Below, one piece after another: positions 1 to 47,253 of a stretch of 47,253 bases of DNA. The stretch is from Rhopilema esculentum. Lineage: Eukaryota. Every line of letters starts with the position of its first letter. Position 1 is the stretch's first letter. The stretch covers positions 5,477,008 through 5,524,260 of the forward strand of contig NW_027019762.1 in assembly GCF_013076305.1 (NCBI RefSeq), written 5' to 3'. A program made the position numbers and the translations under genes. The notes under the pieces are model-generated. The model was not told where the DNA came from. It was given only the letters and a program-made list of their open reading frames with translations, and did no database searches.

Positions 1-69
1 ACTCGTCTCATTGTAAGCTTTTAATTGATGTATATTTAAGAATGATTTGCCAGCATAAGTATTTTTATT

Positions 70-105
70 ATGACGTCATCAAAAATTTTGCATGACGTCA
101 TCAAA
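70..105. promoter_or_regulatory. Two perfect CRE palindromes (TGACGTCA) within a 14 bp direct repeat atgacgtcatcaaa
   Basis: TGACGTCA occurs at 71-78 and 93-100. The same octamer recurs at about 14642, 39614 and 45327. Function is unknown, and this could equally be a repeat terminus. Confidence 0.15.
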
Positions 106-2999
106 GATCTTTTTGTCATTAAATGATAAGTTGACATAACTTTGTATTAATATGAGGCTGGATGTCAGCAAAAGCATTTCATCTTTAATTTTTTCAATCA
201 AATAATTAGTATTTAGATCATTTAAATTACGTTTTAATACAAATAGGCTTGAAATCAGAATGATTTTGCATGCTAACTCGAAAGATGCAAAAGTAGTTGT
301 TGTTGCGAAGGATACTGATGTATTTGTGCTGCTTGTTCATGCAATACAGGAGTGCAAACCACAAATTAGTGGTTTATGTGCATAAACAACAAACAAATCG
401 TCGAGATTTGAGGCATCGCTGAAACTTTTGGTTCCAAAAATTGCTGTGTCCTTCCACAGATCCATGGAATTATGGGCTGAGACTCTCAGAATAAGTTATT
501 GCCGACGCAAATACATTCGAGAAACTGTAGAACATAGTGGAACACTATATTAAAGCCGCTTAGGGACAAGGATTCATATATATCAAATCTGAAAACAAAT
601 CATCTGCAGCAGTTCCACAGATCCACAATCATTCAATCAGAGAAGAATTAAATTGTGTCGACTTAACAAGGTTATTTTGGCTACAGTGTTTAGATGCAAT
701 TACCACAAGACATGTCCCAAATGATAATTCAGAAAAATGCCTTGCAAAAAAATAACTTGTGCTCTGATGAAGCCCCGTATGCCGGGCGAAATATTAGCCT
801 TTGCTGATTTACGTGTTTTTATTATTGTTTATTCTCGGCGTATTGCGGTGTTTCATATTTGCTACAGATGTGTAAAAGCCTGTTTGCTACATTTTTTTAT
901 CGACTTTTCGCCGCAAGAACTCCATGGAGCCCGTCGAGCAGCCTGATACAGTGGCCTTTTCTCCATTCACACAAAAAAATAACTGGCTGAAAAAGATCTA
1001 GAATTAGAAAAAAGGTATATAAAAGAGAAAGGCATTTATTATCAAATTGAAAAATTATACTTGAAATTTAGTCAGGGGCAACATTAAGCAAAGAGACATA
1101 TTTGTGCCGCTTGATTAAAATGTTACGCAGATTTGATGATTCAATGCTTAAACTATGAATCTTCATTACTGCGACGATTCGGGCTTAAACCATTTGATCC
1201 TGCCAGCTTTAATCCAATGAAGTTGAAGTACTGAATCTAGTGCTATCTGCAACTTTCCATTAACTTGTCTTGTTCTTTGTACCAAAAGTTTCTTGCCATT
1301 TGTCTTTTTTTTGCCTCACGGTCATCATATCAGGGTTAATTTTTATCGCAAATTTAAAAGTATCTAAGTTTAGTGCTATAAAGCTTTCATTTGGGTCTAC
1401 TTTGAAGCTTGCCAAGCATCTGTTCTTGCTCCGTTTTTGATTATCGATTATAAAGATTTCATTTAATTGAAGATTCCATTTCAAAAAGCATAGCTGTGAT
1501 TGTGGTTGCCGATAGGTATGATATAGCTAAGAATTTGAATTAAATTAATAAAACATATTAAAATGATAACAGTGCTTATAATGTTTATCGAAAGTTTATA
1601 GCTAAATACAGTAAAATAAAATTAGCACAAACATAAACTTAACAAATAAAGCTATTACGTAACAAAAAGTTGAGTGATTGGAATATTAATGCATACTAGA
1701 TAAAAGTAAGATTCCATATGCATGGTTTTCTCCAAATGTAATATGTCCATTTAAACTTGCAGATATATCATATACAGGCGAAAATGTGCTGAGAATAACT
1801 TGGTTAGCCTAGGCAGCGATTAGCTAAACAGTCAGATGTTTTAAGATAAAATTCAATCTTAGAATTATATCAGACAGAGCAGTTCATTTTTAGTTGAATG
1901 TCCTTCAAAAGATATCTTTTGCAGCAGTCTGAAGCAGTCTTACAGTAATTCACGCCATTTTTATAAGAGCACAATGACCCTGAAGTGTGTTGGAAGAAAA
2001 GTGCTTCAGTATGCTACAGAGGATCTTTTAAGGAATTTTCACCGGTGGGGAACGGACACAAAAGGACATTCCTCTTAACGTGACACAACTGATGGCAAAA
2101 ACAAAAGGAAAAAGTGTATCCATGGTATGTAATGCTTCAGGGTCTTGCACATCAGTCCTTACTCCAATGCAGTGAAAAGTTACATTTAAACCAGAAAAAA
2201 TAATGAGCATTCAGATATTGGCAAGTTTGCAGGACAATGAATTTTCCACGAATTTCATAACCTCGCTTTGGTGTAGTGCAAGAAAATCAAACAGACACAT
2301 ACATAAAACGATAATGACACAACAAGCAGTAATGATTTTAAAACAAATTTTTAAGAAAAAGGCACTTGCTAGTGGGGAATCATGGGCCAACTAGTTGGGA
2401 AATTTAAGGGTCTGGTGGGGAAATTCCCCACTAGTTTGTATGTTAAAAGATCCCCTGGTATGCTATGTTTTCGCTATTTCGTGCCATCTTCAAATTCTGC
2501 GATACCAAAAACTTATTTGGTCATTGCTTTCTGTTGTTCTGTTACTCTTTTTTTATTTTCCAATTTTAGCTAGCATTTCATTTCTTGAGTTTTCTTGAGT
2601 CTCAACTTGCCTTGTTTCTTATATTTTTAATCTTTGGGCAAATCTTAGCCTGTTGTTGTTATAAAAAACTTGCATTTTGATTTTATGATTTGTCTCATGG
2701 CCGCATGTACTCATTTAAATAGCAATCAAACAATATAATTTCTCTTTTAACCTAAGTGTTTAAGAAATCAAAACGATTTACAAATAACACCAGAAACATA
2801 CTGCTTATTGTAAACAAAGCCAACGCTTCATGTCCTACTGTTCTTCCTCACATTCGCAAATGACTTAAAAACGAAAAAATTGCTTTCTCTTCTTCAAAAT
2901 TATTGCATGAGGAAATTGGGCCAAAAATTTGCTTGAATTATACGCCAAATTTGCAGTGAAAGGTGAAGATTTATTTGACCTTGTGCAAAAAAAAGTTCA

Positions 3000-3382
3000 T
3001 CAAAAGAAATTATTTTCATAATCAAAAAAGAATGGGTGATATCCACTATACCACAAGACTACTGATATTCCAGGGGGCGGCTGGCTATGATAAGCTGTTG
3101 GATGCATATACCAGCCCGACTTAACATGCTTCACGCCATATCCCACGATTTCAACGAAAATGCTGTTAAAACTGCAAGTTGTTGTTACCACGAGATCTCC
3201 CCCTGAACCACTTGTTGCTTGAAAAGCGACACATTTTCTTGAGATTACGTGCATCATCTGGTTTTGCCCGTTTTTGCAAAACAGTTGACATTGGCGCGTT
3301 ATTGTTAGCTTTCCTTGCGAATTCACTTTCACGCACATGTTGTGTTGGTATCCCTTGAATGCCAAGTAGAATGGTGTTTCAG
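3000..3382 (-). CDS. Terminal coding exon of paralog A: cysteine-containing domain, tentatively the C-terminal half of a fibrinogen-related domain (FReD)
   Basis: Acceptor is taatttacag|CTGAAAC. Translation is ETPFYLAFKGYQHNMCVKVNSQGKLTITRQCQLFCKNGQNQMMHVISRKCVAFQATSGSGGDLVVTTTCSFNSIFVEIVGYGVKHVKSGWYMHPTAYHSQPPPGISVVLWYSGYHPFFFDYENNFF, followed by a stop. FCKNGQNQ…KCVAFQA resembles the FReD FSTKDQDND…NCAEKFQGA motif. The stop is conserved with paralog B. Confidence 0.4.
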
Positions 3383-4037
3383 CTGTAAATTAAAATAATT
3401 TCATTACACAGAGATAACAAAAGATCTTGAAATCTTATCTTGAAATCTTCAAAATAGAAATTAGATACTGAGAAAGAGCAGGCTTCTTATCCTGTAGCCA
3501 GATATATTTTGCTATGCAAGAAAGTATTTTGTAAATAAGCTACAAAAATTTCTTCAGATAAATCATTTTCGGCGGATAAACTTCGTCGAAAAAAATTTAA
3601 GACATCTTTTCAGAATTGAGGCAAAACTCGTATGCAGTAGTTTGCTTAATTCTAAATCTCGTATGCACCGACTCCAGTAAACTTAAAATCTTGAAGAAAT
3701 TCATTCATTGGACAAATTTCGGACGTTTTTTACAAAATTCATATCGTAACAAATTTTCGGACAAAAACAAAAGCAATAGAATAACATTTAAACAGCATGT
3801 TACTTCTTATAAAGCTTACTATGAAGTCAATACCTCATTTGATTTAAAATCGAAAGTCACATGAGTTCAAAGAAGTCGTTATTCCAACTCTCTCAATGGG
3901 GATCTTGTTTTTTTCATTTCAAGAGCCATTGCAAAAACTTTTGAAATCATCCTACGATTGCTGCAAATTTCACCGTGACATATATCAAAACAAAGATATA
4001 AATTACCATTTGATATTTTCGCATCTACTATCTCGAT

Positions 4038-4412
4038 CAATAAGATAAGGCCTACCTTTGTTTCTTAAAGGATACAGATCCCAGCCTTTGGTTATGTTTG
4101 CCCTGGTATGAAGCGACTCGAAACATTCCAAGCGCGCAAGTATGCATTCCACCCCAGTCGCACCAGTTTTTAGGATGAGAAAATTAGCAACATTGCAATT
4201 CTTATTCATTGTACACCGATGTATACATAATTGAATGCTGGCTACTTGCAGTTGCTGGGAATAAGGTGGCAGTAGCTTCATGTCTTTCAGGTATTTCTCT
4301 ATTACCCATCCTTGCCCCTTTGTGAGCAAAAGAATCAGTTGCAGCAAAGTTGAAAGTGGACCAGGCTCAAACAGCTTCATTTTCTCGAAGAGTCTCGTCA
4401 TCAACTAAAAAC
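4038..4412 (-). mobile_element. Interspersed repeat copy A (about 375 bp, SINE-like, with tRNA-like A and B box motifs)
   Basis: It is about 98% identical to 10784-11155. The minus strand carries TGGCGCCACTGGGGTGG (A-box-like) and GTTTCGAGTCGC (B-box-like). Sequences outside the shared ends are unrelated, so this is an insertion rather than part of the segmental duplication. The long ORF across it (4003..4404) is probably fortuitous. Confidence 0.5.
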
Positions 4413-4569
4413 TATTCCAGTAACTAAAATCGATTAAAATACCGAGTACATAAATATTTGAAGAGACCAGCAGACAGCTGTTCAGCTGAACGACATATGA
4501 TTATTTTTATCTTTTTATCTCAGTGTCTAAAGTTTTGGCGACAATTTTGTCCAACCCCGCAATGCCCAA

Positions 4570-4609
4570 TTTTTCAGTAAACAGTGTTTGACACTGTTTA
4601 CTGAAAAAC
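4570..4609. repeat. Perfect 18 bp stem with 3 nt loop inverted repeat (hairpin)
   Basis: tttttcagtaaacagtgt-ttg-acactgtttactgaaaaa. Confidence 0.7.
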
Positions 4610-7600
4610 ATATGAATATTCAATGAGCACTTAAGAAGTCGTTTTAAAAAGGGGTAGTCGGTTGGACAGTCTAGTAAACTTTGAATACAATAATTGAATA
4701 GACAGTTTAACATCACTTATGTGTTTCTGTGTAAGATAGCCCAAACAGGATTTTTACGATCATTACCCGCATAGGACTTTGAAAATTATTCGAATCAAAT
4801 TTATATGACTGTGAAAATTTACCTCCAAAATCGATAATTTTTCAATTGAGGTAAAAAGGGAGAATGCCATTCCAACAAAAATCTAAAGCAACAAAGAAGC
4901 TCGATTTCTAAAAAAAATTGGATAACAGTAAGCCTTACTGGCCTTGATAGCGGTTCAAAGCTTTGGGAATCAGTCTTCACCAAAGGATTTTCACTGGCTG
5001 CCCCCACTCGGTAACTCTAGGTTTTGAGCCCTTTCCCCACATACAGTGCCGCGGAGAGGATTTATGGGCCATAGGTCGGGACAAAAGACAAATAGTAAAG
5101 TAGGCCTAAGGCATAATCTTCTAGGGGATACGGAGAATGCTCCCCCGGGAAATCTAGCATTGATTCATATAAGCATGGTCTATATCATTTGAATTTATCT
5201 TTGTGTTACTTCAAATGAATATGAACCTTAAATGCTATTTGATATAGTAACAGAGGTTGCCTTTCTCAATTTCTCTTTGACCCTTTTAAATATCTATACT
5301 CTGAATGCCCAATGTGTAAGGTAATTATTTCTTTCATAATTTCTCTTCTTTCATAATCATTTTATAATATGACTCTGCAGTAAATTTCACTTGTTTGTTA
5401 GTCTTTATCCCCGTCAAAATTACTATTTTATGCATACAAAAGGTAACAAACTATTCTATGGATCAGCAGAAAGAATCTGGCAATGCTAGATGAAGGTTGG
5501 AGATTCCATGTATCCTGTTATCTGGTCACTAGCCGTGGGTAAGTGATAACTTCCCCACATTTTCCCCTGCAAGTGCTACCACAAAGGCCTCAACACATTA
5601 GTCAAAAGGACAGCTGTTTTTGTATCAAAATGTTTACAAAAGAGACTATTTTTTAATATATCTATATAAAGTTTGCAAATCCACTGCTATTATTTCAAAC
5701 TAGCAACAATATGTTGAATTTTTCGGCAAAAGGTACTTTCTAGCAATTTTTCAATAGATTATTGCTTCATAATACTCTGATAACAACATTTTTCAAGTGT
5801 CATTGAAATTATGAATTTGCTAGCTAGTTCATTGGCCATCTAAAACTTCTTTGTTTGCTATTTTGGTTGGCAAAATTGCAATTATGACTACTGTTCTGGC
5901 TACCTATTTTTGATACCTACCTATTCTATATAATTTGAACATATCTGATATCTTAACACCATACTTCATAAAAATGAGAATTTCTTGAAAATTTTAAAAG
6001 TCTTAGATAATGGAAAACATTTAATTCGCTAACAAGGTTCAATTAAAACCGACACACTGTTGCACATAGATGCGCGTGCCATATAGTAAATTTGCAATGT
6101 GATCAGGTCAGAATGTGATTTCTAAAGAGCAATGTGATCTGACCTATAAGCAAAAAATTATGGCTGTTGAAGTTTCGCTTTGTCAAACAACTTACTTTCT
6201 GAAGTTTCATGATAGTACAGACGCATAGTATAGAATTGTGCATGTTATGATAATACTAAATAAGATGAAATCCATATCAAGCTTCAAAAATGCCCTCAAA
6301 AGCTTTTTTTCATTATTTTTGAAAAACTATATATTTGCAGTCACCTTTTGCAATCATTTAAAAAGTCACAATGGAAAATATTTACTTGCATGTAGATATC
6401 AAGAGATGCTCGAAACCTAGATTTCATTAGCATATTGTATTTATATGAATTAATATTGCTCGGAAATCATGTTCTTGAAAAGCCCCTTTGCTGCCCCCGC
6501 TGCCCCCGTGGCTCCGGCGCCCTTTCATCCGCTTACATCGTAAGAATGTTTTCAAAATTTTCAAAATCGTAAAAGCCTCAAAGATTCTTACAAGAGATTT
6601 TGTTCTTCTGATGGTCAAAGTAGCCTTAGAACGTATGATCCAAACGAGACAGACGTACAGTTTTGTAGTACCTGAGGATATACCACCTGAACATTCTTAA
6701 AAATTGTGACTCGTGTATGAAATATGGAATATAAGTTCACGTCATGGCGCAATGCATTCTGGTACTTGTAGTTAAACCCACGAACATTTGTTTATGTTTT
6801 GTACGGCGATCGCACGAAGTTCTGTTATTATTCAACGCTCTTTGCTGAAATAGTCAAATAAATAATGGAAAATACGGCAGAATGTACATAACAGCACATC
6901 CCTAGATTTTCTAAAAGCTATGGATAAACTTTATCATTAACGCCAGATTAAGTTTACTTATGTTTCTCACTCATGTCTCTGTGTCCAGAAGACGCTGGAA
7001 GGGCTGTAGGACAAGGGTGTAAGAAAGTGCCAAGAAAAAATTGAAAATAACCACTTAATTTTTGGAGGTCAAGGGGTACGGCTTTTACCGGGCTTGTACG
7101 CAGGGACAATAATGACGCATACGGAACTTCAGTTTGAAGCTTTTTCAGAACAGCCGTTTCTCCATTTTCGCAACCCCATTTGAAAATCGAATTCGACATA
7201 ACTTACCGTGTCAAAGTGTCTTTCGATCTGGCAAAGTCTGAAGAAAAGAAGATTAGATTAATCGAATTCGACTTTGATTTCAAGGTAAGACCGTGTCTAA
7301 TAGCCTAAGCGGCAGTCTAAGAGGCAAGGTTTATTTTAAGGAACTTTTATCTCTGCACATTTTCAAGATTTTTGAAAATTTGGGTGTTGCCTTTTGAAAA
7401 TTTGTATGACCACATCTATCAAACAAGTTGTATGTGAAATTATCAAATCACAGCAGCTCTCATCCAAGCTTTACAAGAGATTTTGATGAGGAAAAGTGGT
7501 CTAGATTGAGAGCATAGATCTCAAAGGAGATAACGACACAAACTAGACAGATTTTAGATACTGAATTCGATAAAATTTTACAAAGATTTAATAGATTATG

Positions 7601-8932
7601 AACATTGTTACTGTTATGTTCTCATTTTTAACATTGTAATGCTCTTTTATAAGCTTTATGTGTCTACAGGCATTACTGCACAAATTTAGAGTTTCTTACT
7701 GCACAATTACGGCTTATCACTGCACAATTTGGTTATCACTACAAGTTAAAATAAACCCTGCTAAGAGGGACAAAAGATAACGGGAAAGCCTTCTATAATT
7801 GCAATTGGTTAACATGAATAGAAATAGTAATTTTACAACATGTCAGTGTCACACATAAATGATTCTGGCAAAAACGGTAACTAGTGGTTCCTAGGTTGTA
7901 TTGTGAATCAAAAGACTTCATTAATAAATTTCTAGACAGAGAAACTTTGATTTTCAAAGCTGTGAAACACACTTGATTGAAAGTACACTTTCAGTATTTC
8001 GGCACTACGTGAATTCTGCGCTAATAATTCATTTGGTAACGTAAGCTCCGTAAAAGCTCCGATGGATGTGAATTTGGAAGTAGGAGAACGGAAGCTCACG
8101 CACCGGATCGAACGAAGCGGTTGACCCAACACCCTCAATACATTTATCAATTTTCTTTTACTTGGCTTTGTTCTGCCCTATTTCTCGGCACTATGTCCCT
8201 TGCTTTGTAGCTCTTCGTTCTCTGTCTATGAAATCAGAAACGGTTACTTTTATAAAAACATAGCTTGAGCAACAGGGAATCCCAAGGGCTTTTGAGAGGG
8301 ATTGTAGATAAACGATTCTTTTCAATGGGGAGCTAAACATAGGTAATGAATTAAGCGATTTCAAGTAAATAACCCGAGTCGAAAAAGGTAGTTCCTAGAA
8401 GTTGTTAGGAGTTTCTCTTCTACCCAGGCATACGCAATCCAGGAAATTGATTCTGGGGACAATTGCATGAAATTGGAAAAGCGGAGATTTATTCAGGGTA
8501 GTTAGAACCGGGGGGTTTAGGAAAGGCTGGAGCCTCCGAATAATCTTCAAACTGTAGTATATTTCATTTTTAACAGTGTACTGAATGAGAAAAAATACAA
8601 TGGGCAGCCCCCCAATATGAATCAAATCGATAGTCCGTCAATGAAACTCTTGAAGATCCCAGAGGCCCTTTACATGAGATCCGAAATGAAACTTTCTATC
8701 AAAAACGTCTAACAGACATGTCTAACAAGTTTCAAGCTAGGTAAAACACAATAATTCTATCCTCGATTTTATCCTGGCACTCTGATTAAATGCGAGAAAC
8801 GGACATAAGTATTTGTGGTAAAACTATTTCTCTATTACGGTTTTAAGAAACGTTTAGAGTATGAAACATGAAACAATGATAAAATCTAGGCAATTAAATA
8901 ATTGTGATCTAAAGCAAAGTTTCAGGTAAAGT

Positions 8933-9315
8933 TCAGAAGAAATCATTCATGAAATTGAAAAAGAATGGCTGATATCCACTATACCACAAGATTACTAATA
9001 TTCCAGGTGGTGGCTGGCCCTCATAAGCTTGTGCATGCATATAAAAGCCCGACTTAACATGCTTCACGCCAGTTCCCAAGACTTCCACGAACACGCTGTT
9101 ACTATTGCAAGTTGTTGTCACCACGATATTTCCCGTCCACCATTCCTTTGCTTTAAAAGCCATACACTTTCTCGAGACTACGTGCATCATCTGCTTCTGT
9201 CTATTTATGCAAAACATCTGACATTGGTGCGTTATTGTAAGGTGTCCTTGCGAATTCACTTTCACACACATGTTCTGTTGGTTTCCCTTGTATGCCAAGT
9301 GGAACGGTCTTTCAA
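8933..9315 (-). CDS. Terminal coding exon of paralog B (about 72% amino-acid identity to 3000-3382)
   Basis: Acceptor is tcatttacag|TTGAAAG, at the homologous position. Translation is ERPFHLAYKGNQQNMCVKVNSQGHLTITHQCQMFCINRQKQMMHVVSRKCMAFKAKEWWTGNIVVTTTCNSNSVFVEVLGTGVKHVKSGFYMHAQAYEGQPPPGILVILWYSGYQPFFFNFMNDFF, followed by a stop. All cysteines and the stop position are conserved with paralog A. Confidence 0.4.
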
Positions 9316-10783
9316 CTGTAAATGAAGGTAAATTTATTTCTCAGTAAAAATGGGAAGCTCTTCGTGTAGCTAAATCACATTGAGCCGCTGAACAGCAATA
9401 TCAAATAGGAGATAACAATAATAAAAATTGTTCTTGGGTACACCAGCATTTGATTCAAATACTGTTGTTTTCATTTTCCTGCTTTTCTAATAGTTTAGCA
9501 AGCCCTTATCCTCAAATGTCTCCATCATGAAGTAGCAATTTTGCAATATAATGCTTAATTCCATGATCAATTATATTTTTAACCGAAACTCAAATAAAAC
9601 AAATCATTAAAGTTATTTTTGTCAGCATTGACTCCCAGAGCCTACTGTTTCTCAAAAAAAGTTAAATAAGCGAAAATATTTCTAAAAAAATAGGTTATTA
9701 GGTTATTTTTAAACCCCAACCCTTATTTAAGCCAAATTACTAAAAGACTTTTGCTCTAGCTTCTTCTTCTGCGTAATTGAGCGGTTTTTATACGTTCGAT
9801 GAACAAAAAACGAACATTAAACAACATTAAACAAGATAGAGCCACGGAAAAATCCTTGCAGTACTCTTGATAAGAATGTATCTAACTTCTGTTGCAAAAT
9901 TATAGCTACTGAATGGATCCCAATTCAGAGGGAAGTTATAAGGTATACAGAAGATTCTTGTCAATGTGAAGTCAGTCGCGCAGTCCAAACCCTTAAACTT
10001 CACTCCTTTTCAATGCAGGTATATTGAGTATCAAAGTTTTAAAATTATCTAACCCGACTATTTCAAGTATCATGAATCTAAAAGCAGCCTAAAAATTCTC
10101 AGTCATGCCAAAAGTAAGTAATGAAACGGTTAAGTTAGGTTATATTACAGTGATAGCAGTTCAGAGATAGTCGACAAAAATTAAAGTATTATCTTTTCTT
10201 GTTGAAAAGTGACAAACCGTTTGCTAAAGCGTTGAAGCGTTTACTTTTGAAAGGAATTTTAGATACAGCTGTTAATGGGTGTGGTACATATTTCGACCTG
10301 ATTTCGATAGGAGTACACTTTTAAACCCTTCTAATTGACTTTCATTCCTATATTCTGCCTGAACTTTGATTGCATTTAATTGCATTGTATTGTTTTGACT
10401 CGTTAGTTTTAGTCCTTCGTAAAGAAATCGGATTTAGGTTTTCGGGGTTTTATACTCCAAATGATATATTTTAGATGGTATTAATTCGATAGCAGCGCTA
10501 ACACGAATGAGTATGGCATCTTCCAAATACCGATTTTGCTGTAAAAGACCTTGTTGAAAATTTTAGTATTGGAAAAAGAAATTGAAGCATGTTTCTCCAA
10601 AACCTCTTCAAACCTTTTCTTCGACAACCTAGTTTCACATACAATACACATAAATAGCATTGACTTTATAAATATCTGATTTTCAGAGTTTTAAGTTAAG
10701 ACCATATCATCTGTTGACAGATAAATGCCCAAATTTAAAGTTTCTACCACTTTAAATCTTCTCACCTCACCTACTGCCAAGGT

Positions 10784-11155
10784 GAAGGCCTACCTTTGTT
10801 TCTTAAAGGATACAGATCCCAGCCTTTGGTTATGCTTGCCCTGGTATGAAGCGACTCGAAACATTCCAAGCGCGCAAGTATGCATTCCACCCCAGTGGCG
10901 CCAGTTTTCAGGATGCGCACATTAGCAACATTGCAATTCTTATTCATTGTACACCGATGTATACATAATTGAATGCTGGCTACTTGCAGTTGCTGGGAAT
11001 AAGGTGGCAGTAGCTTCATGTCTTTCAGGTATTTCTCTATTACCCATCCTTGCCCCTTTGTGAGCAAAAGAATCAGTTGTAACAAAGTTGAAAGTGGACC
11101 AGGCTCAAACAGCTTCATTTTCTCGAAGAGTCTCGTCAGTAACTAAAAACTACTC
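10784..11155 (-). mobile_element. Interspersed repeat copy B (SINE-like)
   Basis: About 98% identical to 4038-4412, with the same ends (gcctacctttg … aactaaaaacta). Confidence 0.5.
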
Positions 11156-13289
11156 GATCGTTACTATCATTTAATAACAAATGCATGAATAATTTAAAGG
11201 ACAAATAAGTCGCATTAAGGCTTGCCAACATAGTTAATTTGCATACAATCTTCCATTATGAATTCCACGATCAGGGGCGTAGCTAGTGCGGGGTGTAGGG
11301 GGTGTAACACCCCTCAATTCCTCATGAATTCGTCGGTATATCTTCAGTTTGTCTACAAAACACTTAATTTGTCGGTAAAATCAGCTATAAGTAGGTGAAA
11401 TAGTACCTAAATTCTTCTCAATCTCTGTCTTCGTCGGTAATTTTTTCTATTGATGACCCTCCACCCCCCTAATCTGGAAGGTCAAGCGACGCCACTGCCC
11501 ACGATCGATGCAAATATTGTCTTCCTGCATATTTGTTGGTCCTTAGCTAATGCCATTAGCGATTCTAAGCTCCTTGATACTTATTTCACTCGCCATAGCT
11601 AGCAGTCATTTAACTATACCCTTTTTACCTGTGATATTGTCTTATTTCTTCACGTCTTTGCTGCCCGGGAATAAAAGCCCTTCTTTACATTTCATGGCAA
11701 CTCCATCGTTCTCTTTTTGATGATTAGAAATTTTGTTGGAAAGTACAGCAATGTCTCCCAAACTCTACATCCCATCTACGGCCGTCTGTTTTTTACCATT
11801 CCAGTATAACATACTGAGGTTTACACACGATAATGTAAACCAACATGCACAAAATTAAATTTTGCTGGATACACACGTTTTTGTTAATGTGCTTTAGCAA
11901 AATTTATAACGTGGGGCATAAAAATATATGCATGCATACACAAACTTTTGCATTCACAATTTTTTAAAACTGCATACAAAAAATGTTATTCTTTTTTGCC
12001 GCATTGGCGCGCCATAGCATGTGACTGTTGTAGACCATGGCATTCTATCTAGGCGAATTCTAAGCTATGCACCCCTGAGAGCATAAACCAATAGTAATAT
12101 GAGGTTTAATTTGAATGAATTATGAAATAAAAGAGTTATTTCATGTCCCACATGAAAATGGACAATGTGGCCCTTCGAAACTATAGCATAAAAAAACAAT
12201 GGCTTTTTTGTGACCGCTCACAAAAAAGGGGTTCACTGCAAAACAGAATGTCTTTATTGCTCGATCGGGGCCTTTTACTTTCAGCACATCATCGAGTTCA
12301 CTGGTTTTTCAAAAAGGCAAAAATTGACAAACAATTATGAATGAAGTCGCGAAAACATGATGCAGAGCACGAGGATGTCAAAACTGGAGTCAAAGTCATG
12401 TTTAATGATTTTAATCTCAATAAATGAAAAAAATTTGCAGCAACTTATGCTAGAGGCATATAAATGTATCACTTCTGGGAGCTCCTCCTTTCTGTTGAAG
12501 TTCTTCAAAAGAAAACTGCTGCCAAATAAATTAAGAACAAGCGACCTTCTACAAATTCCTAAAACTAGGACTAATTAATATGTTAACGAGTCTCTTTCAT
12601 TCAAGGATAGCATAGTTTGAAATCGGCTTCCAGACCAATATAAAGCAACAGAAAGCGAAAATTAGTTCAAAATGAAAAACCTAAGGTTGGAAAGAGTCCG
12701 GATGTTACTGCCGCGATTGTATTTCAAAGATTAACTCTGGAAATAGTGTAAATAGGGTAATATTGGCCTTTATTAGCACCAGCTATTTTATAGCCAACTA
12801 TAAATAAATTGCGTTATCATTATCATTATTACTATATGTCATCTTGCTGCTGCGGATACGCATTTATCTTTGTTCGAAAATTTAAAAACAAAATTTATTT
12901 ACTATAAGTACAAGTAGGCCACTTAAACGGTCAAGATATCGAGTGAGATGCTTCTCTTATCTTATCTTACTTTGAGATATCAAAATGGCCAGTGATCAAT
13001 AATTCAATCATTTAATGCTTGGAGCTGTATAGAATCTCCTCTTCAACTTCAAAGGAAAGTAGCCACCATCTAAGATCCCTTTTATCAACTGCAAATATTT
13101 ACAACGTATGGTGGCAAGAAACAGAAGGGACTAAGAGAACTAATGGCTCTTCGTCTCATTTGATACTTGAAAGTAATTAAAGCTTCACACATTCACTGCC
13201 AGATTTAATGCTTACGTTGGAGCTCAAGAGACTCGGTAGAATGAATTTGTTGATTTAGTAAGAAATGTTGACAAAACGGCAAAAAACCA

Positions 13290-13680
13290 AAAGATGCAGA
13301 TCCCAGCTAGGAAATGTCACCTCAGACTTGTTTAAGACATGATTACTGGGTTCCAGGCTTTAAAAAGAGGTTTTGCAATAGATTAAGTTACAAGGTATTA
13401 TATGCTAACAATGTTGAGATGCAAACGCCAGCAGGTAGCTGCCTGCTTAGGCTACTTCTAGAATTGAGGCCTTTCAAAGATGTATTGCAACAGGCTCATG
13501 TACACAAAATTAAAAAATTACGTAAAATTTATGAAAGTACAAGGTTTGATATGTTGACAATAATAGAATGCAAATCCAAGCTGGTAAATGCTCTCTTAGG
13601 TTACTTTTAAGGCTTGAGTACTTGGCCCAGGCCTTGAAAAGAGTTTTTGCAATTAATAGAATTGAACAAATTGGCAAAAT
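13290..13680. repeat. Satellite-like tandem repeat, about 140 bp unit, roughly 2.5-3 copies
   Basis: The units share atgttga..atgcaaa.cc.agc.ggtaaatg…cttagg.tact…ggcc…ttgaaaagag.ttttgcaat at 13295-13400, 13420-13560 and 13560-13680. Confidence 0.55.
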
Positions 13681-13928
13681 CATGAATATATTGATGAAAA
13701 CAGACAGTTTGATAGGCTGAAACAGATATCATGCAGCCCTATCCGGTAACTAGCCCTATCATGTTTCTAAATACGTAAATTATAATAAATTATACACAGT
13801 GAGACAGACATATCAGCTAGACAGCGGGATCTGGGTCTATATTTAATCACCTAGTTAGATATGCAAAATGTTAAGAAGAGGCGACATCATCTCTATTGCT
13901 TTCCCAGAATTGTGAAACATATCTCTAC

Positions 13929-14023
13929 CTGCAAAGGAATGCTTCTGGAACTTTTTCCAATACAGCAGGGTTTTCTGGTGTATCATGATAGAAATGCATT
14001 GCTCCACCATTTCCAATGGATTG
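13929..14023 (-). CDS. Candidate internal exon of an unidentified gene
   Basis: A strong acceptor ttcttgttttcag|CAATCC and donor TTTGCAG|GTAGAG bound 95 nt. Two frames are open: QSIGNGGAMHFYHDTPENPAVLEKVPEAFLC, or SNPLEMVEQCISIMIHQKTLLYWKKFQKHSFA. I do not recognise a homolog. Confidence 0.25.
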
Positions 14024-15407
14024 CTGAAAACAAGAAATAGAATAACCTGAGCTAAAATTGTTTTCAAATGATCTTTATTATTCATACCAAAGCTAAGGGT
14101 TCTATTTTGAATATGTACATATTGTTGTTTCACTATAAAATAGGAAGCTTGGGTAGCTGAAAAGGGTTTATGAAAAGATTATTAAATAACAGTGCAAAAC
14201 TGATAGCAAAGCTAGGTAGCTACCACATTCTGTAGCTGAATGTGTGTGAACAAGCTGGTTCATTAAATAGCACATACTCCATTAAGTAGTGAACGAATGG
14301 CACAGGAAGTTCCCCGAGGAGCGGAGAAGCGGGGGAGCCTCTAGTAGTGAAACCCACGGGGTGTGTTCCAGTTCTGGTAAATGGAAGTGTGAGTTGAGAA
14401 TAGTTATTGTTACGGCCAATCGGGGCCTTTTCCGTTATAGTTTTGAATACAGCAAACAAGTGAGAAAATCACACGATTTAAATCTGTTCCATTCAAGGGT
14501 TGTTCTCTATCACTTGACCACACCACCTAAAAAAATCGAAGACTTGAGCATAATTTGCACAATTTCAACACCTTGGGCAACAATTGCTACCTTAATACAC
14601 AAAAATCGAATAATCAACCGTGTACCTTGGAGAACGGGTTAATGACGTCAGCTGAAGAGAACATAGTCAGTGCCTTCCACCAGATTCAACGAGGAAAGGT
14701 TCTTTTCAAATTCACCCTTTGTCAGATTCTAGGATTAGATAGCGAAAATTATCATTTTTAATAGCATGTGGAAAATTGAAAAAAATGATTGGGGCTAAAG
14801 TTTTGTTTTCCAAATCTACTATTTTCTATGAGTAAAAGGCCTTCAGTATTAAACAACAGTACCCCCTTACTCCCTTCGGCGCCCTTCGGTACCTGCAATT
14901 ACATGTTGATCATTCAACTATAAGAAGCATAAGATAATAGGACTTTGTTACAGAGAAGGAGAGCCCAAAATAGGATAAAACTAGCTTCATTAATGATAGG
15001 TCAGCCCAAAATGTGCGCTGAAAAGTGTCTGCAGCAAAAAAAACTGATTTCTTCAAATCCTTCCGATTAAATATTCATAATATAGTAAAATTTTCTAGTG
15101 TCAAGCTAAGATCTTTTCCAAAATAAGTATCAGGATCTGACGAGATCTCGTCCTATTATGGAGTGGCAAAGTGACGATATAAAAAAAATTATTCTTTAAG
15201 TTGTTGAACTTTGACCATATGACCTGAAACACACCATAAATCAACGAACTACATTAATTAAAACGTAGTTAAAGTATGCCTAAAAATTGTAAAAAAGTTT
15301 AAAACTTTTGAAAGAAAATTAGTGCAAGAAATATTCAGAATGTATTTAAAGCTAATATAAAAGGCGAGGCCGCAAAAATTTTCAGCTTGCTTCGCTCCAA
15401 GGGGACC

Positions 15408-15470
15408 TCATCTTTCCGCTTTGTCCCAGGGCCTCCGAAACCTCTCGGTGGTCAAAAGTAAAATATTACA
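15408..15470 (-). CDS. B3GNTL1: B3GNTL1-like putative terminal exon with TGA stop
   Basis: Acceptor is ttattgcag|TGTAAT (phase 0). Translation is CNILLLTTERFRRPWDKAER followed by a stop. The resemblance to the human C-terminus (LDLTGGAFEDNLRSL) is weak. Confidence 0.4.
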   Translation of the reverse strand, partial: CNILLLTTERFRRPWDKAER

Positions 15471-15550
15471 CTGCAATAACTGTAATCCAGTAAAAACTGT
15501 AATAATGAAAAAACTGTATTACTAAGGCTAAAGGGAGTCTGGAAACTTAC

Positions 15551-15628
15551 AATCTTGACACAGATGACCATAGGGGGAACTGCGTCCTTAAAATGGATGA
15601 TAGGAACAATGGGTACACAGTCACCATC
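15551..15628 (-). CDS. B3GNTL1: B3GNTL1-like exon
   Basis: Acceptor is ctgtttttgtttcag|GATGGT and donor is AAGATT|GTAAGT. The 26 codons translate as DGDCVPIVPIIHFKDAVPPMVICVKI. Human has [25 protein letters not shown]. Confidence 0.7.
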
Positions 15629-15704
15629 CTGAAACAAAAACAGCAAGTTCGAGTTAAAGAAATACAGCAGGCATACGAGCCCAGTTGAGCAGATAGTAAC
15701 AAAG

Positions 15705-15790
15705 CTCTGTCTGTCTGCAGGAAATGAAGTCGTTTTCGATCAATGAAGAGTAATTCTCGGTCTTGAAAATTGGCAACATTTTCCATTTTA
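15705..15790 (-). CDS. B3GNTL1: B3GNTL1-like exon candidate (boundaries unresolved)
   Basis: The frame giving NVANFQDRELLFIDRKRLHF aligns with human [20 protein letters not shown] at the expected position. I could not find a canonical GT-AG pair that joins it in frame to the flanking exons. Confidence 0.3.
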
Positions 15791-17369
15791 ATAATCTTTA
15801 TCATTAATATCAGCATGTCCGTAATGCTCTTTGGCATGGGGGTTCTCAAATTTCGTACAGAAGTAGAGTACTCATTCCTGTTGTGATCTTGAGCTGTCTA
15901 AATCCTGAAACTTTTCTCACATGACATAGAGTGAACCTAATGCTATGGTAATACTAACTGAACACAAAGCCCGTGTGCAAAAATAAAGCAAAGCAGTAAC
16001 AAGCTCAGCACATATTTGAAACGTGGAAGCAATGAAACAATTTATGGACCATCAGGATTATGATTATGATTTTGATCATGTTAAGGCAATGAAAAATATA
16101 ACAGAGAAGAAATGACTTAAATAGCTTTAAACAAATAGCAAAGAGAAAGAAAACATGTTAAATCTAAGCTACATCGAAATTTTGGTAGGAAAATAACCTA
16201 GTGGTAAAAAATCATAGAATTTTATAGTGCATTTTGTACTGGAATGGTTTCATTACCCTTGAAAAATTTAAAGATATCATCTTGAAAGGGAATTGCTGAC
16301 ATTTTACATTTTCTTTCAGAATCAATTTCAGTACCCTCTTTCATATCGTGAAGGATGGTTGAATCTAATCGCAGCCTAACTTTAATTATTCACGATAGCG
16401 ACGGATCAAATCAAAGACCAGGTAATGTAAAAACATTGCATCATAAAAGTGACCTTCAACAGCTCACATCTGTATTCTCCTTTTGATATTTTCTTCTCAT
16501 CAACATCACACAGTGCCAAGACCTGTCGACATGGGAAAACAATGTCTTATCACAATTGACTTTCTCAAAAAATTGTAGCTTTTCAGGAACTGGAAATATC
16601 GCAACAAGACATGCACACACACATAAACGCCTAAAATATTTCCTATTTGAGATATAATCGATCTAAAATTCAAATCTTCAAAGGAAACTATATCTGCTAC
16701 GCAGTCATAATGAGAAATATTTTATGACAAGGTAGATAATAAAAAGGAATATCAATGTAAAATATATTAAAGATAGAGTGTATTAAGGGTATTAAAGCCC
16801 AGCTGAAATCTTTAAAAATTGTTAGACCGTTACATTCTAGTTATATTCAAAACCAAATTTCAAAAATGATTATGGTGTAAATTTTACCAGACACTTGCTA
16901 AAATGCGCAAATGACTTTGGTAGTAGCCTGTTGCTTAAACTGGAATTTTGGAAGAATTCATGATAGAAGTGACGATGGTCTTAAGGGGGGGGGGATGGGG
17001 GCCTTAAGTATAATATACAATTAAGAATACAGCAAGCTTGACAAAAATTATGATGAGGAAAAGATCTAATGCATGTTCGTCTGAAAAATGGACAATATTT
17101 TCATGAAGATATGCCAATGCTCTTTGGGTAACACAGAATAATTATCAATCTTTCTCATTTGACAAATTGTTTCGGAAATTGACAAATTGCTTGCCAGAGC
17201 AGAGACAGTCATTGCTTTGCTCTGCATCTGTATCTCTTATTCTAATTTCCAACAGTATATTAGAATAAACTGGGTAATTGCATAAGGTAATGGAATCCAC
17301 CCATAAAGTAGTAGCTGAGAAAAGCTGAGATCTATATACATAGTTTAATCGCCTTTCGAGTAGAAATAC

Positions 17370-17630
17370 CTTGCCGCGATCCTTCTGAGTGAGTGATCGA
17401 TAAAATCTTCGACCTTGCTTGCCTGCATTCCAAATGGTAAAATTTTGCCACTTTGAAAGAACTTCAACCTCAAGGTGGCTCAACCGTATGTCCCATATCG
17501 TTTCTTCGCTCACACTGAAGGAGGCTGCATTTTCATGATATCGGTACAATAAAAGCGTCTCTTGGACACGGTAAAGTTTGCCGTTGTTCTTCAAATGTTT
17601 GTAAAAAAACGTCAGGTCCTCGGGATGACC
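17370..17630 (-). CDS. B3GNTL1: B3GNTL1-like exon (conserved LLLYRYH…[18 protein letters not shown] core)
   Basis: Acceptor is ttcattttcacacaag|GGTCAT and donor is GGCAAG|GTATTT. Translation is [87 protein letters not shown]. Human has [81 protein letters not shown]. The ORF-track entry 17145..17594 runs on into the intron. Confidence 0.8.
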
Positions 17631-17811
17631 CTTGTGTGAAAATGAAAAACTTTAGAATGACAGCAAAGCAATTGAATACCTCTGCATAAACTTTACAAAT
17701 GGGTAGCAAACTCATTTTACAGGCAAAATCTCTCGTATATTTACTTTGTGTTACTAGTGGGCAGATTTGAGAAGGAACGTAGAAGGAACTGAAAATTCGA
17801 ACGTTACTTAC

Positions 17812-17907
17812 CTTGCCGATCTCATCAAAATAGCCAAGATATTCAATTAGATCTCTAGAGCAAAACCATGTTGGTTGTATCAGCGTTGGTCCAAAGGATG
17901 TATAAAT
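17812..17907 (-). CDS. B3GNTL1: B3GNTL1-like exon
   Basis: Acceptor is cctcgtag|ATTTAT and donor is GGCAAG|GTAAGT. The 32 codons translate as IYTSFGPTLIQPTWFCSRDLIEYLGYFDEIGK. Human has [32 protein letters not shown]. Confidence 0.75.
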
Positions 17908-18246
17908 CTACGAGGCATCATAGAAGATAATCATCATTCATAGATACTGACCAAGCCTGCAATTCCTATGCATTAAAACAGGTTTGTACTCAAGAACAGT
18001 AGTCGAAGCATTTTGAGACTATCTTCTAAGAATTCGATATGCCAAATGCATGTACGAAATGGAAATCACGCAGAAAATATTACGAACTTGCTTGGGATTG
18101 AAACTTAAAGCCGAATACTAATGCAACTCTAGTTTAAGATCACCAAACGCTTTTTAATGATGGGCAAATGTAAGAGAGATGCTGTACACGGCAGTATCTT
18201 ATTTTGCATGTTACAACTACTGTTGGTAGATGAAATATAAACACAC

Positions 18247-18342
18247 CTGGGTAGAAAGCTGTATTTGTGAAAGGCTGTTGTGCCATGTTGTGTATCTTGG
18301 TGTTGAATCATCTGGAACTCTTTCAAAATTGCAGCCAATTAT
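18247..18342 (-). CDS. B3GNTL1: B3GNTL1-like exon
   Basis: Acceptor is ttttcattag|ATAATT and donor is CCCAG|GTGTGT. The 32 codons translate as IIGCNFERVPDDSTPRYTTWHNSLSQIQLSTQ. Human has [32 protein letters not shown]. Confidence 0.75.
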
Positions 18343-19563
18343 CTAATGAAAAGAACGATGATCTAACCAGTGATAATCAGATCTCTGTGCTTTGTATTCA
18401 GGTTCAACCCCCCTCATTCCTTGTGCATATAATCAGGTCTTCATGACTGACGCATGACTGACAAGAAGAGCTTGACGCACACATTAGCAGAATAATTATT
18501 ACCCAACGATTGCAATAGGTAACGTTAAAATAAAGATTGGAATTAACACTCTTTAAAATGAATTTTGCTTATTACTCAATAACCCTAAAACGATACAATA
18601 AAGCAAGATAAGGGGGTAAAGAGGACTAGGAACAAAAACTACAGTTGTGTTTCATAAAAGCAATCAATTTGGAATAAGATGTAGGCTTATCGGTAGTAGC
18701 ATTGCTATACAATTGGTATTCATATTTCAAGGCCAGTGGAGTGGAAAAAATAATCTTGATATAGATTCAACTATTTCAGGTGTATTTTCAAGCAAAAAAT
18801 AAGAGATATACTTACAGTATTCCAATCTAGTGCCAAGGCCACCTTCAACTGCAGTTCAAGTCTTTTCGACAGCATAACATCATCCTGTCAGGTCAATATA
18901 TCCTGATACTGGCATATATAGATTTTGATGATAATATTCAAATCATTAAATTTCTAACAATACGTTTTTCACTAGAAACATCCAGTGAACCACAAATAAC
19001 TGCTGTACTTAGACATACTGAGTCTCAGCAAAAATGTTTACATCTTCATTTACTGAGTCTCAAATGAATGTCTTTACTTACTGAGTCAAAGAAACAAATG
19101 TATTTGCCATTACTTTGCCTGATTGCAGCATTCTTTGCAGCCCCAACTAGAACAAAAGCCAGAATCAGGGATAAAAATATGTTTGAAACCAGCAACTTAG
19201 TTTAATTTTGTTCAGTAGCAAATAAAGCACCACATTGGGACTCCTATTAAAATCCTCAAAGAAACTACTAAAACAAGATCTCAATGCCATTTGAGTTTAT
19301 GAGCTTAAGAAATATTTACAATTGTGTGTTATATGTGTTTTCATAAATAAATATTTTGGCTTTTTCAGCCTAGACATTTAAGGGGTGGCAAAATAGCATG
19401 ATATTCATAAAGTTCTGTGTTTTATAGATTTCATGGATATATCAGGTGCAGCTTAAGGCTTGTAGGAAGCTTTTGTACAAACCTATTGTGGCCAGAAATA
19501 CTGACATGGCCAAAAATAGGCTTTAGATTTCTATTGAAAATTAACAGTGAATGTATGACATAC

Positions 19564-19708
19564 CGCCACTAGGTTTACCAGTTTTGTTGCTACCAATTGT
19601 GACTTTCACTAAAAGCTTTTCCAAAACAATTTTCCATTTGTCAATGATGTATCGAGAGCTATCCTTGAAAGTGGCAAAAAGGGAAAATAGAGTATGAGGT
19701 GTCAATTT
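19564..19708 (-). CDS. B3GNTL1: B3GNTL1-like (GT2 family beta-1,3-N-acetylglucosaminyltransferase-like) exon
   Basis: Acceptor is accaacag|AAATTG and donor is GGCG|GTATGT (phase 1). Translation is KLTPHTLFSLFATFKDSSRYIIDKWKIVLEKLLVKVTIGSNKTGKPSG. Human B3GNTL1 has [50 protein letters not shown]. An alternative acceptor 10 nt upstream is possible. Confidence 0.55.
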
Positions 19709-20283
19709 CTGTTGGTTCCTTATATACAAGAAATTTAATAGATTAGTATCAATTAGAAGTATGTATATCAAGTATACACATTAAACTCAAAATTTCAACT
19801 GCTTTCAATAACAGTATAATAATATTCTTGATAAGGAAGGTACATTGCCCTGCTGATAAATGCATTCATTATATGAAATATTATGGCGATTTGCCAATGA
19901 ATATAATATTTCCTTGGCATAAAGGGTGCTATTCCTTTGATAGTCTTCAGACTGCTAGACTAGTACCTCTTTTAAGGAATACAATAAAATATTATGCAGA
20001 TTAGAAATAACTACAAAAACACAATCTTTCATGCAATCTTTCATATATTTTCATGCAATTGCAGTAGTAGAGCTTCAAAATAAACAAAAACAACTGGACT
20101 GGATAGAATACATGTGCATACACCAATTCGACTTACGACCTCTCTTTGGAAATTTCTCCAAATTTAATCATAAGACTTTTTTAAGCTCAGATTTGGTTTT
20201 ATCGTCATAATTTTAGGCGGGATACCATTTTTCATATTGTTTGAGCTTGTATTTTAGATTTTACCGAGAAATGAAGTTTGAAA

Positions 20284-20370
20284 ACTTGTAAGGGATTTGA
20301 CTGCAAAAATCGTTTCGGGGGGAAACTTTACCCCCCTAGTCGCCAATCACAGTCAAATCCCTTATAAAGT
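20284..20370. repeat. 15 bp inverted repeat (acttgtaagggatttgactg / cagtcaaatcccttataaagt) enclosing a G6…C6 hairpin
   Basis: The arms sit about 45 bp apart and enclose cggggggaaactttacccccct. This could be a MITE or foldback fragment. Confidence 0.4.
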
Positions 20371-21707
20371 TTTTATCTTTATGTCGTCATAAAATGAATA
20401 TTGTGAGCAATATCATAATAAAAACTTACAAGTAGACTAAAATCATTGCTGTCAATCCGAATCTGAGGTCAAAAATTTTGTACAAAAGAATTTTTAAAAA
20501 TGAGGCCGTAAGTTGAATTGGTGTATTAGAATACACTAGCTTCATCAAAGAACTTTTTATAGAATTCATAACTCAGTAGAAGAATATTTCATTCATTTTC
20601 TTAGTTTAGACTGTTAATGTGTCAAAGAGAAGCAAAAAGGAGGTCTAACAAAAAACTTACAGTGGAAGCATCATCATAAATTGAGACCTCAAGTGACTCT
20701 CTCCATGTCTGCTGGCAGATTGATTCCAGTGCTGCATCTAGCCATTGCTCTGCATTATATACAGGGATCACAACAGACTAAAAAGACACAGGCACACATG
20801 TTTGAACTCATAAATGACTGATTAGTTTACATGCGCTGATCACTTGCTTTTGCAGAAATGCCAATAAATATTGCTGATATAAAACTTTTAGTTGAACCAC
20901 AAACTTTTACAAAAGCACCTAAATCATTTGCTAACACAAACCAGGTGATTTTGACCACTTAAAAAGTAGTGCATGGTTATGCATCAATTAAGCCTAGGTT
21001 CACCAAGCAACTTAACAGTTGTTCCATTTCCTTATCAACCAATATTAAGCTATGAAAGTAGATGCTTTAAAAACTGGCATATTCAGATTTATTTTGCATA
21101 GAACAGCCCAGATCTCTAGAAAAATTGACCAATTTTCAAATTGATCAGGTCTGATGCGACACAAACTTTGAGTACTGTGATGTTTTATGTTAAAAAGTTT
21201 TTAGTCTACACATGGAATAACTTTTAAGTGGGAACTTAGCCTGCTTGGGTAAGGGTTACAGTTGAATTTGACAAATACATCTTTATGCTGAATGTCCTAA
21301 ATGTGTTTACACATATATGCATACCCTAACACATCATCCTAATTGTGCATAAATTAGTGAGCAGTTTCTGAAACACTAACAAATAAGCAACAAGGAGGAA
21401 ATTTGATGTAAGCAGCATATCTCTTGGTTTTTTACCATAATAGGCAAACAACTTCTTAAGCGTGAGAGTGATGATGATTAAAGCTGCAACTTTGGATCCT
21501 AAAATTTGGGAATTATCCAACAAGGATTGATTGCTAATAAGGTTTTACATTTTGAGCTTTAAGAACTTACAAAATAATTTTTTCTAATTTCAGCAAATTG
21601 ATACTGTCTCAGACTTGCCCAAATGTGCAACAAAAAATCTATTTTTAACGTTTTTTGATAAAAAGATAGGCCTAGAATTTGAAACCAAATTCGATAGCAC
21701 ACACCGT

Positions 21708-21733
21708 ACAGTACACACACATACACACACAAC
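21708..21733. repeat. (CA)n microsatellite, imperfect
   Basis: acacaccgtacagtacacacacatacacacacaac. Confidence 0.6.
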
Positions 21734-22184
21734 ATGGAAATTTACAGATCCAAAATCAATACCTTGTTTTAAAAAAAGCATTCACTGACAAGATCTCCCA
21801 TTCCTAACTCTTATGTCCATTAGATGCAATGCATGAAGAAATTAATTTGTGAGGTATCTTTGAAAACAAAATTTGAAATTCACCACAGAAAAGAATCAAA
21901 GCATCAACTACATCATGCAGCTCAACGTCTATATTATATTCCTAGAGTAAATGCCTTTTACTTCCCTTTGCATTTTGTCAATGCCAAAAAAAGAATCGTT
22001 AATATCTAGAGTGGGTAGTCTGTTTTTATGGAACAGTCAGTTGAACTGTCAAGTGTTTTCTTCAAGAGAATATAATCCTTTATTTGGTCAATTGCAGTAT
22101 TTTCTTATCCATCAAGTATGCAAAGTGTCCCCTATATTAAACGCATCTTTGAACAAATACCCCTAACAAGGGCATGAGAAATCA

Positions 22185-22297
22185 AAGAATCCCAGGCTGT
22201 TTTTCACAATACCAAATGTCAACCATGTGAAATGTACCATTAATGGTACATTTCACATGGTTGACATTTGGTACTGTGAAAAACAGCCTGGGATTCT
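22185..22297. repeat. Near-perfect palindrome (about 113 bp, roughly 56 bp arms, one mismatch, centre at ccattaatgg)
   Basis: aagaatcccaggctgtttttcacaataccaaatgtcaaccatgtgaaatgtaccatta | taatggtacatttcacatggttgacatttggtactgtgaaaaacagcctgggattctt. Confidence 0.85.
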
Positions 22298-22516
22298 TCA
22301 CCCTGAGCAGAATAGAATAGAGTTGTAAGAAAAACTTAACGACAAAATGGCTATTTACCACTAAGATCTGGGATTCGCAGGTGCTTCTTTTGTTACAGGT
22401 CACCTTCATTGTTATTTGGAAGAAAAATTTTAAGGTGTTCATGCAATCCCATGCTATCGAAATTTGTTGTCAGCTCCACTCGAAACTTTTACCACATGGT
22501 TGTTTTTCCTTCGAGA

Positions 22517-22517
<1 letters not shown>

Positions 22518-22547
<30 letters not shown>

Positions 22548-22548
22548 A
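22518..22548. repeat. (GTT)n/(GCT)n trinucleotide microsatellite
   Basis: tggttgttgttgttgctgctgttgttgttg. Confidence 0.6.
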
Positions 22549-24554
22549 ATTGCAATTTTCTTGAAAAAAATGTTATTAGAAAATGAAAATTAATCATGAG
22601 CCAAACCTTGAGTTGAGCTTTTCATCCACATCTCGGTAAAATTAGAAAAAATCGCTGAAAATTTATCCTAACATACGTAGTATGCTGGTGACCTCATCTC
22701 ATGCATACCGATGATCTCATTCTTACATCTGAACAAGCCTATGCGTCTTTTTTCAAGAAACACTTTCTTAATATGTATACAAATATGACACACTTTCTCA
22801 AACCAAATCTTTAGTATCCTTTGAGAACAAAACCTTTTGGAGTCATTAACTGAAACATACAGTTAATATGCCTATACCTATTCTTGTTCAATTATGTATT
22901 AGTTAGTTTCGATTAAAAACTTACTCCAAACATTTGAATTCTTTTTTCATTTTTGAAAATGTACTTAGATGTACTTTGTCAGGAAATAATATATAAATTA
23001 TACAATAAGAGCTCGTGAGATAAGAACATGGCTTTCTCAGCGAACCTCGAATGTGTCATGTGACTACGGTTTTTTCTCGACTCCCTGTGACACAATTTTC
23101 GCGGGAAAACGTCATATTGTATCATACTCTAAACATTCCAAATCTTGGTGTAGATGAAACGCAAAGAAACAGTGATCAGATTTCTATGAAAAATCATGAT
23201 ATTTTATATTTGACAATTTGGATTTTACTCTCTGCGATTTAAAAAAAATTGTTACAATACTCGGTAAGTAAGATAAAATCTTGAATCAATAGAATCCTTG
23301 TTCTCGTGCTTGATGAGATAACGCGTGCTTGAAGGATCTGTTTAGCAGCATAAAAAGCATCATCTACGTGATTCACAATGCAAGTCTTGTACCAGGGTTG
23401 CCAGATGGGGTTTACAAAAAAGGCCAAAGATTAAAAAAACCAAGGCCAAAATATGTATAAAAAGATAAATAAACTGCACAATCGTTTATATTTATGTATT
23501 GTACATATTTAACTAACTCGAAAACAAACTGAGAAAGTTTCTCCTTAGAAAACAATTCATTTGCTCACCCTTAGGCTAGATAATGCTTTTTTTACATTTG
23601 GAATTACACTTTGTTTTCATGCTCTTTCAATTTAAAGGATAAGATTGCTGTTTGCCTTTGAGTTGATAGAAAACAAAGGAATGTCCTCAAATTTTTGACG
23701 AGAAAAGACCAAATGAGGCTAAATTTAAGTGGTAGGCCCGACCAAATTTTCCAGGCAATTTAGTTAAAGGCAATCTGTGACGACGTTGATTGATTATAAG
23801 AACAAAGGGATTTTTTATTGTTTCCAGTCCCCCTTTAATTTATCGCATTGTAAAAAATATGGCGGAGCGCTGGAATCGTGTTTAGGCTATTGTTCCAGCT
23901 ATTGTTCTCGTCAACAAATCCACAACGAGACAGATTGCCTTTAAACTGGAAAATTTGGCCTTGAAATGGCCAATCTGGCTTCCCTGTTTGGTACTGTTTT
24001 GTATAGGTGTCTTCTTTGCTAATTAGTGAAATACTGTATGCCTCTTTATGTACTGTACGCCGGAGTTGTTTTCCATTGTAGGGTAGTGTCCGATATCTGG
24101 AAGTCACTTTTACAAGACTATGATAGCAGGAAAGATGCGTTGGACAAGCTTTGTAGTCCGTTGTAAGTAGATCTGCAAGGTGTTATCACAGGTAACAAAC
24201 TTTTTTCTGCAGAATGGGGGTGCCCATTATTTGGAAGTGTATATTACCTGGATCCTTTTATCAAAATCACCACCGATTAGGTCTATCACTCATAATACTA
24301 GTGTTGTGATTATGGCATTTCCTGGCTTTTTAACAGCGTTTTCAAAACTAGAGGGGTTACGATATACGGTTTTGCCATCAGAATCAACAAAATATTGAAA
24401 AAGCAACTATATGCAATACATAATCAAGCGAAGAAACCTTGATGATTGATTAACCTAATGAAGCATCTGTGTTATAATTATTAAATTACTATTTAATGCT
24501 TAACATATATTTATTAAAAAATGTTAACAGTTAAACGTGCTACACAAACAAAGG

Positions 24555-24968
24555 TTATAACAAAGCAAACTCTAAAAGATTACACGTAGCCTCAACCATG
24601 TTGTATCCAAGTTCTAAACGTGTACACAGAGACGGGTAACAGAGATCTTTCTCTCGAACGAACAATTTTGCTTTGCGAAGTGCTTCCGATATTACCAACG
24701 GCCAATCTGGACGGGGACTATCGCAGATTTGCACTATATCCAACATATTTGGAAATGGCCGTATTGCCTCTCTTTGCACACTATCCAGCAGTACGGCAAA
24801 CATCATTAGTGTCACGATGAATTCAACAAGCTCGTTTTGAAGGTTAACACCTACAACAAATGAAATTAAACAAATCTTAAAGAACCACGTATTGAAAGCC
24901 TGTGACAATTTACGTACAAGTTTCGGACTTAAGTCTACAATGCCTACAAATGTCTTGGCACCCATCAC
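24555..24968 (-). other. Unassigned 137-codon open frame with a hydrophobic, transmembrane-like segment
   Basis: From the ORF track: …SQAFNTWFFKICLISFVVGVNLQNELVEFIVTLMMFAVLLDSVQ…. I recognise no domain and have not checked splice sites. It could be an exon, a transposon remnant, or chance. Confidence 0.15.
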
Positions 24969-27333
24969 TAGGTCTTTGGCGGTTATTTGCTATTGGCAGC
25001 ACAGCACCCACTTCCCCCTTATGCTTAAGCCATGCTTAAAATGAACTTCAGCTTCAATGTTGTAAAATTAACTCCTGTTAGCTAATTAGGATAACCATCC
25101 TAGAGGGACTCTGCTGTCATATACGTCTACCAGATAGTCAATGGACTTTTAGCATCAGAGCAGATTTAACCAAATGAATAGCCAAAAAAGCCTTTGATAC
25201 AATCATACTAAAGTTCTGCCGACACTAGTACTAGATAGAAATCAAAGTTCGGCAAATGCTGATCTATAGAAATATTGGTCAATTTTCATTACTTCAATAT
25301 AAAAAGTTTCCAGTGTTAGCCATAGAGAGGAAAGAATTGTGTACTTTATCAGCGTAGGCGTCAACTCAAAAGTAAGGGAAATAAAATATTTTCTTCGCAT
25401 AGATTTTCTCATTCTTTCATCATGTGGTCAACGATTTGAATGTGCTACAATTTTCACTTGGAAAAATATAAACATGCCAACAAGTAATCATCTGATGGTA
25501 TATCGATCTTTGAAGTCCGCAGAAATCACACTACATGTTCTTATGTAATTTGTAAAAAATCAATTTCAGGTTAGGCCACTTTTTGGAGAGACCTGAGTTC
25601 CATGAACTAAAAAGTACCCCAATGATGAAAGCAAAAAGCTACAAAGACATAAGAGCCCAATGTTAGTATTGATATTTTTGGAAACGATATCAATGACTCA
25701 CCTAGTGACTTGATTCCAACGGTTTCAAGTAACTTCAGAAGGTGTCTTTTGTTACTATTAAAGAAGACTTCATCGATGTCCCATGAACCGCTCTGTTGAA
25801 TTGAGATAATTGTTGTCTTTCAAATAAGCTGTAACTTATATTTGAAAATCAAAGCTGATACAAAATCACTCCTAAAGAAATGCTATACATGCTTATTACT
25901 TTATCAATTCATCATTAATCTATGGCTTATGAGTATTTGGGAATGCAGGTGATAACCAATGCTAGATAGAGGAATGTGGTTTACACAAATTTGATTGGTT
26001 TAATTCGATGGGGACTCCCGCTGCGGTGTTTCTTTTGGCTGTCAATCAAAAAGTTACGTCTACCTATGCGTCTACGCTGTGGGTAAAGAAACACTGGAAA
26101 CCGTTTCCTGCAAAGCAGCCTCTTAAAATTCATTCATTGTCTGCATATAAAAGCTCAAAAAGTTAAGGCATTTTGAACAGATAGAATATACTAAAAGGAT
26201 GCACAAAATTTAAAGCCTTCAAATAGATTAAAACAAAGGATGCTTCTTGATATTCATGAATTTTTTTACAAGTGCTTGGACAGTCCCCGAAAAAATGAAA
26301 CACAAGATTCTTCGACAAATAATGCAAAGCGCACACGCAATTACAGCGTTTCATCGAAAACACAAGAACGCAGTGAATTCTCTAACTACATTCATTACCA
26401 ATGCATTGGGGTGAAATGGGCAAACAAAGGCTGCCCAGTAAATTGTCCCAACATTCTGTTTCACAAATAGAATATGCAGGTTTGTACTCACCTCCTTCTG
26501 CTTGCTGACAAGCAAATTTAAATCCAACATATTGACATCAAAAAGAGGCTGGGTAAACTCTACTTCGTCCATCCAGGGCCTGTCTTTGTATTTATTCGGT
26601 AAAATGAAACCGATACCTGTACAAAAAAAAATAAAAAGCCTTCAAACAATTTTTATTTTCTTTTCACTAGGTTACAACAATCATGTTTTGTTACAATGAC
26701 TTATATGTTTTTAGACTAATTAGAATTCTGCTGGATAAACAAAACAGAAAATTCATCTTCCATGGGCAAGAAAAGTTATGGAAGTATGCTTGTCTGAATA
26801 TTACAGAAATGAAAACTGAACGAACGGTTGGAATGTTATCTGACAAAATGACCTCAATATTTTTATAGCGATATGCAGTCTCTTTAGAATACCATAACAA
26901 AAAACAATAGAAAAACATCTGGTGAACCTTTAAAAATGCCTGTAGTTTTGTCTTTCGTTTCTGAAGACAGTCGACAAGCTAGAAGCAGAAAAAAATAACG
27001 ATTTTAATAACAATGTAAGGCGTTGTTAAAAATGGATAGAGCATTTGTCAGAAAGATGTGTTAACAGACCAACAATACGATTTTCGAAATATACGTCTTA
27101 GAAGAGATTAGGCATTATATCACAGACAGCAAGTCATATAAATATGACATTAGGGAGAGTACAGTTCCACGCCATTAGAGTTGTCTTTCTGTGAAAATGA
27201 GGCTTATGCACATAGTCCTATGAGCAAGAGGTAGTAATGAATTAATCACTGATCAATATGCAAATGCAACGGATTAAGATAGGATTATGACCTAAAAAAG
27301 ACATTTTAGATTGCTGAAAGTCTATCTGCATAC

Positions 27334-27991
27334 CAAAATCTGAAGATTGACGTGTTAGGCCAGACAGAAAGTGAAGAGGTTCTTCTGGTGGTAAAGGCAG
27401 TTTTTTTTTCTTTTTCTTGGGAAACATTTGTGATTGTCCTAGAGCAACAAGAGATTTTCGTAGTAAAGATTCGCTCTGAATATTTGCTGCTTGTTTTTGG
27501 GCTAGTTTTATACAGCGTAGCTGAGAAGATTGCATCATTTTTTCTGGCGGTATTGATTGCAATGCTCCGCCGGCCTGTGGTGGTGCGGATGCAGAATGTT
27601 GCCAAGGCGGCAGTGGTGGCGATCCAGGCTGCATTGATAGAAGTGGCTGTTGTGCAAGTTGACGCGGTGGCGGTGGCGGCATCGGTGGTGCTCCAGGCTG
27701 CATTGATAGAAGTGGCTGTTGTGCAAGTTGACGCGGTGGCGGCAGCGGTGGCGCTCCAGGCTGCATTGATAGAAGTGGCTGTTGTGCAAGTTGAAGCGGT
27801 GGCGGCAGCGGTGGCGCTCCAGGCTGCATTGATAGAAGTGACTGTTGTGCAAGTTGACGCGGTGGTCGTGGCGGTGGCGGTGGGGTTTCAGACTGTAATG
27901 CATTGCTAATCTGTGGTGGTGATGGTTGAGGTCCTATTGGTACTGATCCTGGTGGTGGTATACAGCCTGATGGAGATCGAGAATTTCGCAT
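27334..27991 (-). CDS. Proline-rich repeat exon (about four tandem 21-residue QLAQQPLLSMQPGAPPLPPPR units with formin FH1-like polyproline), in-frame ATG at 27991
   Basis: The open frame translates as MRNSRSPSGCIPPPGSVPIGPQPSPPQISNALQSETPPPPPRPPRQLAQQSLLSMQPGAPPLPPP…, then a lysine run, then LPLPPEEPLHFLSGLTRQSSDFG. Donor is TTTTG|GTATGCAG. An alternative acceptor at tctccatcag|GC is possible. It is not clear whether this exon belongs to the same gene as the exons upstream. Confidence 0.45.
27590..27890. repeat. Coding minisatellite (63-69 bp units, 4 copies) inside the proline-rich exon
   Basis: ccaggctgcattgatagaagtggctgttgtgcaagttgacgcggtggcggcagcggtggcgct recurs starting at 27624, 27693, 27756 and 27819. 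Confidence 0.8.
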
Positions 27992-28575
27992 CGTGTTAAA
28001 ATAGGAATTGAACCATTAGCATACAAGCTTTTCAAATAATGCACAAACAATGAAAAAGCCACGGCATCATGACCCTGCGACGAGGTTCTTTGATACGAAT
28101 ATCTAGTCTATGATATAGTGAATGATATAGAGATGAGTCATGTCTTCATGAACGCCTTCTGAGCGCCATTGGATTCCTAGGTTTATCATTTCGTATTGAA
28201 AAAACAAGGAAAGAAATCATATAGTTTGAAACTAGTGTTACTAATTTGCAACATATATGCGGCTGTCTACAAGCTTTCATAACTAGAAACGATTTCAGCA
28301 TTACGGAGTGAAACTTGACCTAACTGCTCTGCAATTGGCAACTTTCGACAACTTTTAAGGGACAGGTATACCACTCCACAGATCCTGAGCGCTAACAAGA
28401 CAACACTGAAACAAGATTAGAGCCTCCTACACGTCACATCCTAGAGCCCACAATACATTACATACTACAGCTTACAATACACCGCATAAGGACATGACAT
28501 CATCTTAGCTACAAGTATATAGTTAAAGCACGTATGTAGCCAAAAACGTAAAGAATTTTACACTTACACTCATAC

Positions 28576-28705
28576 ACTGCGTCCATTTCTTCCAAAGGTC
28601 TTATTATTTCAGAACGGAAGCTTCTTTTATGTTCTCCAATGGAAGCACCTTTGCGTGCTGCACCAAAGAGCATGGAACCCATAGGTTTACTTCTTGACTT
28701 TAATT
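28576..28705 (-). CDS. Exon with similarity to the small acidic protein (SMAP/C11orf58) family core
   Basis: Acceptor is tcacctttgcag|AATTAAAG (phase 1, matching the upstream donor). Translation is ELKSRSKPMGSMLFGAARKGASIGEHKRSFRSEIIRPLEEMDA. Human SMAP, recalled from memory, has [33 protein letters not shown]. Donor is GCAGT|GTATGAGT. Confidence 0.4.
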
Positions 28706-29297
28706 CTGCAAAGGTGACCCAAAGTGAAATTTCAGAGAACCAAACACTAATATACACACTTTGTTACATTGGAAAAATAATTATTCCTTCATTCTATTTT
28801 CTTCTTATAGCTTCACATAAAACATAAAAGAATCAAATTTTTCGTGGTGCAAAAATTAAAAAGGGCTTTGAAAAAAAGAAAAAATCTTAAAAATACTAAA
28901 AATTTCCGTCTGACACTCCAGAGTCTAAAATATCAGAATATAGATCGAGAAAACTAAGCCAGGATATATGTATAAACCCATTTTTGGATTGAAACAGGCC
29001 ATTCAGAATCGCGAGTACACCACGGTAAAGGTTTCCCAATCATAGAAAATATAGTCGAAGGGTGAAAATGAACTCCTGTCTACGCAATACCGGTTTTTTC
29101 ACTTTTATGCAGATAGATTGTAAATCTGCTAAATAGAACGGTGACCGGGCTCTATCAATGTTGCCATCGTGGGTTTTGGTACAATCTGGGTTTTCCAGGA
29201 AAATGCTGTCCGATAGCAGAAGCGGAAGAGTTCATTTCTAAATTATATTTCATCATGTTAATCTAAGTATGATTTTTACAAAATATTAACTACATAC

Positions 29298-29381
29298 CAT
29301 ATGGTTTAGACGCCTCTTCATGAATTTTCTTTACTTCTATATTTGCAATCTTTTCAGTGAAGGCTAACTCGTCCATCATGC
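29298..29381 (-). CDS. Exon downstream of the tandem array (possible small acidic protein-like gene) with ATG ATG
   Basis: Acceptor is cttaaaag|GC. In phase 1 this joins T plus GC in frame with ATGATG, reading C-MMDELAFTEKIANIEVKKIHEEASKPY. Donor is CCATATG|GTATGTAG (phase 1). Confidence 0.45.
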
Positions 29382-30079
29382 CTTTTAAGCAAAATTACAA
29401 GACTAAAGATGTTGTAATATGAATTAATGTAAAAGCATGTTTACGTGAAACTTGAGTTTTAGATTTATTTTGACCCAATGAAGCTTTCAATAGAGATGGG
29501 CACTATGCTATCTTTAGTGCCTTTAAGACATAGTAAGATTCAATTATGGTAACTGTATCTTATAATAAGGCAGTTATTGTGTCTAGTACACCACTGTGTC
29601 TTATAATGAGGTCATAGTTTGCCCAGACCTGTCTTGCTAAAAATCTATCTAGAAAATCAATTGCTGCAGAGTCTGACTTGATAACGGGTTATGCTCGAAA
29701 CGTCGTTATTTATTTTAAACAAATTTTTCCTGGTACAATTTACTTACATTGGTCGTTATTATAGCATCATATTGTACCGCACGCATTTTAGTATATTTGG
29801 AGAGTTTGTTCGACTTGATCTAAGCTTTAATGAATCAAAAAGGAAATTTCATCTTCCCACGGAAGAAAATAAATCAGACAGAAAAACTGCTCACTTGGTG
29901 CAGACAATTGTACACAAGATTTCGTTTCTTCTCGGCTAATGGCAAGAGCGGCTGAAACAAAATGGGGTATAAGAAGAAATGCTCGATATAGAAAATTAAG
30001 TGATTAAATTTAATATATGAAAAGTAAATATGAGAAATAGCAAGTCTCTTGAAAATACTTGCATAATTTTCAGACTTAC

Positions 30080-30156
30080 AATTGGCAATGTCTTCGTCGT
30101 CTGCAAAAATATCCTTCTTTGCTGATTTCTTAATGGACTTCGTTGCACTCGATTGG
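30080..30156 (-). CDS. Tandem-array exon copy 1 (lysine-rich then IFADDEDIAN), no ATG
   Basis: The candidate acceptor ctttgaaag|C (phase 2) is weak. Translation is QSSATKSIKKSAKKDIFADDEDIAN. Donor is T|GTAAGTCTGAAAATTATGCAAGTATTTTCAAG (phase 1). Length is 77 nt, which is 2 mod 3. Confidence 0.35.
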
Positions 30157-30409
30157 CTTTCAAAGTTGGTTGTTTCAGCTTTTATTTTGTGGCATGCAAC
30201 TTGAAGAAAAAAATTATCGAAATCAAAGCGCTGATATCTAACTAACTTGATATGAACAATGTAATGATATATAAAACATGAAAACGTAATTTCATTGCAA
30301 CGGTTCATTTTAAAGTTTGAAAATCCAAATTAAATTAACTATATCAATATATTATTTCGGTTCATTTTTAAAAATTTCTTGAAAATACTTGCATAATTTC
30401 TAGACTTAC

Positions 30410-30495
30410 ATGCAAAAATGTCTTCATCCTTGTCTGCAAAAATGCTCTTTTTTGCTGATTTCTTTGTACTTGGCTTGCTTTGAATCTTACTCATC
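30410..30495 (-). CDS. Tandem-array exon copy 2 (lysine-rich then IFADKDEDI)
   Basis: Acceptor is tttcttag|G, followed immediately by ATG. Translation is MSKIQSKPSTKKSAKKSIFADKDEDIFA. Donor is T|GTAAGTCTAGAAATTATGCAAGTATTTTCAAG (phase 1). Length is 86 nt, which is 2 mod 3. Confidence 0.4.
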
Positions 30496-31147
30496 CTAAG
30501 AAAGCTTTCAGTTTTTTCAGCTTTCAGAAAAAGATATCGAATAAAAAGGCTGGTTTGGAGAAAAATCTTTTTTAGGATCTAAAGTTAAAAATTTCAACTC
30601 ATTCACACAATCCTAAAATTTGTAAAGGGCAAGGCCTAGAGGGCCATTCTAAAGTATGATTTAAAATGAAGACACTTATTTTCTACACTAAGTTAGAAAT
30701 ACAGAAATATACTATATCGTCGGAACGTAACTCATATTGGAAGGGGCTGTCCATTCATTCGCTTCTCTGTTGTAGATAACATAGAACACAGTGTGATAAT
30801 TATTGCCCCAAGCCCCCAATTCTGACTGCCCCGATAAGAATTGCTCACCAGAGGCTCGAGATGAGTCTGTAGTAATTCCTTTTCGCTTCACTTCTACATG
30901 TGCGCTACCGAACGTAGTTTTCTTTCCAGCTAAAATGTAAAAAGCTCGTAGGAAAAAATCACTTGATTAACGACAATAAATATTTCCTTAACCATGTAAC
31001 ATAGAGCAGTATTTTTATGCCACTGATTATGCTATAAATTTTTTTCAGCAAAATTTATCTACAGAGTGTGCTTCCTCGACTAAAACGGGTCTGACTTCTC
31101 TCAAATTCTTCTCTGACACAAAATACTTGCCCAATGTTCAGACTTAC

Positions 31148-31299
31148 ACACAATATCCTCATCATCGTCAGAAAAGATGCTCTTTTGAGTAGTTTTAAGC
31201 AACGGTTTCCTGGCTCTTAATTTGCTTTGAAGTTCATTCATCACATCCATACTTTGATATGGTGCAGCTGTCAGGAAAAGAGTGTTCTGTTTCATCGGC
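31148..31299 (-). CDS. Tandem-array exon copy 3: actin-like LLTEAP-type segment followed by a lysine-rich and acidic IFSDDDEDI motif
   Basis: Acceptor is tatag|G (phase 2). There is an in-frame ATG. Translation is MKQNTLFLTAAPYQSMDVMNELQSKLRARKPLLKTTQKSIFSDDDEDIV, where LFLTAAPYQSMD resembles actin VLLTEAPLNPK. Donor is T|GTAAGTCTGAAC (phase 1). Length is 152 nt, which is 2 mod 3. Confidence 0.45.
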
Positions 31300-31718
31300 C
31301 TATACTTTCTACAAAAGCAGCTACGGCAAACAACGAGTGGGACTGTAGCCCTAAATATTATAGTATCTTAAAGGAGAAAGTATTCGGAAGGGAAACAAAC
31401 TTTTAATAAACTTTTGCTGAGACTTTTAGACTTTTTGAGACGAAATTTGTTACATTCTTTGACTTTCATTTATGCGTCATGAAAAAAACTACAAAGACTT
31501 TTTGAGGATACTTCCAAATAGCAATCTTTTAAAATGGCCTCACTCGTTCTTTTCTTTTGTCCGCTAAAGCTGTGTCCATTGAATATTTTGCCCTTGAAGG
31601 TACGCTTTGCTAGGAATCGAATTTCCTAGAACACCACAAAACCATTTAATTTATTAAAACGCTAAAACGTTACAATAAATTTCTTGCAAACGTTACAATA
31701 AAAAGAGATAATTAATAC

Positions 31719-31848
31719 CTGGTGGGGCTTTTAACATAGCTGGTTTTGGTGGCAAATGGAAAGGGCTGCTTAAAGACAATATTCCACGCTTTGATTCGGC
31801 TTCCTTGCCAATATACGAGTCTTTTTGGCCCATACCGACCATGACGCC
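31719..31848 (-). CDS. Actin-related protein, second exon
   Basis: Acceptor is tccgtag|GGCGTC. Translation is [43 protein letters not shown]. Actin has [35 protein letters not shown], and the sequence diverges after that point. Donor is CCAG|GTATTA (phase 1). Confidence 0.6.
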
Positions 31849-32328
31849 CTACGGATTCAAAAAAGTTTATCAGATTCGTTCGAAGGGTCGTGACGATATT
31901 GACATATGACGCAGCAATCACGACACAGAGATGTTATGGGACAGCAGACGGGGTAATTCAAGGTTGTCGATGATCATCTACCCAGATTTTCATAATATTC
32001 AATTTCCTTAGTATAAATGCAAATATCAAAACAAGATGTCTTTAAACTTTCAACTCATTTAAAGCTACTTCAGACTTCAATTGCAACCGATAACATGCTG
32101 TAAATCCCTTAGCATATTTACAAAAGAAGTGACATGTTCCCTTTTCAGCTCTTAGTCTCTTCTCCAAAACACATCAGAACAGGAGTTCGTTGTAAACAGC
32201 ACATGAATTAACTTCACAAACATTATTACCAATTAACGAAATAAATTAATGGCTTAAAACTAGGAGCGATGCCAAAAAACTCGAAGAGGTTGTGCAAAAA
32301 GAGTCTGACAGCGGTGCCATGTACCCAC

Positions 32329-32457
32329 CTGATGTCTTGGCCGGCCAATGACTGATCTTAATTCAACTTTTGGATGTATTTCGCCAGCAAATCCGGCTTT
32401 CACAGTGTGCATACCCGTGTCAAGTACAATAGCAGGGGGCAGCATATCTTCATTCAT
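32329..32457 (-). CDS. Actin-related protein (Arp/actin-like), first coding exon
   Basis: The exon starts with ATG and translates as MNEDMLPPAIVLDTGMHTVKAGFAGEIHPKVELRSVIGRPRHQ. Actin has [43 protein letters not shown]. The phase-0 donor CAG|GTGGGT sits at the conserved actin intron position after HQ. The nucleotide-binding loop NGSG is replaced by DTGMH. Confidence 0.7.
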
Positions 32458-33015
32458 GTCTCTTTCAAGTTCTTCATCTGTAAACAGCTCATCCGATTCT
32501 TCAATGCTATTTAATGTAATAATTTCATTCTACATGCGTATGTTAACACAGTTTTGTCTACATAAAACATCGCAGAATAAACTGAAAGATTCTTCAAAAC
32601 AGCGAAGCTTGCTACTTTACTTCAAAGGTGAAGTTGTCTTCGCAATAGATGTCCCTTTGCAAATTGTTCCATTGCCCTATTCACAATTCATCCAACAGAA
32701 AGTCGAACACAGTTTTCGAACACAAAAAACCATCGACTAAGGTTAACGTTTTTCTTCATCCATTAAAATGACACCAGTAAAAATAAAGTTCTAAAACCCG
32801 ATTGCTCAAAACGTAGCACTTAATGATAAGGATTTTTTTATTTGACTTTTTCTACAGCTCTAGAATTTGTAGACAAACAAGGCAAGACATGAAAAATCAA
32901 AAGTATCTGTGCGGATAGAAGCAATGTGCATAAATGCCACTCTACTTTTGAGGCTATAGAGGTTTTACACTAAAGACGAATGGAAATAAGCAATAGATGA
33001 AACATTGATGAACAC

Positions 33016-33540
33016 TTACAGACCAGATACGCATCCATTGTCATCTTCACTGCTTAAAGAAGACATCGAGTTCATAGAAGCAGAAACATCCATCGTCTCA
33101 TAAATTTCATCATCTTGCAAGGCGCATGTGTATTCTAAAGAAGCAGGAATATCCATCTGTTCATAAACATCATCTTCTTCTGAGATGGATGTGTATTCTT
33201 CACATTCAAGACAAGCAAGTGTCTCTTCTTTAGAAATATCTTTATCTTCTCCTTGTGAACGGCCCTCCTCAAAACCCATGTAAGCTAGGAAATCTACATT
33301 TTCCATTTCCACCAACTCATCTACAGAAGGAGCGTTTACATCATCATATAATTCCCCATCTTTGCGCTCTTCCACAGCAACAAAACTGGTGAACTGCGTC
33401 ACAATAGAATGTTTTATGCTCAGCTCAATCACCTTGTCTTTCATTTCTCGCTTGAGCATCTCGTGCTCAGTCCGGCTCTCACTCAAGGTGCCATCTTCCC
33501 AGTCCTTGATAACTGCCCGGGCGGCCAGCCGGTGAAGTAT
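33016..33540 (-). CDS. PARP4: PARP4-like terminal coding exon (TSFVAVE region plus acidic tail, ending in TAA)
   Basis: Acceptor is ccctgtctacag|ATACTT. The translation begins ILHRLAARAVIKDWEDGTLSESRTEHEMLKREMKDKVIELSIKHSIVTQFTSFVAVEERKDGE…VDFLAYMG and continues into an acidic tail. Human has IHKLAARALIRDYEDGILHENETSHEMKKQTLKSLIIKLSKENSLITQFTSFVAVEKRDENE. The stop TAA is at 33016-33018. A GTAAGT follows immediately, so a further 3' exon cannot be excluded. The human C-terminal MVP-binding region has no counterpart before the next gene. Confidence 0.7.
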   Translation of the reverse strand: MLHRLAARAVIKDWEDGTLSESRTEHEMLKREMKDKVIELSIKHSIVTQFTSFVAVEERKDGELYDDVNAPSVDELVEMENVDFLAYMGFEEGRSQGEDKDISKEETLACLECEEYTSISEEDDVYEQMDIPASLEYTCALQDDEIYETMDVSASMNSMSSLSSEDDNGCVSGL

Positions 33541-34087
33541 CTGTAGACAGGGAGTTTATTGACAAATTCAGTATCAAAATTATCATAAGAAAAAGCAACT
33601 CTGATACTCCACCAAATTTTTTACCTACAGTAATGAAAGCGAAAACCTTGGGACAGTGGGTTCTTCCATAGTAATGCGATTTCGCTGTCCAATACGATGA
33701 AAATAATACGGATCCTATGAATTGATAAAGATAAGTTTTCGTTCACACTTCTTAGCATCTTTAGCTTTATCGTTACTTACAGGCATATATAAAAGTTAGG
33801 TCTATCACAGCTCTATATTGCCACTTTGGGCTGGATACAAACCCCAAACTTTGAGTTTGCTGCAAATACAAAAAATATCTAGAGACTAAGTTTAACACCA
33901 GTTGCTTCAAAGTTTTAAACTTCGAAGACGCATAAATCGCAATAAACATATTCACCCGTATAAGGTATTCCTTCCTAAAGAATTACCTGTGTATTCATTG
34001 CAAACATTCACCAGTTAGAAACACCATTCTTGTCTAAAAATCTTAGGATCGCAACCCTTCCCCCTCCCAATAGTTTTATTCATTTTC

Positions 34088-34140
34088 ACCCCTGATCTCG
34101 CCCCTTGATCTCACCCCTGATCTCGTCTCATGATCTTGCC
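34088..34140. repeat. Tandem 13-14-mer (CCCCTGATCTCG-like) in about 4 copies, within a PARP4 intron
   Basis: cacccctgatctcgccccttgatctcacccctgatctcgtctcatgatcttgcccc. Confidence 0.6.
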
Positions 34141-34209
34141 CCTAAATGCCTCATGCCTTCGAATTGGCAATAATGTTTCAACTACGCAGTTCTCAATGAC
34201 CACATTACC

Positions 34210-34365
34210 TTTCCTGTTGTCACATTGAGATCAGTAGTCGAGACCATTGTTGATAACTCACGATCGCCAATCTTGGCACTGAGAGTAGCCATCCGGCAAT
34301 GAGGTACAAATCCATATATAACCTGCCTATATCCGTTGAACAGACAAAAGACATCTTTCGGTGCC
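34210..34365 (-). CDS. PARP4: PARP4-like exon (post-VWA region)
   Basis: Acceptor is ttttcttttgacag|GCACCG and donor is GGAAAG|GTAATG. The 52 codons translate as APKDVFCLFNGYRQVIYGFVPHCRMATLSAKIGDRELSTMVSTTDLNVTTGK. Human has APAQVPSLFLNDRLLVYGFIPHCTQATLCALIQEKEFRTMVSTTELQKTTGTM. Confidence 0.8.
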
Positions 34366-34696
34366 TGTCAAAAGAAAATTAGGATATTATACACTGGTAT
34401 TGGCAGACCTTTGCATCCATCAGTAAAAAAAACTGAGAGACACAAAAAGAATAAAATTGCAGCCTCTACTTTCATATCCTGTTTGTAACATAATTCTTAA
34501 TAAGTGGGCGTCTTTACGTGTAGCAATTTCTAAGTTTGCAGTAAATAAACTGGATTCTCATAACAAAGGTAATTATTTAATATTTTCAGTAGACGTTGAA
34601 ATTTTGTTTTATGATAACATTTCTGCTTCCGATCCTTGTATCCCGCAAAGGTCGTGGAAGTAACTCTCTAAAAAACTTCAAGTAATTATCACCAAC

Positions 34697-36239
34697 CTGT
34701 AATGGCAGTGGCGCATCGTGATCAAACTGTTGCCAGGTGACTCTGACTGACTCTAACACAGGTTGTTGGGCTTTATTCAGCTGCGATTTAATCTTGTCTT
34801 CCCACCTAGATTTGGCCTTTGCATCAAAGAACTCAGCAGCACCAGCACCAATCTGAGCAAGCTTGGTTAAAAGGTGTCTGTTTGCTGTTGACCCAAAGCC
34901 AAATGAAAATACTCGTACCAATCTTGAATTCTTTCGTATTGATGCCATGGTTGATATCTCTTCAGAAATTTCTCCATCAGAAAATAAAAACACATTCACC
35001 GGATGCGTAGATTTATCATCTGCCAAAAGATGCAGTTTTCGTAAGACTCGCCACAGAGCTGTACCGCCTTTCACAGGATGCATCTTGTTACAAAATTTCT
35101 TTGCTTCAGACAGTGATTCTGTAGATTTAGGTTGGCATTTAGGAAAAAGCTGGTCATAGTTTGTTCCAAAACCTATGATATTGAAAGAGCATTTTTCTGG
35201 CAACCTGAGTAAAGCCAGAATGACAGCTTTCTTAACATCATTGAAGCAATCTTTCATTGAATTTGATGCATCAATCACAAAAACGACTTCCATTTCTTTC
35301 TCTACTGTATCATCGAATTCAGGAAAGAAAGTCAACATGCAAGCTTGGTCATCGCTGTCTTCAGGATCTTGTTCTGACCACATCCTGGGCACATGAATTT
35401 CCGCAAGGGACACAAAAAGCTGAAAGCCGGTTCCAAGACCATGTGTGTCTGATTGAAGACCAACTACTGCCTTCGTATCTGTCCTTTTTACTTTAAGCAA
35501 ATGTGTCGGAGACTTAAGTTCCTTGATTTTAAACGGCATGTCAATGGAAATTAAAAGAGAAAATTTTTCTTCACTCTCTAAAACATCAACTCGCTTTACG
35601 TCTGATTGTATGACTTGGTCAAGAGCTTTGTCACGTTTCCATGGGGCAACTGAACCAGGGAGCGAGAAGTTTACCATCTCACCCTCTAAGGGCAGCTCTG
35701 AAACGTAGGTAATTTTGATAATAACCCGAGCTGCTGCCGGAAGATTTCCTACACTTACAGTGAATACATCAGGCTTCTCTTCATCCATTAAGTAGGCACC
35801 GTGACCTTGGCTTATAGCTTCTTTGTACTCTTTGTGGGCCTTCTCTTTCTCTTTAACCTGCCCAACAATATGCTTCCCATTGATAAATGCCTCAAAACCA
35901 CAAACTGCAGCCATGCTGTTTAAAGGAAATACATATTTGGCTTCTATAGACTCTGAACTTTCATTGACATACTCTTGAAAAACGACCACCTCTGCTGCAA
36001 GGTCTACTAGCTTTGCTCTCACGTGGACAGATTTCAAAGGGACCGGCGTTTCACCATCCGTTTGCAAACCTGGTACCACCTTTTCTAGTGGATCTGGAAC
36101 TGCTTCAACGTCCTCTAAGCTTATCTCAGAAGAAGAGGTCTGATAATCTGACTCAATACCCTCATCTTCTGACAAAACTTCCAGTGACTTAGAGGGTGAG
36201 ACTTTAGCGTCACCGTCTATCGTAAATTCCACCAAATAC
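34697..36239 (-). CDS. PARP4: PARP4-like large exon: VIT domain plus VWA domain
   Basis: Acceptor is cgccattccag|GTATTTGG (phase 2). The 514-codon translation includes VHVRAKLVDLAAEVVVFQEYVNESSESIEAKYVFPLNSMAAVCGFEAFINGKHIVGQVKEKEKAHKEYKEAISQGHGAYLMDEEKPDVFTVSVGNLPAAARVIIKITYVSEL (VIT) and VVFVIDASNSMKD … FSFGFGSTANRHLL (VWA). Identity to human PARP4 is high, for example AKYIFPLDDKAAVCGFEAFINGKHIVGEIKEKEEAQQEYLEAVTQGHGAYLM. Donor is CAG|GTTGGT after WQQFDHDAPLPLQ. Confidence 0.9.
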
Positions 36240-36630
36240 CTGGAATGGCGATAACAGAAAAATAATTAATGAGCACCCAGCTTATAAAGCAGGCCACATA
36301 AAAGAAAACTTAAGATCACCTCACCAAAAATAATCTTTATATACTGCAACGTTAATACTGAGTTCAAACTTTGTCTAAATATGCTAGTCCAAAGGAACAA
36401 TTCATGGTCATTTTTACTTGACAGTCTTAAAAAAATCAGTGGAGACAGACGAGGGATTCGTTGGCGATTACTTCAAATTACTTCAACGCAGTACTCCGGT
36501 TAGTGTTAGAAAATTACAAGTAATAGCTCAAGTATTGACTCTTATAGCTAATTTGCTACTGTTCAGCATGAAGAGTTAGGTTTTAGGGCACAAAGAGGAA
36601 ATCCATCCATGACTTCTAAACTGAGACTTG

Positions 36631-36710
36631 GGATTACTGAGATTACTGAGATCACTGAGAGTATTGAGATTACTGAGAGTATTGAGATCAGGGATTACTG
36701 AGATTGCATG
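36631..36710. repeat. Minisatellite (GATTACTGAG and GTATTGAGAT 9-10-mers)
   Basis: ggattactgagattactgagatcactgagagtattgagattactgagagtattgagatcagggattactgagattgc. Confidence 0.7.
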
Positions 36711-37111
36711 GCACTTATTGTACGGCTCTTACTATTCTTTAGAGCAGCGATAAGAGCCACCAGTAACCAGAAATGTGGTATAACGTCCTTTCTACTTGGC
36801 TACAATCTACGCCGAAATCGCTGTAACGCCGATACAAAATCCTTCACAGTTTTCCTCCCTTACAATGTTTCTAAACTTCAAAATTGCACGGTTGCCAGTT
36901 AGTGCGGATGTATAAATGCCTTTAATGAAGTAAGAAGTATTGTACAGGGAAGGGGAAGAGGAATTTAGCAGCAGCATTGATAATATTGAGAAGTAGCTAA
37001 GCCCAACGGTTTTCAACTTTTAAAACTGAATATTGCGGTGTTTAAATATATTTTGTAAAAGAAAGTAATTTCAGCAAAACTTGCAGCTTCGCTCAAAAAT
37101 GTATTTTTTAC

Positions 37112-37339
37112 CTTATCCTTTGCTGGGCAGCATCGTAGATAACAAATTCATCATCTTTGAATTTCGTGGCTGTACTTGAGCCACCACGTACGCCATGTGT
37201 GCTGTTAAAGCCATCTGGAGGCTTTGTCAAAGAATGATCGAACTCCATATAGTCTTTGCATCGACCAAGAGCAACCTCGTTTACTAGCGCGAATCTAGTG
37301 CCTCTGGACTTTGAAGGCGTTGAATACTTGATACAGGTG
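37112..37339 (-). CDS. PARP4: PARP4-like exon: C-terminal part of the PARP catalytic domain, including the catalytic Glu
   Basis: Acceptor is acattcag|CACCTG (phase 2 in). Translation is TCIKYSTPSKSRGTRFALVNEVALGRCKDYMEFDHSLTKPPDGFNSTHGVRGGSSTATKFKDDEFVIYDAAQQRI. It matches human STSIKYSHPGETDGTRLLLICDVALGKCMD … DDEFVVYKTNQVKMKYI. Donor is ATAAG|GTAAAA (phase 2), which joins in frame to the next exon. Confidence 0.8.
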
Positions 37340-37987
37340 CTGAATGTTATGAAACAAAGACATTAGGGTTCGCAAGTTTTGCATAAACTTTGAGTATGTA
37401 AGTATGTATATACGTAAGAGATGTTAACGATAAAGCTGAATCTACAACGTGTGCCGAATGTAGCAGAGTTTAGAAAAGAGGATATGACAACAATTATTCA
37501 ATACTGTGTGCTTTTGATATTGATGTACTGGGGCAGAGAGCTGCTTTTAGAACATTTAATTTTACCTTTGATATTAACTACGAGGGATCCTATTTTCGAA
37601 AAATAAATTAGAGGACCAAACAAAGGCAGACGATAATCAATACGGTCTAATGTTAGCTGATGAAATCGGGGATTCTTGGATTAATTTCTAACAGAAAAAA
37701 ACGTAAAATGTTCACGTTAAATGCAGTCAAGAACGAGAAAATGAAGAAAACAAATGATCATTTATCAATATTTTTCAAGAAGAAATGCAGAGAAGAAAGG
37801 CTTGTTTGATGAAAGCTGAGACAAATAATCCTTCGTAAATGTCAATCCTATAAATATCACTGGCATAATCACTGGCTACTTTTAGCATTTGGTAAGAGAA
37901 AATGACATTCATCTACACCCCTGAGGGTGAATCTTTGAATGTTTCATTGACAGAGTCACCTTAAAGAAGTGTTTACAAGCAAAGTAC

Positions 37988-38712
37988 CTGGCAGAATTTG
38001 CAAAATAAATCCCAGAGCCAAGCATGCCAGGATCAGTTCGAGTTCCACCAAAATCATCCACAACCACTTTGGGAAGTAGCAGGCCCCGGGATAGGATCCC
38101 TACGAAATTTCTTGCTTGTGACGAATGAAACAACAGTTGTTTATTAGCCAAGCTGGAGCTAAAACCCTCGTCTTCAACAGCGCGATTCACTTCGAAGATA
38201 TTTTTGACAGCAATAACATTCTTTCCAACTTGGCTTGAAATGAACAGATTTTTTATTTTCTCATTGTCATTTTCACTTGGGTTAAGCCATTGTATATTGC
38301 ATCCGAGAGCCTTATACTTTGCTCTAGCACTGCTTGTTTTGGCCCAGTTGGTAGCTTCGCTTACTGAAATAACATCTCTGATAACTTGGCACAAATCCAT
38401 TTTCCGTCGGATACAGCTAATTGAAGCAAGGTCTTCGCGTACTTTGTGAGGTATTAGATCATAGAAGCTGTCTTCAAGAGCCGCTAGTACTAAAAATTGT
38501 CCCGTGGCATCTTTTGCGAGAGAATTTTTGATAGAAAGCAAAACACTCTCGGCCTGGTCTAGTTTTGATGCTTTTATTGAGTCAATTGGGACACTAAGTA
38601 TCTCAGTTAAGTTGCCTTGTGCTTCATTCCAAAAATGATCGACTAGGGTAGCGACTTTTTCATCGATAGCAGTATCACCTTCTTGATTGTGCAAACGCAT
38701 CTCTGCCAATAA
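37988..38712 (-). CDS. PARP4: PARP4-like large exon: PARP regulatory (helical) domain plus N-terminal part of the catalytic domain
   Basis: Acceptor is tttttttcag|TTATTGGCAGAG. The translation runs LLAEMRLHNQEGDTAIDEKVATLVDHFWNEAQ … DLIPHKVREDLASISCIRRKMDLCQVIRD … NKQLLFHSSQARNFVGILSRGLLLPKVVVDDFGGTRTDPGMLGSGIYFANSA. It is collinear with human PARP4 from LASEQLQALLLEEV through RPLLHGSPVQNIVGILCRGLLLPKVVEDRGVQRTDVGNLGSGIYFSDS. Donor is GCCAG|GTACTT (phase 2). Confidence 0.85.
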
Positions 38713-39432
38713 CTGAAAAAAATGAGAAAGACCCAAGAATAGCACGTTTTTCTCATTTCGAAGAATCTATTTACCAAGTAAGCATCACACTAATTGTTTC
38801 ACAGAAATTTTTTTCACCACTTTCATAAATTTTCACGCGTACTGGGCCTATGTATTGCAAAACAAACAGCATCCTTACAGAATTTGAAAATGCAGACGAT
38901 ACTCTCTACGAGCCCAAAAACTTAGGCCACCAAATACCAGAAAAATCACTAAAGGAACATTTTGATTTACACTAGCAATTTACTTAAGTGTCAATCAACA
39001 TAGACTCACTTAATAGAGAATCCTTTAGTGTAGTAGAGGCTAGCGATAGATTCACAGTTTCAAGAATAAAACATCGTTTTCATTTATTAAGACATTAGTT
39101 TGGTGTACCACAGACAGCAGAAAAATTTAGCAGCTTGAGCATGACGTCTGAGAATACTGCCAGGATTAGAATAGCCAAATCAACAGTTAAATATTATTCC
39201 TCTTCTCAAAGCAAACAAACTGTCCTAATTCCAAAAATTATAGAAAGCTATGAAACAAGTGTACCAATCTTTAAATGGACTTAAACTTAAACTCAAACAG
39301 GCTATAGCAAACATTAATTAACATTAAAAATATTAAAACGAAAATAAAAAAGTGAACAAACAAAAAGTAAATCCAAAAGGAGCACCTTACAGCAAAAAAA
39401 TATTTGAATGATTTGTGAAAGAGTCAGCATAC

Positions 39433-39582
39433 CTTTTGCAATTCTGGAGAGCCCAAATCTTTGTATGGTAGATCAGAAATTTTCTTTCCGTTTTTAGAGA
39501 TTTCATAATACCATGATGCAAAAACACTCTCTGCTTCTTTGGGTTCATCGCAAAAACGGTATTGCTCTGTAATTTTGCTTGT
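39433..39582 (-). CDS. PARP4: PARP4-like exon (pre-regulatory region)
   Basis: Acceptor is ttatcctag|ACAAGC and donor is CAAAAG|GTATGC. The 150 nt exon has phase 0 at both ends. Translation is TSKITEQYRFCDEPKEAESVFASWYYEISKNGKKISDLPYKDLGSPELQK, aligning to human RRQFAIKKTSEDASEYFENYIEELKKQGFLL. Confidence 0.7.
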
Positions 39583-40415
39583 CTAGGATAAAAAGAAAAG
39601 AGCTGTCAAGTGATGACGTCACAAAAAATATATTTAGAATTTTTGGAATGTGTTCCCATAGCCTGAAAGTGCATCATGAAATACCTCTAAATCTGCAAAA
39701 TCAGTTAGAAGTATTACGAATTGGCTGAGATATGACCAGATGCGCAATAGTAATCTGTTAGCAAACTTCAAATCTTCTATTGGCCATAGCTCATCCAATT
39801 TTAGACAAATTTAACTTATTTTGCATATATGAGAGTATCTTATGGTGTTCTTTTATGATATGTGGTCAAAATTTGAAATTTTTGTCGAAAGCACTTATTC
39901 AGTAACAAAATGAATAGATCATGTGGCTTATATTTGAAAAAAAGCTTGGAAAATGTTGTGTGAACAAGATACAACAAATGTTGCTCTTGACCTGTCTGAA
40001 GCATAAAGTTATTATACCCAAAACAATTATGGTGTTTGAAACATTTACCTTATCTTTGGGAAAACTGTCCTTTGATATGATATCTGAAACTTCTTATCGT
40101 AGGTTTGAACATCAGTGGAATTGACATGCAACTCAAGAACCTCTATACATTGTGCATTGTCCGTTAGAAATGACTTCAAGACAAAAAGACAAAATATTAA
40201 AGAATATCGAGGTAAGAAGCAATTTAAACTTTCAATTATAGATCGAAAATATTCACTTTTCTTTATTGTTTTCAGATACAACTTTATTATATTGCTTAAT
40301 TTGAAATATATTTCAAATTAGCCTATTCATATTTTTCCTTGCAATCTCATATTCTATCAACCACTGCATCATGATTGTTATGTACGTTATATGAATGTTA
40401 GATAAAAGATCTTAC

Positions 40416-40494
40416 CTCGAAAAGTCCAAAATTAGCTATTTCATAGCCATGTGTTGGAAAAGATGGACACTTGCCGCTTTCCTTTGACCAGGTC
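40416..40494 (-). CDS. PARP4: PARP4-like exon (linker region)
   Basis: This is the only open frame here. Acceptor is ttaaag|G and donor is TTCGAG|GTAAGA. Translation is TWSKESGKCPSFPTHGYEIANFGLFE. It enters in phase 2 and leaves in phase 0, consistent with the next exon. Confidence 0.55.
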
Positions 40495-40794
40495 CTTTAA
40501 AATATTGATGCAATAAAATTGATTATAACAGCAAGATCAATCAAACACAAAGCCTCTTAGTCGGTATGTCAAAATCTGGTTTTTTGGGTAAAGCATAATT
40601 TGAAGTGTCAGACAATTAGTACTTATATATGCTATGTTTTGGTGTTTCTGAGTTATTTAATATAACATATATAAAAACTAGCTTCATGATCTTTCACTAA
40701 TAAAATTATTTTATAAATGAAACAATGTTTTGACACATTCATATCCTAGCAACCCAGTAGGCAGAATAAATGGTAACTCATAGTTGCATACATA

Positions 40795-40862
40795 CTGGTA
40801 TTGCTTGTGATTGACATTTGTGACTATTTTGGAATATTTTAGTTCCTTTGCTTCAGACTTTC
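40795..40862 (-). CDS. PARP4: PARP4-like small linker exon
   Basis: Acceptor is tttattaccag|GA (phase 1, matching the exon 2 donor). Translation is GKSEAKELKYSKIVTNVNHKQYQ. Donor is CAG|GTATGT. A small exon of length 2 mod 3 seems to be missing between this exon and 40494 to restore frame. Confidence 0.5.
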
Positions 40863-42273
40863 CTGGTAATAAATTAACAGTAACATTCAAGTCAATCAGT
40901 ATATACAAGAAGAAAATATTGAATAAAAAGATATACTTTTAAAAAAAAATTAAATAAATATAGAGCAGACCTTTTAAGTTTAAGTTTTAAAAAATGAGGG
41001 AGTTCTGTGAAAAAGTAGGGAAAAGGTTTGGGCAGTCATGGAATTTCAAGGTCAGAGACAGATCCAGAATGATTCATGACTGCCACACTGCATAATCAGA
41101 GTCAGAGGTTGCAGCCCAAGAAACTTTCCTGTTGTTTTGCCCCCTGCTTTGTTAAAAATGCATATCTAGAGTGACCACCAATTATAGAGATATTTTTACA
41201 GTACGTTGTAATCATCAGTCAAGTTATTACATGAAAATCACTTGGCTCTGGGGGTGATATTAAAATCATGCTGGAGTTACTCCATAGCAGAGGGTCTTAG
41301 TGTACCACAGGAATCCAACCTACTTGCTACTGAACCTAAAACTTTTTTATCCTTTCTGCTTTGAAACAATTTGGTCATTAGTAAACAATTTGTTATTTCT
41401 GAGATTTTGAGCTGGCTATTAGATAAAACCCAATGATAATCATCTTAAAATTTACTAATTTTTGGTATAAAATTGATATACCAAACAGTTACACTGAGGT
41501 GGCACTTGGACAGACATGCTTAAACACTGTGCTCTATCTTTCAATTGTTTTTAACCATTTTACACAGTTTTTACTGAGAATGATTTATAACAGTACATAA
41601 CTTCAACCAGGCCATCTGATAGTTAAATCTGGTGAACTTTATAAAAAAACTAGCTAAAGTGCAATGCACAGTGGGCCAGAAATTCAGAGGTATACTCTGC
41701 TGATATGGTGTAACTTTAACTTAACATAGATTATGCTCCTCCAATAAAATGTTCTTCGGTAAATTTGCAAACAATTTACTGTGTGTCATAATTGCAAAAG
41801 AGCTAACCTGTGTTTAGTGTTAACAAGAATGAAACAATTATATTTAACTAGCTCTCTCATTAAAATGACACTACTTAACCTGTGTGTGGATTTGCTGTAA
41901 TCTAGTCATTTGCTATTATTCTTAGGAAAGAGAGTTTTTGCTAAGGTAAGAATAAAAAATGACAAATTTGAATAAATCAAGAACTTCAATGCAAAATTAT
42001 TTGTTGCCTGTCAACATGATTTTGTGTCCCACACAACATGCATTAGACTTGGTCCATCTGATAGGGCAACATGAAATACTGCCAAATTCCTAAAGCCATA
42101 AACTCAGGTTGTGGATTTGTAAGTAAACAAACTTCAAACTGGACCATAGGTACCTTGTATACAAACACATAAGTTTTAACATAAAAGGAAAAAGAATGAT
42201 GCTAAAAACTGATGCTGGTTTCACCTCTACAATACGAATTAAGCAATGTGAAAATAACATATAACAAGTTTAC

Positions 42274-42478
42274 CTGTAGATGTGACTTTCCCACTGCTAA
42301 AATTGTTGGCTGGTTTTGTACCAAACAAAATGAAGTCATCTGGATGAAGCAACTTTCCTTTTTCAATGCAAGCAGTTACAAAGTCAGTTGAAACAACAGG
42401 TATCCCATATTTCAAGGCAGTTTTTATTTTGTATGATGGCTCACTGTCCTCTTTGGCTGATACCACCATATGTGTAAC
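42274..42478 (-). CDS. PARP4: PARP4-like exon 2 (BRCT domain C-terminal part)
   Basis: Acceptor is ttcttag|GTTACACAT. Translation is VTHMVVSAKEDSEPSYKIKTALKYGIPVVSTDFVTACIEKGKLLHPDDFILFGTKPANNFSSGKVTST. This matches the human BRCT region THIILDNADVLSQYQLNSIQKNHVHIANPDFIWKSIREKRLL. Phase-1 donor is ACAG|GTAAAC. Confidence 0.8.
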
Positions 42479-43376
42479 CTAAGAATGGTTTTAATAGCAA
42501 AATTAAGTTTATTATTTGACTAAATAAACTAAATAAGAAAGCACATTATTTGTATATTTAATATCTTCCTCAAATCTCTAGAATCCAATATTATAAACTT
42601 AAAGCTGTTCTATTAGTCAGGTTAGATTATTTGTGATTTCCTATCCACCATGAGTTTTCATTTTACTGAATCCTGCTCATATTGTAACACTGAGTTACTG
42701 TTTTAATCTTAGCTGTTTATTACCGTAATATTTAAACCAAAACAATTTTGTAAGGGTTGGTGATATTCCCTTGAAATAACATCTGATTTGAAAAAAGTAG
42801 GAATAAATCCAGGCTCAAAACGAAATTTTCTTTAGAACATTGAGGCAGGGCAAAATTTATAGTATTCTTACCAAAATGAAAAAACAACTTTAGAGTCACA
42901 TGGCTTGTAATCCAGGCTGCAGAATATGGCAAGTGAACACCTGAGATATTTTTTCAAAAATGTCCCTGCACACCCGGTATGACATGGGTGTACCTTATTG
43001 CTTAGAGCAAATGAAGAATTAAGTTTCCTCAAGATCATGTACAGTTTCTGATCTTCATTTTAAATATCCTTTAAATATCATTTGGCTCTAGCATAGCTGA
43101 CCATACTAAGGTGCACAACTCTGGTGCACACTTAAACCAAAATGCACACTCGCACACTTGAAATTTTGCTTTAGCACACCTGAGATCCTCTTGGAAATTG
43201 TCATACTCTGCAGTCTGACATGTTATTAGCTGCAGAGTACAACAATTGCTGAAAGAATTTTTTCGAGTTTGAGTTTGAGTTGTGATGCAAAACCGTGATA
43301 AGCTTTGACCTTGTACGGTTGAATAATTAAAAATCGCCCAGGTTTTTTATGATTTCTCAAGAGAACATAAGGATAC

Positions 43377-43511
43377 CTTTTTTGTAACGATATAGGAAAT
43401 GATTCCATCATTGTCTGTTATCTGTGCCCGTAGAATCTTCTTTAACTTGAATGAAAATGAGTAATCCAACACTAGACACACTAGACAGTTACTGAAAATC
43501 TGCTTGGACAT
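43377..43511 (-). CDS. PARP4: PARP4 (vault poly-ADP-ribose polymerase)-like, first coding exon with ATG
   Basis: Minus-strand translation is MSKQIFSNCLVCLVLDYSFSFKLKKILRAQITDNDGIISYIVTKK. It aligns to the human PARP4 N-terminus (GIFANCIFCLKVKYLPQQQKKKLQTDIKENGGKFSFSL). The ATG at 43509-43511 is the first in-frame ATG after an upstream stop. Phase-0 donor is AAG|GTATCC. Confidence 0.75.
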
Positions 43512-43621
43512 CTCTCAATCTATCTGTATTCTGTAAGATTAAAAATAAGATGGTTATCTTCCTTGGTATAACCACTTGTGCTTCCCCTTGGGTAGGTGGG
43601 AAAGCTAAGTACACATGAGGG

Positions 43622-44671
43622 CAGGGCCGTAAATCTGTCATGTGAATTGGGAGGGTCAGCAGGGCGGATGAATATAAAGTATGCAGTGGGTCATGGCACC
43701 ACAAGGAATTTATGGTATGTGTTATGGAAACAGTTGAGGGGCAAATTACTTTAAAAACAAAAGTCAATATTTTTGGATTTCTCAAGACTTTCTGCTCTAT
43801 AGAAGGTTTTTACAGATTTTCCTTAGTACATTGACTTGTGTGTATGATTGGATGGATAACATTTTTCAGAGACGGCCTCAAAAAATTGAACCTTGGGAGC
43901 TAAGAATCAAGTTTACTGTCGTAGGAGGACCCACCATGGTTGGGTCTGACGCGAAAGAAAATTTTTGAAATTTTACCTTCTAGAAAGGCTAAAAAAGCAT
44001 CCCCCAGACTAAATTTAAAAATACTAGAATCGCTCAGAATATAAAGTTCGGCGTTTCTCAGAAGAACACAGATTATTGTTTATTGGGTGAAATTTTGGAG
44101 GGGAAGAGTCATGCTTAAACCTTAGTGACAGACTTTGGGGAAATATGGGACGCTGTTGTATTGATTGGTAGAAATTTACTTTCTGAACAGAAATGTGCGT
44201 CTTCCTTATTTTGACTGATTTCAGTAGGCCATGTTTACACATAATAAATGAATACATTGTAATGATACAGAAAGTGATTTACTAAATAAAAGTAAATAAT
44301 AGACAAATAATAGAAATGTACGTAAATAAGTTAGTAAATAGGTCAAATAAAATGACAGATTGCTCTCTTTTTATTTCATACTCTGTTTTAAAAAATAAAA
44401 CGGTAGAAAACAGTAGAAAACGGTAAAAAACGGTAGAAAAAGGTAAGTTTTTATCTTGTAAAAATTTTAAAAACCACTCTGCTTACAAAAATTACCTTTG
44501 TGACTGAGGTTTGTTGCAATAACACAGAAAACGTAGTTTGGTTCTAACCCGGCTACCAGGGATTTCTTTCTTTCAAGGAAAATGATGGTAATTTCTCCAA
44601 AAAAATCGTTTTGCTCCAGATTTTTGGGGGGGTCCAGTCCCCTCCGTCCCCCCCCGGGATTTACGGCCCTG
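43622..44671. mobile_element. Non-autonomous hAT-like DNA transposon (about 1050 bp), 14 bp perfect TIRs CAGGGCCGTAAATC and 8 bp TSD CATGAGGG
   Basis: The left TIR at 43622-43635 is cagggccgtaaatc. The right end at 44658-44671 is gatttacggccctg, its exact reverse complement. A direct repeat catgaggg lies at 43614-43621 and again at 44672-44679, immediately outside each TIR. There is no transposase-length ORF inside. Confidence 0.65.
44394..44446. repeat. Tandem 10-mer (AAAACGGTAG) in about 5 copies
   Basis: aaaacggtagaaaacagtagaaaacggtaaaaaacggtagaaaaaggtaag, lying inside the hAT-like element. Confidence 0.7.
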
Positions 44672-47253
44672 CATGAGGGGGAAACCATGGACACTTAGAG
44701 GAAACTATGAAAAAAAATTTGAAAAAAGAATGGTTGGATATTACAGCTTAACTAGAATATTACCTAAGTATGCATATTTTGTGCATTAAAGATACTTGAC
44801 AATTAGTTGGCAGTATTGATGATAAGCAAAGCAACTGATCAGGGTTGAGCTGAGGGGTTTTGCTGATACCGCATTATGCTGTCCTGTCATCACTGTCATC
44901 ACGAGATAGCGAATCTGTGCAAGCACATCTTACTTCTTATTCAAGTCTTCTTAGCTCGGTCAATGTTAAATATCTGTTGCATACTTAAATATATGTTGCA
45001 TATTTTGCAATATGCATTGCTAGATTTTGATGGAAACAATTAAAACGACTAAGTATAGAACCCTCTGCAAGAAAGCTTTGAGCCCTCGATGAAATAGATA
45101 AATAGGCCTATCGTTACTTGCTCGTTCTCGGCGATTAACTTGCAAGTCTATTTCTTGAAGCATAAAAATAAAAACAGATTAGACCTTTTCGTTCGCACCT
45201 TTTTCACTTACTGAACATATCTTCCTCCGTCTGAGGGTGCGATTTGCTGCAATCAAACCAGTCGTGACACTGACAAAATTTCCTTCCGCAACTGCAACAA
45301 GAACAACAACAGTAATGACTTATGACGTCACCTTGCTCAAATTAGCCTGATTCGTCATATTCCATGGATTCTTTTAAAAGGGCTAATTTTGGACGAAAAT
45401 TGTTTATGATTTTTGTTACGGTAGAAAGGTATAATTCAATATCGTGTACTTAGTTCACGTGGTTATCAAAATGAACTTTTGTTAAATTTTAACTATTGTC
45501 CTGTTCTAGCTTTCAATTGGTTGCAACATTGTCCTGTTATCATTGGCAGTGGCGGAAACTGCAGGGGTGTGGGAGATGGGGGGGGGGGCTGTAGGGTTAC
45601 AGTTTTACCAAGAAGGGCTAACAAATTGTAGACTGAGAGGCGTAGTCTAATCATACCTTCAGATAATTTTGGTAAGCCAAATCGTATTAAAGTTCCCCCT
45701 CAGATCCGGTCCAAACAACATGATTTTTTCATTATAAACTAATTTAAAGATGAAGACTTCAATTCTGACATTTTTTCAACTTTTTTCATTGACATCCTCC
45801 ATCTTAGTAATTTTTGTTACTAAGACGTAAAAAACACTGTCGAATTCAGTGCAAATTCAAAGTGGCTGCACAAAACTACAGCTTGATGCTGGGCCAGTAA
45901 TATTCCCTTTATGCCCTTCTTTACCAGAAAAAGAGATAACTTCCAAATAACGTATAATCCCAAAAATTGCAAACTTTTCAATTAAAAAGTGCGCACATGA
46001 ACAAGAGGGTGTTTTGAGAGTACCTAGGACTCAAAACCCGGAAAATAGTTATGAAAAACGGAAAACCAGGACTTGGAAATTGGAAAATCCTGAGACAAAT
46101 ATGTATATTTCAACGTGGTTCACCTTTTCCTGTGTTCTGCATTAAAAGACCTTCGTACCCGCAGTTATTACCAGCAAGAATATTTGCCTGCAAGGCACAG
46201 GGTAGATCCTTGCCTTTTTTCTCCAAATAAAGATGTCATCAGTGTTTGCAGAAGAACAGAATTTTAGGGAAATTTGTCGTAGATTGCGGAAATCTGGCAA
46301 TTTCTCAACGGAACGAGGGAATTCTACACACTTGACGGACGCAGATTTTTTCAAAATAATACACGGATTGCAGAAATTTCAAAATGTTTAGCGGGATTCT
46401 TAACCTGCTCCTTGATGGATAGGATTTCATCATCGCATGTTTTGATCTTGTTAACTTGTAAGTTGTTCATAAATAAACTTATAAACATTCAGAAGTGGCT
46501 CCAGAAATCTTCCGACAGAGGGGCTGGAGCTTCCAACAGGGGGGGGGGGCTAAATTTACTATAATATGCAGTTTTCGTACGTTACTTTGTCAAATTTGCT
46601 CCGACAATAACCTAAAATTTTCTTCCCATAGGGGGCTGGATGCTTCCGATAGAGGGACTGTCGTGCCCTAGCCCTCCCCTGGCGCCACCACTGTATACAT
46701 TCTATTGCCCAGTTGCCCCCTATCTGCTATTTTTTACCAGAAAGTACTTATTTCCACATTGTAAGAGCGTGTATGTTGAATAAAAGTTGTTCAGCATGAA
46801 ACCGTCTTTCAGAATATGTACATAAAATGTGGTTTTAGCGACATCAAAATTTGAACCCCTGCTGATCAGTGCGCCATATGGGATTTGCCCAAATAAGGAA
46901 TTCCCAATGTCCAATTGATGGGACTTTTTTCTGGTTATTCCCAGTATCGTATGGAACCTATGTGCCAAATTACAGCTTTTAATTATTTTTGTCCGGGTAA
47001 AATCATACTTCCACCACACCATTGCTTTTCGCTTGAATTCTATGGTTTCAATCTCCTTTTAGTCTATAGCTGAAACTATTTCATCTATTTTAGTTTCATA
47101 TTTTTGCCTTCTATAAGGTAAAAAATCAATTTTGGAAAATCGTTTTAAAACTTTAAAGCATACAAAAGCTTTTCGTCTGGCATTCTTCAGTGTAGTAGCT
47201 CAACCAATAAACCGAAACATTTCGTCTCGGTTGGTAGGCTTGTTGTGGCCGAC

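Follow-up and report, generated by a model that had tools for sequence, protein, structure and literature searches.

Are three neighbouring paralogous exons, here called A, B and C, chosen one at a time, or are they spliced in series? This is the question raised by a 47,253-nt stretch of Rhopilema esculentum DNA (hereafter the window), for which an earlier note had proposed mutually exclusive splicing. Computational screens for mutually exclusive exons usually look for adjacent homologous exons that agree in phase and are of similar length, and clusters of this sort derived from exon duplication are exemplified by those of Dscam. We favour a different reading, to which we give a probability of roughly 0.7: A, B and C would be serial symmetric exons that arose when an exon end and the adjoining donor were duplicated in tandem, adding up to three copies of a motif to the tail of a PARP4-like protein.

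Three copies of an exon end and its splice donor

The window is eukaryotic DNA of about 35% G+C with short spliced exons. The three minus-strand paralogous units with a conserved donor block, described in the earlier note, were readily recovered. With up to three mismatches allowed, GTAAGTCTGAAAATTATGCAAGTATTTT has exactly three copies in the window, all on the minus strand (31147-31120, 30409-30382 and 30079-30052), against a chance expectation of 0 and none in 100 dinucleotide shuffles (0/100); a search at eight mismatches gave no fourth copy in the window, only a single spurious match. Along the minus strand, each unit shows a lysine-rich stretch, a coding end of the type (S/D)IF-x-D-acidic-EDI and then T|GTAAGTCT…GCAAGTATTTT. 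The in-frame motif preceding the block, each time after the lysine-rich stretch, reads KSIFSDDDEDIV in A, KSIFADKDEDIFA in B and KDIFADDEDIAN in C, and the donors of all three units (3/3) are in phase 1 (T|GT).

The donor-proximal intron blocks, all on the minus strand, are GTAAGTCTGAACATTGGGCAAGTATTTT in A (31120..31147), GTAAGTCTAGAAATTATGCAAGTATTTTCAAGAAA in B (30375..30409) and GTAAGTCTGAAAATTATGCAAGTATTTTCAAGAGA in C (30045..30079); compared with the C block, 25/28 positions are identical in A and 26/28 in B. All three carry GTAAGT at +1; a donor-like GCAAGTAT of the GC type follows at +18, and a GT at +22. The similarity between units begins at about -45 in the exon and reaches +28 when A is compared with B or C, where that of the A block ends, or about +35 when B is compared with C, and then falls to background.

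Splice sites throughout were placed from the sequence, by phase logic and by comparison with orthologous loci. Alignment of the paralogues with their flanks brought out a second common block, a pyrimidine tract followed by AG, which we took as the acceptors of A, B and C. Exon A is accordingly placed on the minus strand at 31148..31267 (120 nt, phase 1-1, acceptor ctcttttcctgacag|CTGCA), where it would encode (A)APYQSMDVMNELQSKLRARKPLLKTTQKSIFSDDDEDIV; exon B at 30410..30520 on the same strand (111 nt, phase 1-1, acceptor tctttttctgaaag|CTGAA) would encode (S)EKTESFLRMSKIQSKPSTKKSAKKSIFADKDEDIFA, and exon C at 30080..30199, also minus (120 nt, phase 1-1, acceptor tttttttcttcaag|TTGCA), would encode (F)ACHKIKAETTNFESQSSATKSIKKSAKKDIFADDEDIAN. 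The intervening introns measure 627 nt (A-B) and 210 nt (B-C). The 5' half of exon A is orthologous to an exon of related loci, the 'helix' exon, and its 3' ~45 nt are paralogous to B and C. None of the three exons contains an in-frame stop, the A-B-C join stays in frame, and the reading frame of unit C is open from 30329. Because open frames of 37-40 codons occur in about 11-13% of random windows in this DNA, the openness of a single exon is weak evidence, and the argument therefore rests on the whole exon chain rather than on single exons.

The lengths of 152, 86 and 77 nt previously given for the units came from acceptors guessed at 31299, 30495 and 30156, whose pyrimidine tracts are weaker (pyrimidine content from -20 to -3 of 0.39-0.50, versus 0.67-0.72 at 31267, 30520 and 30199). 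When joined to the donor of actin-fragment exon 2 (see below), the only upstream donor, the first two of these acceptors lead to immediate stops, and the third loses the frame of the motif. According to paralogue alignment and orthologous exons, the acceptor common to the units lies upstream of the guessed site in B and C, but downstream of it in A. A single splice phase for all units had also been claimed; the phase is indeed shared, with donor phase 1 in 3/3, but the incoming phase is 1 and not 2. With the supported acceptors the lengths are 0 modulo 3 and the phases 1-1, so that joint inclusion is in frame, and the deduction that lengths of 2 modulo 3 enforce mutual exclusivity falls away.

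Could B and/or C be decaying pseudo-exons, duplicated exon ends left unspliced in the mRNA? Their acceptors are of the AAG type (that of B, with A at -3, has a second plausible AG, cttag|G, 25 nt downstream at 30496), their homology is limited to the 3' end, and most relatives need one unit only. We nevertheless consider this unlikely, as both have open frames of 111-120 nt in the right phase, a perfect GTAAGT, a pyrimidine-rich acceptor and an intact lysine-rich/IF-acidic motif, and one of the two, if not both, has to correspond by orthology to the separate unit exon found in every relative.

A PARP4-like gene with an embedded actin fragment

Upstream of the units, on the same minus strand, lie an exon with PARP regulatory and catalytic domains (37909..38745; Pfam PARP 1.9e-13, PARP_reg 3.3e-05), an exon with VIT and vWA domains and PARP4 homologues (34586..36235; Pfam VIT 1.4e-39, VWA_3 1.4e-24), and a conserved PARP4-like C-terminal exon (33020..33540; ILHRLAARAVIKDWEDG…) with 67-76% identity to relatives. 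PARP catalytic and regulatory, VIT and vWA domains, all identified by Pfam, lie in one gene, as in the PARP4 (vault-PARP) clade. Among annotated proteins, the best matches are PARP4 or PARP4-like, with at most 49% identity.

The C-terminal exon has an apparent stop, TAA, which falls within its donor CT|GTAAGT (phase 2). This donor fits the phase-2 acceptor aaatag|C of actin-fragment exon 1 (32329..32506, minus strand; …PAIVLDTGMHTVKAGFAGEIHPKVELRSVIGRPRHQ), and actin-fragment exon 2 (31719..31848, minus strand; …PAMLKAPP) ends in turn in the phase-1 donor CCAG|GTATTA, the phase needed by exon A, whose acceptor matches it. The earlier note had called the donor phase of the actin exons mismatched, which is not so for this exon 2 donor. 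Together the two exons yield a Pfam Actin match over profile positions 5-65 (E 1.2e-12), that is, the first ~65 residues of actin. An additional actin-like segment of LLTEAP type, previously read into the most upstream unit, did not survive scrutiny: the segment (LFLTAAP) straddles the acceptor, is largely a translated polypyrimidine-AG signal, and has nothing similar in relatives.

On the downstream side, the proposed in-frame junction between the phase-1 donor and the exon at 29381 holds. This exon E (29298..29381, minus strand, 84 nt, phase 1-1) encodes (S/C)MMDELAFTEKIANIEVKKIHEEASKPY and is followed on the same strand by exon F (28568..28705, 138 nt, phase 1-1) and by the proline-rich exon G (27292..27966, phase 1-1), which includes a 63-nt tandem repeat of 4.3 copies at 27606-27879. 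Two further candidate exons of phase 1-1, both on the minus strand, are proposed on splice signals and an open frame only, and have no homology in relatives: X (30849..30929, 81 nt), within an 84-codon ORF between A and B, and D (29895..29951, 57 nt; ttttgtttcag|CC…CCAA|gtgagc), between C and the 29381 exon. Candidate exon D had been missed in the earlier note.

Eleven consensus-spliced exons from 33555 to 26492 give an uninterrupted frame of 759 aa, which leads from the PARP4-like C-terminal exon through the two-exon actin fragment and A-B-C to the proline-rich exon. All junctions from actin-fragment exon 2 onward are in phase 1, and the frame stays open when A, B or C is left out, singly or in any combination. 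As judged by junction phases, conserved exon order and the annotated proteins of Saccostrea and Amphiura, the predicted actin segment is part of a PARP4-like protein, and the connectivity that the earlier note had left open becomes that of one PARP4-like gene in which an actin fragment is embedded.

This arrangement also bears on the earlier suggestion that the units might be alternative first exons or belong to three separate small genes, and on the possibility of a non-coding repeat. An ATG right at the 5' edge of two copies had prompted the former suggestion, and such ATGs do exist at 31295 in unit A and at 30494 in unit B. In the supported model, however, the ATG of A is intronic, upstream of the acceptor, and that of B is exon-internal, within a longer open frame. 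The units are moreover contained in the continuous 759-aa PARP4-like frame, the motif that they encode is conserved at the protein level in relatives and in oysters, and the repeat, with no other copy in the window or in related loci, is not a dispersed element. We regard these possibilities as scarcely credible.

Copy number in relatives and mutual exclusivity

In the VIT-vWA exon, identity to the closest relatives, all of them unannotated ENA/Logan contigs, is 64-73%; a further locus, L012, is a genuine actin gene cluster and was set aside as irrelevant. The C-terminal exon and actin exons 1 and 2 have the same order and strand in every related locus, and the C-terminal-to-actin junction is in phase 2 in the window and in the loci L001 and L006. 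Four relatives (L001, L006, L009/L010 and L011) each have a phase 1-1 exon orthologous to the first half of exon A (…ELxxKL…) and a separate phase 1-1 exon with a lysine-rich patch and FFGDDEDDLF, DLFADDSGSLF, AELFDDDD or FGIFD. Of the array that the earlier note proposed to look for in related species, the exon order and the 1-1 phases recur in these four genomes, with one or two units instead of three. There are 3 copies in the window, 2 in L001 and 1 each in L006, L009/L010 and L011, the two copies of L001 being a recent tandem duplication of 1096 nt that includes the intron. Since the relatives have one or two copies, the three copies of the window are therefore lineage-specific.

Among annotated proteins, PARP4-like proteins of Saccostrea and Amphiura have the actin fragment C-terminally. 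In the 2494-aa RefSeq model XP_061195145 of Saccostrea echinata, KHIFMEEDI, FGLFDDD…LPKKKAPP and MNLFDDDELPKKKAPP stand serially after the actin fragment, and past these motifs come proline-rich stretches and a canonical WH2. With the ORF of actin exon 2 as query, the matches were mostly exon-sized fragments, with a few long proteins containing the same module; the units together with the downstream exons, used as query, found no homologue at E<=0.01.

These comparisons suggest how the array may have formed. A, B and C would be neighbouring paralogous phase 1-1 coding exons in a fast-evolving, low-complexity C-terminal tail of the PARP4-like protein. The ancestral state, as in the relatives, would be one 'helix' exon followed by one exon with a lysine-rich patch and a hydrophobic-Phe/acidic motif. 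A short segment, reaching from ~45-50 nt before the end of that exon to 28-35 nt into its intron, may then have been copied or converted three times, with one copy joined to the end of the helix exon to yield exon A. Each exon would add one basic patch and one short linear motif of the form IF-acidic-I(F/V/A) and, because all tail exons are in phase 1, the copies could be spliced in series or dropped individually. The locus shares with tandem duplication of symmetric exons the neighbouring paralogues, their identical phase and a copy number of 1, 2 or 3 across genomes; the lengths are multiples of three, the phases in and out are equal, and copy number varies among relatives. It differs in that paralogy is confined to the 3' ~45 nt of each exon and the first ~28-35 nt of the intron that follows, so that an exon end with its donor, rather than whole exons, would have been duplicated or converted, one copy being fused to the helix exon.

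Against this reading stands the proposal that each mRNA receives one, and no more than one, of the three exons. The three exons are adjacent and paralogous, of similar length (120, 111 and 120 nt) and of one phase, and a conserved intronic block lies beside each of them. Their lengths are nonetheless multiples of three, and double and triple inclusion are in frame. No choose-one pattern is thus forced, and mutual exclusivity enforced by the frame is refuted. At 627 and 210 nt, the introns exceed the length at which steric exclusion would operate; with U2-type GTAAGT at every donor, U2/U12 incompatibility does not arise; and neither a docking-site complement nor a shared hairpin was found above shuffled controls. 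Moreover, homology is confined to the last ~45 nt, exon A alone has the extra conserved helix segment, relatives have one or two copies, and the oyster RefSeq model has similar motifs in series. Mutual exclusivity by another mechanism is, on balance, unlikely here. Dscam-type clusters likewise comprise tandem homologous exons of similar length and equal phase with conserved intronic sequence beside each; here, in contrast, there is no frame enforcement and no docking/selector pairing, the introns are long, the sites are of U2 type only, and A, B and C encode a repeatable linear motif and not an interchangeable part of a folded domain.

On the favoured reading of serial duplicated exons, what looked like a mutually exclusive cluster would be a symmetric exon end that was triplicated in this lineage, an ordinary event in a repetitive tail. 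It would make the locus a small and clean example of how the copy number of a short linear motif can evolve through a duplicated exon end and donor.

The intronic block and the encoded motif

The intronic block is sharply bounded. From +1 to +28, 25-26/28 positions match between copies (82-93% identity), far better conservation than from +36 to +95 (p between 1e-5 and 7e-4), and nominally better than in the last 48 coding nucleotides (p 0.006-0.07, with small numbers). The GT at +22, 21 nt past the donor, would be an in-frame alternative donor. A further alternative is that A, B and C are independently regulated cassette exons, with the 28-nt block (GTAAGT plus the second, U1-like element at +18) as a shared splicing element that tunes motif copy number. 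Its sharp boundary, with 82-93% identity in +1..+28 against background level from +36, the in-frame alternative donor and the phase 1 of all tail exons, by which skipping costs nothing, speak in its favour. The numbers are small, however, and the pattern also fits a short duplication or gene-conversion tract ending at +28/+35; the block is absent from relatives, has no Rfam match and forms no consistent structure. We hold this alternative to be doubtful, although it is the one that we would place next after serial duplication.

An Rfam scan of 27000-33500 gave no match at E<=1, and the donor block was not found in 12 related loci or in JGI metagenome contigs. Neither a shared hairpin nor a docking-site complement exceeded shuffled controls: unit C alone forms a notable hairpin (z -2.2), and the best duplexes of the blocks with the rest of the pre-mRNA are no stronger than those of shuffled blocks. 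Two other uses of the block were considered. Read through as coding sequence it gives CKSxN(Y/W)A; each of the five differences between copies changes the encoded residue, and the distal GT makes a weak donor, which leaves this use without support either way. A mini-intron of 32-35 nt (GT…AG) within the block was rejected, since a stop would follow directly after splicing in 3/3 units and the intron would be implausibly short, introns here measuring 200-800 nt.

We think it most probable that the 28-nt block is a splice-site region that was duplicated or converted; it is possibly a splicing element. Its conservation equals or exceeds that of the coding part, an outcome not predicted by simple neutral duplication and a hint of splicing regulation. 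The stronger proposal, that the block is a paralogue-shared intronic control element which sets the number of motif exons in the PARP4-like mRNA, combinatorially or one at a time, is more tentative still and, in our estimate, improbable. If true, such an element would tune the valency of a tail linking a vault-type PARP to actin- or trafficking-related partners. Either way, the bounded intronic block offers a test case for whether duplicated splice-site neighbourhoods carry function.

As to the encoded peptides, no Pfam family matches units A, B or C. The composition of the tail makes disorder probable, and in A, B and C we see probable copies of a putative short linear binding motif of the KKSIFADKDEDIF type. 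All three exons are probably spliced in, and the motif may act as a multivalent binding element. A WH2 domain was considered for the N-terminal half of exon A and rejected, as there is no Pfam WH2 match at E<=1 and the resemblance (VMNELQSKLRARKP) is loose only.

A likeness exists to the LFa motif of the FAM21 tail, L-F-[D/E]3-10-L-F, where Ile, Val or Met may stand in for Leu (Jia et al. 2012, PMC3374753). Both have a hydrophobic-Phe dipeptide, an acidic stretch and a second hydrophobic dipeptide, in several copies within a low-complexity tail. Unit B (IF-ADKDED-IF) fits loosely, a resemblance for which no membership is claimed, and the relatives offer FF-GDDEDD-LF in L001 and LF-ADDSGS-LF in L006. 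In contrast, A (IF…IV) and C (IF…IA) are without the second Phe, a lysine-rich patch precedes each unit motif, and the host is a PARP4-like enzyme and not a WASH subunit.

The features of the locus are all of known kinds: exons duplicated in tandem, a disordered tail with repeated motifs, and a PARP4-like protein combined with an actin domain. An actin or actin-binding domain at the C terminus of PARP4-like (clade 5) proteins has already been described (Perina et al. 2014, PMC4245714). Like those proteins, the gene in the window unites PARP_reg, PARP catalytic, VIT and vWA domains and a C-terminal Pfam actin match; it differs in that its actin part is limited to the first ~65 residues, after which comes a tail of motif exons specific to the lineage. 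A vault-type PARP with an actin fragment, acidic-Phe motifs and proline-rich repeats, joined in oysters by a WH2, supports the link between clade-5 PARPs and the cytoskeleton that had already been noted.

Organization of the PARP4-like gene

The interval 26492-38745 on the minus strand appears to be, over its entire span, a single PARP4-like gene, in which PARP regulatory and catalytic domains are followed, in order, by VIT and vWA, an acidic exon with Tyr repeats, about 65 residues from the N-terminus of actin, the motif exons and an exon of proline-rich repeats. A C-terminal actin domain in PARP4-like proteins has already been noted (Perina et al. 2014, PMC4245714). Coding exons of this gene hold two tandem repeats with a 63-nt unit, both in frame: the one at 27606-27879, within the proline-rich exon, comprises 4.3 copies of PPRQLAQQPLLSMQPGAPPLPP, and the one at 33076-33199, within the C-terminal exon, comprises two copies of an acidic unit, EY…DD(V/I)YExMD…AS. 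An oyster PARP4-like protein carries a similar DDDVYMDSVEAS directly ahead of its actin fragment.

The terminal stop of the PARP4 C-terminal ORF, TAA, is part of the GTAAGT donor (33014-33020, minus strand), and the same arrangement (GC|GTAAGA) was observed at about 13237 in L006, a PARP4-like locus from a related genome. Since the stop lies inside the donor, retention of the intron behind this donor would yield a PARP4-like protein without the tail, ending exactly at that stop.

Besides the paralogous motif exons A, B and C, two further minus-strand candidate exons, both phase 1-1 with good splice signals, were detected: X (30849-30929), within an 84-codon ORF in the A-B interval, and D (29895-29951), between C and the exon at 29381. 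Neither candidate had homology support in relatives.

The tail module in other proteins

In a 717-aa protein of the representative library (P0316), an EF-hand-like N-terminus is combined with the actin fragment seen in the PARP4-like tail plus an SPF segment, proline-rich stretches and acidic-Phe motifs (EEDMGFDLFGG), without the PARP part; thus, the actin-fragment tail module also occurs beyond PARP4-like genes. In the long oyster PARP4-like model (Saccostrea echinata XP_061195145), a canonical WH2 motif, DRQTLLQSIIRGQALKKI, lies at residues about 1650-1665, C-terminal to the proline-rich and acidic-Phe repeats, and is followed at residues about 2150-2290 by a segment similar to the substrate-binding domain of HSP70. 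This layout could be either a genuine architecture or a gene-model fusion.

Tandem duplications

In L001, a PARP4-like locus from a related genome, a near-identical 1096-nt tandem duplication (at 17560-17760 and 18656-18860) carries the lysine-rich/FFGDDEDDLF exon and flanking intron, and is a very recent case of the process that copied the units in the window.

Elsewhere in the window, two pairs of paralogous minus-strand ORFs were observed at 3000-4404 and 8933-11118, one of 121 aa (3000-3365 and 8933-9298) and one of 133/115 aa (4003-4404 and 10771-11118), which point to a putative tandem segmental duplication spanning about 6 kb, whose genes are cysteine-rich and possibly PAN/Apple-like.

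Follow-up and report, generated by a model that had tools for sequence, protein, structure and literature searches.

The window, a stretch of 47,253 nt, carries an invertebrate PARP4 gene on the minus strand, the exons of which encode BRCT, PARP catalytic and VIT/VWA domains. The first coding exon (43374..43511, minus strand; open reading frame 43347-43511 on the same strand) starts with the ATG at 43511-43509 (MSKQIFSNCLVCL...) and in the alignment is followed by a GT donor after ...AAAAAAG; its product resembles the N-terminus of human PARP4. The best match to the protein encoded by the PARP4 exons is 73% identical, and two related PARP4 loci on host contigs of ENA metagenome assemblies (L001 and L002) stand at 72-73%. 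The nearest named PARP4 proteins are those of scleractinian corals (54-57%, with partial coverage) and oyster (51%). At the DNA level the first coding exon is 75% identical to the corresponding exon of L001. Similarity to the relatives' loci is confined to the two 5' exons and the 40 nt that precede the ATG, and ends 62 nt before the junction of the insertion described below; neither the inserted element nor matching termini were found in L001 and L002.

This element lies on the 5' side of the PARP4 start codon. It is 1,050 bp long (43622..44671), non-coding and 36% G+C, and its ends are perfect 14-bp inverted repeats, CAGGGCCGTAAATC. The left terminal inverted repeat (TIR; 43622..43635, plus strand) opens with 5' CAGGG, a YARNG motif of the hAT type, and is complementary at 14 of 14 positions to the right one (44658..44671, minus strand). 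Two copies of an 8-bp target-site duplication, CATGAGGG, abut the inverted termini on the outside, at 43614..43621 on the left and 44672..44679 on the right, so that the exact 14-bp TIRs and identical outer 8-bp repeat of the preliminary description are confirmed to the base. CATGAGGG is found exactly twice in the window, each copy touching one TIR, and because it is not extendable on either side the duplication is exactly 8 bp. Elsewhere in the window CAGGGCCGTAAATC has no further match at up to two mismatches (0.09 expected in shuffles). Just inward of the right TIR there is a subterminal G8...C7 stretch (CCCGGGGGGGGACGGAGGGGACTGGACCCCCCC). The distance to the PARP4 start is also as first given, about 110 bp: the inverted terminus starts 110 nt away on the 5' side of the ATG at 43511, a distance of 102 nt when the duplication is left out.

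The earlier statement that the element has no transposase is borne out. Its longest stop-free stretch is 84 aa, and a Pfam search of its ten longest stop-free segments gave just two matches, both far below the cut-off. As a hunt for spurious ORFs called on other copies of the element, a 725-aa concatenate of its stop-free segments in six frames was searched against 5.8 billion proteins and had no homologue at E <= 1. The internal 10-mer minisatellite, likewise reported before, is present at 44397..44445 (plus strand) as 4.9 copies of the 10-bp unit AAAACGGTAG (TRF: period 10, 87% matches, score 77), and all three copies of the hexamer AAACGG in the element fall within it. In hAT elements short subterminal repeats act as binding sites for the transposase; analysis of subterminal k-mers found no 6-8-mer clearly enriched at both ends and no convincing repeat array; the only candidates for subterminal repeats are AATCTGTCAT, inverted at 44352-44361, and the AAACGG-bearing minisatellite. 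A tRNA scan found no tRNA, and the sole match in an Rfam scan, SCARNA7, lies outside the element and is sub-threshold (21 bits, where the gathering score is 65).

Does the element have relatives? There is no second copy in the remaining 46 kb of the window (blastn with the element gave nothing above noise), and the searches made found no autonomous partner, which for a hAT element would share the termini and encode a transposase with a BED finger, a DDE catalytic domain and a hAT dimerisation domain. Scanning the window for the same architecture returned five candidates, the focal element and one weaker candidate included, against 0.68 expected in shuffles. The other three are short elements with CAG termini, one at 2017-2457 with an 8-bp duplication matching at 8 of 8 positions and two, at 11272-11497 and 46490-46693, with duplications matching at 7 of 8. 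At 204-441 bp they are the size of MITEs, and their presence indicates repeated insertion of such elements in this genome. Outside the window, a metagenome scan with the right-end 20-mer gave one match, at the end of JGI contig Ga0081606_1027486. The contig is eukaryotic and has many short inverted-repeat elements, including one of 376 bp (2282-2657 of the contig) with the TIR CAGTGGCGTACCGAG and a flanking 8-bp duplication, GTAATATG. Past the 20 nt the similarity is modest, at 84% over 32 nt of G-rich sequence, and by a rough estimate a single 20-mer match is suggestive yet about what chance would yield given the size of the collection. In viral contigs, an 18-mer and a 16-mer matched five times between them; these matches we attribute to chance because all are G+C-rich and none extends beyond the pattern.

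The focal structure itself is non-random. Shuffled windows contain a mean of 3.06 perfect 14-nt inverted pairs no more than 6 kb apart; an inverted 14-nt pair flanked by a direct repeat of at least 6 bp appeared in none of 200 composition-matched block shuffles, and in the window no inverted pair besides the focal element (14-nt seed) has an exact flanking duplication of at least 6 bp. It is thus very improbable that there is no mobile element here, only a 14-bp inverted match that arose by accident and has the same 8 bp on both flanks by coincidence. A single copy was seen, the inverted repeat is short, and a rough multiplication gives about 1e-4 TIR-plus-duplication structures per 47-kb window, so that a large genome might hold about one such accident; the 20-mer match outside the window may itself be coincidental. 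Yet an accident would also have to produce a G+C-rich terminus in a 36% G+C genome, opening with the canonical CAGGG, and a duplication of precisely 8 bp precisely abutting it. It would leave aside the three further cases of this architecture in the window, where 0.68 candidates are expected, and the sole metagenome match, which begins at the first base of the element and falls in a eukaryotic contig where similar elements abound. The boundaries can also be drawn differently, because the G before the left TIR and the C after the right TIR pair as well. The terminus is then 15 bp long, GCAGGGCCGTAAATC, and the duplication 6 bp, ATGAGG, a pattern that would indicate a family with duplications of that length, such as Dada, IS3EU or atypical hAT. 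We give this parse very little credence: its inverted pair is 15 nt at 100% identity, but it accounts for 21 matched positions against 22, we know of no superfamily for which a terminus starting GCAG is the signature, and the other elements of the window favour CAG termini with 8-bp duplications.

With the 14-bp termini and 8-bp duplication retained, to which superfamily does the element belong? Published diagnostics of non-autonomous hAT elements are 8-bp duplications and YARNG termini (PMC3014272). Repbase classes non-autonomous elements by terminal and duplication features, its rule being equal duplication length together with terminal positions 1-11 that align with at most one mismatch to a classified element (PMC4455052). 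The focal element has the 8-bp duplication, CAGGG at both termini and perfect TIRs of 14 bp, within the roughly 10-25 bp expected of short hAT TIRs; reported lengths are 12-16 bp in Anolis hAT families (PMC3014272) and 17 bp in Hermes (PMC10368747). Among the hAT termini compared from PMC3014272, none gives an 11-nt match to the element terminus. The Ac, hobo and Hermes group prefers nTnnnnAn targets (PMC10368747, PMC3276498), a pattern absent from both strands of the duplication (CATGAGGG, complement CCCTCATG); this is one insertion, and the preference is a tendency and not a defining feature. Of the earlier hAT claim, then, the agreement of CAGGG and the 8-bp duplication with the published diagnostic stands, and we infer the superfamily from the termini and the duplication length alone. 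On this evidence the element is quite probably a copy of a class II (cut-and-paste) DNA transposon that is non-autonomous and bears a hAT terminal signature.

Duplications of about 8 bp are also made by Merlin, Mutator-like, Zisupton and Novosib elements, and P elements favour the 5' ends of genes; a transposase from one of these superfamilies, unrelated to that of hAT, is a rather unlikely source of the focal element. CATGATG, the canonical P terminus, departs from YARNG; G is the first base of Merlin and Mutator-like termini, and the inverted repeats of Mutator-like elements are as a rule far longer. In Drosophila the P terminus is 31 bp, starting CATGATG, and internally deleted non-autonomous derivatives exist. 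Of the features of the P superfamily, the focal element has the 7-8-bp duplication (8 bp) and lacks the long terminus starting with CATG (it has 14 bp and CAGGG). The P target motif GTCCGGAC is unlike CATGAGGG (PMC3276498). An 8-bp duplication is nevertheless not unique to hAT, being found in 98% of P-element insertions (PMC3276498, Table 3), and a source other than hAT would suit both the departure of CATGAGGG from the nTnnnnAn preference (PMC10368747) and the fact that a transposase partner was not found. It would not suit the agreement of CAGGG with YARNG (PMC3014272), the 14-bp terminus, which falls inside the hAT range of 12-17 bp (PMC3014272, PMC10368747), or the neighbouring elements of the window, which also combine CAG termini with 8-bp duplications.

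Among described hAT systems, the Repbase hAT-N families of Anolis (hAT-N6/7/8_AC and hAT-HT2N1_AC) resemble the focal element in their 8-bp duplication and lack of an ORF (PMC3014272). Their termini of 12-16 bp open with CAGAG, CAGGG or CAGTG, all YARNG as here, their lengths of a few hundred to about 1,500 bp span the 1,050 bp of our element, and they need a transposase supplied in trans (PMC3014272). Past the first 5 nt there is no sequence similarity, and CATGAGGG does not fit the NTNNNNAN-type duplication patterns given for these families. Maize Ac/Ds has the terminus CAGGGATGAAA/TAGGGATGAAA; Ds is non-autonomous, is mobilised in trans with an 8-bp duplication, and carries subterminal AAACGG hexamers that bind the Ac transposase. 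Ac/Ds and the focal element have the first five bases, CAGGG, in common. Unlike those of Ds, the AAACGG copies here form a tandem array 225-275 bp from one end and are absent at the other; the host is a metazoan and the element is otherwise dissimilar to Ds, and the likeness offers a lead but no test. MITEs, too, are non-coding and gene-proximal, with inverted termini and a target-site duplication, as is the case here. Their usual length limit is about 800 bp, and they occur in high copy number. Because the focal element exceeds this at 1,050 bp, and because its termini are just 14 bp and its subterminal regions dissimilar, 'non-autonomous hAT-like element' is a better label.

The preliminary description placed the insertion in the proximal promoter or 5' UTR of PARP4, which is probably wrong. 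A candidate 3' splice site of the polypyrimidine-CAG type (ttatttttaatcttacag, 43531..43548, minus strand) is found 19 nt before the ATG, with 91 nt between it and the element; L001 partly shares its T-rich stretch and AG. On the far side of the element, a candidate PARP4 promoter and non-coding exon 1 (45206..45330, minus strand) consists of a CRE palindrome (TGACGTCA, 45323-45330) and, about 100 nt further on, a donor, ttcag/GTAAGT (G at 45211). At 44850-45450 the ratio of observed to expected CpG is about 1.0-1.1; the gene body, and the sequence from there up to about 43950, has 0.1-0.3, so that the CpG depletion spans the region near the PARP4 ATG. This contrast may reflect gene-body methylation of 43512-43950 and an unmethylated promoter at 44850-45450. 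The order in L001 matches: CRE, GAGGAAG, GTATGT, then a CpG-depleted zone. Together the splice motifs, the CpG depletion and the layout in the relative suggest that the element probably lies inside a 5'-UTR intron of PARP4. As an intronic sequence it would be spliced out and would be largely neutral.

By analogy with hAT elements, a transposase of the hAT type, supplied from another genomic locus, would have bound the 14-bp termini and the adjacent subterminal DNA, so that mobilisation would have been in trans. It would have excised the element from a donor site, and the two 3' ends of the element would have been joined to target phosphates staggered by 8 bp on either side of CATGAGGG, between ...ACA and GGAAACC...; gap repair would then have yielded the two copies of CATGAGGG. 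The predicted empty site, with a single CATGAGGG, reads ...ACACATGAGGGGGAAACC... (in a longer form, ...GTACACATGAGGGGGAAACCATGG...). How recent the event was is a separate matter. The insertion had been called recent from its perfect ends, which argue only weakly for this: zero mismatches in the 22 paired positions would have a chance of about 32% at 5% divergence between the paired copies and of about 10% at 10%.

The structure is real, and it is an ordinary hAT-like non-autonomous transposon, a known kind of genomic parasite. We think it quite unlikely, if conceivable, that the element belongs to a currently active, uncatalogued hAT-like family of an invertebrate lineage, whose 20-nt terminus is common to a different host in the JGI metagenome, and that the insertion is also a polymorphic allele altering the splicing of the PARP4 5' UTR or the spacing of its promoter. 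A 20-nt terminus truly present in a different host would suggest either that the transposase-binding end is old and widely conserved or that it was transferred horizontally. As it stands, the finding matters mainly for annotation and implies no new biology: 'hAT-like non-autonomous DNA transposon' is the label under which this stretch should be masked or annotated. A non-coding first exon at about 45212-45300 may belong in the gene model of PARP4, in which case the element would be scored as intronic and not as a promoter insertion. If hAT-type elements are active in this species, the perfect ends would make this copy a useful seed for a family consensus and for finding an autonomous partner.

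On the forward strand the junctions of the 1,050-bp element (43622-44671) read gtaca CATGAGGG CAGGGCCGTAAATC tgtcatg at one side and ccggGATTTACGGCCCTG CATGAGGG ggaaacc at the other (read from 43400-45000). The 8-bp target-site duplication CATGAGGG (43614-43621 and 44672-44679) occurs only these two times in the 47-kb window. The 14-bp inverted terminus CAGGGCCGTAAATC is found once per strand (43622-43635 and 44658-44671), and even with up to 2 mismatches allowed these are its only matches in the window (0.09 expected in shuffles). A repeat finder gives the terminal pair as 15 nt, 100% complementary, because the G and C adjoining the termini also pair; a second parse, 15 + 6 bp, is therefore possible. 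The 14 + 8 parse explains one base more, agrees with the other elements in the window, and is preferred. Could such a structure be a chance pattern? Perfect 14-nt inverted pairs within 6 kb turned up often in 200 composition-preserving block shuffles (mean 3.06 per shuffled window), but none was flanked by a direct repeat of at least 6 bp; an exact-repeat scan of the real window found exactly one such pair. The structure is therefore confirmed, chance being a very improbable explanation, and the exact reverse-complement termini with the same 8-bp repeat outside them, as claimed in the preliminary description, stand on sequence reading, motif searches and shuffles alike.

The element is non-coding, without a recognisable transposase remnant. 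No frame has a stop-free stretch longer than 84 aa, Pfam searches of its ten longest stop-free stretches gave just two matches, both far below cut-off, and its concatenated six-frame segments matched none of 5.8 billion proteins, all of which bears out the earlier statement that it carries no transposase. Its G+C content (36%) equals that of the window. The internal 10-mer minisatellite already described was also reported by TRF (AAAACGGTAG, 4.9 copies, 44397-44445). The two ends have nothing in common beyond the 14-bp termini: a G8...C7 stretch lies inward of the right terminus and is absent at the left end, and no short motif clearly enriched in both subterminal regions was found. A tRNA scan found no tRNA. 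The sole Rfam match was sub-threshold and outside the element; this SCARNA7 match beside it (44699-44886, plus strand; 21.2 bits vs a gathering score of 65, E = 0.014) is most likely due to chance.

An 8-bp duplication together with a YARNG terminus, which CAGGG fits, is the published mark of hAT non-autonomous elements, and the non-autonomous families tabulated in the same paper are 288-1,485 bp long with termini of 12-16 bp, for example CAGAGCCGGYCC and CAGGGGTCCCCAAAC (PMC3014272). To sort non-autonomous DNA transposons, Repbase relies mainly on their terminal sequences and on features of the duplication (PMC4455052). By these published criteria the element is classed as hAT-like and non-autonomous, and the hAT assignment originally proposed is, judged by termini and duplication, quite probable. 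A few other superfamilies also make 8-bp duplications. The P element likewise does so (PMC3276498), and CATGAGGG falls outside the nTnnnnAn preference (PMC10368747), so that a transposon of another superfamily has to be considered; we regard this as unlikely.

The hAT reading is also supported by the recurrence of CAG-terminus elements in the window. A scan for YAG...CTR termini (inverted identity at least 10/14, 8-bp flanking repeat at least 7/8) gave five candidates vs 0.68 expected in shuffles: the focal element, one weak AT-rich pair and three other elements. One of these, of 441 bp (2017-2457; 2009-2465 with duplications), has a perfect 8/8 duplication GTATGCTA, termini CAGAGGATCTTTTAA / CAGGGGATCTTTTAA (14/15) and, in its subterminal parts, several repeats resembling GTGGGGAA, and is a second intact hAT-like miniature element. 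The others, each with a 7/8 duplication, are 226 bp (11272-11497; CAGGGGCGTAGCTA / CAGTGGCGTCGCTT) and 204 bp long (46490-46693; CAGAAGTGGCTCCA / CAGTGGTGGCGCCA). Insertion of such elements, with CAG at their ends and an 8-bp duplication, has thus happened repeatedly in this genome. The 226-bp and 204-bp elements (11264-11505 and 46482-46701 with flanks) have CAGKGGCG- or CAGWRGTGGC-type termini and G-rich subterminal boxes.

Outside the window, the right-end 20-mer of the focal element had a single match among JGI metagenome contigs, at the very end of Ga0081606_1027486, a 2.8-kb, AT-rich eukaryotic contig. Similarity past the 20-mer is weak (84% over 32 nt), and we estimate that a lone match is about what chance could give in a collection of that size; since the contig context makes relatedness plausible, it was counted as suggestive only. 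This contig holds a 376-bp element (2282-2657) with terminus CAGTGGCGTACCGAG and flanking 8-bp duplication GTAATATG; the termini of the 226-bp and 204-bp elements resemble CAGTGGCGTACCGAG. Viral-contig matches to the focal termini were put down to chance. L001 and L002, two related PARP4 loci on host contigs of ENA metagenome assemblies, show no sign of the element or of its termini. Alignment of their DNA to the window is confined to the two 5' exons plus the 40 nt before the ATG; it breaks off 62 nt from the insertion site, and neither locus can therefore stand in for an empty site. In L002, a reverse-transcriptase (RVT_1) ORF (15940-16767), situated downstream of the VIT/VWA exon at a distance of a few kb, indicates that a retroelement has inserted in the PARP4 region of that species.

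PARP4 is a minus-strand gene, with ORFs for the VIT/VWA exon (34586-36235), the regulatory and catalytic PARP exon (37909-38745), the BRCT exon (42239-42469) and the first coding exon, which starts MSKQIFSNCLVCL (ATG at 43511). The VIT/VWA exon matches source-named PARP4 proteins whose Pfam set is PARP, VIT, VWA and BRCT. The best match to this 549-aa exon has 73% identity, and the nine best are all host contigs of ENA metagenome or Logan assemblies; among named proteins, those of scleractinian corals (54-57%, partial coverage) and of an oyster (51%) come closest. A 63-bp tandem repeat (27606-27879, 4.3 copies) within a proline-rich ORF (PPLPPP...QLAQQPLLSMQPGAPP) could represent a C-terminal exon of PARP4 with repetitive sequence, or else an independent exon of low complexity. 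Downstream of PARP4, two pairs of similar minus-strand ORFs about 6 kb apart (3000-3365 / 8933-9298, MAFKGYQHNMCVKVNSQGKLT / MAYKGNQQNMCVKVNSQGHLT; 4003-4404 / 10771-11118, MKLFEPGPLSTLLQLILLLTKGQGW in both) point to tandem duplication of a segment of ~6-7 kb, or to duplication of a gene.

The insertion was correctly placed about 110 bp upstream of the start codon (43512-43621, 110 nt), but our analysis differs on its setting, given as proximal promoter or 5' UTR. A candidate polypyrimidine-CAG acceptor, ttatttttaatcttacag (43531-43548, minus), lies 19 nt 5' of the ATG, its T-rich stretch and AG partly conserved in L001. Beyond the element from the ATG are a CRE palindrome, TGACGTCA (45330-45323, minus), and, ~100 nt after it, a candidate strong donor (ttcag|GTAAGTg, 45211, minus). 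CpG observed/expected is 1.0-1.1 at 44850-45450, the sole CpG-non-depleted stretch near PARP4, and 0.1-0.3 through the gene body and the ATG-proximal region to ~43950. Gene-body methylation produces such depletion in invertebrates. The order in L001 is alike: a CRE at 1171, GAGGAAG...GTATGT ~85 nt on (1171-1265), then a CpG-depleted zone of ~800 bp reaching the ATG exon. The 5' part of the gene body (42000-43950) is strongly CpG-depleted, with values of 0.0-0.3, and L001 is depleted likewise. The simplest reading, modestly favoured by these motifs, by the CpG patterns and by the comparison with one other species, is that a short, non-coding first exon near 45212-45300 precedes an intron within the 5' UTR; the element would lie in this intron, 91 nt upstream of the acceptor, and would be spliced out.

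Hermes transposase binds termini and subterminal DNA (PMC10368747). By analogy with known hAT elements, a transposase provided in trans would bind both in this element, cut it out and integrate it across an 8-bp staggered target, gap repair then yielding the duplicated CATGAGGG. The insertion had been called recent. The probability of no mismatch in 22 paired positions, (1-d)^22, is still ~0.32 at 5% and ~0.10 at 10% divergence between paired copies, so 22/22 matched positions are no proof of a very recent event; the element is not ancient, but "recent" is not established. The element is genuine and its boundaries are clean, but as a non-autonomous DNA transposon of hAT type it is ordinary and holds nothing surprising to a specialist, and its family is probably an uncatalogued one from a poorly sampled invertebrate.
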